DNA of 64,000 nucleotides from Narcine bancroftii. Taxonomy: Eukaryota. Location of the stretch: assembly GCF_036971445.1 (NCBI RefSeq), contig NC_091473.1, forward strand, positions 250,294,001 to 250,358,000. The letters are read 5' to 3'. Below are positions 1 through 64,000 of this stretch, piece after piece. The position numbers and the translations under genes are program-made. The number at the start of each line of letters is the position of its first letter. The stretch's first letter is position 1. The notes beneath the pieces were generated by a model. The model saw nothing but the letters and a program-made list of their open reading frames with translations, was not told where the DNA came from and ran no database searches.

Positions 1-329
1 GATGTGGAGGCGTTGGAAAGGGTACAGAAGAGGATTACCAGAATGTTGCCTGGATTAGAAGCCATGAACAGTGAAATTTTGGAACGTGTCTTGAAAAAAT
101 GATTTGATGGATTTAAAGATGAAAAGATCCCCTGGGCCTGATGAGATGCATCCCAAGATCCCAACGTGTATCCCAGGTATTACCGATGGCTGCATTCCCT
201 GTAGATGTTCTCGATGGTGGGAGGGTTTTGCCTGTGCTGTGCTGTGCTGTGTTGAGAAGAAGAAGCAGAGGAGGTGACCCTTCAGGATATGTCAGTGAGG
301 GGGCTGAGTGGCTGAGAGTTCCACACAGG

Positions 330-572
330 CTATGGGCGGAAAGGCTTTGGGTGCTGAAGGCTTCCTGATTGTGTCAGAGGTTTGGATTTGGAGCTTGGTT
401 TGCCAATGGATTGAACAGGAAACTGTGTGGCTGTAGAGGCTGGAGGTGAATTCAAGGACACGCCAAGTGACACGACGGGTGACTGTCTCCCTTTTGGCAG
501 GCAGAATAGAAATTTGTGTCATATTACAGTTTCTGTTTTATTACAGGACAATAAAAGAATCTTCAATCTTGA
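330..572 (+). mobile_element. 3' fragment of an unclassified non-coding interspersed repeat with an AATAAA...ATCTTGA-type tail
   Basis: GCTGAAGGCTTCCTGATTGTGTCAGAGGTTTGGATTTGGAGC resembles 46511-46552. The tail CAATAAAAGAATCTTCAATCTTGA resembles the reverse complement of ~25810-25835. Confidence 0.5.
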
Positions 573-1781
573 TGTAAAAATCCCATGGCATTGATCCAGA
601 GAGATTGCCAATACTCATCAAAAACCACAAAAACAAATTATTTTCCCATGATCATGTAACTGTTTGTGAAAGATTCCTGTTTTTCCAAAATTACACAAAG
701 CTTCAAAAGCTGCATCTTCAGGTGCATGTTGCTTGGGGCATCCTATTAGATTTTATGAAACGTTTTGGACAGGTCTGGAGGAGATTCTAAAATGCCAGGC
801 CTGGAGTTTTGAAAGCACAACTGATAATTGTGGAGTGATCCAATCTGATTTTGGAGTCCTGAATTCAAGAGTGCAGAGTGGTAGGACTGGAGGAGGTTCT
901 AGCAGGAGGGTGGGACATCAAATGTGCCCTCTTCCTTATTCCATACTTACATTAACGGGACTCTTTTGTGTCATGTGGGGATTCTCCTTCTCAATGACTT
1001 GCATAACACGTTTTTCATTAAATGAGTTCTTCAAAATGTCTCTTCTGCCTTGTTCCTCAGGATGCTTTAATAAATATGATCTGCTACAGAAGAACCCATT
1101 TGTAACCATCACAGTTAATAGTTCAGGGAGAAGGGAAAAAAAGACAAAGAATTAGTTTTGAATTTCAATTAAGACCCAGGATTTAAAATCCTTCAAAACT
1201 TACTGGGGGTGTAGGTCAATTGGGTACATATGGGCTGGCACAGTTTCATGTGCCGAAATGGCCTTTTACTGTTTAAAAAAATTAAAATTTATGTCAGACT
1301 TCTGGGTTGAGCACATTTTCAAGCCCATGTGAACTTACTCACGAAGCCTTTGTTTTGCTGTTTGTACTCGAAAGTTCTTCATCAGACTGATGAGATGTTA
1401 TCTTCATGTGTTCTGGATGGAGATGAAGCAGATTCACGTAGCTAAGACATCGAGACAATAGACTGCACAGCACTGACCAACCAGAACAAGCTGCCCACCA
1501 TTATGGATGCTGCCATTACAGCAAGTCGTACAAGATCATGGAGTGGTGGGTCAGAATGACCGAAAATCAATCATCCCCCAGGGATTAAATTGTGACTCCC
1601 TCCTCACCACCCACCACTGGCATGTCCTGCATTAACCCATCAGTGAGAGCAACTAAATCAGTCCCTTTTAAAACCAGTCATGAATTAGCAATTAAAAGCT
1701 GATTCACTAGCTTCATCGTAAAGTCATAGAATGCAGAAACAGGCCTTTCAGCCATCTGTATCCATGCTAACCACTGAATAC

Positions 1782-2594
1782 TGTTGGAACCAAGGGGTTA
1801 ATTAATCATAGAAAATATGTAGAATATATGCTTATGTACCATTCAGTTTGTATACATGAATCCAGTACTATGTAACAATTTAATATTTACCTCATGGTGA
1901 AGGGAAGAGTAATGTAAGTAAGGGGCAGCCACAGTATGTAGCAAAGTTGGCTGATTATAGTAGGTTTAGAATTGCCTGCTCCCCAAATACAAAAGAGAGG
2001 ATATGTATGAAACAATTTAATAGGAATGTTAAGGCAAAAGGAGGTGTTGATTAGCACAGGAGATGATGGCCAGACAAGAACAAAGAGAATCCTGACAGAG
2101 ACTGTCAGAAACAAAGAGAATGGAAACTAACTCAGTAAGAAGGCTAAGACAGAAGGAGGTGTTGAGTAGAACAGAAGAATATGGCCAGATGAGAACAAAG
2201 AAATAATTAGAAATATCTGGGGTATGAATTGATTTCTGATCAAAACAACAGGATATTTTGGCCTTGAGGATTAAGATGGGAGCTCTACACCCCAGATCTG
2301 CAGAGCAGGAAATTACTTGTGATACACCTTATGCAAGAAATCTAGCAAAAAAAGCCAACTTTTGTTCTGTATGATAAGGTTGAGCTATATAAACTGTAGA
2401 GACTGGGCAGTAGAGGTCAGTCTTGGGGAATATCTCACTCTGCAGGTGACCTATGAACTAACGACTGAACCAGAGCTCTGTTAAGCTTTATTCTTGTGCT
2501 GTGTAATAAACTGATTGTTCAACCGAATACCTTCTCCTATCACTTCATTTAACAAACACGCTGGACTCAGACGACACATAGCCAGAGTCCAACA
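1782..2594 (+). repeat. ERV-A 5' LTR
   Basis: Starts TGTTGGA and ends TCCAACA (7-bp terminal inverted repeat). TATATAAA 2386-2393, AATAAA 2505-2510. Aligns with 7164-8043. Confidence 0.95.
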
Positions 2595-2597
2595 ATT

Positions 2598-2615
2598 TGG
2601 TGACCCCAACGTGAT
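2598..2615 (+). promoter_or_regulatory. Primer-binding site, tRNA-Trp
   Basis: TGGTGACCCCAACGTGAT, 17/18 identical to the canonical tRNA-Trp PBS TGGTGACCCCGACGTGAT, 3 nt after the LTR end. Confidence 0.9.
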
Positions 2616-2815
2616 GAAGATGGAGAAGTGACGGAAGAGAAAGAGACAAAACAACGGTCGATTGTGGTGTGGTGATAACAACAAGTGGCCACTCAACAAA
2701 AGGAGGTAAGCAGACGTCTGTTTAAACGAAGTTCTGCGATTGGCAATGATAAAATTGTGTGTTGTCACTACTCTGCGAAAGTCCTAGTAGAAGCCAAGGA
2801 ATAAAGCTTAAAAAA

Positions 2816-3018
2816 CCAGGGGTTAGAGTCCCCTGGAGAAACAGGGGTTAGAGTCCCCTGAAAAACCCAGGGGTTAGAGTCCCCTGGAGAAAACGGGGGT
2901 TAGAGGCTCCCTAGAGAAACAGGGGTTAGAGGCCCGTGAAAAAACAGGGGTTTGACTCCCCTGGAATAAAAATGGGGGTTAGAGTCCCCCTAGAGAAATA
3001 GGGGTTAGAGTCCCCTAT
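2816..3018 (+). repeat. Array of 8 stem-loops (GGGG-TTAGAGT-CCCC) in the ERV-A leader
   Basis: Units of about 25 bp, e.g. CCAGGGG TTAGAGT CCCCTGG and ATAGGGG TTAGAGT CCCCTAT, separated by A-rich spacers. Confidence 0.9.
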
Positions 3019-3284
3019 TAGAGACATAGATATAAAAGTTAGCGTTCTTGGTCAAATAGATTTAGTGAACATATTGAATAATAGTTACATTTTTTAGTAG
3101 TGTGCTAAGTTTTCCTTGTTCAGTATTGTATAATAGTTACTTGTTTTAGTATTGTGATAAGTTTTCCTTTTGTGTTTGTAGGAAAGTGTGAAGGTTCAAG
3201 GTAAATTGACGGGGGGTCGAAATTCTATCAGGTGAGAGACTGATTGAATTACGAGGTCTGAAGGGAAAAAGATAGGAACGTAAG

Positions 3285-3977
3285 ATGGAAGGAGAGGAAT
3301 GTCAGGAGTATGGGGGATGTGGATGGATTCCTCCATCTGTAAACCAGCAGTGGGAAAAAACAAGGAGTCAATTAATGGGTGGACTACCGAAGAGAGAGGA
3401 AGTAAAGGCTATGAAACAGTACGATCAGATATGGAAAGAGCTGGAGAGTCAGAAGGTGCCGCTAGGATTAGGAAAAATCAGGCTTGTATCGTACTTAGGA
3501 GAAGCCGAAAGGGAGGCGAAAAAGGAGGTACAGGAACATGAGAAAAAGGGACAAGGGTCTATCTTGAATAGAAGAAAATTTAAACAACAGAAGGAAGCGA
3601 AGGAACAGAGGAGGGGAAATTTACATAATATGACATTGGCTTGCATAGGTGTGGAAACAAACCTTCAGCATGCTACTAAAAAGGCATCCCCTATCACAAA
3701 GGAGAAAACGGGGGAGGAGATGACAGGGGAGGTTAAGCCATCAGCCCCACTCTATCCAAAGTTACCCGAAACGTTGCCACCACCTTATCCGATTCCCAAG
3801 ATGCCAGCAATGCAGATAAATGAGGGAATAGTGAATGTCACTGAATTAGCAGGTCACGAACTCCAGGAGGCGAAAGAGAGACTTAAAGTAGCTGTGCAGG
3901 AAAGGGTGGAGACAATAAAGGAATTGACGAAGGGAATACAGAACGATGCATGTAAAGTAGGGGAAACTAGTATGTGA
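3285..3977 (+). pseudogene. gag: ERV-A gag N-terminal remnant
   Basis: 230-aa ORF after the leader with late-domain-like PSAP/LYPKL/PPPY motifs. No capsid or zinc knuckle follows. Confidence 0.75.
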
Positions 3978-4004
3978 CTGGAAAAAACAAATGAGAGAGA
4001 GCAA

Positions 4005-6721
4005 GAACAGCTGGGGGGCCTAGTACTGCCAAGTGGGGTAGTTCTGATCCAGTACGTAGATGACATCTTATTGGCAGCACCTGAGCCTGTCTCCTGTTTG
4101 GAGGCCACAAGGCTCCTGCTAATGCAGCTGTTCAAGGCAGGTTTTAAAGTCTCTCGTTTAAAGTTGCAATGTTGCAGACAAGTGGTCTCCTTTTTAGGAA
4201 GAATGGTCTCAGCAAAAGGTACAGGGATATCCCCTGTGCATCGAACAGCGATACTACATCATCCAAAACCAAAGACAGTTAAGGAAATGCTTTCATTTTT
4301 GGGCTTGACGGGTTACAGTAGGCAGTTTATCCATCGTATGGTGAGTTGACACATCCACTGCGAACTTTAGTGAATGGGCAGGGGATGAGGAATCTGGGAG
4401 CTACACTTGATTGGATTGCACAGGCTGAGCAGGGGGTGAGGAATCTGGGAACTACACTTGATTGGACTGCACAGGCTGAGCAGGGGATGAGGAATCTGGG
4501 AACTACACTTGATTGGACTGCACAGGCTGAGATGAGTTTTATTCTACTTAAGCAAGCTCTTACAACTGCTATAGATTTGGCGATTCCAAATTATTCTTTT
4601 TGAATGTTTCTGAAAAAGCACACACGATTGTTGGTGTCCTTTTTCAGAAAAAAGAGGGTGGAAGAAGTGTGCTCATGTATGTGAGTATAACACTAGATCC
4701 GACTGAAGACAGACACCCACCATGTACGAGACATGCAGCAGGGGTAGCAAAGATTTTACAAGAGGTGGCACACATAGTAATGGGACATGCCCTGACGGTA
4801 TTAACAACACACAGTATTGTAGCATTTGTGAGCTCAGCACCGTTTACAATGACGTCACTGAGGCAGGCGAGACTGGAAAAGATCCTGAATGCTCCAAATA
4901 TTACGTTTACCCATGAAGGCATTAACATGGCAGACAATATGGGAGAGGGAGAACCACACTGTGTGAAAAGAGAGTTCTAAGGGATATTAAAATAAGACCT
5001 GATTTACAGGCTTCACCCTTGAGAGAACCAGATGAAACCTTATTTACAGATGCCTTTTTAGTAGCATCCAACGGACAGATTAAAAGCCGCCTATGCGGTA
5101 GTATGGAAAACTGCAGAAGGATTTGAAGAAATTATTACAGGGACAATGAGAGGAAAGGGGTAGCACAACTGGCTGAACTACAGGGAATGATAGCAGCATT
5201 AGAATGGGCAGAAGGAAAGGAGGTAAATATATATACAGATTTGGCATATGTGGTAGGAACAATACAGGTTGAGCTTAGTCAATGGATTAGAAGTGGGTTT
5301 TTAACAGCAGCAAGCACCCCAATTAAACACGAGAAGGATGTTAGGAAATTGGCTGAGGCCCTCCTGAAACCGAGGGCACTAGCAGTTATTAAATGTAAGG
5401 GCCATGATAAAAACAGATACGATGGTAGCTCGGGGAAATCAGGAAGCGGACACGGCCACAAAAAGGGCAGCAGAGTACAGCCCTCAGTTTATTATGATGG
5501 AGGCAGATAGAATGGCACATGACTTATTGCCACCTTGTGAGGTAGGAGTAATAATTCAGGAACAAGCGCAGGCATCACCCCAGGGAATGATGGTATGGAA
5601 AGAAAGTGAGGCAACCGAAGATCAAGGACTGTGGAGATCAATGGACAGTAGGCCAGTATTACCATATGGACTCATGAAACCCCTCCTGGAGGAGGCGCAT
5701 GGGTTAACCCACTGTGGGAAGAAACAGATGATAAGGTATTTGGTACATTGGTGGCACCCCTTCCTGCCGGCAATGGTGGAGAATCATATCAGTGTAAGGT
5801 ATGTATGACATACCTTACATACATATGTATGACATACCTGACATACAGTCAAGGCGACTGTGAAACCTCACGAAGGACAGTTTCCGTTGCCTAAGTTACC
5901 AGGGCAGGAAATTGTAATTGTTTACACGGACATGATAGAGAGGGCAAGGGGATATCGCTACCTCTTAGTAGCAGTTGATGTGTTCACAGGTTGGCCTGAG
6001 GCAATCCCTGCCAAAAGAGAAGATGCAAAGACGGTAATTAAGTTCCTAATCAACCAGTAGATATACGGATTTCCTAGGAAGATCAGGTCAGATAATGGGA
6101 GTCATTTTAAGAGTAAAGATTTACAGGAGGTAGAAGCGATGTTAGGGTTAAAACATGCCTTTGGAACGGTGTATCATCCACAATCCCAAGGAAAAGTGGA
6201 GAGGATGAACCAAACAATAAAAGATAAGATCGGGAAAGTACAGGCACGGACCAAACTAAATTGAGTGGATGCGTTGCCCCTGGCATTGATGTCAATAAGG
6301 AGTTCGGTAAGTTATGTGACAGGATTTACTCCGTATGAACTGCAAACAGGGCACCAGTTTCCGGAACCTGAAGCCGGGATTCAGACCACGAAGGAAGAGG
6401 TAAGTCCAATGAAATGTAAGCTTTATTATGATAAACTAACGGCTCTGGTATCAGCTTTTTCACAACAGGTTACAAGAAACTGAACGGAAAGGTGAAACCC
6501 CAATACCATCAGCCGCGGAGTGGGATCTGCTAAAGGTGATCAAGAGAAAGTGGTCGGAGCCCAGGTGGACAGGACCCTACAGAGTGGTGGAGAGGATGTC
6601 CCACGTGGTTCGACTACTGGGAAAAGGAGAGACGTGGTTTCATTGGAGTCAGTGTACAGCAACGGACCCACCGACACGGACACTGGAACAGATTCGAACG
6701 GAGGTGACTGAGAACCTGTGA
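4005..6721 (+). pseudogene. pol: ERV-A pol remnant (RT C-terminal half, tether, RNase H, integrase), frameshifted with stops
   Basis: QYVDD at 4050-4064; FLGLTGY; RNase H IYTD...KCKGH...GNQEAD; integrase HGLTHCG/WWHP, SDNG-like core, [10 protein letters not shown] and C-terminal WTGPY. Confidence 0.93.
4378..4531 (+). repeat. Triplicated 51-bp unit within ERV-A pol
   Basis: GCAGGGGATGAGGAATCTGGGA...GGCTGA at 4378, 4429 and 4480, encoding QGMRNLG(A/T)TLDW(I/T)AQAE three times. Confidence 0.95.
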
Positions 6722-6846
6722 AGCAACTACGGACCAAGAACTTTTTGAACGGGTCCCTTTAAAGAGACTATTGGATTACGGTGACTGTACATCAGTATTC
6801 GAAGTGATACATCTATATCGAAGTCAACAGAATTTAGGGGGCTGTG

Positions 6847-7150
6847 ATGAACGCTATGTGGGGACTATGGGTGATGTTACTCCTAGCCCTTGAAGGGTCT
6901 GGAGAAGGTAACAACTGTTCAAAGTGTTTGCGGTCAGCCTGGGGAGCCCATAATGAACCGGAACAGTACTTTGCAGATTGGACTAACTTTCCTGAACACT
7001 GTGTTGGGGCCCCCACTGGAAAGAAGTGTGTTCATAATGGCCAGGTTTATGAGGTTAAGTTTAATAAGGGGTCGTGGATGCCAGTCTTTGCCAAAACTCC
7101 TGAGGTCCCATAAGTTAACGGGTGGTTTGGTTGGTCTCATTTTCATGAGA
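6847..7150 (+). pseudogene. env: ERV-A env N-terminal remnant joined directly to the PPT
   Basis: Signal-peptide-like MNAMWGLWVMLLLALEG plus a Cys-containing segment, in env position. No TM or ISD before the 3' LTR. Confidence 0.65.
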
Positions 7151-7163
7151 CCAAAAGGGGGAC

Positions 7164-8043
7164 TGTTGGAACCAAGGGGTTAATTAATCATAGAAAATAT
7201 GTAGAATATATGCTTATGTACCATTCAGTTTGTATACTTGAATCCAGTACTATGTAACAATTTAATATTTACCTCATGGTGAAGAGAAAGAGTAATGTAA
7301 GTAAGGGGCAGCCACAGTATGTAGCAAAGTTGACTGATTACAGTAGGTTTAGAATTGCCTGCTCCCCAAATACAAAAGAGAGGATATGTATGAAACAATT
7401 TAGTAGGAATGTTAAGGCAAAAGGAGGTGTTGATTAGCACAGGAGATGATGGCCAGACAAACAAAGAGAATCCTGACAGAGACTGTCAGAAACAAAAAGA
7501 ATGGAAACTAACTCAGTAAGAAGGCTAAGACAGAAGGAGGTGTTGAGTAGAACAGAAGAATATGGCCAGATGAGAACAAAGAAATAATTAGAAATATCTG
7601 GGGTATTGAATTGATTTCTGATCAAAACAACAGGATATTCTGGCCCTGAGGATTAAGATGGGAGCTCTACACCCCAGATATCTGCAGAGCAGGAAATTAC
7701 TTGTGATAAATCTTATGCAAGAAATCTAGCAAAGAAAGCCAACTTTTGTTCTGTATGATAATGAAATCTAGCAAAGGAAGCCAACTTTTGTTCTGTATGA
7801 TAAGGTTGAGCTATATAAACTGTAGAGACTGGACAGTAAAGGTCAGTCTTGGGGAATAGCTCACTCTGCAGGTGACCTATGAACTAACGACTGAACCAGA
7901 GCTCTGTTAAGCTTTATTCTTGTGCTGTGTAATAAACTGATTGTTGAACCGAATACCTTCTCCTATCACTTCATTTAACGAACACGCTGGACTCAGACCA
8001 CACATAGACTAAATTAAGGGTAGGGTAAAGCCAGAGTCCGACA
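7164..8043 (+). repeat. ERV-A 3' LTR
   Basis: TGTTGGAACC...GTCCGACA. Carries a ~42-bp duplication (7721-7803) and a 23-nt U5 segment absent from the 5' LTR. Confidence 0.95.
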
Positions 8044-8084
8044 GTACCAATCTACACTTGCTTTCTCAGTGATTCATATGCCTG

Positions 8085-8370
8085 TCAGAATCAGAAATAG
8101 AATTTATTGTCATGAACAAGCCACAAAATCCATTGTTTTGCAGCAGCGTCAAGGAGAAACATTCATATAAACCACCTAACAAAAAATAAATAAAAATAGT
8201 GCACGAAAAGTCAAGGTAAGGCAGTGTCTTTGGTTCACTGACTATTCGGGAATCTGATGGCAGACGGGAAGAAGCTGTCCTTGTGCTGCTGAGGGCTCGT
8301 CTTCAGGCTCCTGTAGCTTTTTCCCGAGAGTGTAGAGGGCATGACCGAGGTAGTAGGGGTCCTTGACAAG
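8085..8370 (-). mobile_element. Rex/Babar-type LINE 3' fragment
   Basis: (TTCTGA)n tail plus AATAAA on the - strand. Homologous to 25040-25330 and 50420-50910. Confidence 0.65.
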
Positions 8371-9264
8371 AGCGTTCAATGCAGCGGGGTGGGGAAAACA
8401 ATATTTCTTTTAAGTTGCACGTTGTGTGATTTGTGCTAACTGTTTATTGTCGATGACAAAGACTTTTTTATTAGAAATTTGGACGTGTTTTTATCTGTGT
8501 AAAGTTACAGGCAAATCAACCCCTCTGCCCCCCACCTTATCCAAAGAGTCCCCATACACCCATGCCTTGAGGATAGAGGCTGCTTTCTTAAGGCACAGTT
8601 TCTTGTAGATGTGTTTGATGGAACCCGAGATGTCGTAAGCCAAGTTAACAACCCTATGGAGGTTTCTCTTGTTCAATGCTTCTTAATTTCAGTGTCTCTG
8701 TCTCCACCTTTCACTCAAGCAAATGTGTTCCAGACTCCAAACTCAGCCTGGATGGAAACATTCTTCCTTAAATCTATCCAAAAATGTTTACTCCTTTTTA
8801 AACCTCTACCTTGTGATTTTAGGCACCTCTGCCATCAGATCCGCACTGTTCATGATTTAGTGCACCTCTATCCAGTCCTCCTCATCCCCTCCCCCCTGCT
8901 CTGCTCTGAGGTAAACAAGCCCAACCTGTCTTGTCTCAGAAATTCTCTGTCCAAGGAAGCAGGAGAGGCTGCCTATTTGAACATATTTAAGACACAAAGA
9001 GATACATTTCTGATGAATGAATGGTTAGTGGGAATAAGCGGGTAAGTGGAATGGAGCCCATGGCACATCAGCCATGATCTTGTTGAACGGCAGAGCAAGC
9101 TTGATGGGCCTGATGGCGGACATCTGCTCCCATTATGTTCTTGTGTTCTCATAACTGAAACCCTCAATTCCAGGCAGAATTCCAGTGAGTCGCCTCTCTA
9201 TCCTCTGTCATACAATCATTTCCTTTCTTGTGAATGGCAACCAGAACTGCACTTGCTTGCTTTG

Positions 9265-9730
9265 GCTTTACCAGTGTTTCGTGAACTGAGTTACAGGGAA
9301 AGATTAAACATGTTAGAACTTTATTCCCTGGACTGTAGAAGAACAAGGGGAGATTTGATAGAGGTATTTAAAATTATCAGGGGGACAGACAGAGTAGATG
9401 TAGGTCGGCTTTTTCCACTGAGGGTCACTGAGATACAAACCAGAGTACTTGTGTTAAGGGTGAAGAGGGAAAAGTTCAGGGGGAACATGAGGGAGAACCT
9501 CATCACACAAAGAGTGGTGGGAGTGTGGAATAAGCTGCCAGCTGAAGTGGTGAATGCAGGGACAATTTTAACATTTAAGAAGAATTTGAGCAGGTTCATG
9601 GATGGAGAAGTATAGAAGGCTATGGACTGGGTGCAAGTCAGTGGGACTAGGCAAAAAAAAATGATTTGGAACAGACTAGAAGGGCCAAAGGGGCCTGTAT
9701 CATTGCTTCAATGTTCTATAGTTCTAAGTT
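9265..9730 (+). mobile_element. CR1 LINE 3' fragment
   Basis: Encodes LSYRERLNMLELYSL..RR.RGDLIEVFKII...F..QRVV..WN.LP (CR1 ORF2 C-terminus) and ends in TTCTA-type repeats. Confidence 0.85.
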
Positions 9731-10047
9731 GTACCATAACCACCCTACCCTTATATTCCATGGCTAGTCCATGGTATTGAGATCACCATACAACACTGAC
9801 AGCACTCACATCTTCCAAGCAACATTATAGATGTTGCAATCAGATCACTAATTATAATCTAGCAGTTTCTGCACAGCTGGATCCTGTCTCCTTTCTTCAC
9901 CTCATCTACAGGTGATGCCATGTTTAATTTTCCTTGTTCATCAAACTGAAGGTACTGGGAAGATCCACAAGGATGTTGTTGGGATTGCTGAAAACCAACT
10001 TACAATGAATTAGTCAGGCCTACTTTCCCTGGAGATAAGTAAGAGGT

Positions 10048-10628
10048 TGTGAGAGATGAGTAACACTGATCTAAAAGAAAAGTGAGAGATGAGTAAAACT
10101 AATATGAAAATATGAAGATGAGAAACTAGTGTAGATATATGTGTAATGAATAAAGCCAGAATGAATAGGATAAGAATAGATATTAGAATGTAGGAAGTAG
10201 AGTTAGTCTGAATAAGGTAAGGGTCTTCTAGCCTTTTAGACAGAATCAGCAAGTTCTGCATATGAAGAGGTTGTAGCCCTGAGAGTCGGGAAGGTGTGAA
10301 TTAGAACGAAGGCAGGGTGAATAAGGACAATAAGGATAATGACATGATGGGCACCGACAGGATACCCCCTGGTCCTCCAAGTTCACAGAAACAGCACGTA
10401 GGCAGACAGGATTGCCTAATGCCAAACTTATCCAGGAGGCAGAAGAATGTAAGGGGGAGGGTACTTCGAGACTGAAATAAACTGTATAAAAGTTGGGTGA
10501 GCCCCAGTGTATGTGTGTATTCCCAGGGTAAGGGGAAGCACCCAACTTTGCATTGTTGTCTAATAAATGTTCTTTGTTCTCAATTTTTGTCTCGAGCAAT
10601 TTCTGTGAAGGTATTTCTGTTTCTAACA
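10048..10628 (+). repeat. ERV-B 5' LTR
   Basis: TATAAAA 10485-10491, AATAAA 10562-10567. Near-identical to 17179-17731 apart from an extra ~33 nt at the start. Confidence 0.95.
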
Positions 10629-10630
10629 AA

Positions 10631-10648
10631 TGGGGGATCGTCCGGGAT
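10631..10648 (+). promoter_or_regulatory. Primer-binding site, tRNA-Pro
   Basis: TGGGGGATCGTCCGGGAT, 17/18 identical to the MLV tRNA-Pro PBS TGGGGGCTCGTCCGGGAT. Confidence 0.92.
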
Positions 10649-11978
10649 CCCACTCCCTCCACTGACAGAGTGCCCGACGACGAGCGTAGGTGCACCCCGG
10701 CTGATTCAGCTGGACTCACGGACGGCGGGTGACTGGTCAGTGGATGAAGCGAGTGATATCCGAGAAGAGGCATTGAGAACAAACGACGGGAGGACGTTAA
10801 GGAAGCGCGCTAGGAATAGCTACTGGATCGCGGTAAGAGGAATTTTACTTACCTGTTAGTATGGGAGGTGTGAGTAGCAAGGGAAATAGTCCTAAGGAAG
10901 GACGGGACAATCAGATAACTAAGCAAAGTCCGTTAGGATTAATGCTATCTGATTGGGGTGCGAGGAAAGCCCATGGGAAAGACAAACAAACCATGGCCAG
11001 GTATTGCTGTCTGGAATGGGTTAAAAGTCCGATAAAAGGGAATTCGGTATATTGGCCAAAACTCGGATCCGAGGATGACTGGATGTGTCAGGCATTGAAC
11101 ATCTGGCTCTATCAAAACCAAAGAGATAATATTGAGAGCAGGGAATATGCTGCCTGCTGGCTCAGTGGATCGGTTGATCAACTGGTTTTGAATGCAAGGA
11201 CAAGAAGGATAGAAGGATGAGGAACCTTTTGTCCCTGAAACACAAGGATGGGATGTGTTACATTCCCTTCCTCCACCTTATGCTCCTCCTATGCCTGCTC
11301 CTATCTTTCCCCTCTCTCCTATGCTCTACCCTTCTGCACCTTCCCCTCCTCCTCCACAGCTAAAGAAAGGAGAAGAAAGTAGGGGTGGTATGATGACCCA
11401 TACACAAAGTACTAGATTACCACCTCAATTGACAAGAGAGGGAGGAGACTTTGATTCAAAACAGTGTGAGACCCTCCGGGAGGGAAGGGCAGAACCCTTT
11501 GATTCATTTCCTGGAGAGCAGGAATCTAGACATTATAAAGGAGAGGATAAGCCAGAAATTAACTGGATGAGACCTTTATGGGAAGTTCCCATGTGAGGGG
11601 GTCTCGGTTTTGTAAATGTGCCCCTGACTAGTATGGAGGAGCGTAATTTTAAGAGAGAATGCCCAACAAACAGAAAGGAAAGGCTAAGATTTTGATGCAG
11701 GTAGTCAAGGAAGTCCTGGAGGGACAGCAAGGAAAGGGTAGGGGCTGTGTGCCAGCTCCTGGACAATGGGAGGAGCTCTGGGAGTGGGAGAGTAGAGACC
11801 AGAGCAGGGGCAAGGGTAGAGGGGAATTCCGGGGACGACGACTGTTCCCGGGACCTTGTGGTAATCCCGGTAGGAATTGGGAAACAGGAGCATTAGTTTG
11901 CTACCATTGTAAAAGGAAGGACATTTTAAGAGAGAATGCCCAATGCGAGCCAGGGAGATGCGATCTTACGCACTGATG

Positions 11979-13468
11979 TGTTGGAATATAGGGGTTAATT
12001 AATCATAGAAAATATGTAGAATATATGCTTATGTACTATTCAGTTTGTATACATGAATCCAGTACTATGTAACAATTTAATATTTACCTCATGGTGAAGG
12101 GAAAGAGTAATGTAAGTGTTAGAAACAGAAGTACCTTCACAGAAATTGCTCAAGACAAAAATTGAGAACAAAGAACATTTATTATACAACAGTGCAAAGT
12201 TGGGTGCTTCCCTTTACCCTGGGAATACACACATACGCTGGGGCTCACCCAACTTTTATACAGTTTATTTTAGTATAGGAATACCCTCCCCCTTACATTC
12301 TTCTACCTCCTGGATAGGTTTGGCATTAGGCAATTCTGCCTGCCTACGTGCTGTTTCTGTGAACTTGGAGGACCAGGGGGTATCCTGTCGGTGCCCATCA
12401 TGTCATTATCCTCATTGTCCTTATTCACAAACCTGTCTTTGTTCTAATTTACACCTTCCCGACCCTCAGGGCTACAACCTCTTCATATGTAGAACTTGCT
12501 AATACTAAATTACATATGCAAAAACTGCTAATTCTATCTAGGTAGAAGACCCTTATCTTATTCAGACTAACTCTACTTCCTACACTCTATTATCTATTGT
12601 CTATCCTTATCTCATTCATACCGTAAACTTGCTGATTCTGTCTAAAGGCTAGAAGATTCTTATCTTACTCAGACTGATTCTGCTTCCTACATTCTAATAT
12701 CCATGTCTTATCCTGTTCATACTGGCTTTATTCATTTACCCATATATCTATATTAGTTTCCTCACCTTCATATTTTTATATCAGTTTTACTCACCTCTCA
12801 CATAAGTAAGCGGCAGCCACAGTATGTAGCAAAGTTGGCTGATTATAGTAGGTTTAGAATTGCCTGCTCCCAAAATACAAAAGAGAGGATATGTATGAAA
12901 CAATTTAGTAGGAAGGTTAAGGCAAAAGGAGGTGTTGATGAGCACAGGAGACGATGGCCAGACAAGAACAAAGAGAATCCTGACAGAGACTGTCAGAAAC
13001 AAAGAGAATGGAAACTAACTCAGTAAGAAGGCTAAGACAGAAGGAGGTGTTGAGTAGAACAGAAGAATATGGCCAGATGAGAACAAAGAAATATGAATTG
13101 ATTTCTGATCAAAACAACAGGATATTCTGGCCTTCAGAATTAAGATGGGAGCTCTACACCCCAGATATCTGCAGAGCAGGAAATTACTTGTGATAAATCT
13201 TATACAAGAAATCTAGCAAAGGAAGCCAACTTTTGTTCTGTATAAGGTTGAGCTATATAAACTGTAGAGACTGGACAGTAGAGGTCAGTCTTGGGGAATA
13301 GCTCACTGTGCAGGTGACCTATGAATTAACGACGGAACCAGAGCTCTGTTAAGCTTTATTCTTATGCTGTGTAATAAACTGATTCTCCTATCACTTCATT
13401 TAACGAACACGCTGGACTCAGGTGACACATAGACTAAATTAAGGGTAGGGTAAAGCCAGAGTCCGACA
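11979..13468 (+). mobile_element. Solo LTR of family A inside ERV-B gag (interrupted)
   Basis: TGTTGGAA...GTCCGACA, homologous to the ERV-A LTRs. Perfect TSD GATG (11975-11978 / 13469-13472). Confidence 0.96.
12117..12802 (-). mobile_element. Solo LTR of family B (longer U3 variant), antisense inside the family-A solo LTR
   Basis: Reverse complement of the ERV-B LTR (TGTTAGAAAC...CTCTCACA). Perfect TSD TAAG (12113-12116 / 12803-12806). 686 bp versus 553 bp because of a duplicated U3 block. Confidence 0.96.
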
Positions 13469-13490
13469 GATGGAAGCAGATTATGAATAG

Positions 13491-16075
13491 GGGGGGTCAT
13501 GGTTCTCAGTCAATACACACCGTGGGGCTGCACAGAGAACCATTGGCAAATTTAAGCATAGAACCCTAACAGTGACAAAATGACCTTTTTAGTGGATTCT
13601 GGGACAGCCCGGTCTAGTATTTTACAACCACCCGAGGGTGTTAAGATAAAGGGGACAGTGATGATTTCGGGAGTAGGAGGAAGAGATTTTACGGTCCCTG
13701 TATTAAGGGATGTAAGAATACAAATAGGAGAAAAGATAATAACAGAGGTTATTTTACTAGTTCCCCAAGCTGGAGTTTGTTTGTTAGGACGAGATTTACA
13801 GGACCAATGGGCTATCGGCACCAGACCACAGGAATCGGGTATCGGGGTTCAATTGTATGTATTAAGCGAGGAAGATCGAGAACTAATAAATCCTGGAGTA
13901 TGGGCAGAAAGAAGCAATAGAGGAGTGTTAGATATTCCTTCCCTGCAAGTTACTTTAAAAGATCCTGAGCAAGTAATTAGACGAAAGCAGTATCCAATTC
14001 TGATGGCTGGCCGAAAGGGGCTGCAGCCAGTAATTGACCAGTTGGTGAAAGATGGTATACTCGAACCTTGTATGTCACCTTTTAATACCCCAATTTTACC
14101 TGTCCAAAAACCAGACAGTACCTATCGATTAGTGCAGGACTTGAGGGAGCTGAACAAAATTAGGTTGTACCTAATCCCTATACAATAATGGGTAAAATCG
14201 ATCCCCATAGTAAATGGTTTAGTGTGATTGACCTCAAAGATGCTTTCTGGACCTGTCCGTTAGCAACAGAGAGCAGAGACATGTTTGCCTTTGAATGGGA
14301 AAATCCTTTTACTGGATGCAAGAATCAATACCGGTGGACAGTCCTTCCCCAGGGCTTTACAGAATCACCAAATTTATTTGGCCAGGTCTTAGAACAAATA
14401 CTAGATGAGGCTCCTCGGAGAGAGAATTGCCAGTTGATACAATATGTTGATGATTTGTTAATTATGGGAAAAACGTACGAATTAGTTAAACAGTATACTG
14501 TTGAACTTTTGAATTTTCTGGAGAATAAGGGTCTCAGGGTGAACGAATCCAAATTACAATTTGTTCAATCAGAAGTTAAATACTTAGGTCATCTGGTAAG
14601 TCAGGGAACTAGGAAAATAAGTCCAGAGAAAATACGTGGTATTCTACAGATCCCCTCTCCCAAGAATGTCCAAGAACTTAGGAAATTCCTTGGTTTAATG
14701 GGATACTGTAGAATCTGGATTGAAAATTATTCTAGCCTGGTCAGATTTCTCTATGATAAACTCACGATTCTAGGGGGCGAAGCTGTTGTCTGGACAGAGG
14801 AAGAGATTAAAGATTTTAACTTGGTGAAACAGCGCCTTATTAGTGCCCCAGTGTTGGCTTTACCCGACCTAAATAAGCCATTTGACCTATATAGCAATGC
14901 GAAAGGAGGTGTAGCCACCAGAGTACTAACACAAGAGAGGGCAGGCTGTAGACAGCCAGTTGCTTTTCTGTCAAAGTTTTAGTCCCTGTTTGTCGTGGTT
15001 GGCCAGAATGTGTGCAAGTCATCGCAGCCACTGCTATTTTAGTTGAGGAAGGACGAAAGATTACGTTTGGTGCCCCAATGATAGTTCACACCCCTCACAC
15101 AGTCCGCAATATTCTCTTACAACGTGCTGGAAGGTGGCTCACAGACTCTAGAATTTTAAAATATGAAGCGATCCTAATGGATAGGGATGATTTGACCCTG
15201 ATTAAGAATAAAGAACACAATCCAGCAGCTTTCTTGGTTTCTCCAAATTCTGACAATCCCATAAATGAGTTAGAGCATGTATGTTTAGAGGTAATAGACT
15301 TACTGACCAAAATTAGAGAGGATTTAAGTGATGAGCCTTTACAGGAGAGTGAAAGGTGGTTTATTGATGGATCTTCCCGTTGCACTGATGCCACTCGCTA
15401 TAGCGGGTATAGTGTAGTGGATGGGAAAGAAGGAGTGGTGATTGAAGCTGGTCGCCTCCCCGGTCATTGGTCAGTACAATCTTGTGAATTGTATGCCCTC
15501 TGTAGAGCTCTCCAGGGTCTAGAGAACAAGGTGGGCACTATCTACACGGACTCAAAATACGCTTTTGGTGTAGTGCACACCTTTGGGAAGATCTGGAAAG
15601 AAAGGGGAATGATAACTGGAAAAGGACAAAAGTTGATCCATGAAAACTTAATTGTCCAATCTCTAGATGCTCTTACATTACCTGAGGAAATAGCTGTAGT
15701 TCATGTACGAAGCCATCAAAGTGGTGACAGTCCTGAAGCTGCAGATGGTGCTGCCAAACAGGCTGCGCTCAAGGAGAAAATAGACATGCAGCTGTTACTG
15801 CCCACCCCTGGAGTATCCTATTCATTCTATTAAACCTGGTGATTGGGTATATGTAAAAGCATGGCAAGATCACCTGTCTGGGATGGCCCCTATTGTGTAC
15901 TTTTGATTACAGACACTGCCGTGCGAATGAAAGAAAAAGGATGGAGCCACATCTAACAAATTAAACAAGCTACTGATCCACAGACTAACGACATTGATAA
16001 TCTACCCTCCACCTGGCGTGCAGTCCTTCATCCTTCAGATCTGAAAGTTACACTACGCCGGGAAAAAGTGCTGTA
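13491..16075 (+). pseudogene. pol: ERV-B pro-pol (PR, RT, tether, RNase H; integrase core deleted)
   Basis: FLVDSG protease; YRLVQDLRE, DLKDAFW, LPQGFTESP and QYVDD in RT; WFIDGSS and IYTDSKY in RNase H. At ~15810 it jumps to the integrase C-terminus (PGDWVYVK, WDGPY). Frameshifts at ~14160 and ~14980. Confidence 0.95.
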
Positions 16076-17128
16076 ATGTTGTTTTTACCATTTACTGTAT
16101 TGTTTACTTGTTGGTTCCCAATTTTTGGGACATCACTAAATTACTCACAATGTATTAAGTCCTCCTGGAATAGGGGCAGCAGAAGTGACAATTATTTACC
16201 TTTAGAATGTAGACAGGGCATAGATATAGAGTATAATCACAGTGAGGTATGGGTTAATATAGGATCCCAACATGGATCAGGGGAACAGAACGGCTCTAGA
16301 GGAGTAGATTTGATTTGTATTTTGGCCTCTACAGGTATTAAAAAGAGGAGTTTTAAAGGGATAGCACAAAGAAGATGGTGGGACAATGACAGACAGAATG
16401 TTAATCAGGATTGTACATGTAGCAGAGATAGAGTGAATACATATGCTAATGTTCACAGACAAGCTGACAAGAAACACCCCTCCCCAACTTGGTCTCCTGT
16501 AAATCATCCTTTGGGTCACACAGACGTTCGGAATGTTGAACCACCACTGTAAGGGGAGTTCCAGTTGTAAACGACGTAAGCTGCTCCAGAACACCACAGC
16601 TGCTTGGCATTTAAATCGTTTAATCAGACTCCAGCCTTGGAGATCATCACCGAACAGACAGTGATAGCCCTGAATTTATGGGCTAAAGAAAGACGACAGA
16701 TACGAGCCACAGTTCAACAAAACCGCCTGGCTCTCGATTACTCGTTGGCTGCTGAAGGCAGCGTTTGTGAAAGACTGGTTAATGACGATGCTCACAACGG
16801 TCAGGCGGTTAAAGACACTTCTTCAGGAGTTCGAAAATATTCCCATGCCCAGGTTCAGACTTGGCAACCTTGGTCCGGTGTGGGATGGACTAGACTTTTT
16901 CTTGGTAACTGGAGTCTGATACCCACAGCCCTTATAGCAGCTGGACTCACTATTCTGGCTTTTATGGTGCTCCCCTGCCTAAAGACTTGTGTGCAGCATT
17001 TAATTCAACGGACCCCTCGTCAGATCACTATAACCCAAAGGATGTATGTTTCCCTAATTCTGTCTGATGATGCTGAGACTGCAGTTCGTTTACTGACCAG
17101 CTGGGAAAAAGACCAAGTTTCCAAGTAA
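16076..17128 (+). pseudogene. env: ERV-B env remnant (gamma-type TM)
   Basis: Hydrophobic leader MLFLPFTVLFTCW, ISD QNRLALDYSLAAEGSVC and membrane anchor LIAAGLTILAFMVLPCL. Much of SU and the CX6CC motif are missing. Confidence 0.9.
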
Positions 17129-17178
17129 TACATTCCAGTTGAGAAGTCACGAAGCGTAGCTAAAAGAAAAGTGAGGAT

Positions 17179-17731
17179 TGTGAGAGATGAGTAAAACTAA
17201 TATGAAAAAATGAAAGATGAGGAAACTAGTATAGATATATGTGTAATGAATAAAGCCAGAATGAATAGGATAAGAATAGATATTAGAATGTAGGAAGTAG
17301 AGTTAGTCTGAATAAGATAAGGGTCTTCTAGCCTTTTAGACAGAATCAGCAAGTTCTGCATATGAAGAGGTTGTAGCCCTGAGAGTTGGGAAGGTGTGAA
17401 TTAGAACGAAGGCAGGTTTGTGAATAAGGACAATGAGGATAATGACATGATGGGCACCGACAGGATACCCCCTGGTCCTCCAAGTTCACAGAAACAGCAC
17501 GTAGGCAGACAGGATTGCCTAATGCCAAACTTATCCAGGAGGCAGAAGAATGTAAGGGGGAGGGTACTTCGAGACTGAAATAAACTGTATAAAAGTTGGG
17601 TGAGCCCCAGCGTATGTGTGTATTCCCAGGGTAAGGGGAAGCACCCAACTTTGCATTGTTGTCTAATAAATGTTCTTTGTTCTCAATTTTTGTCTCGAGC
17701 AATTTCTGTGAAGGTACTTCTGTTTCTAACA
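17179..17731 (+). repeat. ERV-B 3' LTR
   Basis: TGTGAGAGAT...TTCTAACA directly after the PPT. Confidence 0.95.
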
Positions 17732-19066
17732 AGGTGGACTTCTAGAGGTTTATAAAATCACCGGGGACAAGGATAAGGTGGATTTTTCAGATGTAGGGGA
17801 GGCTAAAACCAGAAAAAAACAATTTAATGTGAGAGAGGAAAGGTATAATGGTGACCTGAGGGGTACAATGTCACAGAGGGCAGGGGGAGGGGGCATAGAA
17901 CCAGCGGTCAGAGGAAGGAGCTGGGTACAATTACAATGTTCAAAATACATTGGAACAGGTTCATAGACAAGAAAAGATATGGTTCAAATTCAGGCAAATA
18001 GGAGCAGCTCAGGAAGGCACTTTATTTATGCTGATAACTCATGTCTCCCCAGGGTCCTCTCATCTATTGTGCACTCCTTGCCTTTTAAATCCTTCCAAAG
18101 TGTATCACCTCACTCTTAACTAGATTCAATTCCATCTCCCACGTCTGCCTTTATTACTAACCTGTAGTTAGTAACCAGATTATCCTCCTATCAACAACAC
18201 AACCAATCTTCCTGTCACCTGCGGAGCTCCTAATCATACCTCCCTCAATTGTTTCTGTATCTAATAAACCTCTGTGCTGAACTGCTTGTCACGCCAGCCT
18301 GAAGTGAATCTTCAAAACCCTGTCCCACTCAGTTTCCTCAGCAAAACTTGGAGGTCTAACCATCAATAAGTTCACAACCTCACAGACACTCAAAAGTTTG
18401 GAGGCATAAGTATTAGACATATGGGACAAAAATAGGCAGAGCGTGATACAAAGCAAGGGACACAATGTGGACATCCACAGGTTGACAGTGCCAAACAATA
18501 AGGAAGAAAACTGTTAAATATATTCATATATTGCCTTTCATAATCTCGGGACACCACGTAGCTATCAGACTTTGACACCAAGCCACAAAGATAAGCAACA
18601 ACTTGGAGAATGAGATAGGTTTAAAGGAGTGCCACGAAGAAGGAATGCAAGTTTAGAGGAATTCTCTTGTAGCTCTGTGCCAAACTTGTGTTTGCTTTAC
18701 GACAATTTAACAATCTGAGATTGCGAAAGGTCTTCATGCTCTGACACTTGGTGGCATGCTAACTGGAAGTCAGCTTGCACTGACCTCCTTTCCCTCCACC
18801 TCCAAAATTCATTCTGCTGGTCACAATAAAAAGGAGAAGGGACTGTCGATATATAACACTGTCAGCACGAACAACTTCAAGGCAACAGTACATTAGAGAC
18901 ACAATGAGTAGCCCTCCTGGGACCTAGGTGCGATTACTGGGGTAAAGGTGCTGGAAGCCCCTTTTAAATTGCAGGGAATCTATCCATTAAATCACCAACC
19001 TGGCAATTTCAAGGGGATCCTGCCCCCCAACAATGAAGCACCACGCACTCACCAGAAGAACTGCTG

Positions 19067-19606
19067 GATGTTCAGATGCTGGCTGCCCGGTGATGTTCAG
19101 ATGCTGGCTGCCCGGTGATGTTCAGATGCTGGCTGCCCGATGATGTTCAGATGCTGGCTGCCCGGTGATGTTCAGATGCTGGCTGCCCGATGATGTTCAG
19201 ATGCTGGCTGCCCGGTGATGTTCAGATGCTGGCTGCCCGGTGATGTTCAGATGCTGGCTGCCCGGTGATGTTCAGATGCTGGCTGCCCGGTGATGTTCAG
19301 ATGCTGGCTGCCTGGTGATGTTCAGATGCTGGCTGCCCGGTGATGTTCAGATGCTGGCTGCCCGGTGATGTTCAGATGCTGGCTGCCCGGTGATGTTCAG
19401 ATGCTGGCTGCCCGGTGATGTTCAGATGCTGGCTGCCCGGTGATGTTCAGATGCTGGCTGCCCGGTGATGTTCAGATGCTGGTTGCCCGGTGATGTTCAG
19501 ATGCTGGCTGCCCGGTGATGTTCAGATGCTGGCTGCCCAGTGATGTTCAGATGCTGGCTGCCTGGTGATGTTCAGATGCTGGCTGCCTGATGATGTTCAG
19601 ATGCTG
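19067..19606. repeat. 25-bp minisatellite (GATGTTCAGATGCTGGCTGCCCGGT), about 21-22 copies
   Basis: Head-to-tail units; variants are mostly CpG transitions (CCGG to CCGA, CTGG or CCAG). Confidence 0.97.
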
Positions 19607-20774
19607 ATGTCACTGGAATAAGTGGGTTGACCATTTTTGTTTTCAAATCACCTGTGGACTCAACTTAGGTAAGTTTCACTGTGTTCCCTGACTACCACTG
19701 AGGTAGGTCAGGGACCCGATTGGATTCTGACAGGGGTCAGACAAATAGCACGGTTAACCCCATTTTACACAGCAGTTTGAAAGGGCCTAGTGAAAGACTA
19801 GTTTGTAATCAGATTACTCTTGTAATGCAGCAGTCAATTTCTGCACAGCTAGATCCCACAAATGGAAATATAACAATGAGATACAAAAACAGGAATGCTG
19901 GGAGAACTCAGTCAGTAATGCAGCATCTGTGCAAGGAAAAAACAGTTAATGTTTCAGGTCAGGGAGCCTTCTACAGAACTGGTGAGAGTTCTTTCACTTG
20001 AAACATTAACAACATTTCTGTTTTGGTTTCAGATTCCAGCGTCTACAGTTTTACTTGTCATCTATATCATCTAGACCAGTGGTTTTCAAACTGCCCCCCT
20101 AAATTCACATTCCACCTTAAGCAATCCCTATGCTCGAAGTGAAAACATAAAATGCCGGAGCTCAGCAGGACAAACAATGTCCTTTATGTAGCAGCGGCAA
20201 AGATTCATAACCAACGTTTTGGTGAGAGGCAGCAGAATCGGGGGAGTTGATATGCGAGTGAGACAGAATGCGTTACAGGGAGACTTGAGACGGATGGCTC
20301 TGAGAGCCTTCAGGGACTTGAAGGGTGAATGGCCTCATACTATGTTGTAATCCTGTCTGAAAACATGAAATATGATTTTACGATACAATAAAAGGGCATA
20401 CAGAATATCTCAAGAAATAAACAATCTACTGGTGGAACTCAGCATCAGTGGGAGAAAAAAAATGGTCAACATTAGGATCCCGAACCCTTCATCAAGACTA
20501 TGAACCCTCACATGCCCTCCTCCACCTCTGATTCCCTGGCCTCCACTATCTCACATTCAATCTTGATGATGGTCTCTGTAACACTGTAACATCGTCCAAT
20601 CTTTTCCCTCCACAGATTCTGTCTCTCTCTCTCTAGATTCCAATCTCTTGCTTCTCTAGAGTATCCCCAACCTTTGTGTTGTTTGTTGCTACATCCATCT
20701 GGTTTCTGTAGTTTATTAGGAAAAAAACTGTGCTGTTTTCAAAACAACATCGACTGCCTTCAATCTACACACAA

Positions 20775-22025
20775 GGCATTTGGAAGAAGATTCACGTAGA
20801 AAGGAAAAAAACAAATTACCAACTACCAAAATTATTATTGATGCAAAATCAACTAATCCCTTTCCTTTAGAGAATGGGAGAGAAAAGGGATCAAAAGAAT
20901 AGAAAATTGTTTTTTGGAAAATAATTTATTATCTTTAGAACAAATGAAGGACAAATATGGTATAACTCATGGTACAATGTTTGCATACCACCAACTGAAA
21001 ACCTACTTGAAGGACAAATTGGGAGGCTGAGGTTACCAGAAGGAAGCAGCTTTGAATATGTGATTACAAACACAATGATAATTAAAAGATTTATAACAAA
21101 CATGTACATCAAACTGCAAGCGAAAGAGAACGAGGAAACAAGCTGTAAACCCAAACAAAAGTGGGAAAATGATCTAAACATCAAGATAAAAAATAAAAAA
21201 TGGGAAAAGCTATGCTCTGGAACTATGAGAAATACAATAAACACGAGGTTACTCATGATACAATATAATTGGTTACACAGGCTATATATCACGTCCCAAA
21301 AGTTAAATAAATGGGACCCAACAGTATCAGATAGATGTTTTCGTTGTAAGAAGGAAACAGGAACAACAGTACACGCAATTTGGGAATGTGAGAAAGTGGA
21401 AAAGTTTAGGGAAGAACTAAATCAGATATTAAATAAAATCACAAAAAGCAACATACCAAAAAATCCAGAGATCTTTCTTCTAAGTAATATAAGAAGTAAA
21501 GAACTAGGCCTCAATTTGGATGAAGCACAAAAAAGATTTATTATGATAGCCTTAGCTGTAGCAAAAAAATGTATAATGTCAACCTGGAAATCAGAAGAGA
21601 ACCTGAGAATACAGCAATGGTATATAGAAATGAATAAATGTATTCCATTGGAAAAAATAGCATATAATTTAAGAAATAATGTCACAGTATTGGAACAAAT
21701 TTGGGAACTGTACATGGAACACAACAGAGAGGGTCTACCGCGGACCTCCACCCCCTAAAATGACAGAATGAGAAGAAGACGAAATGAACTGACCCAGTGC
21801 GTAAAAGTAGATGATACAATTTTCTTGTTTATTTTCATTGTGTGATGACATTGTTTAATGGGTTTATTGTATTCTATATGTTGAATGTTTAGTGGGTAGG
21901 GAGGGGGGTGGGAAGGAGGGAGGGAAGGGAGGGGGGAAAATGACACTGTGTATATTCAAGAGGGAAATGTTTGTGTGTATTTTGGTTAATACAGTTCATA
22001 GTGTGAAAAATTTAAAAAAATTAAA
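20775..22025 (+). mobile_element. 5'-truncated L1-clade LINE (ORF2 C-terminus, G-rich 3' UTR, A-rich tail)
   Basis: 232-aa ORF with zinc-knuckle HRLY...CFRC....GT.VHAIWEC. 13-bp TSD AATCTACACACAA (20762-20774 / 22026-22038). Confidence 0.9.
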
Positions 22026-22289
22026 AATCTACACACAACGCACATTGTCAACACATACAGTGTCAGTGCGAAGAACATCAAAGTAATGGCTAAATGTTGA
22101 GCAGAATACTCTCTGATCTAAGGGAGCTGATTGACATTGTGGACAAACATGGTTGAAATACAAACTTGCTAAGTCTCTCAACACGAAGCTCAGCTGTTTT
22201 ATAAACAATAGTCCTTGATCTCAAATCACATGAAGCAAGAGAAAAAGTACAGCTGTTCTCTTCTGAACAAGGCCAGACAGCAGATTAGA

Positions 22290-23290
22290 TTCATATTTCA
22301 GATTTATTGTCAGAATACATACATGACATTCAAATTAGTTGTGCAAAAAATAAACTGTACACAGTATAAACATGTAAACAAAGAACTGCAAACAGATAAT
22401 GAATGTAAACAATCTGACTGTGCAATACAGAGAGAATAAAAATAAAATCAATAAAGTGCACAAGTAAGAGTCCTGAAATGAGTTCTTGATTGAGTTTGTT
22501 GTTAAGGTGTCTGACGGTAGAGGGGGAGCAGCTGTTCCTGAACCTGGTGGTGTGAGTCTTGTGGCACCTACACCTCATTCCTGATGGCAGCAGTGAGAAC
22601 TGAGCATGCGCTGGGTGGTGTGGATCCTTGATAACTGCTGCTGCTCTCTGACGGCAGCTTTCAATATAGATTATCTTGATGGTGGGGAGGGTTTTGCCTG
22701 TGATATCCTGGGCTGTATCCAATACCTTTTGGAGGTCAGGGGTATGCTGTTCCCTTACCAGACTGTGATGCAGGCAGTCAGCACACCTTCCACCACACCG
22801 CCGTAGAAATTCGCCAGGGTTTCTGATGTCATATCAAACTTCCACAAACTCCTGAGGAAGTAGAGGCACAGACATGCTTTCTTCATGATGTCATTAGTGT
22901 GTTGGGTCCAGAAAAGATCCTCTGAGATAGTGACTCCCAAGAACTTAATTTGCACACCCTCTCCACCTCTGATCCCCCAATAATGACATCCTTTTCTGAA
23001 GTCCATAATCAGCTCCTTAGTTTTGGTTTCATTGAGTACAAGGTTGTTGTTGGTGCACATTCAGCCAAGTTTTCAACCTCCATCCACTATGCAACTTTAT
23101 ACAACTCACCACCGTGGGATCGGCAGCAAATTTGTAGATGGCGTTATTGTCATACTGAGCCACACAGTTGTAGGTGTAAAGTGACTAGAGCAGGAGGCTA
23201 AGAACACACCTCCATGGTGCTCTGGTACTGATGGAGATTGTGGAGAGGTTCTTACCAATTTTCACTGATTGTGGTCTGGAGCGGAGGAGA
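22290..23290 (-). mobile_element. Rex/Babar-type LINE fragment
   Basis: NNL.LN..KTKELI.DFRK, KFLGVTIS.DL.W and HPAH..FSLLPSG.R.R...TTRFRNS motifs. Confidence 0.85.
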
Positions 23291-23949
23291 TTAGAGAGGG
23301 GACTTGCACTTCCATGGTGGAACAAAGGAAACAAACTGCTGGGGGAACCGAATGGATTGAGGAGTATCTGTGGGGGGAAAGGAATTATTGGTACACCAGG
23401 TCAAGACTTCACATCAGGAATGATGTAGGGTTTCGACCTGAAACATCAGCAATTACTTTTCCCGCACAGATGCTATTCAACCTGTTGGGGTTCCTCCAGC
23501 AGGGTTTATTTTGCTCAAGATTCCAGCATCTGCGGTCTCTTGTTCCTGCGTTTATAGCATGGAAGCACATCACTGAGTATTTTACAGGAAACACCAGCCA
23601 GTTTTCTCATCAACAGCAATGTATGGTCAGTGCAAGAAAAAGTACTGAAACTCTCAGCAGTTCAGGCAGCATCTGTAGAGAGAGACGAGTTGGAGTCACA
23701 AGAGACACAAGAGACTGCAGATGCTGGAATCTGGAAATAAAATCAGAGTAACTCGGGAGGTCACGTAGCATCAGTGGAGGGAAAGAGAATACAGCGACGG
23801 CAGTCAACGTTTCGGATTGTGCCGATCAGCACATCTCACTGCGCTGGAAACTTGAAAAATTCAGCATCGCTCCCAATTCCCATGCAAGAATAATTATTTA
23901 TCTGCTACCTCTCATCTTTCTGCATGTACGGCCATAAGGGTCACCAAAA

Positions 23950-24195
23950 TTAGTGTAATGGTTAGCACAACGGTGCTACTGCGCCAGTGACGTGGGTTCG
24001 AATCCAGTACTATCATAAGGAGTTTGTACATTCTCCCCATGTCTGCACGACTTTCCTCAGAGTGCTTTGGTTTCCTCCCACCCTTCAAAACGTGGAGGTC
24101 AATTAGGTGTAATTGGGCTGCACAGGTTCAGGGGCCGGAAGGGCCTGTTACAGTGCTGGATGTCTAAATTATTTTAAAATTTAAGTTTAAATTTT
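23950..24195 (+). mobile_element. tRNA-derived V-SINE (HE1-like)
   Basis: B-box GGTTCGAATCC at 23995-24005, then V-domain-like TCTCCCCATGTCTGC...GGTTTCCTCCCAC. Related copies at ~32150-32350 (-), 42480-42700 (+), 43850-44090 (-) and 57950-58160 (-). Confidence 0.75.
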
Positions 24196-24647
24196 AATTT
24201 GGTCCTGTCTGTAAAGAGTTTGTACATTCTCCCATGTTTGCAATCCTCAATCTCTTACTTATGTAATATAAGGACTCACTTCTCCATCCTCCTGTTGAGA
24301 AGAAGATGTGCAAGTGTAGAGGTCACACACTATCAGATTCAAGCACAGTTTCTTTCCCATTGCTCTCCAGCTCCTGAAAGAACATCACACTCGTAAAATC
24401 ATGTGGCTTTCACTCTAATCCCTGTATGTAACTGTTGTACTGTGTTTTAACTACTGTACTCTACTTGGGTTTATTTGCAGGACTGCTTGCAGTAGGATTT
24501 TTTTTCCGTTATGTTGGATTAATCAAGATTTGCTGATGGTGGTGTCTGCAATTGACATGTCTTAACTGAATCCTGTCTGTGAGTAAAATGGGCGAGAATG
24601 ATTTAAAACATGACCTGAGGTTTCATAGTCTCCCTTCATCTCCCTAG

Positions 24648-24872
24648 GCAGGGGTTCCCAACCTGGGGTACAAGTACCCCCAGTGGTACATTTGCACTTT
24701 TCAGGGGGTACATTGGGTCTGAGAGAATAACCACTACTGTACCATACATGGTGTTGTAATCTGCAGTCAGATTGCACAATGTTGTATTTTTTTTATCCTT
24801 AATTTTTAGGGGTACATGGGAACCTATAAAAATGCCCAAGGGGTACAGAGGAACAAAAAAGTTGGCATCCTA
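24648..24872. mobile_element. Degenerate hAT-type MITE
   Basis: Left end CAGGGGTTCCCAACCT; decayed right end AAAAGTTGGCATCC; internal GGGGTAC repeats. Confidence 0.5.
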
Positions 24873-24983
24873 TCCCCTACTCTGAGATCTCCTTAAGTCT
24901 ATAATTCTGTTTTCTTTCATGCTCCCATTATCCATCGGTGACTGAGTTCTCAGCTGCTTGGACTCTGACACACTCTTTCCACC

Positions 24984-25020
<37 letters not shown>

Positions 25021-25039
25021 TTTAAAATGCTCTTCAAAG

Positions 25040-25330
25040 TCCACTTTACAGCATGTGTTTGCCCCCACCACCCAGGCCAGGCCCTCTTCACTCTGCTACC
25101 ATCAGGGAAAAGGTACAGGAGCCTAAAGACGAGCAGTCAACGGCACAAGGACGGCTGCCATCAGATTCCTGACTGATCAATGAACTTATTTTTCATGGAC
25201 TATTATTATTATATTTTTTATATAGTAATGTCATAAGATGGTTCTAATATGTATATTTGCACGATGTTGCTGCAAAACATCGAATTTCATAACTTGTTTA
25301 TGACAATAAATCCTAATTCTGATTCTGATC
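25040..25330 (+). mobile_element. Rex/Babar-type LINE 3' fragment
   Basis: HHPGQALFTLLPSGKRYRSLKT and tail AATAAATCCTAATTCTGATTCTGA. Confidence 0.75.
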
Positions 25331-25809
25331 TGCAATATCCACTTTAGGCCTTAATAGAAAGATTTGCTTGATGATGCTCTTGCAAAGTTCCGACAAACCA
25401 TAAAGGTTTATATAGGCTGGTGCAGTATCATAAGCCAAAGGGCTTGTACTACTTCCTTATGCTGTGACTATGGAAAGATGATACATAAATGTAGGCACTT
25501 GTTCTTATCTTGAGGAATCGGAGTCTTCCTTCAAACACACTGTGGAAGATTAACAACCAGTGATGTCAAAACTGCAGGAAAGTGACATATTTGGTTATCA
25601 ATGATGGATTTGTTTGACACAGGGAAGAGAAAATTCTCACCTTAGTGGAAAACTGTCAAGAGGGTTTTATGTCTAGTTGCACTGTTAAAAGGTTGATCTA
25701 GCCTTGGTTCTGTAAAAGTTCACACTGCCATTGAAAGAATTGCATAACAAGCAGGCTGCCTTTTGAGTCAGAGATCAAGGGTTCAAGTGGCCAGTTTATT
25801 TCAGTGGAG

Positions 25810-26590
25810 AGAAGATTCAAGATTCCTTTATTGGCATGTAATGAAAAGTGTCATATTACATGGAATTTGCTTCATGGCAGACAGATTTGCCATCGGGAGA
25901 AATTGCCTGAAGCGCCTCTTACAGCCAGAGAAAGAGAAGCAAAATAACTTCTCAAGGGGAGGTTCAAGAAAGTCCCCTCAGTCACTGAGTGTCTGTGGAT
26001 TTACCTCCAGCGCTGCTGCAGCCACCGTAGCCGCACTGAGTCCAATCTAAATCAACAACACCCCAAAAGCTCCCAATTTGAACCTCTGACACAATCAGGA
26101 AACTCCTCTCCAATACTTGGTACCCCTTCAGTCAGTCTCGAGCTAGTCTCTTGAGCTGTCTGCCGCCTGGTGTGAATCTACAGCCCACAGCCTATTGGTG
26201 TTCTCCCCTCGAGTCGCCAACAATCTAGCACAGAAAGCCCTGGTTTGCTGTCGTGGTCACCGTCCTGTGGGTCGTCTCCTCTGCTTCTCCTTCTCAAACA
26301 GGGGGCATTCTCCTCGTTACTGATGCCCTGTGCTGGTCCTCTGCTCCCTCAGAGTCTGCAACCCCTTGCGGCCGTTGCCTATCATAGGTGCCGCCATCTA
26401 GGGCGCAGATCCCGCGGTCACTGATTTTTTAAATAAAACCATTGTTAGCTCCATTGGGAGGCTGTTTAAATCCTGTACAAGGCTGACGGCAGTTGAACTG
26501 GGTGGTTGGATCCCGCAGGAGCACTCTTTCTCTGCTCTCCGCGGACCCACACCAGTGTTACCGCAGCTCCAGCATCACTGGCATTTTCAT
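25810..26590 (-). mobile_element. Unclassified non-coding interspersed repeat (longest copy in the window)
   Basis: Reverse complement aligns by eye with 46040-46600 and 330-572. Confidence 0.55.
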
Positions 26591-27151
26591 TGGGATTCAT
26601 CGGGGTGCTGCCTAGGATTGAAGAAGTTTCACTTTGAGGAGATATTGGGTCGGTTAGGATTCTTCTCCTAGGAGCAAAGAAGATTGGGGAGTGACCTGAA
26701 AGAAGTACGTGGAGAGGCATAGGTAGAGCAGTCAAAATCTGACTTGCAAAGTCATAGAGAGGAGTTTTGAAAGGAGTTCAGAGGGCTTGGTGGATAGTTT
26801 TAAATAGAGAATGGGTGCTATCCGGATCACACTTGCAGAGGTGGTGGAATCAGAGACAACAATGTTTAGACATACATCAGAATAGGCAAGGCCTTGAAGG
26901 AAATGATCCAAATGTAAGAATCTGGGTTAGTGGATGTGGGCAGAGGTCAGAATGGACTTGATGGGCTGAAGGTCCTGTTTCAGTGATGCCCAAGGGCGAG
27001 GGACATCGGGTAAGTTAAAGAACATCACCAACATAGAGAAGAACTGTGAGAGGGCTGATGGGTCTACTCTTATGAACAGGATGCTTCCCACAAGAATGTG
27101 ATAAGTGCTGTGTTTTATATCATAGAGGATGCAGGTTTATCAGCCTCTGTC

Positions 27152-30030
27152 GATCAGCCAGTGGTCCACCCTAACCTTAACTGATCAGCCGGTGGTCCAC
27201 CCTAACCTTAACTGATCAGCCGGTGGTCCACCCTAACCTTAACTGATCAGCCGGTGGTCCACCCTAACCTTAACTGATCAGCCGGTGGTCCACCCTAATC
27301 TTAACTGATCAGCCGGTGGTCCACCCTAACCTTAACTGATCAGCCGGTGGTCCACCCTAATCTTAACTGATCAGCCGGTGGTCCACCCTAACCTTAACTG
27401 ATCAGCCGGTGGTCCACCCTAACCATAACTGATCAGCCGGTGGTCCATCCTAATCTTAACTGATCAGCCGGTGGTCCACCCTAACCTTAACTGATCAGCC
27501 GGTGGTCCACCCTAACCTTAACTGATCAGCCGGTGGTCCACCCTAACCTTAACTGATCAGCCGGTGGTCCACCCTAATCTTAACTGATCAGCCGGTGGTC
27601 CACCCTAACCTTAACTGATCAGCCGGTGGTCCACCCTAACCTTAACTGATCAGCCGGTGGTCCACCCTAACCTTAACTGATCAGCCGGTGGTCCACCCTA
27701 ACCTTAACTGATCAGCCGGTGGTCCACCCTAACCTTAACTGATCAGCCGGTGGTCCACCCTAACCTTAACTGATCAGCCGGTGGTCCACCCTAACCTTAA
27801 CTGATCAGCCGGTGGTCCACCCTAACCTTAACTGATCAGCCGGTGGTCCACCCTAACCTTAACTGATCAGCCGGTGGTCCACCCTAACCTTAACTGATCA
27901 GCCGGTGGTCCACCCTAACCTTAACTGATCAGCCGGTGGTCCACCCTAACCTTAACTGATCAGCCGGTGGTCCACCCTAACCTTAACTGATCAGCCGGTG
28001 GTCCACCCTAATCTTAACTGATCAGCCGGTGGTCCACCCTAACCTTAACTGATCAGCCGGTGGTCCACCCTAACCTTAACTGATCAGCCGGTGGTCCACC
28101 CTAACCATAACTGATCAGCCGGTGGTCCACCCTAACCATAACTGATCAGCCGGTGGTCCACCCTAACCTTAACTGATCAGCCGGTGGTCCACCCTAACCT
28201 TAACTGATCAGCCGGTGGTCCACCCTAACCTTAACTGATCAGCCGGTGGTCCACCCTAACCTTAACTGATCAGCCGGTGGTCCACCCTAATCTTAACTGA
28301 TCAGCCGGTGGTCCACCCTAACCTTAACTGATCAGCCGGTGGTCCACCCTAACCTTAACTGATCAGCCGGTGGTCCACCCTAACCATAACTGATCAGCCG
28401 GTGGTCCACCCTAACCATAACTGATCAGCCGGTGGTCCATCCTAACCTTAACTGATCAGCCGGTGGTCCACCCTAACCTTAACTGATCAGCCGGTGGTCC
28501 ACCCTAACCATAACTGATCAGCCGGTGGTCCACCCTAACCATAACTGATCAGCCGGTGGTCCACCCTAACCATAACTGATCAGCCGGTGGTCCACCCTAA
28601 CCATAACTGATCAGCCGGTGGTCCACCCTAACCTTAACTGATCAGCCGGTGGTCCACCCTAATCTTAACTGATCAGCCGGTGGTCCACCCTAACCTTAAC
28701 TGATCAGCCGGTGGTCCACCCTAACCTTAACTGATCAGCCGGTGGTCCACCCTAACCATAACTGATCAGCCGGTGGTCCACCCTAACCATAACTGATCAG
28801 CCGGTGGTCCACCCTAACCTTAACTGATCAGCCGGTGGTCCACCCTAACCTTAACTGATCAGCCGGTGGTCCACCCTAACCTTAACTGATCAGCCGGTGG
28901 TCCACCCTAACCTTAACTGATCAGCCGGTGGTCCACCCTAATCTTAACTGATCAGCCGGTGGTCCACCCTAACCTTAACTGATCAGCCGGTGGTCCACCC
29001 TAACCTTAACTGATCAGCCGGTGGTCCACCCTAACCATAACTGATCAGCCGGTGGTCCACCCTAACCATAACTGATCAGCCGGTGGTCCATCCTAACCTT
29101 AACTGATCAGCCGGTGGTCCACCCTAACCTTAACTGATCAGCCGGTGGTCCACCCTAACCATAACTGATCAGCCGGTGGTCCACCCTAACCATAACTGAT
29201 CAGCCGGTGGTCCACCCTAACCTTAACTGATCAGCCGGTGGTCCACCCTAACCTTAACTGATCAGCCGGTGGTCCACCCTAACCTTAACTGATCAGCCGG
29301 TGGTCCACCCTAACCATAACTGATCAGCCGGTGGTCCACCCTAACCTTAACTGATCAGCCGGTGGTCCACCCTAACCTTAACTGATCAGCCGGTGGTCCA
29401 CCCTAACCTTAACTGATCAGCCGGTGGTCCACCCTAACCATAACTGATCAGCCGGTGGTCCATCCTAATCTTAACTGATCAGCCGGTGGTCCACCCTAAC
29501 CTTAACTGATCAGCCGGTGGTCCACCCTAACCTTAACTGATCAGCCGGTGGTCCACCCTAACCATAACTGATCAGCCGGTGGTCCACCCTAACCTTAACT
29601 GATCAGCCGGTGGTCCACCCTAACCTTAACTGATCAGCCGGTGGTCCACCCTAACCATAACTGATCAGCCGGTGGTCCATCCTAATCTTAACTGATCAGC
29701 CGGTGGTCCACCCTAACCTTAACTGATCAGCCGGTGGTCCACCCTAACCTTAACTGATCAGCCGGTGGTCCACCCTAACCATAACTGATCAGCCGGTGGT
29801 CCACCCTAACCTTAACTGATCAGCCGGTGGTCCACCCTAACCTTAACTGATCAGCCGGTGGTCCACCCTAACCATAACTGATCAGCCGGTGGTCCATCCT
29901 AATCTTAACTGATCAGCCGGTGGTCCACCCTAACCTTAACTGATCAGCCGGTGGTCCACCCTAACCTTAACTGATCAGCCGGTGGTCCACCCTAACCTTA
30001 ACTGATCAGCCGGTGGTCCATCCTAACCCT
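27152..30030. repeat. 31-bp satellite (GATCAGCCGGTGGTCCACCCTAACCTTAACT), about 93 copies
   Basis: Uninterrupted tandem array with three recurrent variants (CCATAA, CTAATC, CCATCC). Confidence 0.98.
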
Positions 30031-32469
30031 CACCCTGGCTGAACAGGAGGACAAGTGACACTAATAACAAAAAGTGAGACTTCTCACCCATAAAAGAAAT
30101 GCAACTTTCTGCTTGCAAGCACTTTCTAGACGACACATCTAGAGGTGCCAGTAATGCTTCTACTGAATTGTTCTGGGTTATCTGGTTAGTAGATATAAGG
30201 TTTGGGGAGTCATGTCTGAGGTGGTGCATCCGGTACAAGTTCCTTTAGGACCCAGCTGTTCCTGCCACAGTGCTCCCTCACAGCTGTCTCACCCTTCAAC
30301 TCCTGCTCCAGGTGGCAGAGATTAAATCACACTTCCTCTCATCTTCCTCCACACAATCTCCACAATCAAAATAACTCCGTTCCCCCTCGTCTTTGTTTTT
30401 TTTCTTTAGAAAATAATTGTTTGGTTTTCAACTGGTCAATGACAATTTAATTCAATAAAATTGCCCCAACTTTAAAAAAACAAGCATGAGATTTAAGTTA
30501 ACTGTAAGTGCCTTTGAGAAATTCACTTACAACCCAAACACGTGAGTTGATAGGTTGACTGGCCACTGTAAATTGCCCCTACGTGTGGGTGTGTGGTAGA
30601 GTCTGGGGGTGGGGGGTTTTGGGAATGCAGGGAGAATAAAAAATAGGAACAATGTAAGATCAGTGTAACTGGGTGGTTGGTCAATATGACTCATTGAGCT
30701 GAAGGGTTTGTTCCTGGGCTGTATTAATAGAGGGAGGCACGGTTAGTGCCACACTGTTACAGCGCCAGAGATCAGGACAGGCCCGTTGCTGTGCTGTACC
30801 TCTCAATTTATTTATTTTCTGCACTCCGCTTAAGTTCCTGGGCATCACGGGTTTCCAAACCAGGCAGTGCTGCAACCAGTCATTATACTTTCCACCTCTT
30901 GGCATCCAAAGATCGGTGCATCGTACCAAAGTAGTAATGATCTTTATTGTAAATCAACACTCACAATGGGTCCATACATACCCCCCCCCCCCCCCCACCA
31001 CCCCACTGCGGAGACCACAGCATAGTTAAGGGGGGGGGAAAGGACTAAAATTATTTTTGTTATGTAGTTGGTCAGAGAGAAGTACAGAAGAAAACAACTG
31101 AATGACTGTTTCACACGGAAGGGGCCCATATACTTTGAGCAGAGACCTTAGCAGGGTGTAGCCAAAAAAAGGTTGTGAATGGGCTGCTGTGAATGACATG
31201 GGCAAAATCAGGTTGTGAGCAAAGGGATTCTAAAAGCACCTGCAGGCTTTTGGTTTCAGAAAGAGGCAGCCTTGAAGAAAACAGATGAAGGGTCAGAACA
31301 TTGTCAAATTTATTAAAAAAGGCTCCAATTCTAAACCAATGACGATGGTGTCTTTCCAAATGAAGAAACTAAAAGATTTTATTCATGATTCATGCATTGT
31401 CATAGATAAGGATTAAAGCTAAGGTTACATGAAGATAAGGAGATATTAGTAACACCTGTGGTTTCCCCCTCTAGTCACAATTCATGAGGATGTTACAAGG
31501 AGTGGTGGGCTGGGTGTATGAGTACTTTTCTCCCCAGGCCATGGGAGGCTGAGGGGGCCTCTATAAAGTTTCATAGATCATGACTATTAACATAGATCAG
31601 CTAAATAGTCAAAGACATAGATTTCAGGTGAGAAGGGAAAGACTTAAGTTCAAGCCATCTGATTGTACAACTCGACGAAAGTCTTCTCCAGTCCTCAGTG
31701 CAAAACACACAGATACACAACCAGAAATAACATACAAAAAGACAAATAATACATATGCAGGACCATTATTTTATCTATAAAAATAAGTCAATACATATTG
31801 TTTTGCACAAATGAGAGTCTCAGATGGATAGTGTGAGCAGATCCTTTGGTTTGTTCAAGAACCTGATGGCTGTTGGAAAAACAAACTTAATTGAACTGTT
31901 GTGCAGCTTCTCCTCCAAAACTTTTTTTTCTAACTCCAGAAAACCTTTCTTTGGACGTGCAACAACTCAACAGGTCAGAGAAATAGCCAGGGTGATGATA
32001 TTTAATCAAATCCAGGGATTGTTAGGCATATTTAAGGTTGCAAAGAGAGGTGTGGCAAGTAGAAAGAGAAGGTCTGTGATGGAGCAGAGATCCAACAAAA
32101 GTGGATGACGCAGATTTAAGTCAGGAAAGAGAAGGTGGCAAGGACTTACTTTTTTTTATTTACAAGAGAGTACATTAACCCGTGATGCCCAATTAACCTA
32201 CAACCCGTGCATTTTACAAGGCGGGAGGAAACTAAAGCATGTGGAGAAAACCCACACAGGTCACAAAGAGAATGCATGAACTCCTTACAGACTTCAACCC
32301 AGGTTGCTGTAAAAGTGTTGCGCTAACAGCTATGCTGCCCATACTGCCCTGAGACAATGGGATATTATCTGTCTGGGGGAGGTGTAATAGCAGGAGAACA
32401 GAAGAGTGAGAAATAAGTTCTGGGACTGTGAGATATTAATAAATAAGGAGCAAAAGCCATTATTGTGCT

Positions 32470-33290
32470 CTCTGTAACTGGATTCTGGACTTTCTAACGG
32501 AAAGGCCAGTCTGTTTGAGTCAGTAGCAGAATGCTGAGTACTGTAACACAGTGCACTGGTGCACCTCAGGGCACTGTGACCTATAACCGCATTGCCAGAT
32601 CTAACTCCAACATATCATCAAGTTTGGAGATGAGTTGGACTACAGAGAAGAGATGGAAAATCTCCTGAAATGATGCAAGAGTAACAATTTGAGTCTCAAC
32701 GTGGACAAGACTAAGGAGATTATTGTGGAATTCAGGAGAACCAGGAACGACCAGTCTTCACAGCACATCAAAATCTCTGTAGTAGAGTACCAAATTCCTT
32801 GGAGTTCACTTCACTAGTGACCTATCATGGACGCACATCTTCCCACTTGTCAAGAAGGTGCAACGACTTTCTATAGTAGCTCTAATGTGAGCGTCCTGGC
32901 CAGCTGCATCACAGTGTGGTACAGTTGCTGCAGAGAAATGTATCGGATGTCAATCCGCAGGACCTTAAGAGATGATCACTGGAGTCTCCCCACCCACTAT
33001 CGACGTGATTTACTGGGATCGTTGGCTGATGAGGGCATGCAAAATCATTGAGGACCCCCTTCCACCTCCGCTCCTATCAGAGAAGACATAGAGGGATCAG
33101 AGCCAGCACCACCAGGCTGAGGAGCAGCTTCTTCCCACGGACCATGAAGATGCTGAACGACCAAAGGAACCACTCATACTGACCATCTGAGAATTTCGTA
33201 TTTCTGAAACAATATTTATTTATTTGTATAGCTAAAATACATGTCCTACAGGGCAGGAGGAAATTGTTTCAGATGACAATAAACTTGATT
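32470..33290 (+). mobile_element. Decayed Rex/Babar-type LINE
   Basis: TG.PQG, IIKF.D, NNLSLNVDKTKEIIVEFR and SCITVWY motifs; tail ACAATAAACTTGA. Confidence 0.75.
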
Positions 33291-34269
33291 TGAAGTAGTA
33301 TACAAGCAAGCAAATTAGCTCAAAACTCTGTATCCTCATGAAGTTGAGGTCTTTCTCTAAGTGAGGCTAGGTTCCATCTTTAAAAAAAAATGATTAATTT
33401 GGTTCTTAACTAGGTCTCAAAACCTTTCGTCACTTTATACTGGTTCTCTCCCTTCTACACCCTCAATCTTGTACACAGGTCCTGCCTGACCTGCTTGAAG
33501 GTAGCAGCGAAAAGAGGTTGTGACCAGGGTGATGGAGATCCCATATGTTGAGTGCCATCTTGAGGTCTTCAATGGACATGAGGCTGGAGCCCGTGGTAGC
33601 TAGGTTCGCTACTTTCTGCAGGTTTCTGTGTTCCTGTGCACCAGTATTTTCAACTGCTGCCATTTCTTGTCCCAAAATATACTCTATTTTGCAAAGCTAA
33701 TTATCAATACATGGCCTCAAAACTGCAGCAATTGTTGCCTCTTTGCTTTACTGTACAGGATCAATCATGTCAGTGAAATTCTCTCTGGCCCTTAGCACCA
33801 GACAGTTTTTAGCTAAGTACAATGGCGCCCTCCAGTGATGACAGCAACACTTGCAACTCAACCGCAGTGGCACAGAAATACCAACATTTTCCTGGAGATA
33901 TAGGGGTGACTGAAAATGATGGAATCTGGAGCAAAACACAACCTGCCATTTAAATTTAGCACATTGAACAGTACCAGTGGAAGAAAAAGATTTGTCAACG
34001 TTCTGGGTCGAAACCCCTCAAGGTCATAGTGCAGAGGGGAGATATCTTTGAATGAAGTCGAGTGCAGTACACATATGCTGGTGTAACTCTGCACCAATAA
34101 GGAAACCTTCTTCAGGGTAGGCATCCCTTGACGAGACATCACAGTGGAGCAGCCAAATGGAGTTAAACAATATTCCCATATGCAGGTTTTCTTTTATAAC
34201 TCCATACTCAAGGTATGTGTGTGTTGGGGGAGGGGTGTGTTGGACAGAGAGTTGTAGATTGATGAACCA

Positions 34270-34720
34270 GGAAAGGGCGAAGGACTATGGTCAGAGGCAG
34301 CTGATTGACAAATGCTCATATGCCTGTCCTTGGCCACGTGAACTATTTCACCAAGACCACCCGTAAATTGGAGGAACAACTCTTGATTTTCCATCTGGGC
34401 ACTCTCAATGGCATTAGCAATGACTTCTCCGGTGTCTGCTTTGTTCTCCTTTCCCTTCTTTCCTCTAACCCTTCACCCCCTTTCCCTCTCCATTCACAGA
34501 GGCAGCCCTCTTCTCCCTGCTTGCTGCTATGCCCTTCCTCCCTTATCCACCTATTACCTCCTGCCTTTGGGACCGTGCTCCTCCCCCCCTACCATTTTGT
34601 TTGGGCGTCTGCCAACATCTTCTATACCCAATGTTGGTATTGGTACATTGGTTATGTACCTTTATCCTAAAAGTATACAGTTAAAGTAAATTCAGCTGAG
34701 TTTCTCCAGCATTGTGTTTT
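34270..34720 (+). mobile_element. Penelope-like element 3' fragment
   Basis: RKLEEQLLIFHLGTL...N.DFS motif followed by a pyrimidine-rich tract. Homologous to 60680-61140 (-). Confidence 0.65.
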
Positions 34721-35565
34721 TACAATAAAGATAACAGATGGAGGAAGATGAGTCACACTGGGTGGAGGGGGTGTGATAAATGGAGACAAAGGCTGGCTGT
34801 GTTCCATTCTGATTCCAACACTGGCAGTCTTTGTCTCAAAGTATCTCCTCTCTCCCCAGTTGCTACCTGATCCTGTGAATTTTGCCAGCATTTTTGATTT
34901 TGCTTTTGGACTATGTTTAAAAGAGATTAGAGGACTGCATTTTCCATTGATGGTAGGATGAGCTTGATGTATCCAAAGTGGCTAGTGTTTTCCCACAATA
35001 ACTTAATTGTAAAGAGATTAAATTTTTGGGATAACCTGATATGTTTTGTTGTGTGTCCAACTCTTTGTTTATTACCATCTGAACATGTTCCAAAATAGTT
35101 GGAAAGGAATCTATCCCCATTGGCAATTCTATCTCTGCCCTTTATTTGCATTCCATGAAAAATTATAATCTTCCATGTAGTATAACTTTAATTAGGGCAT
35201 GTGTATGCTTTGCAAGGTCTATTCTATGAACCAAAAGTTCCCCATTGCCGATGCAACCACCTCTCCTACCAATCAGTTGTGACAACAGATCATGTCCGAA
35301 ATTCTTTACTTATATTAACCTTCCTTTGAACCACGTATCAACATTCAACTGCCTCAGCCATAAAGATGTATGGAATTAAAGTTTTTATCATCAAATACAT
35401 GGATGTACAGTGAAAAGCTTTTTTGTGTCTGCCATCTTGTCATGTCAATTCATACTCAAATACAGCAGTTTGTGCAATAATAAAACAGAAGTGTAGGGTG
35501 TATGAAGTCAGAGGGCACAGTATTACAAAGGAAGTGCAGAGTGCAGAGAAAGGTACAGTTTAAAC

Positions 35566-36544
35566 CACACATGTCAAACTCTGGCCCGCGGGCCAAATTT
35601 GGCCCGCAAGATCATTTCAAAAGTGTATTAGAGGTGGCCCGTTGGCCGCCGCGCCAGAATAGCGCATGCACAGTAATACTATAAATCCCAGAATGCATTG
35701 GTGTCAGCCCGCTAATCGCCCCCACCTCCTCTGTTTATGTTGCAGGGTCTCACCGTGGACTCTGGTTTTGGGGCCTGGCTGGTGTCAGGGGAAGCCAAGG
35801 CCGCTTCCCAGTGCCCGGAACCGGAGGCCTCGGGCCTGACCTCGCCAGGACCGTTGCCCACTCCCCCTCCCTGCCGCAGGCAGACCCGCGACTCACGGTG
35901 ACGGGGCCGCTGATCCGCCGAGATGCCCCCGCACTGTTGTTGTCCAATCCGATCGCCCGCAAACCCCGCCCTCCCGCACACAGGCCTAAGTAAGTATTAT
36001 GAACTTTAATCTCAGGATAAAACGCTCTTCCAATAGTTTCATGTCACAGTGATAAATATATTCCTGGTTAAAAATGGTCCTGCACCTGGATACAAGCTCA
36101 TTAGGCATAAAACTTGAAAAGTGTGTAAATCAAAGGATATCTGTACCAATGGAAAAAGGGCATGGCAAATAACCCTGCTAGAGTTCATGCCCACAATCAG
36201 TCACCCATTGGATTGTTTCAGGAATCATGTTATTCTCCCACATTCTAAATAGCCCTCAGATTTTACTATTCGACAGCACACTAGCAACATTTGACAAATC
36301 CTCTACAGAGAAATATTATTTATTGAATATTTTATTTCTCATTTGTTAATGCTTCTGGAAAGAGTTTATCCAAAACTATTATTAAACATTTATTTTAATA
36401 AGAAAAAGTTTAACATTACATATGTTGAAAGAAGAGAAAACATGCAGATGTTGTTGAAAATTTTCAATAAATATTTAGTTCGGCCCTCGACTTAGTCCAA
36501 GTTTTTAATTTTGGCCCTCCGTGAATTTGAGTTTGACACCCCTG
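35566..36544. mobile_element. Non-autonomous hAT (Charlie-like) DNA transposon
   Basis: Termini CACACATGTCAAACTC / GAGTTTGACACCCCTG, perfect 8-bp TSD GTTTAAAC (35558-35565 / 36545-36552), subterminal GGCCC motifs. Confidence 0.9.
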
Positions 36545-37079
36545 GTTTAAACGGTGTAGACATTTTCTTTACAAAAAAACAGCCATTTAAGAATATGAGA
36601 ACAGCAGGAAAAAAATATTGTCCTTCAATACCACACAAAACTATTGCTTTTTCAGCTATTCATAAAACATCAATGGACAGAGAACCAGATCAGGCCTTTT
36701 TCTCCATTTATAACCTGGAACCAAATCCAGATAATTAACCTTCTCTTTGAAGACCTCACTAATTTGGGTACCTTCTCTGAGCATCACATTACTAAAATTG
36801 GTTCTCCAATGCATAGATTGCACCCACACACACAAAAATCAGACTGATGTGACGCATCTAATATGATTTTTGGTTGCAAGTGAGGAAAGAAAAGACCAAG
36901 AATCCAAGGAAATCTCATTAAAAAATATAGGTATTATCATACATTTAGTATCTAGTTGAATTCACCTAACGTGTTCAATGGGGCATCGGAATTACAATGG
37001 AGTTCAAGTAGGATTACATTGCAATTCTGAATGTTTCCTTAATTATAGAAATTATACCCGAGGCTGGTGGAGAGGCTGT

Positions 37080-38035
37080 CCTCACTGGGACTGGGACTCA
37101 TCACCCCTTTCTGTAACTAGATTCTGGGCTTCCTAAAGGGAAGATAGCAGTGTGTCCAGGTTGGCAGCAAAGTGTCGAGGACCATCATCCGGAGCATTGG
37201 CCCACCACAGCGCTGTGTGCTGAGCCTGCTCCCGATCCATGACTGCAAAGCCAGATCCAGCTTCAACAGTGTAAAGTTTACCTCATTACCAAGTCAAAAT
37301 ACAAAGAGGTGAAATCTCATGAAATGGTGGAAGATCTGAGTCTAAACATGAACAAGAGGTGATTGTGGACTTCAGGACCAGGGATGACCATCCTCCCCTA
37401 CACATTAGCAGCTCAGTTGTGGACAGACTAGAGAGCAGTAAGTTCCTTAGTATCTACTTAAGAAGTGACCTATCCTGGACACACATTTCCTCATTTGTTA
37501 GGAAGATGCAACAGGAACTGCACTTCCTGAGAAGGCTGAGGCAAGCAAGGCTATTGGCCACCATACTTTCAACTTTTTGTAGCTGAAGCATCTTATCCGG
37601 CTGCATCAGTTTGTATGGTTGCAGAGGTCAATCCATGGCATCAGAAGAGGCAGAGATCACCCTCCCTCCCTATATCTATCAGTCTATCAGGATAGAGGGC
37701 TCACAAAATTGTTGAGGACCCCTATCACCCCACATGCAGCATCTTGCAATTATTTCCATTGGGAAAAAGATAGAGATATATCCAAACCAGAACCACCAGG
37801 CTGAGAAACAGCTTCTTCCCATGGACAGTGAGAATTCTGAATGACTGCTTAAATAACTCTCCATGAGTTTTACTGTTTAATATTTATTTTAGTCATTATG
37901 TAGTGTGTATATGTATCGTTTTACTGTATGTGTGTTAGATCTGTAGGTATTTTGCATTGCTCTGTACCGTGTACCAGAGAACACTTTTGTCAGGTTGTAC
38001 TGGTACAATCAGATGACAAACAAGCCTGGACTTGA
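37080..38035 (+). mobile_element. Decayed Rex/Babar-type LINE
   Basis: IVDFR..., KFL, DLSW, LHFLRRLRQ and RLRNSFFP motifs. Homologous to 32470-33290. Confidence 0.75.
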
Positions 38036-38975
38036 AAGACCATGTACTATTTTTGACTCTTTTCCACCCAACTTAAGAGTTCCACTTGTCAGATTAAATA
38101 GACTTGGATTAGAAATTTAGTTTGATCAGAGCAATGTCACAGGGTGCTAAAGGATACATTTGGCACACTTTCCTTTATCAGTCATAAAAACAGCTGGAAT
38201 ATCATGTTACAATGTACAAAGACTGAAGTACTGTGTGAGGTTCTGGTGGCCTAGTTTTGTAAGAATCCCGTAACAGGATAGGGTACAGAAAAGATGCATA
38301 ATGATGTTACCAGAACTAGGTTTGAGATACAAGGAAGGTCTGGATGGGGCAGGACCTTTAGTCCATGGAATGAAGACTATTATGAGAAACATAGAAAAGA
38401 TGGCCAGTTTTTTTTCCTAGGATAGGCGAGTCTAAAAATAGAGGGCATCCATTCAAATTGAGAGGGTAAAGATATAAAGGCCTGAGCAACAATCCTTTCC
38501 CACACAAAGAATGGTGAGTGCATGGAATTAGCTGCCTCAGGAAATGGTGGAGATTTAAGATACATTTAGACAGCTACATTGATAGGAAAGATTTAGATAT
38601 GGGCCAAAACTTAGGCAAATTGAATGAACTCACGTAAACAACTTGGTCTGTGTGGATGAACTGCCACTCTTAAAGTGAGCCTTCCTTTTATTTCCTATTT
38701 TTACTCCATACCAAAATTTATTTTATTTTGCATTTATTGACCTGTAACATTTGGGATCAAATATTTCTTGTTCTTCAGGTTTCCAGCATCTGCAGCTTTT
38801 TGATTTCTTTCCAGCAGATGGTGCTTTCTTTCAACATTCAACACTTTTCCAGCCAGCACCAGAGGACCCATCAGTTTACTCACTCAACACAGTTTGTGGC
38901 AGTTCCTTCCTTAGAACCAACTAGAGAGGGTCAACTGCAACTGGCAAGTGAGTGTGAATTTAGCCTTTCCAATTA

Positions 38976-39549
38976 CACCGGACAACAAAGATTTTGCTTC
39001 CTGAACAATTTTTGGTGTATTTTATGGATTTTGAGCTGCTGAACACAAAAATCACCGTAAAACTTTCCTATCATGTACCATTTTTTAGATATAACCTCAA
39101 ATGAAAATATTTCAAACATAAAACTATTTAGTGCAATATGCAATTGAAAATACATTTTCTGCATTCATTCTTGGACGTCTTCCCTACTGATCTTGGGGCA
39201 GTCAGTGGTGAGCATGGTGAAAGGTTTCACCAAGACATTGCAACCATGGAAGGGCAGTATCAGGCGTGCAGGACTCCATCAATGCTGGACATTGACATGA
39301 AAGGTAACAGATTCTGAGCATAAATGAAAATTAGCAAAACACGTTTAGGTCAGTTGAACTAATGCAATGGGTCAGCTTTATTATATGATTGAACACGCTA
39401 AATTCAATAAAAGTTAACTTAATGTTTCTCCAACTTCCTACACGATACAGCAAATCTGAAATTCTCTTTGTGTTCACTTTGAAGTTATCTATCATAATCC
39501 CCAAATTTTTTTCAGGAAGTAAACCTTTAAAAAAAATGGTTGTCCAGTG
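38976..39549 (+). mobile_element. Internally deleted Chapaev3-type (CMC) DNA transposon
   Basis: TIRs CACCGGACAAC / GTTGTCCAGTG with 3-bp TSD TTA (38973-38975 / 39550-39552). Transposase remnant CNMQLKIHFLHS/LDVFPTDLGAVSGEHGERFHQDIATME at ~39130-39270. Confidence 0.8.
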
Positions 39550-40304
39550 TTATTTTTGGATTTCACTGAAGATGCTGTAATTCCAAGGTTAAATTATATC
39601 AACAGAATATCTGACTGCACATTAAATGCCCTCATAATAATCAGTAAATGCATTAATTTGGAAACACTGATTATCTGAAATCACTTGAGTTGCTGTTGTA
39701 GTTGGATCAGTTTTAGATATTTAGCACAGGAGCAGGACCAATAAACCCAGGATCTTGTTCATCATCGTATACTTAATTACACTGATCTTGACATTAATTC
39801 AAAACATTGATCAGGAATAGAATTAGGCTATTCAGCCTATCAAGTTCCCTCCAACATTCAAATCATGGTTGATGTATTTATTCTTTCAACCCCATTCTCC
39901 ACCCTTATTCCATTACCCTTGGTCCCCTCTTCTCCCCAAATTTTCATCAATTTCCCCAGATTCTACCACTCACCTGCACACTGGCAGCAGGTTATTGTGA
40001 CCAATTAATCAACCAATCCACAAGTGTTTAGGACATAGGATGGAAATGGAGCACTTGGAGGATAACCACATGGCCACAGAGAGAATGTGAAAACTCCACA
40101 GGTAGTGCCTGAGGTGAGGATTGAACTAGGGTCTCTGCCACTGTGCATTCCAACCCCTTTAATGGTGTTCTAAACAGCACCTTACTCAATTTGTGTATCA
40201 GATGATTGTAAATTAAAGCAACACACTCACTTTAGCTTATCAACAGTATTAATATAAAAGCATTTATGATTTTCATGTTTTTACTTCAGAAAGGTAAAAA
40301 AAAT

Positions 40305-40310
40305 TTTAAT
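40305..40310 (-). terminator. Candidate SNRPE polyadenylation signal ATTAAA
   Basis: TTTAAT on the + strand, about 60 nt downstream of the stop codon. Confidence 0.45.
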
Positions 40311-40369
40311 CAACTTAATGAAACACTCAAAATATAATCTAAAGAAATGATTTCATTGAGAGGGCATTC

Positions 40370-40425
40370 TTAGGTGTGGACACTCTGTAGTAAGGTGATG
40401 TTATCCCCTTTCAGCATTACGCGAC
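40370..40425 (-). CDS. SNRPE: Sm protein E, exon 5 (GRVMLKGDNITLLQSVHT*)
   Basis: CAG acceptor, 56 nt, Sm2 motif, TAA at 40372-40370. Exons total 54+27+63+79+56 = 279 nt = 92 aa plus stop. Confidence 0.97.
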
Positions 40426-40689
40426 CTGCAATTAAAAAAAACAGAAATGGCCTTTAAGTATTCAACCACTGTTATAATATATTCTCTGTTATAATATATA
40501 CTACTGTATGCTGTTTAGTAGGAGTACAAATCATTACTGCTATCAGTAGAGCTCACAGGAAATGAAGATCAATTACCTCACAGCTGCTTCTGAACAGAGA
40601 TACATTCAAAATGATTTCATCATAAAAATGTAAAAGTGAGAATACGTATTTTTATTGGATGTTAATGCTGGAAATACGAGTATGTTTAC

Positions 40690-41700
40690 AACACGACCAC
40701 TAGAAGTGTGATATTGAGGAAAGCAGGATATAGATCAGATGGAAAATTGGGAAGAGGACTGGGATATGGAAATCAATCCACATAAATGCAAAGTGACGTG
40801 TTTGGAAAAGAAAATAGGGGTAGGACAGAGATACTAAATGGGAGAACACAAAGGAATATGCTTTCCTTAACAAAGACGATGTTCAAATCCATTAGTTCCA
40901 TTAAAGTGGCAATGCAGGTACATAGGATGGGAAAGAAACAGGATAGAAGTTGGTACATTATGTTGCAAATTTACAAACATTAGTTAATCTGTACTAGGTA
41001 CTACAGATAGTCCCCGACTTACAATTTTCCAAAGTTACGATGTTAGAATCATACTGTACTTTGGCTAGGTTATGATGTTCAGTGTCTCCCCACAGCCCCA
41101 TTGTCCTGCTCTCTTCCATCAGCCCCCACACTGATCCCACTGCCTCACGCTCTCCCAACAGCCCCGTGTCGGTCCCTACACTGATCTCACTGCCCTTTTT
41201 TGACTTAAAATTTTTTTTGACTTACAAAGGGAGTGCTGGAACATAACTCCATCGTAAGATGGAGTTACACATTATGTAGCGTTGCTTTGGAGAGAGTGAA
41301 AAGATTCACCAAGATGTTGCCTACAGTGGAGAATTTTAGTTATGGAGAGAAATTACACAAGTTGGGCTTACTTAGCCTGAAGCAAAGCAAGTTGAGGGGT
41401 GACCTGATAGAAGAATATAAAACTATGAGAGGCATAGAATAAGACCGTTAGCAAAAATCCCTTTTTAATGGTAGGGTGTCATCAACAAAAAGAGAGAAGA
41501 GCTTTTAAGGTGATCTAAGGAGCAAGTTTTTATTAAACTGAGAGTTGAACATTCTGCCAGAGATGTGGTGGGGAATCAGATATTTAGACTGCCAAGGCAT
41601 AGGACACGGACTTAATGTGGGCAAATGGGATGAGTGAAGATGGGAAAAAAGTTAGCATTGACACAGTGACCTAAAGGGTCCTTTCTTGTAAGCTGTTCAA
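40690..41700 (+). mobile_element. Decayed CR1 fragment interrupted by a Tigger-like MITE (~41004-41265)
   Basis: ALERV.RFTKMLP...SYGEKL.KLGL...LRGDLIE motif. The MITE starts TA-CAGATAGTCCCCGACTTAC. Confidence 0.65.
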
Positions 41701-42879
41701 TTCCATGGATCTACTGAATGGAAATTGTTTGTCAGCATTTAGCAATGAGTCAGCAGGTTGGTCTAAAATTCTGTGAGATCTTGATGGAAACTGTTCCACA
41801 TTTCAATAGCAGTGAACAAACACACTTCAAGGGCAATGCGTTAGTCACCGGGGTATTAAAATGACTGAAAATCTTTAGCTGCATGTATGTTCCAACATTC
41901 ACCAAGAGGGAAGCTATCAACATTGGTGAAAGGGTTTGAGGCAAGCAAAATTAACAGGCATCTCTTGTAAAGTGACTAAGTTAACAATGACATTTGATGT
42001 TTTTAATGAAAAGACTTGTTTTACTATAGAGTGAGAAGAGGAAATATAACAACATAGTTCAGGGCAACACAGAGCATTTCAAAACCAATTGTATTTAATC
42101 GTAAAGCATAATGACTCTGAGGTCATTAGAAAGAAAATTACTGAACCATTAGCTAACCTTGTTTACAAACAGAAAGATTGTAAAGCACTTCTCCAAATAG
42201 CAAATGAAAACCTCAACATGTAAACACCTAATTTCAAAGGTGCCACCTCGCACCCTCAAGTCTAAGTTAACACTTCAGTGCATTATTCAGTAATCGATTG
42301 CTGCAGCCAAACCTTGACAAGGACTCTTAGATGAAAGCGTTGCCAAGCTCTGAAATCAATATACACTGACAGATACATCGACTACCATCATTTAGATAGC
42401 AAAGGTCAGGGTGCAAGTGAGGGATGCACTTTGAGGAGGAAAAAACATCAGAACCCACAGCAGATCCAAAACACAGGATGGTACTGTTAGCATAGCAGTT
42501 AACACAACGCTATCATGGTGCCAGCTAACTAGGTTCTGATTACCACTGCAAAGAATTTGAACATTTTCTCTGTGTCTGTGAGGTTTTCCTCCCATGTTTC
42601 AAAGATGCATGAAGTTCGGTTAATTGGTCACATGGGTGTAATTGGGTGGCCTGGGCTCATAGGCCGGGAAGTCCTGTAATTGTGCAGTATCTCTAAATTA
42701 AAAGATCCTTCTCATGATTCAGAATTTGCTCCAGAGGTCAGGCTTATCGAGCTAAATACTTCGGCATTTGTGATCACTGGAACCAAAATGCTCTCCCACT
42801 GAAACCCAAGTTTTCTGGCCAGGCCCATTTCTCAATGTAAGATCTAATATGGATCCTTCTCTCATTAGATGATCTATGT

Positions 42880-43666
42880 TTTTTTTCTTTGGCTTGGCTT
42901 CGCGGACGAAGATTTATGGAGGGGGTAAAAAGTCCACGTCAGCTGCAGGCTCGTTTGTGGCTGACCAGTCCGATGCGGGACAGGCAGACACGATTGCAGC
43001 GGTTGCAAGGGAAAATTGGTTGGTTGGGGTTGGGTGTTGGGTTTTTCCTCCTTTGCCTTTTGTCAGTGAGGTGGGCTCTGCGGTCTTCTTCAAAGGAGGC
43101 TGCTGCCCGCCAAACTGTGAGGCGCCAAGATGCACGGTTTGAGGCGTAATCAGCCCACTGGCGGTGGTCAATGTGGCAGGCACCAAGAGATTTCTTTAGG
43201 CAGTCCTTGTACCTTTTCTTTGGTGCACCTCTGTCACGGTGGCCAGTGGAGAGCTCGCCATATAATACGATCTTGGGAAGGCGATGGTCCTCCATTCTGG
43301 AGACGTGACCCATCCAGCGCAGCTGGATCTTCAGCAGCGTGGACTCGATGCTGTCGACCTCTGCCATCTCGAGTACCTCGACGTTAGGGGTGTGAGCGCT
43401 CCAATGGATGTTGAGGATGGAGCGGAGACAACGCTGGTGGAAGCGTTCTAGGAGCCGTAGGTGGTGCCGGTAGAGGACCCATGATTCGGAGCCGAACAGG
43501 AGTGTGGGTATGACAACGGCTCTGTATACGCTTATCTTTGTGAGGTTTTTCAGTTGGTTGTTTTTCCAGACTCTTTTGTGTAGTCTTCCAAAGGCGCTAT
43601 TTGCCTTGGCGAGTCTGTTGTCTATCTCATTGTCGATCCTTGCATCTGATGAAATGGTGATGAAAT
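42880..43666 (-). mobile_element. Young 5'-truncated RTE-clade LINE in SNRPE intron 4
   Basis: Uninterrupted ORF (KISVYRAVVIPTLLFGSESW...LRWMGHVSRM...C..C.R.C.SRIGLVSH), CpG-rich, 12-bp TSD GATGATCTATGT (42868-42879 / 43667-43678). Confidence 0.92.
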
Positions 43667-44862
43667 GATGATCTATGTACCATTTCAAGAACCACCCCCC
43701 TCCCCCCGCCCACCTTCCTGCCCTATCCAAGCCCCTTACACGAAGGATGTCCCAATCAATATTGGTGAAGCATATTCATCCACCACGACAACTCTTGCTT
43801 TTAAAAAAAATCTTTCCCTTATTTGCCTACATGTATATATATTTTTATTTTTAATTTATACATTCAGCAACATAACAGGCCCGTTCAGCCCACGAGCCCA
43901 TGGACACCCAATCAATCTGTAACCCCCGGTCTATTTTTTGAAGGGTGGAAGCAAACTGGAGCACCTGGGGAAAACCCACAGACACGGGGAGAACCTACAA
44001 GCCACTTACATACAGGGCAGGATTTAAACCCCGGTCCTGGTTGCTGGCATTATAACAGCACTGCCCCAAATGCTAATCTAACCATGCTGCCCAAATCCGT
44101 TCCTCTATCTCCTGCTGGATTTGCGAAGCCTATAGTAAAATTCCAACATAGCCTATAGTAAAACTCCAACCTCTTTTAGTTCTGAGCTCATACATAGAAC
44201 ACAGAACATAGCGCAGTACAGCACTTGAACAGGGTCTTGAGCCCATGTGTCTGTACCAAAAACAGTGCCCACATTAAAATGCTGTTGCCTGTACTTGATA
44301 GATATCCCTCCATATTCATGTCTATCTTGAAGCCTCTCAAATACTTCCATTGTATCTGCTTCTACCACTATTCCTAGCAGCCCGTTCCAGGCAAGAGTGA
44401 TCATATACCTGATGAGAGTTTCATGACGGGGAACGTCACTTCATACCGATATCAACGTTCCAGGTCCGTGACCAAATTATTATAACTACAAGCATCCGAG
44501 GAACACATCAAAAGGTACAGACAGTCTTATTCCCAAATGACATCTCTGCAGGTGACAACTTCCACATATTAAGTACCAATTAGGGACACTGGACCTGAGC
44601 AACCTTTTGTCTTGCTATCCATAGAATGGAAAGTAACTGTATCATCATTTCCCAGCCACAATGCTGCTTGGAACTAATCAAGTTAATCAAATATTACCTC
44701 ACTAGCCGCTACACATGGAGAGAGGGAGAGAAGATATATTCATTTAGAGAAACACCATTTAGTTAATCTCAAGGATTGACAATTTAAAATGGACCACTTT
44801 ATTTTAATGTATGGTTTAAATGGATAAAGATATGTTCTAAAAGTTTATATCAGTCTCCTTAC

Positions 44863-44941
44863 CCAACGGCTTTCTTGCTTTTGATTTCATGTGAATTTCT
44901 TCTGCATCATCCAAAACAAGGTTCATGTATTCATCAAATCC
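44863..44941 (-). CDS. SNRPE: Sm protein E, exon 4 ([26 protein letters not shown])
   Basis: AG/GTAAG boundaries, 79 nt, Sm1 motif. Confidence 0.97.
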
Positions 44942-45812
44942 CTAAAAAAAGAGGAATTAGTTACCTGTAACAATATAGAAATCCCAAATTCATAGAGCAG
45001 CTGGTTAATGAAAACCAGACTGAAACCCAAAGTCACCTCAGGCTGCAATGGCATCAGGTGTGCTCCAGTGTTATGCACCAAACTAATAGATTTTAAATAA
45101 GAGGCTTCTACCTTCTCAGTGTTCATATATCAATGGAGAACCAAGCAGGTTCTTGCTTATTTTCTCAGCTGTTTCCTTCTGCAACCGGACAGACATGAAT
45201 GCCTATATTTGTGTGTTGATTAGTGACATTAGTTGAAATAGAATCAGTCATTGATGCTTGTATAATTATTGTAATTTATTCATATTCTGGGATTAACATC
45301 CACAAATCAAATCAATTACTTTTTCTAAGAAAGAAGAAAAATAATAGGATGTTAAATATTCAAAGTGTTTATTTTTTAACAAAGGTTGAGAGAGAAATAG
45401 TTAACAAGCCATTAGGGTACCAATAGTTCTGTTCTATCTAATAACCATCCATACGGGTAGGCAGCACATTGTCTTAACACTTTTATAAACAATCCCAGGT
45501 TAAGAAACTGATTTTTTTTTAAATTTAAATGCTGAGAATCTGTAGCAACTGAATACAAACCATGAGTTAACTCAACAGGTAAAAACACTCATCTCAAGTA
45601 TTAGCCCTTACAGATGCTCATTGATCTCCAGTAAGTCCAAATGTTTCTGGGGTACATCCAAATGAAAACATAGCTCTTTCCTCCTTTTTAAAATATATAG
45701 TAAAATCCCACAGCACAAATATCATAAACGTACATATCGAGAGATCAATTACTTTTCAAACGTAACTGCGTCTTTCTCACCAGTAAGTCCTTCCTACTTT
45801 TCGGACAATCTA

Positions 45813-45932
<120 letters not shown>

Positions 45933-46039
45933 TTATATTAAAAAAAAAAGGCATTTTAAATGAGAAATAAAATTTGAAAAAATTGAGATTTCTGCTGTAG
46001 CAAAGCAGGAGCCCTTTAGCACTACCCTCAAGCATCAGC

Positions 46040-46600
46040 AAAATATGTGGGAGTTGAGTTTTTAAAAAATGGCAGCACTGCTGAAGAGGAGAGACAGAGT
46101 TCATCTGTAGGGTCCTACCGCCCGGTCCAACTACAGATGGCTCCAATACAGGCTTTAATCGACCTGTTGAAGGTGGTTAATTTTAAAATCTTGCAACCAC
46201 AGGGTCTGAGCCCAAGATAGGGGCACCTATGATTGGCAGCAGCTTCGAGGGGTTACAGACTCAGGGGAAGCAGATGACTGGCGCAGGGGCACCAGAAGAG
46301 AGATGACCCTAAGGGATGGTGACCATAGTGGCAGACCAGTGAGGGACTCTGTAGCCGAAGAACTCACGGCCGGTGACTTGAGGGAGGACCCACGCAGGCT
46401 GCGGGCTGCTAGCGACTGAGGTCAAAGGACTCACACAAGGCTCCGAACTGTTGGAAACTGGCTGAAGGGATACCAGGTATCGATCTGGAATGTGAAAGGG
46501 TGCAGAGGGCACTGAAGGTTTCCTGATCATGTTGGAGGCTTGGATCTGGAGCTCGGGTTGCCAATGGTTTAGACTAAAGTCTATGTGGCTGTGGGAGGTG
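46040..46600 (+). mobile_element. Unclassified interspersed repeat, followed by a Rex/Babar fragment (~46600-47095, -)
   Basis: Homologous to 25810-26590 (-). Confidence 0.55.
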
Positions 46601-47731
46601 AATCAGAATCAGAATATTCAAGTCATGAAATTTGTTTTGCAGCAGTATCACAGGGCGAACATTCATATTATAACCATCTTAAACGTTACTATTAAAAAAA
46701 AATAATAGTATACAAAAGGTAAGGCCGTGTCTTTGGTTCATTAATTATTCAGGAATCTGATGGCAGCAGGGAAGCAGTCATTGTGCTGTTGAGTGCTCGT
46801 CTTTAGACTCCTGTACCTTTCTCTTAATGGGAGCAGAGTGAAAGGGTGTGGCCTGGGTGGTGTGGGGTCTTTAAGGTCAGAGGATGCTTTTTTTTTTATA
46901 AAGACACGACCTCATGCAGATATCCTTGATGGAATCAAGTCTGGTGCTTTGATAATGCAGGACGAGTTTATTCTTGTCCTGAGAGTTGCCGCCTCCATAC
47001 CAGGTAGTGACGCAACCAGGCAGAATAATCTCCACGGTACACCAGTAGAAGTTTTTGGTGACATACCAATCTCCTCAGCTGGCGAGCCTTTGTGATTCCA
47101 TGGACATTCAATAGCCCCATTTCCTTGTCCCAGGAATTAACAAGGTCCAGTGGAAAAAAAAAGCACTCAGCAGGCCAGCATCACATGATGTCAAATCACA
47201 CCACGGATTGATGGCCTCGACCCCTACTCATATCCCCAAAATCAGCTGACACTGGCATCCTGATTAAACCAGTGGAAAAAGGACAGCAGAAAGTCATCCA
47301 TTTCCAGTTGAAGGTAGACTCTCCTATCCCCGGAGATGAATTGTGTTCAGTGGAAAAGCAGTCAGTGTCCCAGATAAAGGTGGCCTTGTAGAAACAGCAC
47401 AAAGAGCTTCTTATCCCAGGACACTGCATGGCCAATTAATGGGATGCCAATAGGAAAAAGGGGCGGAGGGGGTGGAGCCTCTCTTCTGTTTTTCTTTCTC
47501 TAATTGTAACTGGAAGAGGCACCTGATTTCTGCTGATGGTGAATCTGTTTGCCTTATGGCAGACTAAAACAATTATGTGTAATATTACACCTACTCTATT
47601 ACTTGACAATAAAGTTTTCTTCAAACCAAATTTAGTTAAGTCTGACATCTACAAGATTTTAAGATTTATGTCATTGCTAAATAATGCCACCAGGATCAGT
47701 TGTAAACTCCACAGCTCTGTAATAGCAACAC

Positions 47732-48120
47732 TGTAGCAGCTGTGTAGCGGGCCAAGTGGGCGCACAGCACGGCAATGCGAACTGTCGCCGGCACGGTTCT
47801 GCAGGCGTGCGGAATCCTAATACGAAGGTCTGCCTACCTACCTAATGGACCGCACACGAGGTAAACTGAGTGCCGGGGAATGGCACGGTGAGTTATTGAG
47901 TCTCCTGCAGGAAGGCGCGGGACACTTACAAGGCTAGATTTCAACCAGCCGGTCCCGTGGATCAGCACCAATCTCATAGTGACGACCCACCTTGTCCCGT
48001 GGAACCCGGGACACACAGTCTATAAAAGGAGTCTGTAAACCCTGAATAAATCAGTCTTGAGTTGACTGCTCTGGCATGTGTTTGTATTTCTTTAGTAGCT
48101 CTACCGTAGTAGCCGCTACA
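47732..48120 (+). mobile_element. Solo LTR (probably Gypsy-type), antisense in SNRPE intron 2
   Basis: TGTAGCAGCT...AGCCGCTACA (9/10 terminal IR), TSD ACAC (47728-47731 / 48121-48124), TATAAAA 48021-48027, AATAAA 48045-48050. Confidence 0.88.
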
Positions 48121-48170
48121 ACACTACAATATTTAGCTGTACCAAAAATTAAAACATATACAGTACTTAC

Positions 48171-48197
48171 ATTCTGAAGGTATCTGAAAATAAGGTT
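48171..48197 (-). CDS. SNRPE: Sm protein E, exon 2 (NLIFRYLQN)
   Basis: 27 nt with CAG acceptor and GTAAG donor. Confidence 0.96.
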
Positions 48198-50111
48198 CTG
48201 TTACAGTTCAGTTAAGAAACATGGATATATTTAAGAGCGACATAAATATTTAAAATGCAACAAACCTCCCTATAATCACTGACATTGTAATAAAATATAA
48301 TTACAGGTACATGTAAACTACTTACAACTGCAGGACATGGGGTATGATGTCATCACCATTCCCTCCAATGACCACTATTCCTCTGAGCCAGTGTGCAAAT
48401 TATTCAATTACAAGAACCACTGTATTGTCAACTGAACCCCATAATCACCCAAGATGCACAGACATGCTCCTTAATCTTTTGTTAACTCTTTGGCCACCAT
48501 AAACCTTTCATTAAGTCTGAGCAAAATACCTCTTGTGACCCAGAATCAAATTTTACATCATAAAATATTAAGTACTGGAACAGGCCCTTAGGCCCACAAT
48601 GCTGAATGAACATAATCCAAACAGCCGGCACATGGTCTACATCCTCCATTCCCTGCCTTTACATATGTCAGTTTAAATGCCTCTTAAACATTGCTATCCT
48701 ATCTGCTTCCACCATCTTCTTTTCCTGGCACCATGTTCCATGATCATTCTGAATGCAAAATTTGCCTTGTAAATCTCCTTTAAACATTCCTTCCCACCTT
48801 TAAGTCTTACCCTCCAGTATTTGATGATGCTACCCCAGGAAAAAGACTCTATCTGTCCTATGCTCAACATTTTCTGCAAGGCTGCCCCTTAGCCACAATC
48901 CAAGTTTATCCAAGATCTCTAATCCAGGCAACATTATGGTGAACCTCTTCTGAACCCTCTCCATCCTTACTGAAATGTGATAACCACAATGATTGATTGA
49001 TGATGCTCCTTTGGAAAATTTTACCATGAGAAATATGGAAGATAATTGATTTTGCCCACTAAGGTGAATGATAGGCCTGACTAAAATATTTCAATCCACT
49101 CCACTGGCTTAGACATCTCATTGAAGAGAAACTATTGAGTATTCTGCAACCTTACTTAATTTCAAGAATTAAATTATTAGGGATATAGTTTCAAACAAAA
49201 AGTTGCCATCTCCACTTTCAGAACTGTCCAACCACACAACTGGTTACTTTCTTTGAACTGACAATTAAGAGTCTCAGAGCTAAGGCACAAAAACAGGCTC
49301 TTCAGCTCACGACGCCGATGCTGCCTTTTTGCTCATCGACACTAATACCATTTCACTTGATCAGCATTGTTTCTTAAACTTTCCAATTCAAGAGCATCAA
49401 GGCTTGGCATGCCTCCCAAGGTGATAATTCAACCAAATCTAGGCTGTATTTCTTGATATGGGTGAGAAAGGGAGGTTAGAGAGGGAACACAGACAAAGCG
49501 ATGAACACAGGAAAGCGGAGCGAGCTAATGAGACGAGAACTGGGGAGGCAATGAGGTTGGGAACGAAAGGAGGGGGGGGGGATGGCGATGAGGTGGGTAA
49601 GGGCAGAGGGGCAGAGCACGGTGAACGGGGGAAGGGAGGAGAATGGGGGGCAGGGAGAATGGGGGCAGGTAGGAGAACGGTGGGGGGCAGTGAGGAGAAC
49701 GGTGGGCAGGGAGGAGAACGGTGGGCAGGGAGAACGGTGGGCAGGGAGAACGGTGGGCAGGGAGAACGGTGGGGGGCAGGGAGGAGAACGGTGGGGGGAC
49801 AGGGAGGAGAACGATGGGGGGCAGGGAGGAGAACGGTGGGGGGACAGGGAGGAGAACGGTGGGGGGGCAGGGAGGAGAACGGTGGGGGGGCAGGGAGAAT
49901 GATGGGGGGCAGGGAGGAGAACGGTGGGGGGGCAGGGAGGAGAACGGTGGGGGGGGGACATGCAAAGGTGGAACAGGGGCACTACGTCGGCGTAATGAGA
50001 TGTTGATAGGGAAGAATGATCTGTCTCGGGCGGGGGGGGGAAAGCGGGCGGGGGGGTAGCGGGGAGGAGGCTGGTGGCTGCAGGCCCAGGCTCATCCCGT
50101 GCGAAGGATAC
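48198..50111 (-). other. SNRPE: U12-type (minor spliceosome) GT-AG intron 1 of SNRPE
   Basis: Donor GTATCCTT (50111-50104). Branch site TTTCTTAAC (48219-48211) followed by 13 nt to the exon, with no polypyrimidine tract. Confidence 0.93.
49610..49960. repeat. G-rich minisatellite (~GGGGGGCAGGGAGGAGAACGGT)n
   Basis: Imperfect units of ~16-25 bp with a strong G/C strand skew. Confidence 0.9.
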
Positions 50112-50165
50112 GATGGGCTGCACCATCACTTTCTGCACCTTCTGTGCCTGCCCGCGGTACGCCAT
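50112..50165 (-). CDS. SNRPE: Sm protein E, exon 1 (MAYRGQAQKVQKVMVQPI)
   Basis: Nearly identical to the vertebrate SmE N-terminus; ATG at 50165. Confidence 0.97.
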
Positions 50166-50350
50166 GCTGCTCCTTCACCTCGCTGCCGATTCCGCCACAA
50201 AATGGCCGCGGCAAGCCGGCGCCAGCCGCACCGCGGGGCACCCTGGGACGTGACCTCTCACCCGGCCTTGGGCACCGCGCATGCGCCCCATGCAGCATCA
50301 AGGTGGAAGGGCATGGTTGGACCTCATGCTCAACTCCTTCGCCCTTATCT
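50166..50350 (-). promoter_or_regulatory. SNRPE CpG-island promoter / 5' UTR with YY1 and NRF1 motifs
   Basis: CpG-rich. CAAAATGGCCGC at 50198-50209 (YY1 consensus) and palindrome GCGCATGCGC at 50277-50286 (NRF1 consensus). Confidence 0.75.
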
Positions 50351-50419
50351 CAGCCACGTCAAGACATTTTAAAATTATAATGGTCATGAATTCTTAAATG
50401 CATTTCTATAGTCTAATAA

Positions 50420-50910
50420 ATTAATAGTTTTGATGATGATCATGAACAGGGCTCACCAGGGGCTAGACTTTGTGAGGTGGTAGAGGAGATTCAGGAGGGC
50501 AGCGAAGACTCATGAACGTCTCCAGGTGGCCCATGGAGAACATTCTGGCTGGTTGCATCACTCCCTGGTACAGAGAGGCCAACAGTCAGGACAGGAAAAA
50601 CCTTCAGACGGTCGTTAACTCGGCCTCCAAGATCACAGGCACCAGTCTTCATTGAGGACATCGGTCCTCAAGGACACCACCACCTAGATCATGGCCTCTT
50701 CACTCTGCTCGTATCAGGAAAAGGAATGCAGGAACCTGAAGACGAGCACCCAGCGGCACAAGGACAGCTTCTTCCCCACTGCCGTCAGATTTCTGAATGA
50801 TCAATAAACCAAAGACACTGCTTGATTTTGACTTTTTGTGCACTAGTTTTACAGTGATAGGTTTAGACGAATGCTTGCTTAGTGACGCAAAACAAATTTC
50901 ACAAATTGTT
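50420..50910 (+). mobile_element. Rex/Babar-type LINE 3' fragment
   Basis: ILAGCIT.WY, HGLFTLL.SG and HKDSFFPTAVRFLN motifs. Confidence 0.75.
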
Positions 50911-53900
50911 CAGAATGGAATCCAATATAAGCCCACAGCGATGCTGGAGGAACCCATCAGGTCTCACAGCATCCATAGGAGGTAAATATATATTACTGAC
51001 TTCAGTTATTATCTTTATCGCTTGGGAGCGCTGCAAAACCATCTGTAGATTTTTGCATCTCACGCTAACATAAACCAAACCAACAGGATCCAATATGAAG
51101 AAAACACGGTCATTGGAATTGAAGAGGCAACATTTCGTCGAATTCACAAATGGATCCCAGCCACTATTGATGGCATTAAAATAGTTGTCATGAGGTAACA
51201 AGGACACAAGAGTTATAGCAGGCTATTGTGGTAAAACTGGCAATCATACAGATGCCAAGGGTTCAACACCAGTACCTCAGCCAGCCAAAAAAAGACTCAG
51301 AAATCTGGTTCAGTTGAATTTTTAAAAAATGTAAATAAATAGTATTGCCAACAATTTTCTCATATATCTTACTAAACTTCCTCAACCAAGAATCTCCTTT
51401 CAATAATGTTGAATAGTGGAATTTATTAAAAATGTACAATTTAATCTCAAAATATTTAAAGGGCAACATTCATCCTAAATATATATCTAGTATATGCAAA
51501 GTAAATTCTGGTTTTAATGCTCTATTGCATTTAAGTGTTCTGAACTAAATTTTGGAAGAACAGCATAATGTGCACATTAATCTTTTGTACATGTAATGTA
51601 TGTTCCTATGAATAAATTTCTCCCCACTCCACAGCTCTGGGGTTGCTGGATAGATTGTGACACAAATCACAATTTGGTATTTCACACATTTTTCAGGTTA
51701 TGATTGAATTACTATCACTCATGGATTTCAGTAATTACATTGTACCTAAGTTAATTTAAAAAGGCATTCTCAGCTCACTGCAGTAACTTATACAAATGCA
51801 AAATGTTATTGAAAGTTAGCACAACCTTTTCTAGGTGGAAGAATATCTAAATGCTTTATATTTTAAATTGAATGAAAGTTGCAACCTTTCAAGTGTAAAG
51901 GGTTCAAAGTATCCCACTCAGCCTGGGAATGAGGATTCAGAGAATAGTTGAAGGAAGAAGTTTATTTATCACAAATTCTGTCTCAAGACTGATAATGGAC
52001 AGAGGAAGCAGAACCACATTAAGACATCCACTTTCAAACCTTAAAAATGGCCTGATGAAGGGCTCAAGCAGTTATGTATTTTTTATCTTTGTTATATAAA
52101 GGACAGTGGCCTGCTGAGTTTCTCCAGCATTGTTATAAGAATAGCACTTCATCAGGGAGATTCATGTTTTTGTGAGGTGAAACCACACATTTATAAAGGC
52201 AGACTTCAAACTTATTTTTGATAGTTTTTAATTCAACTGTACTTAAAACCTGTGTAAAAAGCAGTGATTTAAATTTGGACCACAGAAGGAAATGAAACAG
52301 CAATCTGCACAAGTTGAACAATAGTCCCTTTATTACAAAGAAATTATTACATTTTGGTGTCTGCATACAATCATAAATAAAGTTACCCACTACCATGGAT
52401 GAACATTTGAAACAATAAAATCAAAAGTAACAGATAAAGTCAAAGGACAGAAATGCAGAAACACAAAACAGTCACCCACATCTTAAAACACAAATTTTAG
52501 TCAGCTTGAATCCAAACCATAATTGGTCAACAAATGAAGATTTACAATGTTCACAAGAGATCAACAGCATTGCTTCAGCAGAATACTGATAGGAGAGGCT
52601 GCTTTAGAGAAGCTGCTGAAGTATTTACAGGATAGGAATTGTTCTAGAACACAAAGCTGCATTTGTATATGTATGCATGCTTCAGTGTTGTAATATCTCT
52701 GGTGTATTTTTTTTTATAAAAGCTTTAGAAGCTTTTGTTCTTTCCCTCTTCAACCCAAGCAAACAGGGTAGCCATCACATCAAGGTACAGGCAGTTAACG
52801 ACTATCAACTAGCAGAGTGACCACAAAAAAGTCATTCAATTCTCTGGCGGCCAAAGTACTCTGCTGAGGTGTGATAGATGTATCCCCGAATTTTAAACAT
52901 TCTGCAGCACCAAGTGCTTAATCATTGATCTTCTGTTCCTCTCCATGCTGTTCTTTTTGTCCTCCAAGTTGTAGAATTATTCCTGGCATACAAAGTTCGT
53001 GAGCAGCAGTATTCTGGTTGCATACATGAACAGATGCTCGTGGAGGAGGTATACTCCATTAAAGTTAGCCAGCAAAACTTAAGGCACTACAAGCACAGCC
53101 AGTTTGTGACCAATTCCCTGAAGTGGAGTGCATTGCTTTGTTTTACCTTTTCATTAAAACCCACACTGGATGCATCCAGTCGCAAAAATGAATAAAACCA
53201 ACAGGCTTTTCTTGCAAATCTAAAAGTTTGCAAGTCACAAAGAAGTATAATTTTTTCTGTCCTGCTAACCCATTCAATCACATTGACCAGAAAACCATTT
53301 TGACTTTGATGGCTTTGGGATTGCAAGAACAGATAGCTAGACTTTTAAATAACAGCGAGTCATTACAACCTTCATCTTTCAATAGTGGGCAGCATGTCCA
53401 TAGTCTTGGAGGAATTCCTCATTGAATACAACACTATATCCTTTTCCGAATAGCTCCCTGGACACACTCCTGATATGGTGCATGTTTGAATAATCTTTCA
53501 TAGTTTTTTTTTTAAAAAGAGCCTTGGAGAATGTACAAGAACATCTTCATCCATCTTCAAAGACAAGCCAAACTAGAGACCACAAATGCCCTTAATCCTC
53601 TGGCTTCAAAGTAAGACTTCTTTCCCCATCTCAAGTCAAGACACAATGCATTTTCTGCATATCTAGTTATTATTTTAAAGAAACTTTGGACTACCCGTGT
53701 TTCATTTCCCTTGCTGTAGTTTACACCAACCTTGATGCAAGTGCAACAAACTACACAAATTGAAAGTAGCTGAGAAATCCACTTTCACAGACACATTCTG
53801 AAGATCACAAATGTTCTCTTCAAACACCAGTGGGTTGATAATGAAGATTCTTATAATTCAAATAAAAGCATGGTGTAATTGGAGAATTTGTGAAACTGAC

Positions 53901-54717
53901 AATAGAAGGCATAAGAAATAAATGGTGAGGTGCAAAAGTTATGTCATAGTGACAAATTAATAGGATGCCGTGAAGTGACAGTCAGAACTTCTGGAATCCA
54001 AGAAAATAACAAACTGTCAGTGCAATGTGCAGGATTCCTTGCACAGCCAACTTGCAGCGATATACATTCTGGGCTTAGAATACAAGGTTATTCCCCCTCA
54101 TATTAGCTTGACAATCTGAAAATTCCAGTTGGTATTGTCAAAGACCAAATTTTTTTTTTTAAAGAAAGGAAGACATTTGGGCTGCTTCACATCCTCCCCA
54201 GTGGGCCTTAACCTCAGCATGACTACATAAATGTAATATTCTTTTACCAAAGGGAGGTGAAATTGGAACAGACCGATACCACAGAATTAAGTCCAATGAA
54301 AGACCATGTGAGAACTCATGTTTGTGGCATTCTCTCTCAGTTCTGGACAGACCTCTCAACAGAGTGGCTTTCACACACAAAAGCATCTCCAGAAAGTTCA
54401 CACCACTGGATCCCCTTAAATTACCTAAATCAGAACACTGAATGATGTTGCACCATCCTCTTGGTTCTGAGGTCAAAAGAACACATGGTAGCAGTCACGA
54501 GGTAATAATGAACTAATTTGGTCGCAGTATTAGCATGTTTAAAATGGGCCTGGCATTTGTCTTCATGCGATATGCAGACGCGGTAATACATTTAGTTTTA
54601 AAAATAGAAAGCCCAGTTAATTACAAAATTTAGGTCCAAGTTAGTCTCAGGTTTTCACCCAAAAAATTTTCAGAGGCGGTCCAAGTCATTTTGACAGGTC
54701 CAGAGAACATTCACTCT

Positions 54718-54990
<273 letters not shown>

Positions 54991-55798
54991 TTAATCTTTG
55001 CAAAAACATAAACTATTAATATGGAATTACTATAGGTATTCATTGCCTTATAACCTCATTCAAAAAATGCTCTTTAGCCAGAAGATGCTTGATATCAATG
55101 CACAACAGTAACTACAATAAAACACATTAAGCACCTTGCCAATAAACCATTCTGCCTCCAAGTTCCATACATCTTTGCTGGGGTGCAGTCTGTGAAATTA
55201 AATGCACTATATTTGACAGGGTCCAACCACAATCCTGTTCTGTGAAGTACAGTAAAATCGATAATAACCAGAATTCAAACAACCGACAGCCTCAAACAAA
55301 CAGCAAAAAAAAAAAATTGAGGAAAATAGAAAAGTAATAGAAAAAAAATGCAAGTTTAAAATTGTAGAAGTTAACGTCCTCTGAAGCAACACAAATCTTT
55401 GGTGAAAATGGAAGCAAATAGCCAGCGGAGGGCCTTGGACTTGCTTTAAACTGTTTTCTTCACTTTGTCATTTCCTGATTAAATAAACCGGAGTTACGTG
55501 AGTTACCTCATAGCTTCTTTCATGTAGTTCCTCTATATTCTACTTTCACTGTTTAGCACAGTGATTCACTGTGACGTTTTCCTCGACAGAACCAGTTTTT
55601 CCTAATGTCTTTAATTCTAAACCCGTTTGAAAGTTCCCAAATGTCAATTCATGGGCAGTGTTGGCAAGGCCAGCATTTACTGCAAACTGAGCATCTTGCC
55701 AATATTTTCTGAGGTGGGCCAAGATTGTGCCTTGTGGATTAAAAAAATTTCCACGATTAAAAAAGATTTTATGCAAGAATATGCAACTGTGATCTCAC

Positions 55799-55866
55799 CT
55801 GCCCTTCGATCTCTCTGGTACTTGCAAAGAAGTTTTGTTCTCTTCCTGGACAGGTGATTCCACAGA
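55799..55866 (-). CDS. ZC3H11A: ZC3H11A exon (SVESPVQEENKTSLQVPERSKG)
   Basis: 68 nt, TTCCTTCAG/GTGAG; phases 0 and 2 fit both neighbours. Confidence 0.85.
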
Positions 55867-56877
55867 CTGAAGGAAAAATAAACAAAGGGTTATAAAGTTC
55901 ATATTTAATAATCCTTGAAAAACAATAAACCAGTATCAAGGAAAGTATTAAAGTAGCTGAAATGCTACACACCATCAGTCTGAAAATTTTCCCCCAAGTT
56001 ACTGCTGAATGTCTGTGACATCTGAAATTCAGAATGTAGTGTAAGAATAAAATGGTGAGATTACTTGGCAATAGACCAAGCAGGGTATTAAATAGTGGTG
56101 GAAATCTGTACCCAAGGATACGGTTTCTTACAGAAATTTCTAACAAATTCATAATTTCTCAAGGTGCACATGAAAATGGGAACATATGATGAGTTTACTA
56201 GATTGTCAAACTAGTGTGGCAGATTGAGGGAATAATGGCAAATCTAGAATTCTCCAAATACAAGAGAGAGCAGCAAGTAGCCTTGGTCATCCACTACCAT
56301 GCACTCAGTAAAGGTGACCTCTCAGTGCTGTGTCAGGCTGGGAGTTCCAGGATTCAGATCCAGTGCAGAAGGAATGGTGACATTTCAAAGCTAGGAGGTA
56401 CAAGACAAGGGGGAAGTCAAGAGAGCCATTGTGCTTGCTGCCTTTTTCCATTCATGGTTGTAGAGATCACGTGTTTGCAAGAGCAGTCAGAATAGCATGG
56501 GCAAGTAAATACAGCACATTTTACCAGGATATACACTAAATGCACCACCGGATGCACAAAGGTTAGCAGTGGCCAAGTCTCTGATATGTTCTCCTATTCT
56601 CCAAATGGTGACCACCTCTTCCAAAAAAGAATGTCACTGGAAGAGATGGAAGGACCGAACATTCCACTTCATTGCTACATATCCAATCTACTGGCAACCC
56701 TTAAATTTAAAATGCACTTTGCATTGGGATATGCTGTTCTCAGACTTGATAGAAGTTGGAAATACACATTTATATTTGATACAGAAAAGACTTTCCATCC
56801 AAGTCGGTTACAGCTAGTTTTGAAAGTAGCAAACGGAAATGCATTTAGAACAAGCATCAACAATTGTAGGTCCTTAC

Positions 56878-57053
56878 GGCAATGATCTTCTCCGAGGCGG
56901 AGGGCTGCTTAATCAGAGCAGTGGTCACAGCATTGAGGGGCTTAACTGCCATAACAGTGGAAGGATGGTTGTCAGGGGATTTGCGTTTCTGGCTTATCCT
57001 CACAGGACAAGAGTTCGTCACTACTGATGGTTTCACATTTAATTTGGGTTTCA
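56878..57053 (-). CDS. ZC3H11A: ZC3H11A exon (VKPKLNVKPSVV...AVKPL...)
   Basis: 176 nt, CAG/GTAAG; conserved KPK.NVKPSVV and AVKPL motifs. Confidence 0.92.
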
Positions 57054-59268
57054 CTGTAAAAGAGGTAATGATATTTCAATCAGAAGACCCATTAATGCAA
57101 CCTACTCCGATAGTGAATCCTTTGATCACAGTTCATTATAAACAGATGCGACATAACTTTAGTGAAAATTATTATAAACGCCAGATGCAGAACATAGAAA
57201 ATAAAAATGCTGGAAATACTCAGCATAAAAAACTTGCGTAATAATGGCATAATGAATTGAGCACATTCATTTAAAATTAATTATTAAAACTTTATTTTCA
57301 GAAGCTAATCTATTAATGAATTTTATTGAATGGGACCAACAACCAACACAACAAGAATTTCATCCAACAATGCAGAGTCTAGTTTTGCTGCTCTATTTTC
57401 TTTTGTTTTAGGTGGATTTTGCCCATACATAGGCACCTCTGGCTTGCAAATCCATAATTGAAATGGACCAAACAGTCAAAAAATGGAATCAAAACAAAAA
57501 TAATCTAGAAGTAGGTTAAGGAAAGAGAGGATAGGAGGGAAAAGAGTAGAAATTAAAAATAACACAACTGAGAGCAAAAGGAAGCAGGAGATGAAGCAGA
57601 AGGGGGAATGTTCTTAAAAACAGAATGGACTGACTACTGTGTGATTCTTTACATTCTAGATCGGGTGAAGTAGATGCAATTTAAATCAGACGATAAACAT
57701 GTCGATGCAGCAGTTGTTTCAGCCGTGCCCTGTTTGATTCAACAAACATATACAATAGTTTTAAGACAAAAATCCTGAAAGGCTGACAAATTAAAGAATA
57801 TTTTGATCAACAGAAAAGGCTAATTATGCTACCAAAAAGACCACTATGCCTGAGAATTGAGAAAATTATGAAATTCAGTAAAGATAAGACTTATCAAGAC
57901 AAGAGAATGTAGTAGTAATCTTGTGAGAAAATAGACCTTCATGTTTTTGAATTGAATTTAGACATTCAGTATAACAGGCCATTTCAGCCCCCAAGCCCGT
58001 GCCTGCCCAATTACACACCCCAGTACATTTTGAACAGTGGGAGGAAACCAAAGCACCCACTGGAAACCCACAAAGACACTGGGAGAACATCAACTCCTTA
58101 CAGACAGCGTCTGACTCAACATCTGATTGCTGGGGCTGTAACAATGTTACGCTAACTGCCTAGCAAACTGACACCTTGCTTAAAAGATAACAAAAATTCA
58201 GTGGGGTCGACAGCCTGTTTCTCCTGTATATCTCTGACTCAATCTACAATGGATAAACTGAGTCAATACTACCACCAGCCACCCATTTATACAAGTCCTA
58301 ATAAATGGGATTTTATCCTTCCCACATTCTCATCAGCTCCTCCCAAATTCACCTACAAATCTGGGACAATTTGCCACTGTTAATTGACCTACCAACCTGT
58401 TCATCTCTGGGATGAGAGTGGAAACTGGAGGAAACGCACATGATGAAAGTTGGCATTTGCAAAACACGTTAATTGATATTTGGATATTAAAGGAGTAAAA
58501 GGGATACAGGGGTTAGGTTAGGGAAGAGGTGCAGGGTAACAGTTTAATAATTCTAAAGGGCAGAGGCCACATATACTCTTGTGCCCATTTATGTCCCTAC
58601 TGGTATCAGCAGACACAAAGGGGCGTTCACTTTGCTCCGTGTCAAGGTTCTCATGTTATTCTTCCTAAATGTCAAGCTTGGAAATACTTTAAAAACATAT
58701 TTTAAAACAACAGATATAAGATAACTATAACTCAATGATGGACAATTGATAGCTCCTGTCCATGGCTAGGGAGCTTTTAATATTGGCAGGTGCCTTAACT
58801 GAACTGCACAGGCTAATCTGCCAACAGTTCAAAATATGGGCTTATTAATACAGTATCCGGCACCTGTGGGGATTGGTAGATGCCAGATAAGTTAATTTGC
58901 TAGTTGCTTGAGATTGTGCATTGTAGGGATTGGCAAACTGACCGCAAGAGGGGTCCAATGTTACATTTTCACATTTTTTACGTGGTTTGTTTTACCGATT
59001 GCTTGAGGCTGGCTGCCTGTTGCTTGAATCCCAGATATTGGGGAATTTATTGTATGTCCATATTGGTCATATCAATAACATTTTTAAAAGTTGAGCAGAT
59101 CGGTGAAAAACAAATTCACTTTAAATCTTGCTAGAATTCAAGAAATTCATAATAATTAGTATAGTCTTTTAACTCAAAAATTAGTTTGTGCCACATTGAC
59201 TAACAACAAAAAGCAGGTGAGAAACTGAGAAGAACAACCAAATGCAAATGCAGTCCTCTGCCAGATAC

Positions 59269-59578
59269 CTTTCAAAGGAAGCGTAGGTTCTACTGCTTCA
59301 GATTTGGTGACAATCACGTTTTCTTCAGTTTTGACAGCCGATTGTTCAACTTCAAGAAAGTTGTTTGGTTTCAGATCCATCAAAGCTGCTGGCTGTGAAT
59401 TCTTCTCTGCGTCCCGTATCTCACTGTTCATTTTGTTTGCATTCACTTCTTTACCCAGAGTCGGGCACTGTTGCTTTTCAGTTTCCTGTTGCTGTCGAAG
59501 GCGCTTTTCCTTCAATATTTCTTCAAAGCTTTTAACTTGCACATTCTGCAATCTTGGAGCTTCCTTTCTAGTTTCAAA
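59269..59578 (-). CDS. ZC3H11A: ZC3H11A exon (..VQVKSFEEILKEKRLRQQQ..)
   Basis: TAG/GTATC boundaries, phase-consistent; KSFEEI repeat motif. Confidence 0.88.
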
Positions 59579-60335
59579 CTATATAATAATAGAATTTCAT
59601 TTGTGAATGTAGCACAGATAAAGACCATTTTGTTCTAAATTGTTTATTCTGATCCTATTCTGTTCCATCGCTCACTATATTGTAGTAGTTCTAGCAAAAT
59701 GTTTTAAACTTTAAAGAATTCCTTCTAATTTCTCCCCCCCCCCCGAATAGATTCAATTGATCTCTTAATTGTTATAACTCTGCAGTTCAGATAACATCCT
59801 TGTAATTGTTTTTGCAATCTCAAAATGATTTACATAGCTCTCAGAATTGGACTTCATACAAAATACAGCATAATGCACCAAAGCTTCACACTTTAAAACG
59901 CTATGCTTTAAAAAATTAGTTTAACCCTTTTTAAAGCTCTATTTTTGTGATTTCTACCCCTTGGATCCTCAACAGTTTGATCACTCTCCAAGGACTCTGC
60001 AACCTACAATTCACTCTCAAAAGATTAAACACTTGTTTGCTGTCCCCACATCAGTACTTGCAGACAATTTTTGTTCTCCAGTATGAACTCAGTATACAAG
60101 TACACACGAGTATAACATAGAAGTCTGCAGACTTCTGTGATTGAAGTAAAAACACAATGCTGGAGAAACTCTGACCTGCTGAGTTCAAAGCAATCCACAC
60201 ATATTGTTGTTTGTTTTCCAAATAGTTCACTCAAACTGTAAAATAATTCCTAAAAATATAAATTGATTGTCTGGTATTAGTCTGACTACTGAAAAAATGA
60301 AATACATTTTTGCTCTTTTGTCAAAGTACACCAAC

Positions 60336-60427
60336 CTTCTGAGATTCTCTCGAAACTCTTTGGGCAGCACTTTCCACTGATTGCACATTTATTGGTTCGT
60401 CATCAGTTTTTTCTGACTTGACAACTT
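60336..60427 (-). CDS. ZC3H11A: ZC3H11A exon (EVVKSEKTDDEP...ESQK)
   Basis: 92 nt, TAG/GTTGG; phases 1 and 0 fit neighbours. Confidence 0.8.
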
Positions 60428-60679
60428 CTACAGAAGGAGATATACAATGTTATACACTTGTTTTAATATCAAGTCGACAAATATTCAAGTTTGAACTCAA
60501 GAAGAAAGCAACAGAAATAACCCTAATCAAGTAGATTTGCCGATTAACCAGCATTTGTCCTAACCTTGCATGTCTGATCTATTCCCACTTTTCTTCAACA
60601 AATTGATAAATGTCCACAAAATCTCTGCTTTCACAGGTTAAAAAATGAATATTAAAACCCAAGTAAAACATGAAGTAAA

Positions 60680-61140
60680 AACCCAATGCTGAAGAAACTC
60701 AGCAGGTCAAACGGGGCGCTTTACAGAGCAAAGATAAAGATACATAACCAACGCTTCGGGCTTGAGCCCTTCATCAAGGTTTGGAAAAATGTCAGCATGC
60801 ACCCGAAAAAATGGTAGGGGGTGGGAAAGAAGGGATAGGTAGAGGAGCACAGTCCCAAAGGCTGGAGGCAATAAGGTGGATAAGGAGACAAAGGGAAGGG
60901 ATTGAGAATGGAGAGTAGGTAAGCGGAAACTGGAGGTCAATGTTAATGCCATCCGGATGGAGAGTGCCCAAACTGAAAATCAAGTGTTGTTCCTCCCAAT
61001 TAGTGCAATAGTCCATAAGGTCATTGACAGACATGTGAGCAGGGGACTCAGATTTGGGACGGTTGGCCATTGGGAGATCCCTGTCACTGATACAGACAGA
61101 GAGAGCAAAGGTACTCAGCCAAGTGATCTCCCAGTGTCTC
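60680..61140 (-). mobile_element. Penelope-like fragment in a ZC3H11A intron
   Basis: EEQHLIFSLGTLHPDGINID and the TGATGAAGGGCTCAAGCCCGAA motif. Confidence 0.7.
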
Positions 61141-61172
61141 TAATATAGAGAACCCAAGTTTAGCAACATCAC

Positions 61173-61385
61173 CTATAGGTTTGGTAATTCTCAGCAGTCT
61201 CTTCCTGGTAGAAGGGGCTTCGCTCTTTGGCTTCTCAGTTGGATGCTGTGTTACAGGACCTTCCTGGTTTTCTTGTTTCCTGAGTGCCTTTTCTCGTCGA
61301 ATCTCTTCCAAAGTTTTAATCCTTACTTGTTCCAGTGACTTTGGCTTAGTTAGACTTTCATCAGTAGATGCCTTCTGATATTTCA
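61173..61385 (-). CDS. ZC3H11A: ZC3H11A exon (..VRIKTLEEIRREKALR..LLRITK..)
   Basis: 213 nt, CAG/GTGAT; KTLEEI repeat. Confidence 0.92.
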
Positions 61386-62028
61386 CTGTCAAATAACAGA
61401 TTAGAAGGTCTTACAGAGATCATGGTTTAATTAATTATGGTGAAATGAAAAATATTTCAGGTGAAGCAAAATTTTTATTCTCCCCAACCCCCGCAGGTAT
61501 TAAAGATACCTCAAAAATAAGAATTGACAATTAACGCATTTGACAAATTAACTGCAAACAAAACCAGATGGAGTTTCATTGTGGCAAAGAAAACTCCACA
61601 AAATATATACAGCACTGTATTTCACTACAAGTCATCCCTTCCAATGTACTGACAGTAATGAATATCTGCAGGGTAACACAAGTGAGGAGAGGTAAGGGGG
61701 ATAAACATGATCAGATGTTAGTTACTGGAGAAACTTTTGCAGTCTGAGAAATGGAAACACGAGGGGAAAATTTCTGAAACACAAAAGGGATGGTGGCTAG
61801 ATGCACTCTGCACCCATACACAACAGGGGAGAATTTCGGAGGACAAAAAGACCAATTCACAGGAGAAAAACTAGCTTGTACTATATCAACCAATCTTATG
61901 GAAATCTATGCTTGTGGTCATAGAAAATGAGTGCACTATGAACTTAACATGGATATAGAAAAGCATATTTTAATAAAAACTGAGACCATTTATTAATAAG
62001 GCAACAGTGGAAAAAAAAAAGAACATAC

Positions 62029-62355
62029 CTTTGCCTTTTGCAACTGCTGGCCTCTTGTCTTTTCCTGGGTCACCTTCGAGTTGTTTTAGGACTAGATTAT
62101 CCTTTCCACACTCTTCCTGGTGATCTCCCTGCTTCTTCAGAGATTCTGACGTCTTCACCCGAACAGTCCGAATGATTTTAGATGTCTCCTCTAGCAAAGT
62201 GTTGGTCTGGGCAGATGTATTTTGGCTAACACCACCAACACTGGAGTCTCCATTGCTATCACCAAGGTCCCTCTTGGCAGCCTTTTCTCTCCGAATCTCT
62301 TCCAAAGTTTTCACTCTTATTTCTCCAAGATCCTCTGTTTTATTTATAAGCTTTT
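62029..62355 (-). CDS. ZC3H11A: ZC3H11A exon (..GEIRVKTLEEIRREKA..)
   Basis: 327 nt, CAG/GTATG; KTLEEI repeat. Confidence 0.92.
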
Positions 62356-63394
62356 CTGAAAAATGTAAAGTATTGGGTATGGTATCCACTGGCAGCCAAT
62401 CTGAAACTAGATTCTCACAACTAATCAAATGCTGAAATTTCTACTCTCATCTTGTAGAGTACCAATTCCATAATGAAATGCCAATTTTTGAGAAGCTCTG
62501 AAGAACTAATCTCTCGGTAAAATATTATAAAGAGGTACAAAAAAACCTTCTGACAAATAGCAACAAAATGCTCTTTGTGCTACTTTCACCAAAGATTGCT
62601 TTCCAAAACTATAATAGAAAGATTTGGAAAGTAAAGTTTGAGTGTGTGCTGGAATGTAGCAAAAAACTGTGCTTTTTTTTTCTATATTATATATAAACTC
62701 AATTCCTATTCTGGGGAAGTCATCTGAAAGATCCTAAGATTAAATCAAGCTGAACATTCTGGTACAAACCAGATGTTCCTGAGGTGTGCATTTGACTAAT
62801 GCAGCTGGAAGAGAAATTGTAGATCCTCTCCTTTGGAATTGGCTTTGGAGCAGGCAGGGTTAGATTACAGAGTTCCTGGAAATAGAATTTGGATTCCCCA
62901 AATGATAGTTAGGCTATGGCAATCACACCCAAAGGTGATTTGTGCAAATCCAACAGGTTTAATAAAGTGAGTGCTGAAAGAAACAAAGATCAGAGCGTTA
63001 TCTGGATGATAATCAGACAAAGTAGTTAAGTTTATTGGATTAGTATTAGAGGCCCAGTTCATATTTGGACAGGAGTTCAATAAGCAGCCTAGAATATGAA
63101 AGATAGTATTAATAATTATGACCACAAAATATTAGCCTGCAGAAAAAATCAATCCAGTGCACTGATGCTCCTTGAGAAAGTCGAGTGTCATTATCCAGCA
63201 TGAACAACATAGTTTACTACCTTCCAAAATATCCTTGCAATATTATTCAGTTCAAGGGCAATCAAGGATGGCTAAAAAGGCTATACATCTAACAAATGCT
63301 TAAATAAAAACAAGAATTGTCTGGATAGTTAAACTCAATTCACAGGAATTTGATGGCTGCTTCAGGCAGAGGTCTAAACCAGTTGACTACCTAC

Positions 63395-63460
63395 CATGTT
63401 CTGTAGAGGAAATTTCTGCAGGCAGACCAAGCCTCTCCCTTATAGACCTGGGAGGTTGAA
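63395..63460 (-). CDS. ZC3H11A: ZC3H11A exon (VQPPRSIRERLGLPAEISSTEH); the gene continues beyond the window
   Basis: 66 nt, poly-T TAG/GTAGG; S..ERLG motif; phase 1/1. Confidence 0.88.
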
Positions 63461-64000
63461 CTAAAAAAAAAGAGTATATACTTTTATGAGTGAGTCATAC
63501 AAAATAAAAACAAAAAAAGTGTTGATTCCTATACTTTTATTTCTCTCTACACTGCCCCCACCCCCTCCAAATAAATACTCTATAGACACAGACAGAATTT
63601 TATTCAGTAACTCACATTCTGTAGTGGATTGGGTGCTGCGTAATGCACCAGGCAGGATTAAAAAGCTTAGAGAAGGAACTATTCGGGGGCAGTGGTCACA
63701 ATATGATTGAGTTCAATTTGAGATTTAACAAAGAAACTAAAATCAGATGTGTTGGGTGTTATGATGCAACGAGTAACATATGAAATTTGTCCATGCTTGT
63801 TAAACCATACAAAGAATACATCTACTCCAAAATGTATCCAAGTCTGTTGTTTGTAGTGTAAAATTTCACTTGTGTGTAATAAGATACTTTTTAAAAACAA
63901 AGATTTGAATATTTCTGGGGAGGTATTTCAGAGTTGATGGATCACTCATTTTAAATAAAATGTGAAATTATTTTTATTATGACCATTTTGTGATTCTTTT

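Follow-up and report, generated by a model that had tools for sequence, protein, structure and literature searches.

The provirus and its relatives

The window analysed here, a stretch of 64,000 nucleotides from Narcine bancroftii (contig NC_091473.1), carries near its start an endogenous retrovirus (ERV) whose features all lie on the forward strand. Its 5' LTR (1782..2594), delimited from the sequence by TG...CA ends, contains a TATA box at 2386, a transcription start at about 2419 and a poly(A) signal near 2506; the start and the end of R were placed from the ends of a retrocopy described below. It shows 17 mismatches over 799 aligned bases with the 3' LTR (7164..8043), upstream of which lies a polypurine tract (7153-7161). 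The primer binding site (2598..2615), which we take to be of the tRNA-Trp type, differs by one base from the family form, for which the source genome (G000) holds 1387 exact matches and none for the reversed control.

The major splice donor, GGTAAG (2705..2710, intron from 2706), is conserved across three subfamilies of the element. Further downstream lies an array of eight hairpins (2816..3019), with G-C-rich stems of 4-8 bp, purine-rich 7-nt loops, A-rich spacers and a period of about 26. Directly 3' of it, a second, AT-rich and degenerate 26-nt repeat (3078..3169, about three copies) extends into a pyrimidine tract and stops at a candidate gag-proximal splice acceptor (3161..3181, AG at 3180-3181), which is confined to part of subfamily A. 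The 5' part of gag (3285..3977) ends at a stop codon, is 78% identical to the gag of a longer sister copy and carries PSAP, LYPKL and PPPY, presumably late-domain-like motifs. About 2.9 kb of gag-pol has been lost internally, at about 4002/4003, and a broken pol (4003..6721) follows, which retains the end of RT, the tether, RNase H and integrase. The env splice acceptor (AG at 6453..6454, exon from 6455) is placed by contig joints and by the genomic retrocopy L195/L204. The env remnant (6838..7113) corresponds to the 5' part of the gene, with a putative signal-peptide-like start and no Pfam match.

Other repeats were observed in the window. Within pol, a 51-nt unit is present three times at 4378-4531; contigs of three runs omit 102 nt here, and the triplication looks private to the window copy. 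A second ERV, at about 10000-14200, contains a further LTR of the array-bearing family in two pieces (11979-12117 and 12803-13469); an insertion resembling the second ERV's own LTR seems to have separated them. From 27028 on, a 31-nt unit is repeated in tandem over about 3 kb, with very little variation between copies.

The element is best read as an MLV-like class I (gamma/epsilon-like) ERV, assigned from RT and RNase H scores rather than from a reference-virus tree. Indeed, the RT of an 86%-identical relative scores 6e-108 against the MLV type and 2e-55 against foamy viruses, and the RNase H of the window scores 2e-14 and 5e-4, respectively. Identity with Lokiretrovirus, whose RNase H groups with foamy viruses (PMC7947760, in the part available), was ruled out because both domains are nearer to MLV than to foamy viruses. 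Among named proteins, the nearest are from an electric ray (89%) and from teleosts and a shark, whose Pol proteins are 62-87% identical. The pol tether (P0004, P0006) is 83-87% identical to remora and mackerel proteins versus 77% to the shark match, which hints at a possible transfer between fish classes. Outside the source genome, relatives were absent from viral contigs and limited to one short pol-side contig in metagenomes. A pattern of two hairpin units found no match in bacterial genomes; its sole match in viral contigs was an unrelated phage protein repeat.

The hairpin array in the window and in the family

The first-pass annotation of this DNA had reported eight hairpins, of which units 4 and 5 had imperfect stems, and both points are borne out. 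Cores of the form GGGG-7 nt-CCCC start at 2819, 2844, 2870, 2896, 2922, 2947, 2975 and 3001, which makes eight matches in the window versus 1.4 expected, and at least eight were found in none of 100 shuffles. The repeat period is 26. The predicted folding energy of the region is -96.7 kcal/mol (z -4.7), a value as good being reached in none of 200 shuffles. Single perfect units fold as had been described. When the array is folded as a whole, the minimum-energy structure also pairs arms across units, because all arms are alike, and eight separate hairpins would be one among several near-equal predicted folds. An Rfam scan of the array gave five matches (E up to 5), all well under the gathering score, which neither a tRNA family nor any other reached.

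A search of the source genome for the exact core gave 1479 matches, versus 6 for the reversed control. Each of the 30 loci retrieved by likeness to the leader has 4-10 units, in a set biased by a query that itself contained the array. Loci were also chosen by primer site alone: 90 were fetched and 86 parsed, four being missed by the probe, and these comprise 30 copies of the array-bearing family, 55 of another family and one singleton. The array is present in all 30 family copies (one duplicated pair included), about 213 nt downstream of the primer site, with 3 to more than 44 units. It is also present in intact relatives, a point on which the earlier reading had been made to depend: 19 of 20 regions upstream of pol matches with long open frames show both primer site and array, and the remaining one has no primer site within the fetched stretch.

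The other family sharing the primer site (L081, L091, L148 and 52 more loci) is a second abundant ERV family, with a donor-like GGTGAG directly after the primer site and long predicted stems. The three loci examined of its 55 have no tandem array.

Three subfamilies were distinguished in a set of 76 loci and 731 units, after removal of one duplicate, one locus of another family and one large expansion. Subfamily A has mainly the loop TTAGAGT and 3-10 units, and subfamily B mainly TTGGAGT and 3-11 units; in subfamily C, TTGGAAT and TTGAGGT loops alternate over 14-25 units. Their leaders diverge by only about 10%. In the 200 nt 3' of the array, A is about 45% diverged from either B or C, with the array core unchanged. 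This combination of a diverged flank and a stable core points to the array, not to its downstream neighbour, as the likelier seat of a cis signal. Within the units, the inner G-G-U-U...C-C positions differ between subfamilies by at most 0.05 in most cells (worst about 0.07), versus 0.4-0.9 in the spacers.

The large expansion, L202 (G000:C1:4385500-4390100), has reached 95 units over 2.5 kb, almost all of two 26-nt types, and 44 of the 95 units are a stem-breaking variant. It is an ERV leader that has become a minisatellite, grown at a single locus in the host chromosome. The spread of broken-stem units at this locus indicates that slippage alone does not preserve stems.

Splicing and the copies that lack the array

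The array lies about 110 nt inside the intron, downstream of the donor. Contigs of three of four runs join 2705 to 6455 with GT..AG ends, and one contig of one run joins 2705 to 3182, also with GT..AG ends. The four runs, presumed to be RNA, come from a single study and were available as contigs only; the flank being repeated, the env joint could partly stem from a genomic retrocopy. Such a retrocopy exists in the genome. L195/L204 (L204:986-2715, G000:C27, minus strand) starts at R, has the donor joined to the env acceptor, carries a poly(A) tail and an 18-nt target duplication, and has no 5' U3. These last three features show that it was not made via the retroviral path: it is a LINE-type retrocopy of a spliced env message, from which the array was removed by splicing. 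It marks the transcription start, the donor, the acceptor and the poly(A) site. The GGTAAG noted in the first-pass annotation is a used donor, on the evidence of both the contig joints and this retrocopy.

The end of exon 1, searched as a pattern, is followed by GT in 506 cases (a pattern count, not singly inspected, which misses copies altered within the pattern) and by other bases in 29. These 29 comprise 14 unrelated matches, 13 point-changed donors with the array and two copies joined downstream, so that only 2 of about 521 family matches are array-less. In L198/L203, the array is lacking, the 5' LTR bears U3, and the leader passes directly into gag across 8 nt of microhomology, a junction that fits either a splice or a deletion. 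Spliced RNA keeps the primer site, the purine tract and R, yet it almost never became a provirus, which suggests that a needed cis signal would lie downstream of the donor.

The position inside the intron also suits a role in splicing or translation, in which the array would restrain splicing, and so maintain a pool of genomic RNA, or would block ribosome scanning until the leader intron is removed. It adjoins the conserved donor, a joint from 2705 to 3182 would excise it and leave the gag start, and G runs and UAG words are hnRNP-type sites. However, the acceptor at 3182 exists only in part of subfamily A and its use is documented by that one contig. We regard such a role as improbable; it would be compatible with a role in packaging.

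Stem variation and selection on the RNA

The first-pass annotation had seen outer stem pairs of the window copy change together and had attributed this to selection on RNA structure rather than to simple slippage. The first of these claims holds in part. Changes at the sixth and fifth pairs are family-wide, namely C-G to T-A at the sixth and a G-C / G-U / A-U series at the fifth, whereas the A-T pair of unit 8 is private to the window copy: its CCCCTAT ending is found in none of the 29 other copies of the leader-likeness set, nearly all of which have CCCCTAG. The stem breaks of units 4 and 5 are absent from their counterparts in these 29 copies. Across 741 units, the sixth pair is A-T in 258, C-G in 209 and T-A in 33, and the fifth is G-C in 327, A-T in 139 and G-T in 103, with many mismatched cells at both.

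When the 33 recurrent unit types are counted once each, the Watson-Crick fraction at the sixth pair is 0.576 versus 0.377 after shuffling (p 0.0075), and the fifth pair is not significant (p 0.099). The covariation score of the window alone is 0.245, as high a value being found in 10 of 500 shuffles; that of 29 distinct types is 0.240 and was reached by 2 of 500 shuffles. These tests ignore descent, and related sequences can outscore shuffles without any structure. The argument for selection rather than simple slippage survives only in a modest form, since the two shuffles out of 500 are offset by a +1 slide that scores higher (0.320). Among the 29 distinct types, no double change occurs at the three innermost (G-C) pairs, and CpG decay accounts for part of the fifth-position series. 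A search with a 67%-identical protein, intended for more distant sister families, retrieved the same family again. Compensation at the two outer pairs appears real, modest in extent and built on few events.

The only lineage-wide change of the inner stem in A and B retains a G-U pair (56 units, 17 loci), and this kept pair, together with the broken stems of L202, hints at selection on the plus-strand RNA. Perfect units fold near-equally on the two strands. G-U-type variants favour the plus strand (-8.4 versus -5.0 kcal/mol for the B variant; means -7.95 versus -7.36), and recurrent types include 14 with G-U versus 10 with A-C, a weak difference. Subfamily C units are weak, with about -5 kcal/mol, a z of 0.06 for the dimer unit and their best pairing with an 8-nt loop.

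The array could instead be a nearly neutral minisatellite, in which slippage amplified an ancestral hairpin and compensation is only apparent, being produced by CpG decay, slips in the length of G/C runs, spacers inherited in common and correction templated by the hairpin. Unit numbers from 3 to 95, a CG/CA/TG series at the fifth and sixth positions that matches CpG decay, and the small number of independent compensatory events agree with such an origin; furthermore, recombination among like units would hold arm pairs together without selection. It is harder to reconcile with the near-constancy of the inner bases across subfamilies against the variable spacers, with a sixth pair seen as C-G, T-A and A-T, and with the fact that no sampled provirus falls below 3 units, tandem repeats being easily lost during reverse transcription. 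We consider it an improbable account of the array, which would then be ordinary.

Resemblance to the tRNA T-arm

The first-pass annotation had compared the hairpins to tRNA T-arms. In subfamilies A and B, they share with T-arms a G-C-closed stem of about 5 bp and a 7-nt loop that starts with UU and has a purine at position 4 and A at position 5. Over 741 units, U1 is present in 738, U2 in 735, purine-4 in all 741 and A5 in 614. Variation falls at loop positions 3, 6 and 7, and in A and B mainly at 3 and 7, as in T-loops. The T-loops of tRNAs are of the form UUCRA and those of FMN and cobalamin riboswitches YGNRA, and a UUAAA loop is described as resembling that of a tRNA, with modest activity (bioRxiv 10.1101/2022.12.26.521914, in the part available). 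The looser form UUNRA fits 251 of 265 A units and 216 of 218 B units (together 467 of 483), versus 128 of 248 C units. Strict mimicry of the T-arm is not sustained, since C56 is lacking in 730 of 731 units (TTCRA being found in one) and about half of the C units lack A58. The A and B units may nevertheless adopt a generic T-loop fold.

Such loops, with a lone U1-A5 pair, might bind a host protein that handles tRNAs or a T-loop receptor in the leader. The bias at U1, U2, purine-4 and A5 above the G-C closing pair, the fit of A and B to UUNRA and the activity described for UUAAA would agree with this. The virtual lack of TTCRA, the 120 C units that fail UUNRA, the preference of C for an 8-nt loop, the predicted closure of loops ending in G to triloops and the lack of any Rfam match at gathering score speak against it, and we give it little credence. 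A DNA-level role, as repeated TFIIIC B boxes or palindromic transcription-factor sites, is very improbable, since despite a GGTTNRANNCC-like spacing and the near-equal folding of both strands of perfect units, the units do not have the GTTCRANNC that a B box requires, subfamily B carries a G at the position equivalent to C56, where C56G abolishes function in the assay cited in the available part of PMC5391098, and G-U-type variants favour plus-strand RNA, weak as the difference in their counts is.

A candidate packaging signal

As the first-pass annotation had pointed out, the array sits where leader packaging signals lie, between the splice donor and gag, and it does so family-wide. On balance, we lean towards the view that it may be the core of the RNA packaging signal, common to the family and variable in copy number, and that it perhaps also serves in dimerisation. 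The Gag of a longer family copy has one CX2CX4HX4C (CCHC) knuckle, and 722 of 731 predicted loops have at least two G. CCHC knuckles bind exposed guanosines, and in HIV-1 and MLV the packaging signals occupy the interval from donor to gag (PMC7599994, in the part available).

The single zinc knuckle of Gag would find unpaired guanines in each loop. How many units a copy has would be set by slippage or by template switching, both at the identical core, and selection at the time of replication would retain at least a few folded units with an inner stem and a G-rich loop. The identical arms would let two genomes pair, which would amount to dimerisation. The history of defective copies is consistent with a packaging role. 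Indeed, the window copy, L007, L013 and L179 share an identical deletion junction and all have arrays, which indicates that a defective lineage multiplied with functions supplied from outside and did not lose the array.

Several observations weigh against a packaging role. The scarcity of spliced proviruses places a signal somewhere downstream of the donor, not specifically in the array; the copy L198/L203 lacks the array despite its U3-bearing 5' LTR; C units are weak and covariation is shallow; the second family with the same primer site shows no tandem array in the loci examined; and the NC of MLV binds linkers, not hairpin loops.

In a more specific version, which we hold to be doubtful, the array would be a tunable multivalent signal made of T-loop hairpins lacking C56, and competing subfamilies would balance the strength of the hairpin against the number of units. 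In subfamily C, weak stems would then go with 14-25 units and with an alternation of T-loop-type and GAG-type loops, and A and B would combine strong stems with 3-11 units. If this is true, the subfamilies provide a natural dose series for the number of Gag sites needed for genome selection. More generally, a packaging role would make the array an unusually simple packaging signal, in which a single hairpin recurs n times and nature supplies hundreds of variants that differ in number and loop, and the number of nucleocapsid sites required for selective packaging would become testable with short RNAs.

Comparison with known retroviral leaders

ZFERV and SSSV, two class I retroviruses of fish, have direct repeats between primer site and gag, the interval in which the array lies. 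A literature search retrieved neither a description of a leader hairpin array of this kind, although leader repeats as such may be known, nor a packaging signal for a class I retrovirus from fishes or sharks; the available portions of PMC8672886, PMC4977317, PMC9967133 and PMC8278194 contain nothing on such an array.

The known signals of HIV-1 and MLV differ from each other in the way they are recognized: hairpin loops are bound in HIV-1, and linkers exposed upon dimerisation in MLV, whose NC binds single-stranded UCUG linkers and not its own hairpin loops (PMC7599994, in part). By inspection, the list of array loops contains no GACG tetraloop and no self-complementary (kissing) loop. The array is set apart from the HIV-1 and MoMuLV signals by being made of near-identical tandem repeats, from 3 to 95, with 7-nt loops, and its function is a predicted one. 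It nevertheless resembles HIV-1 SL2/SL3, with their GGUG and GGAG-type loops, and MoMuLV DIS-2/SL-C/SL-D, which are likewise several short hairpins located in the donor-gag interval and not in spliced RNA, and the Gag of MLV, like that of the array-bearing family, has one guanine-binding CCHC knuckle (PMC7599994, in the part available).
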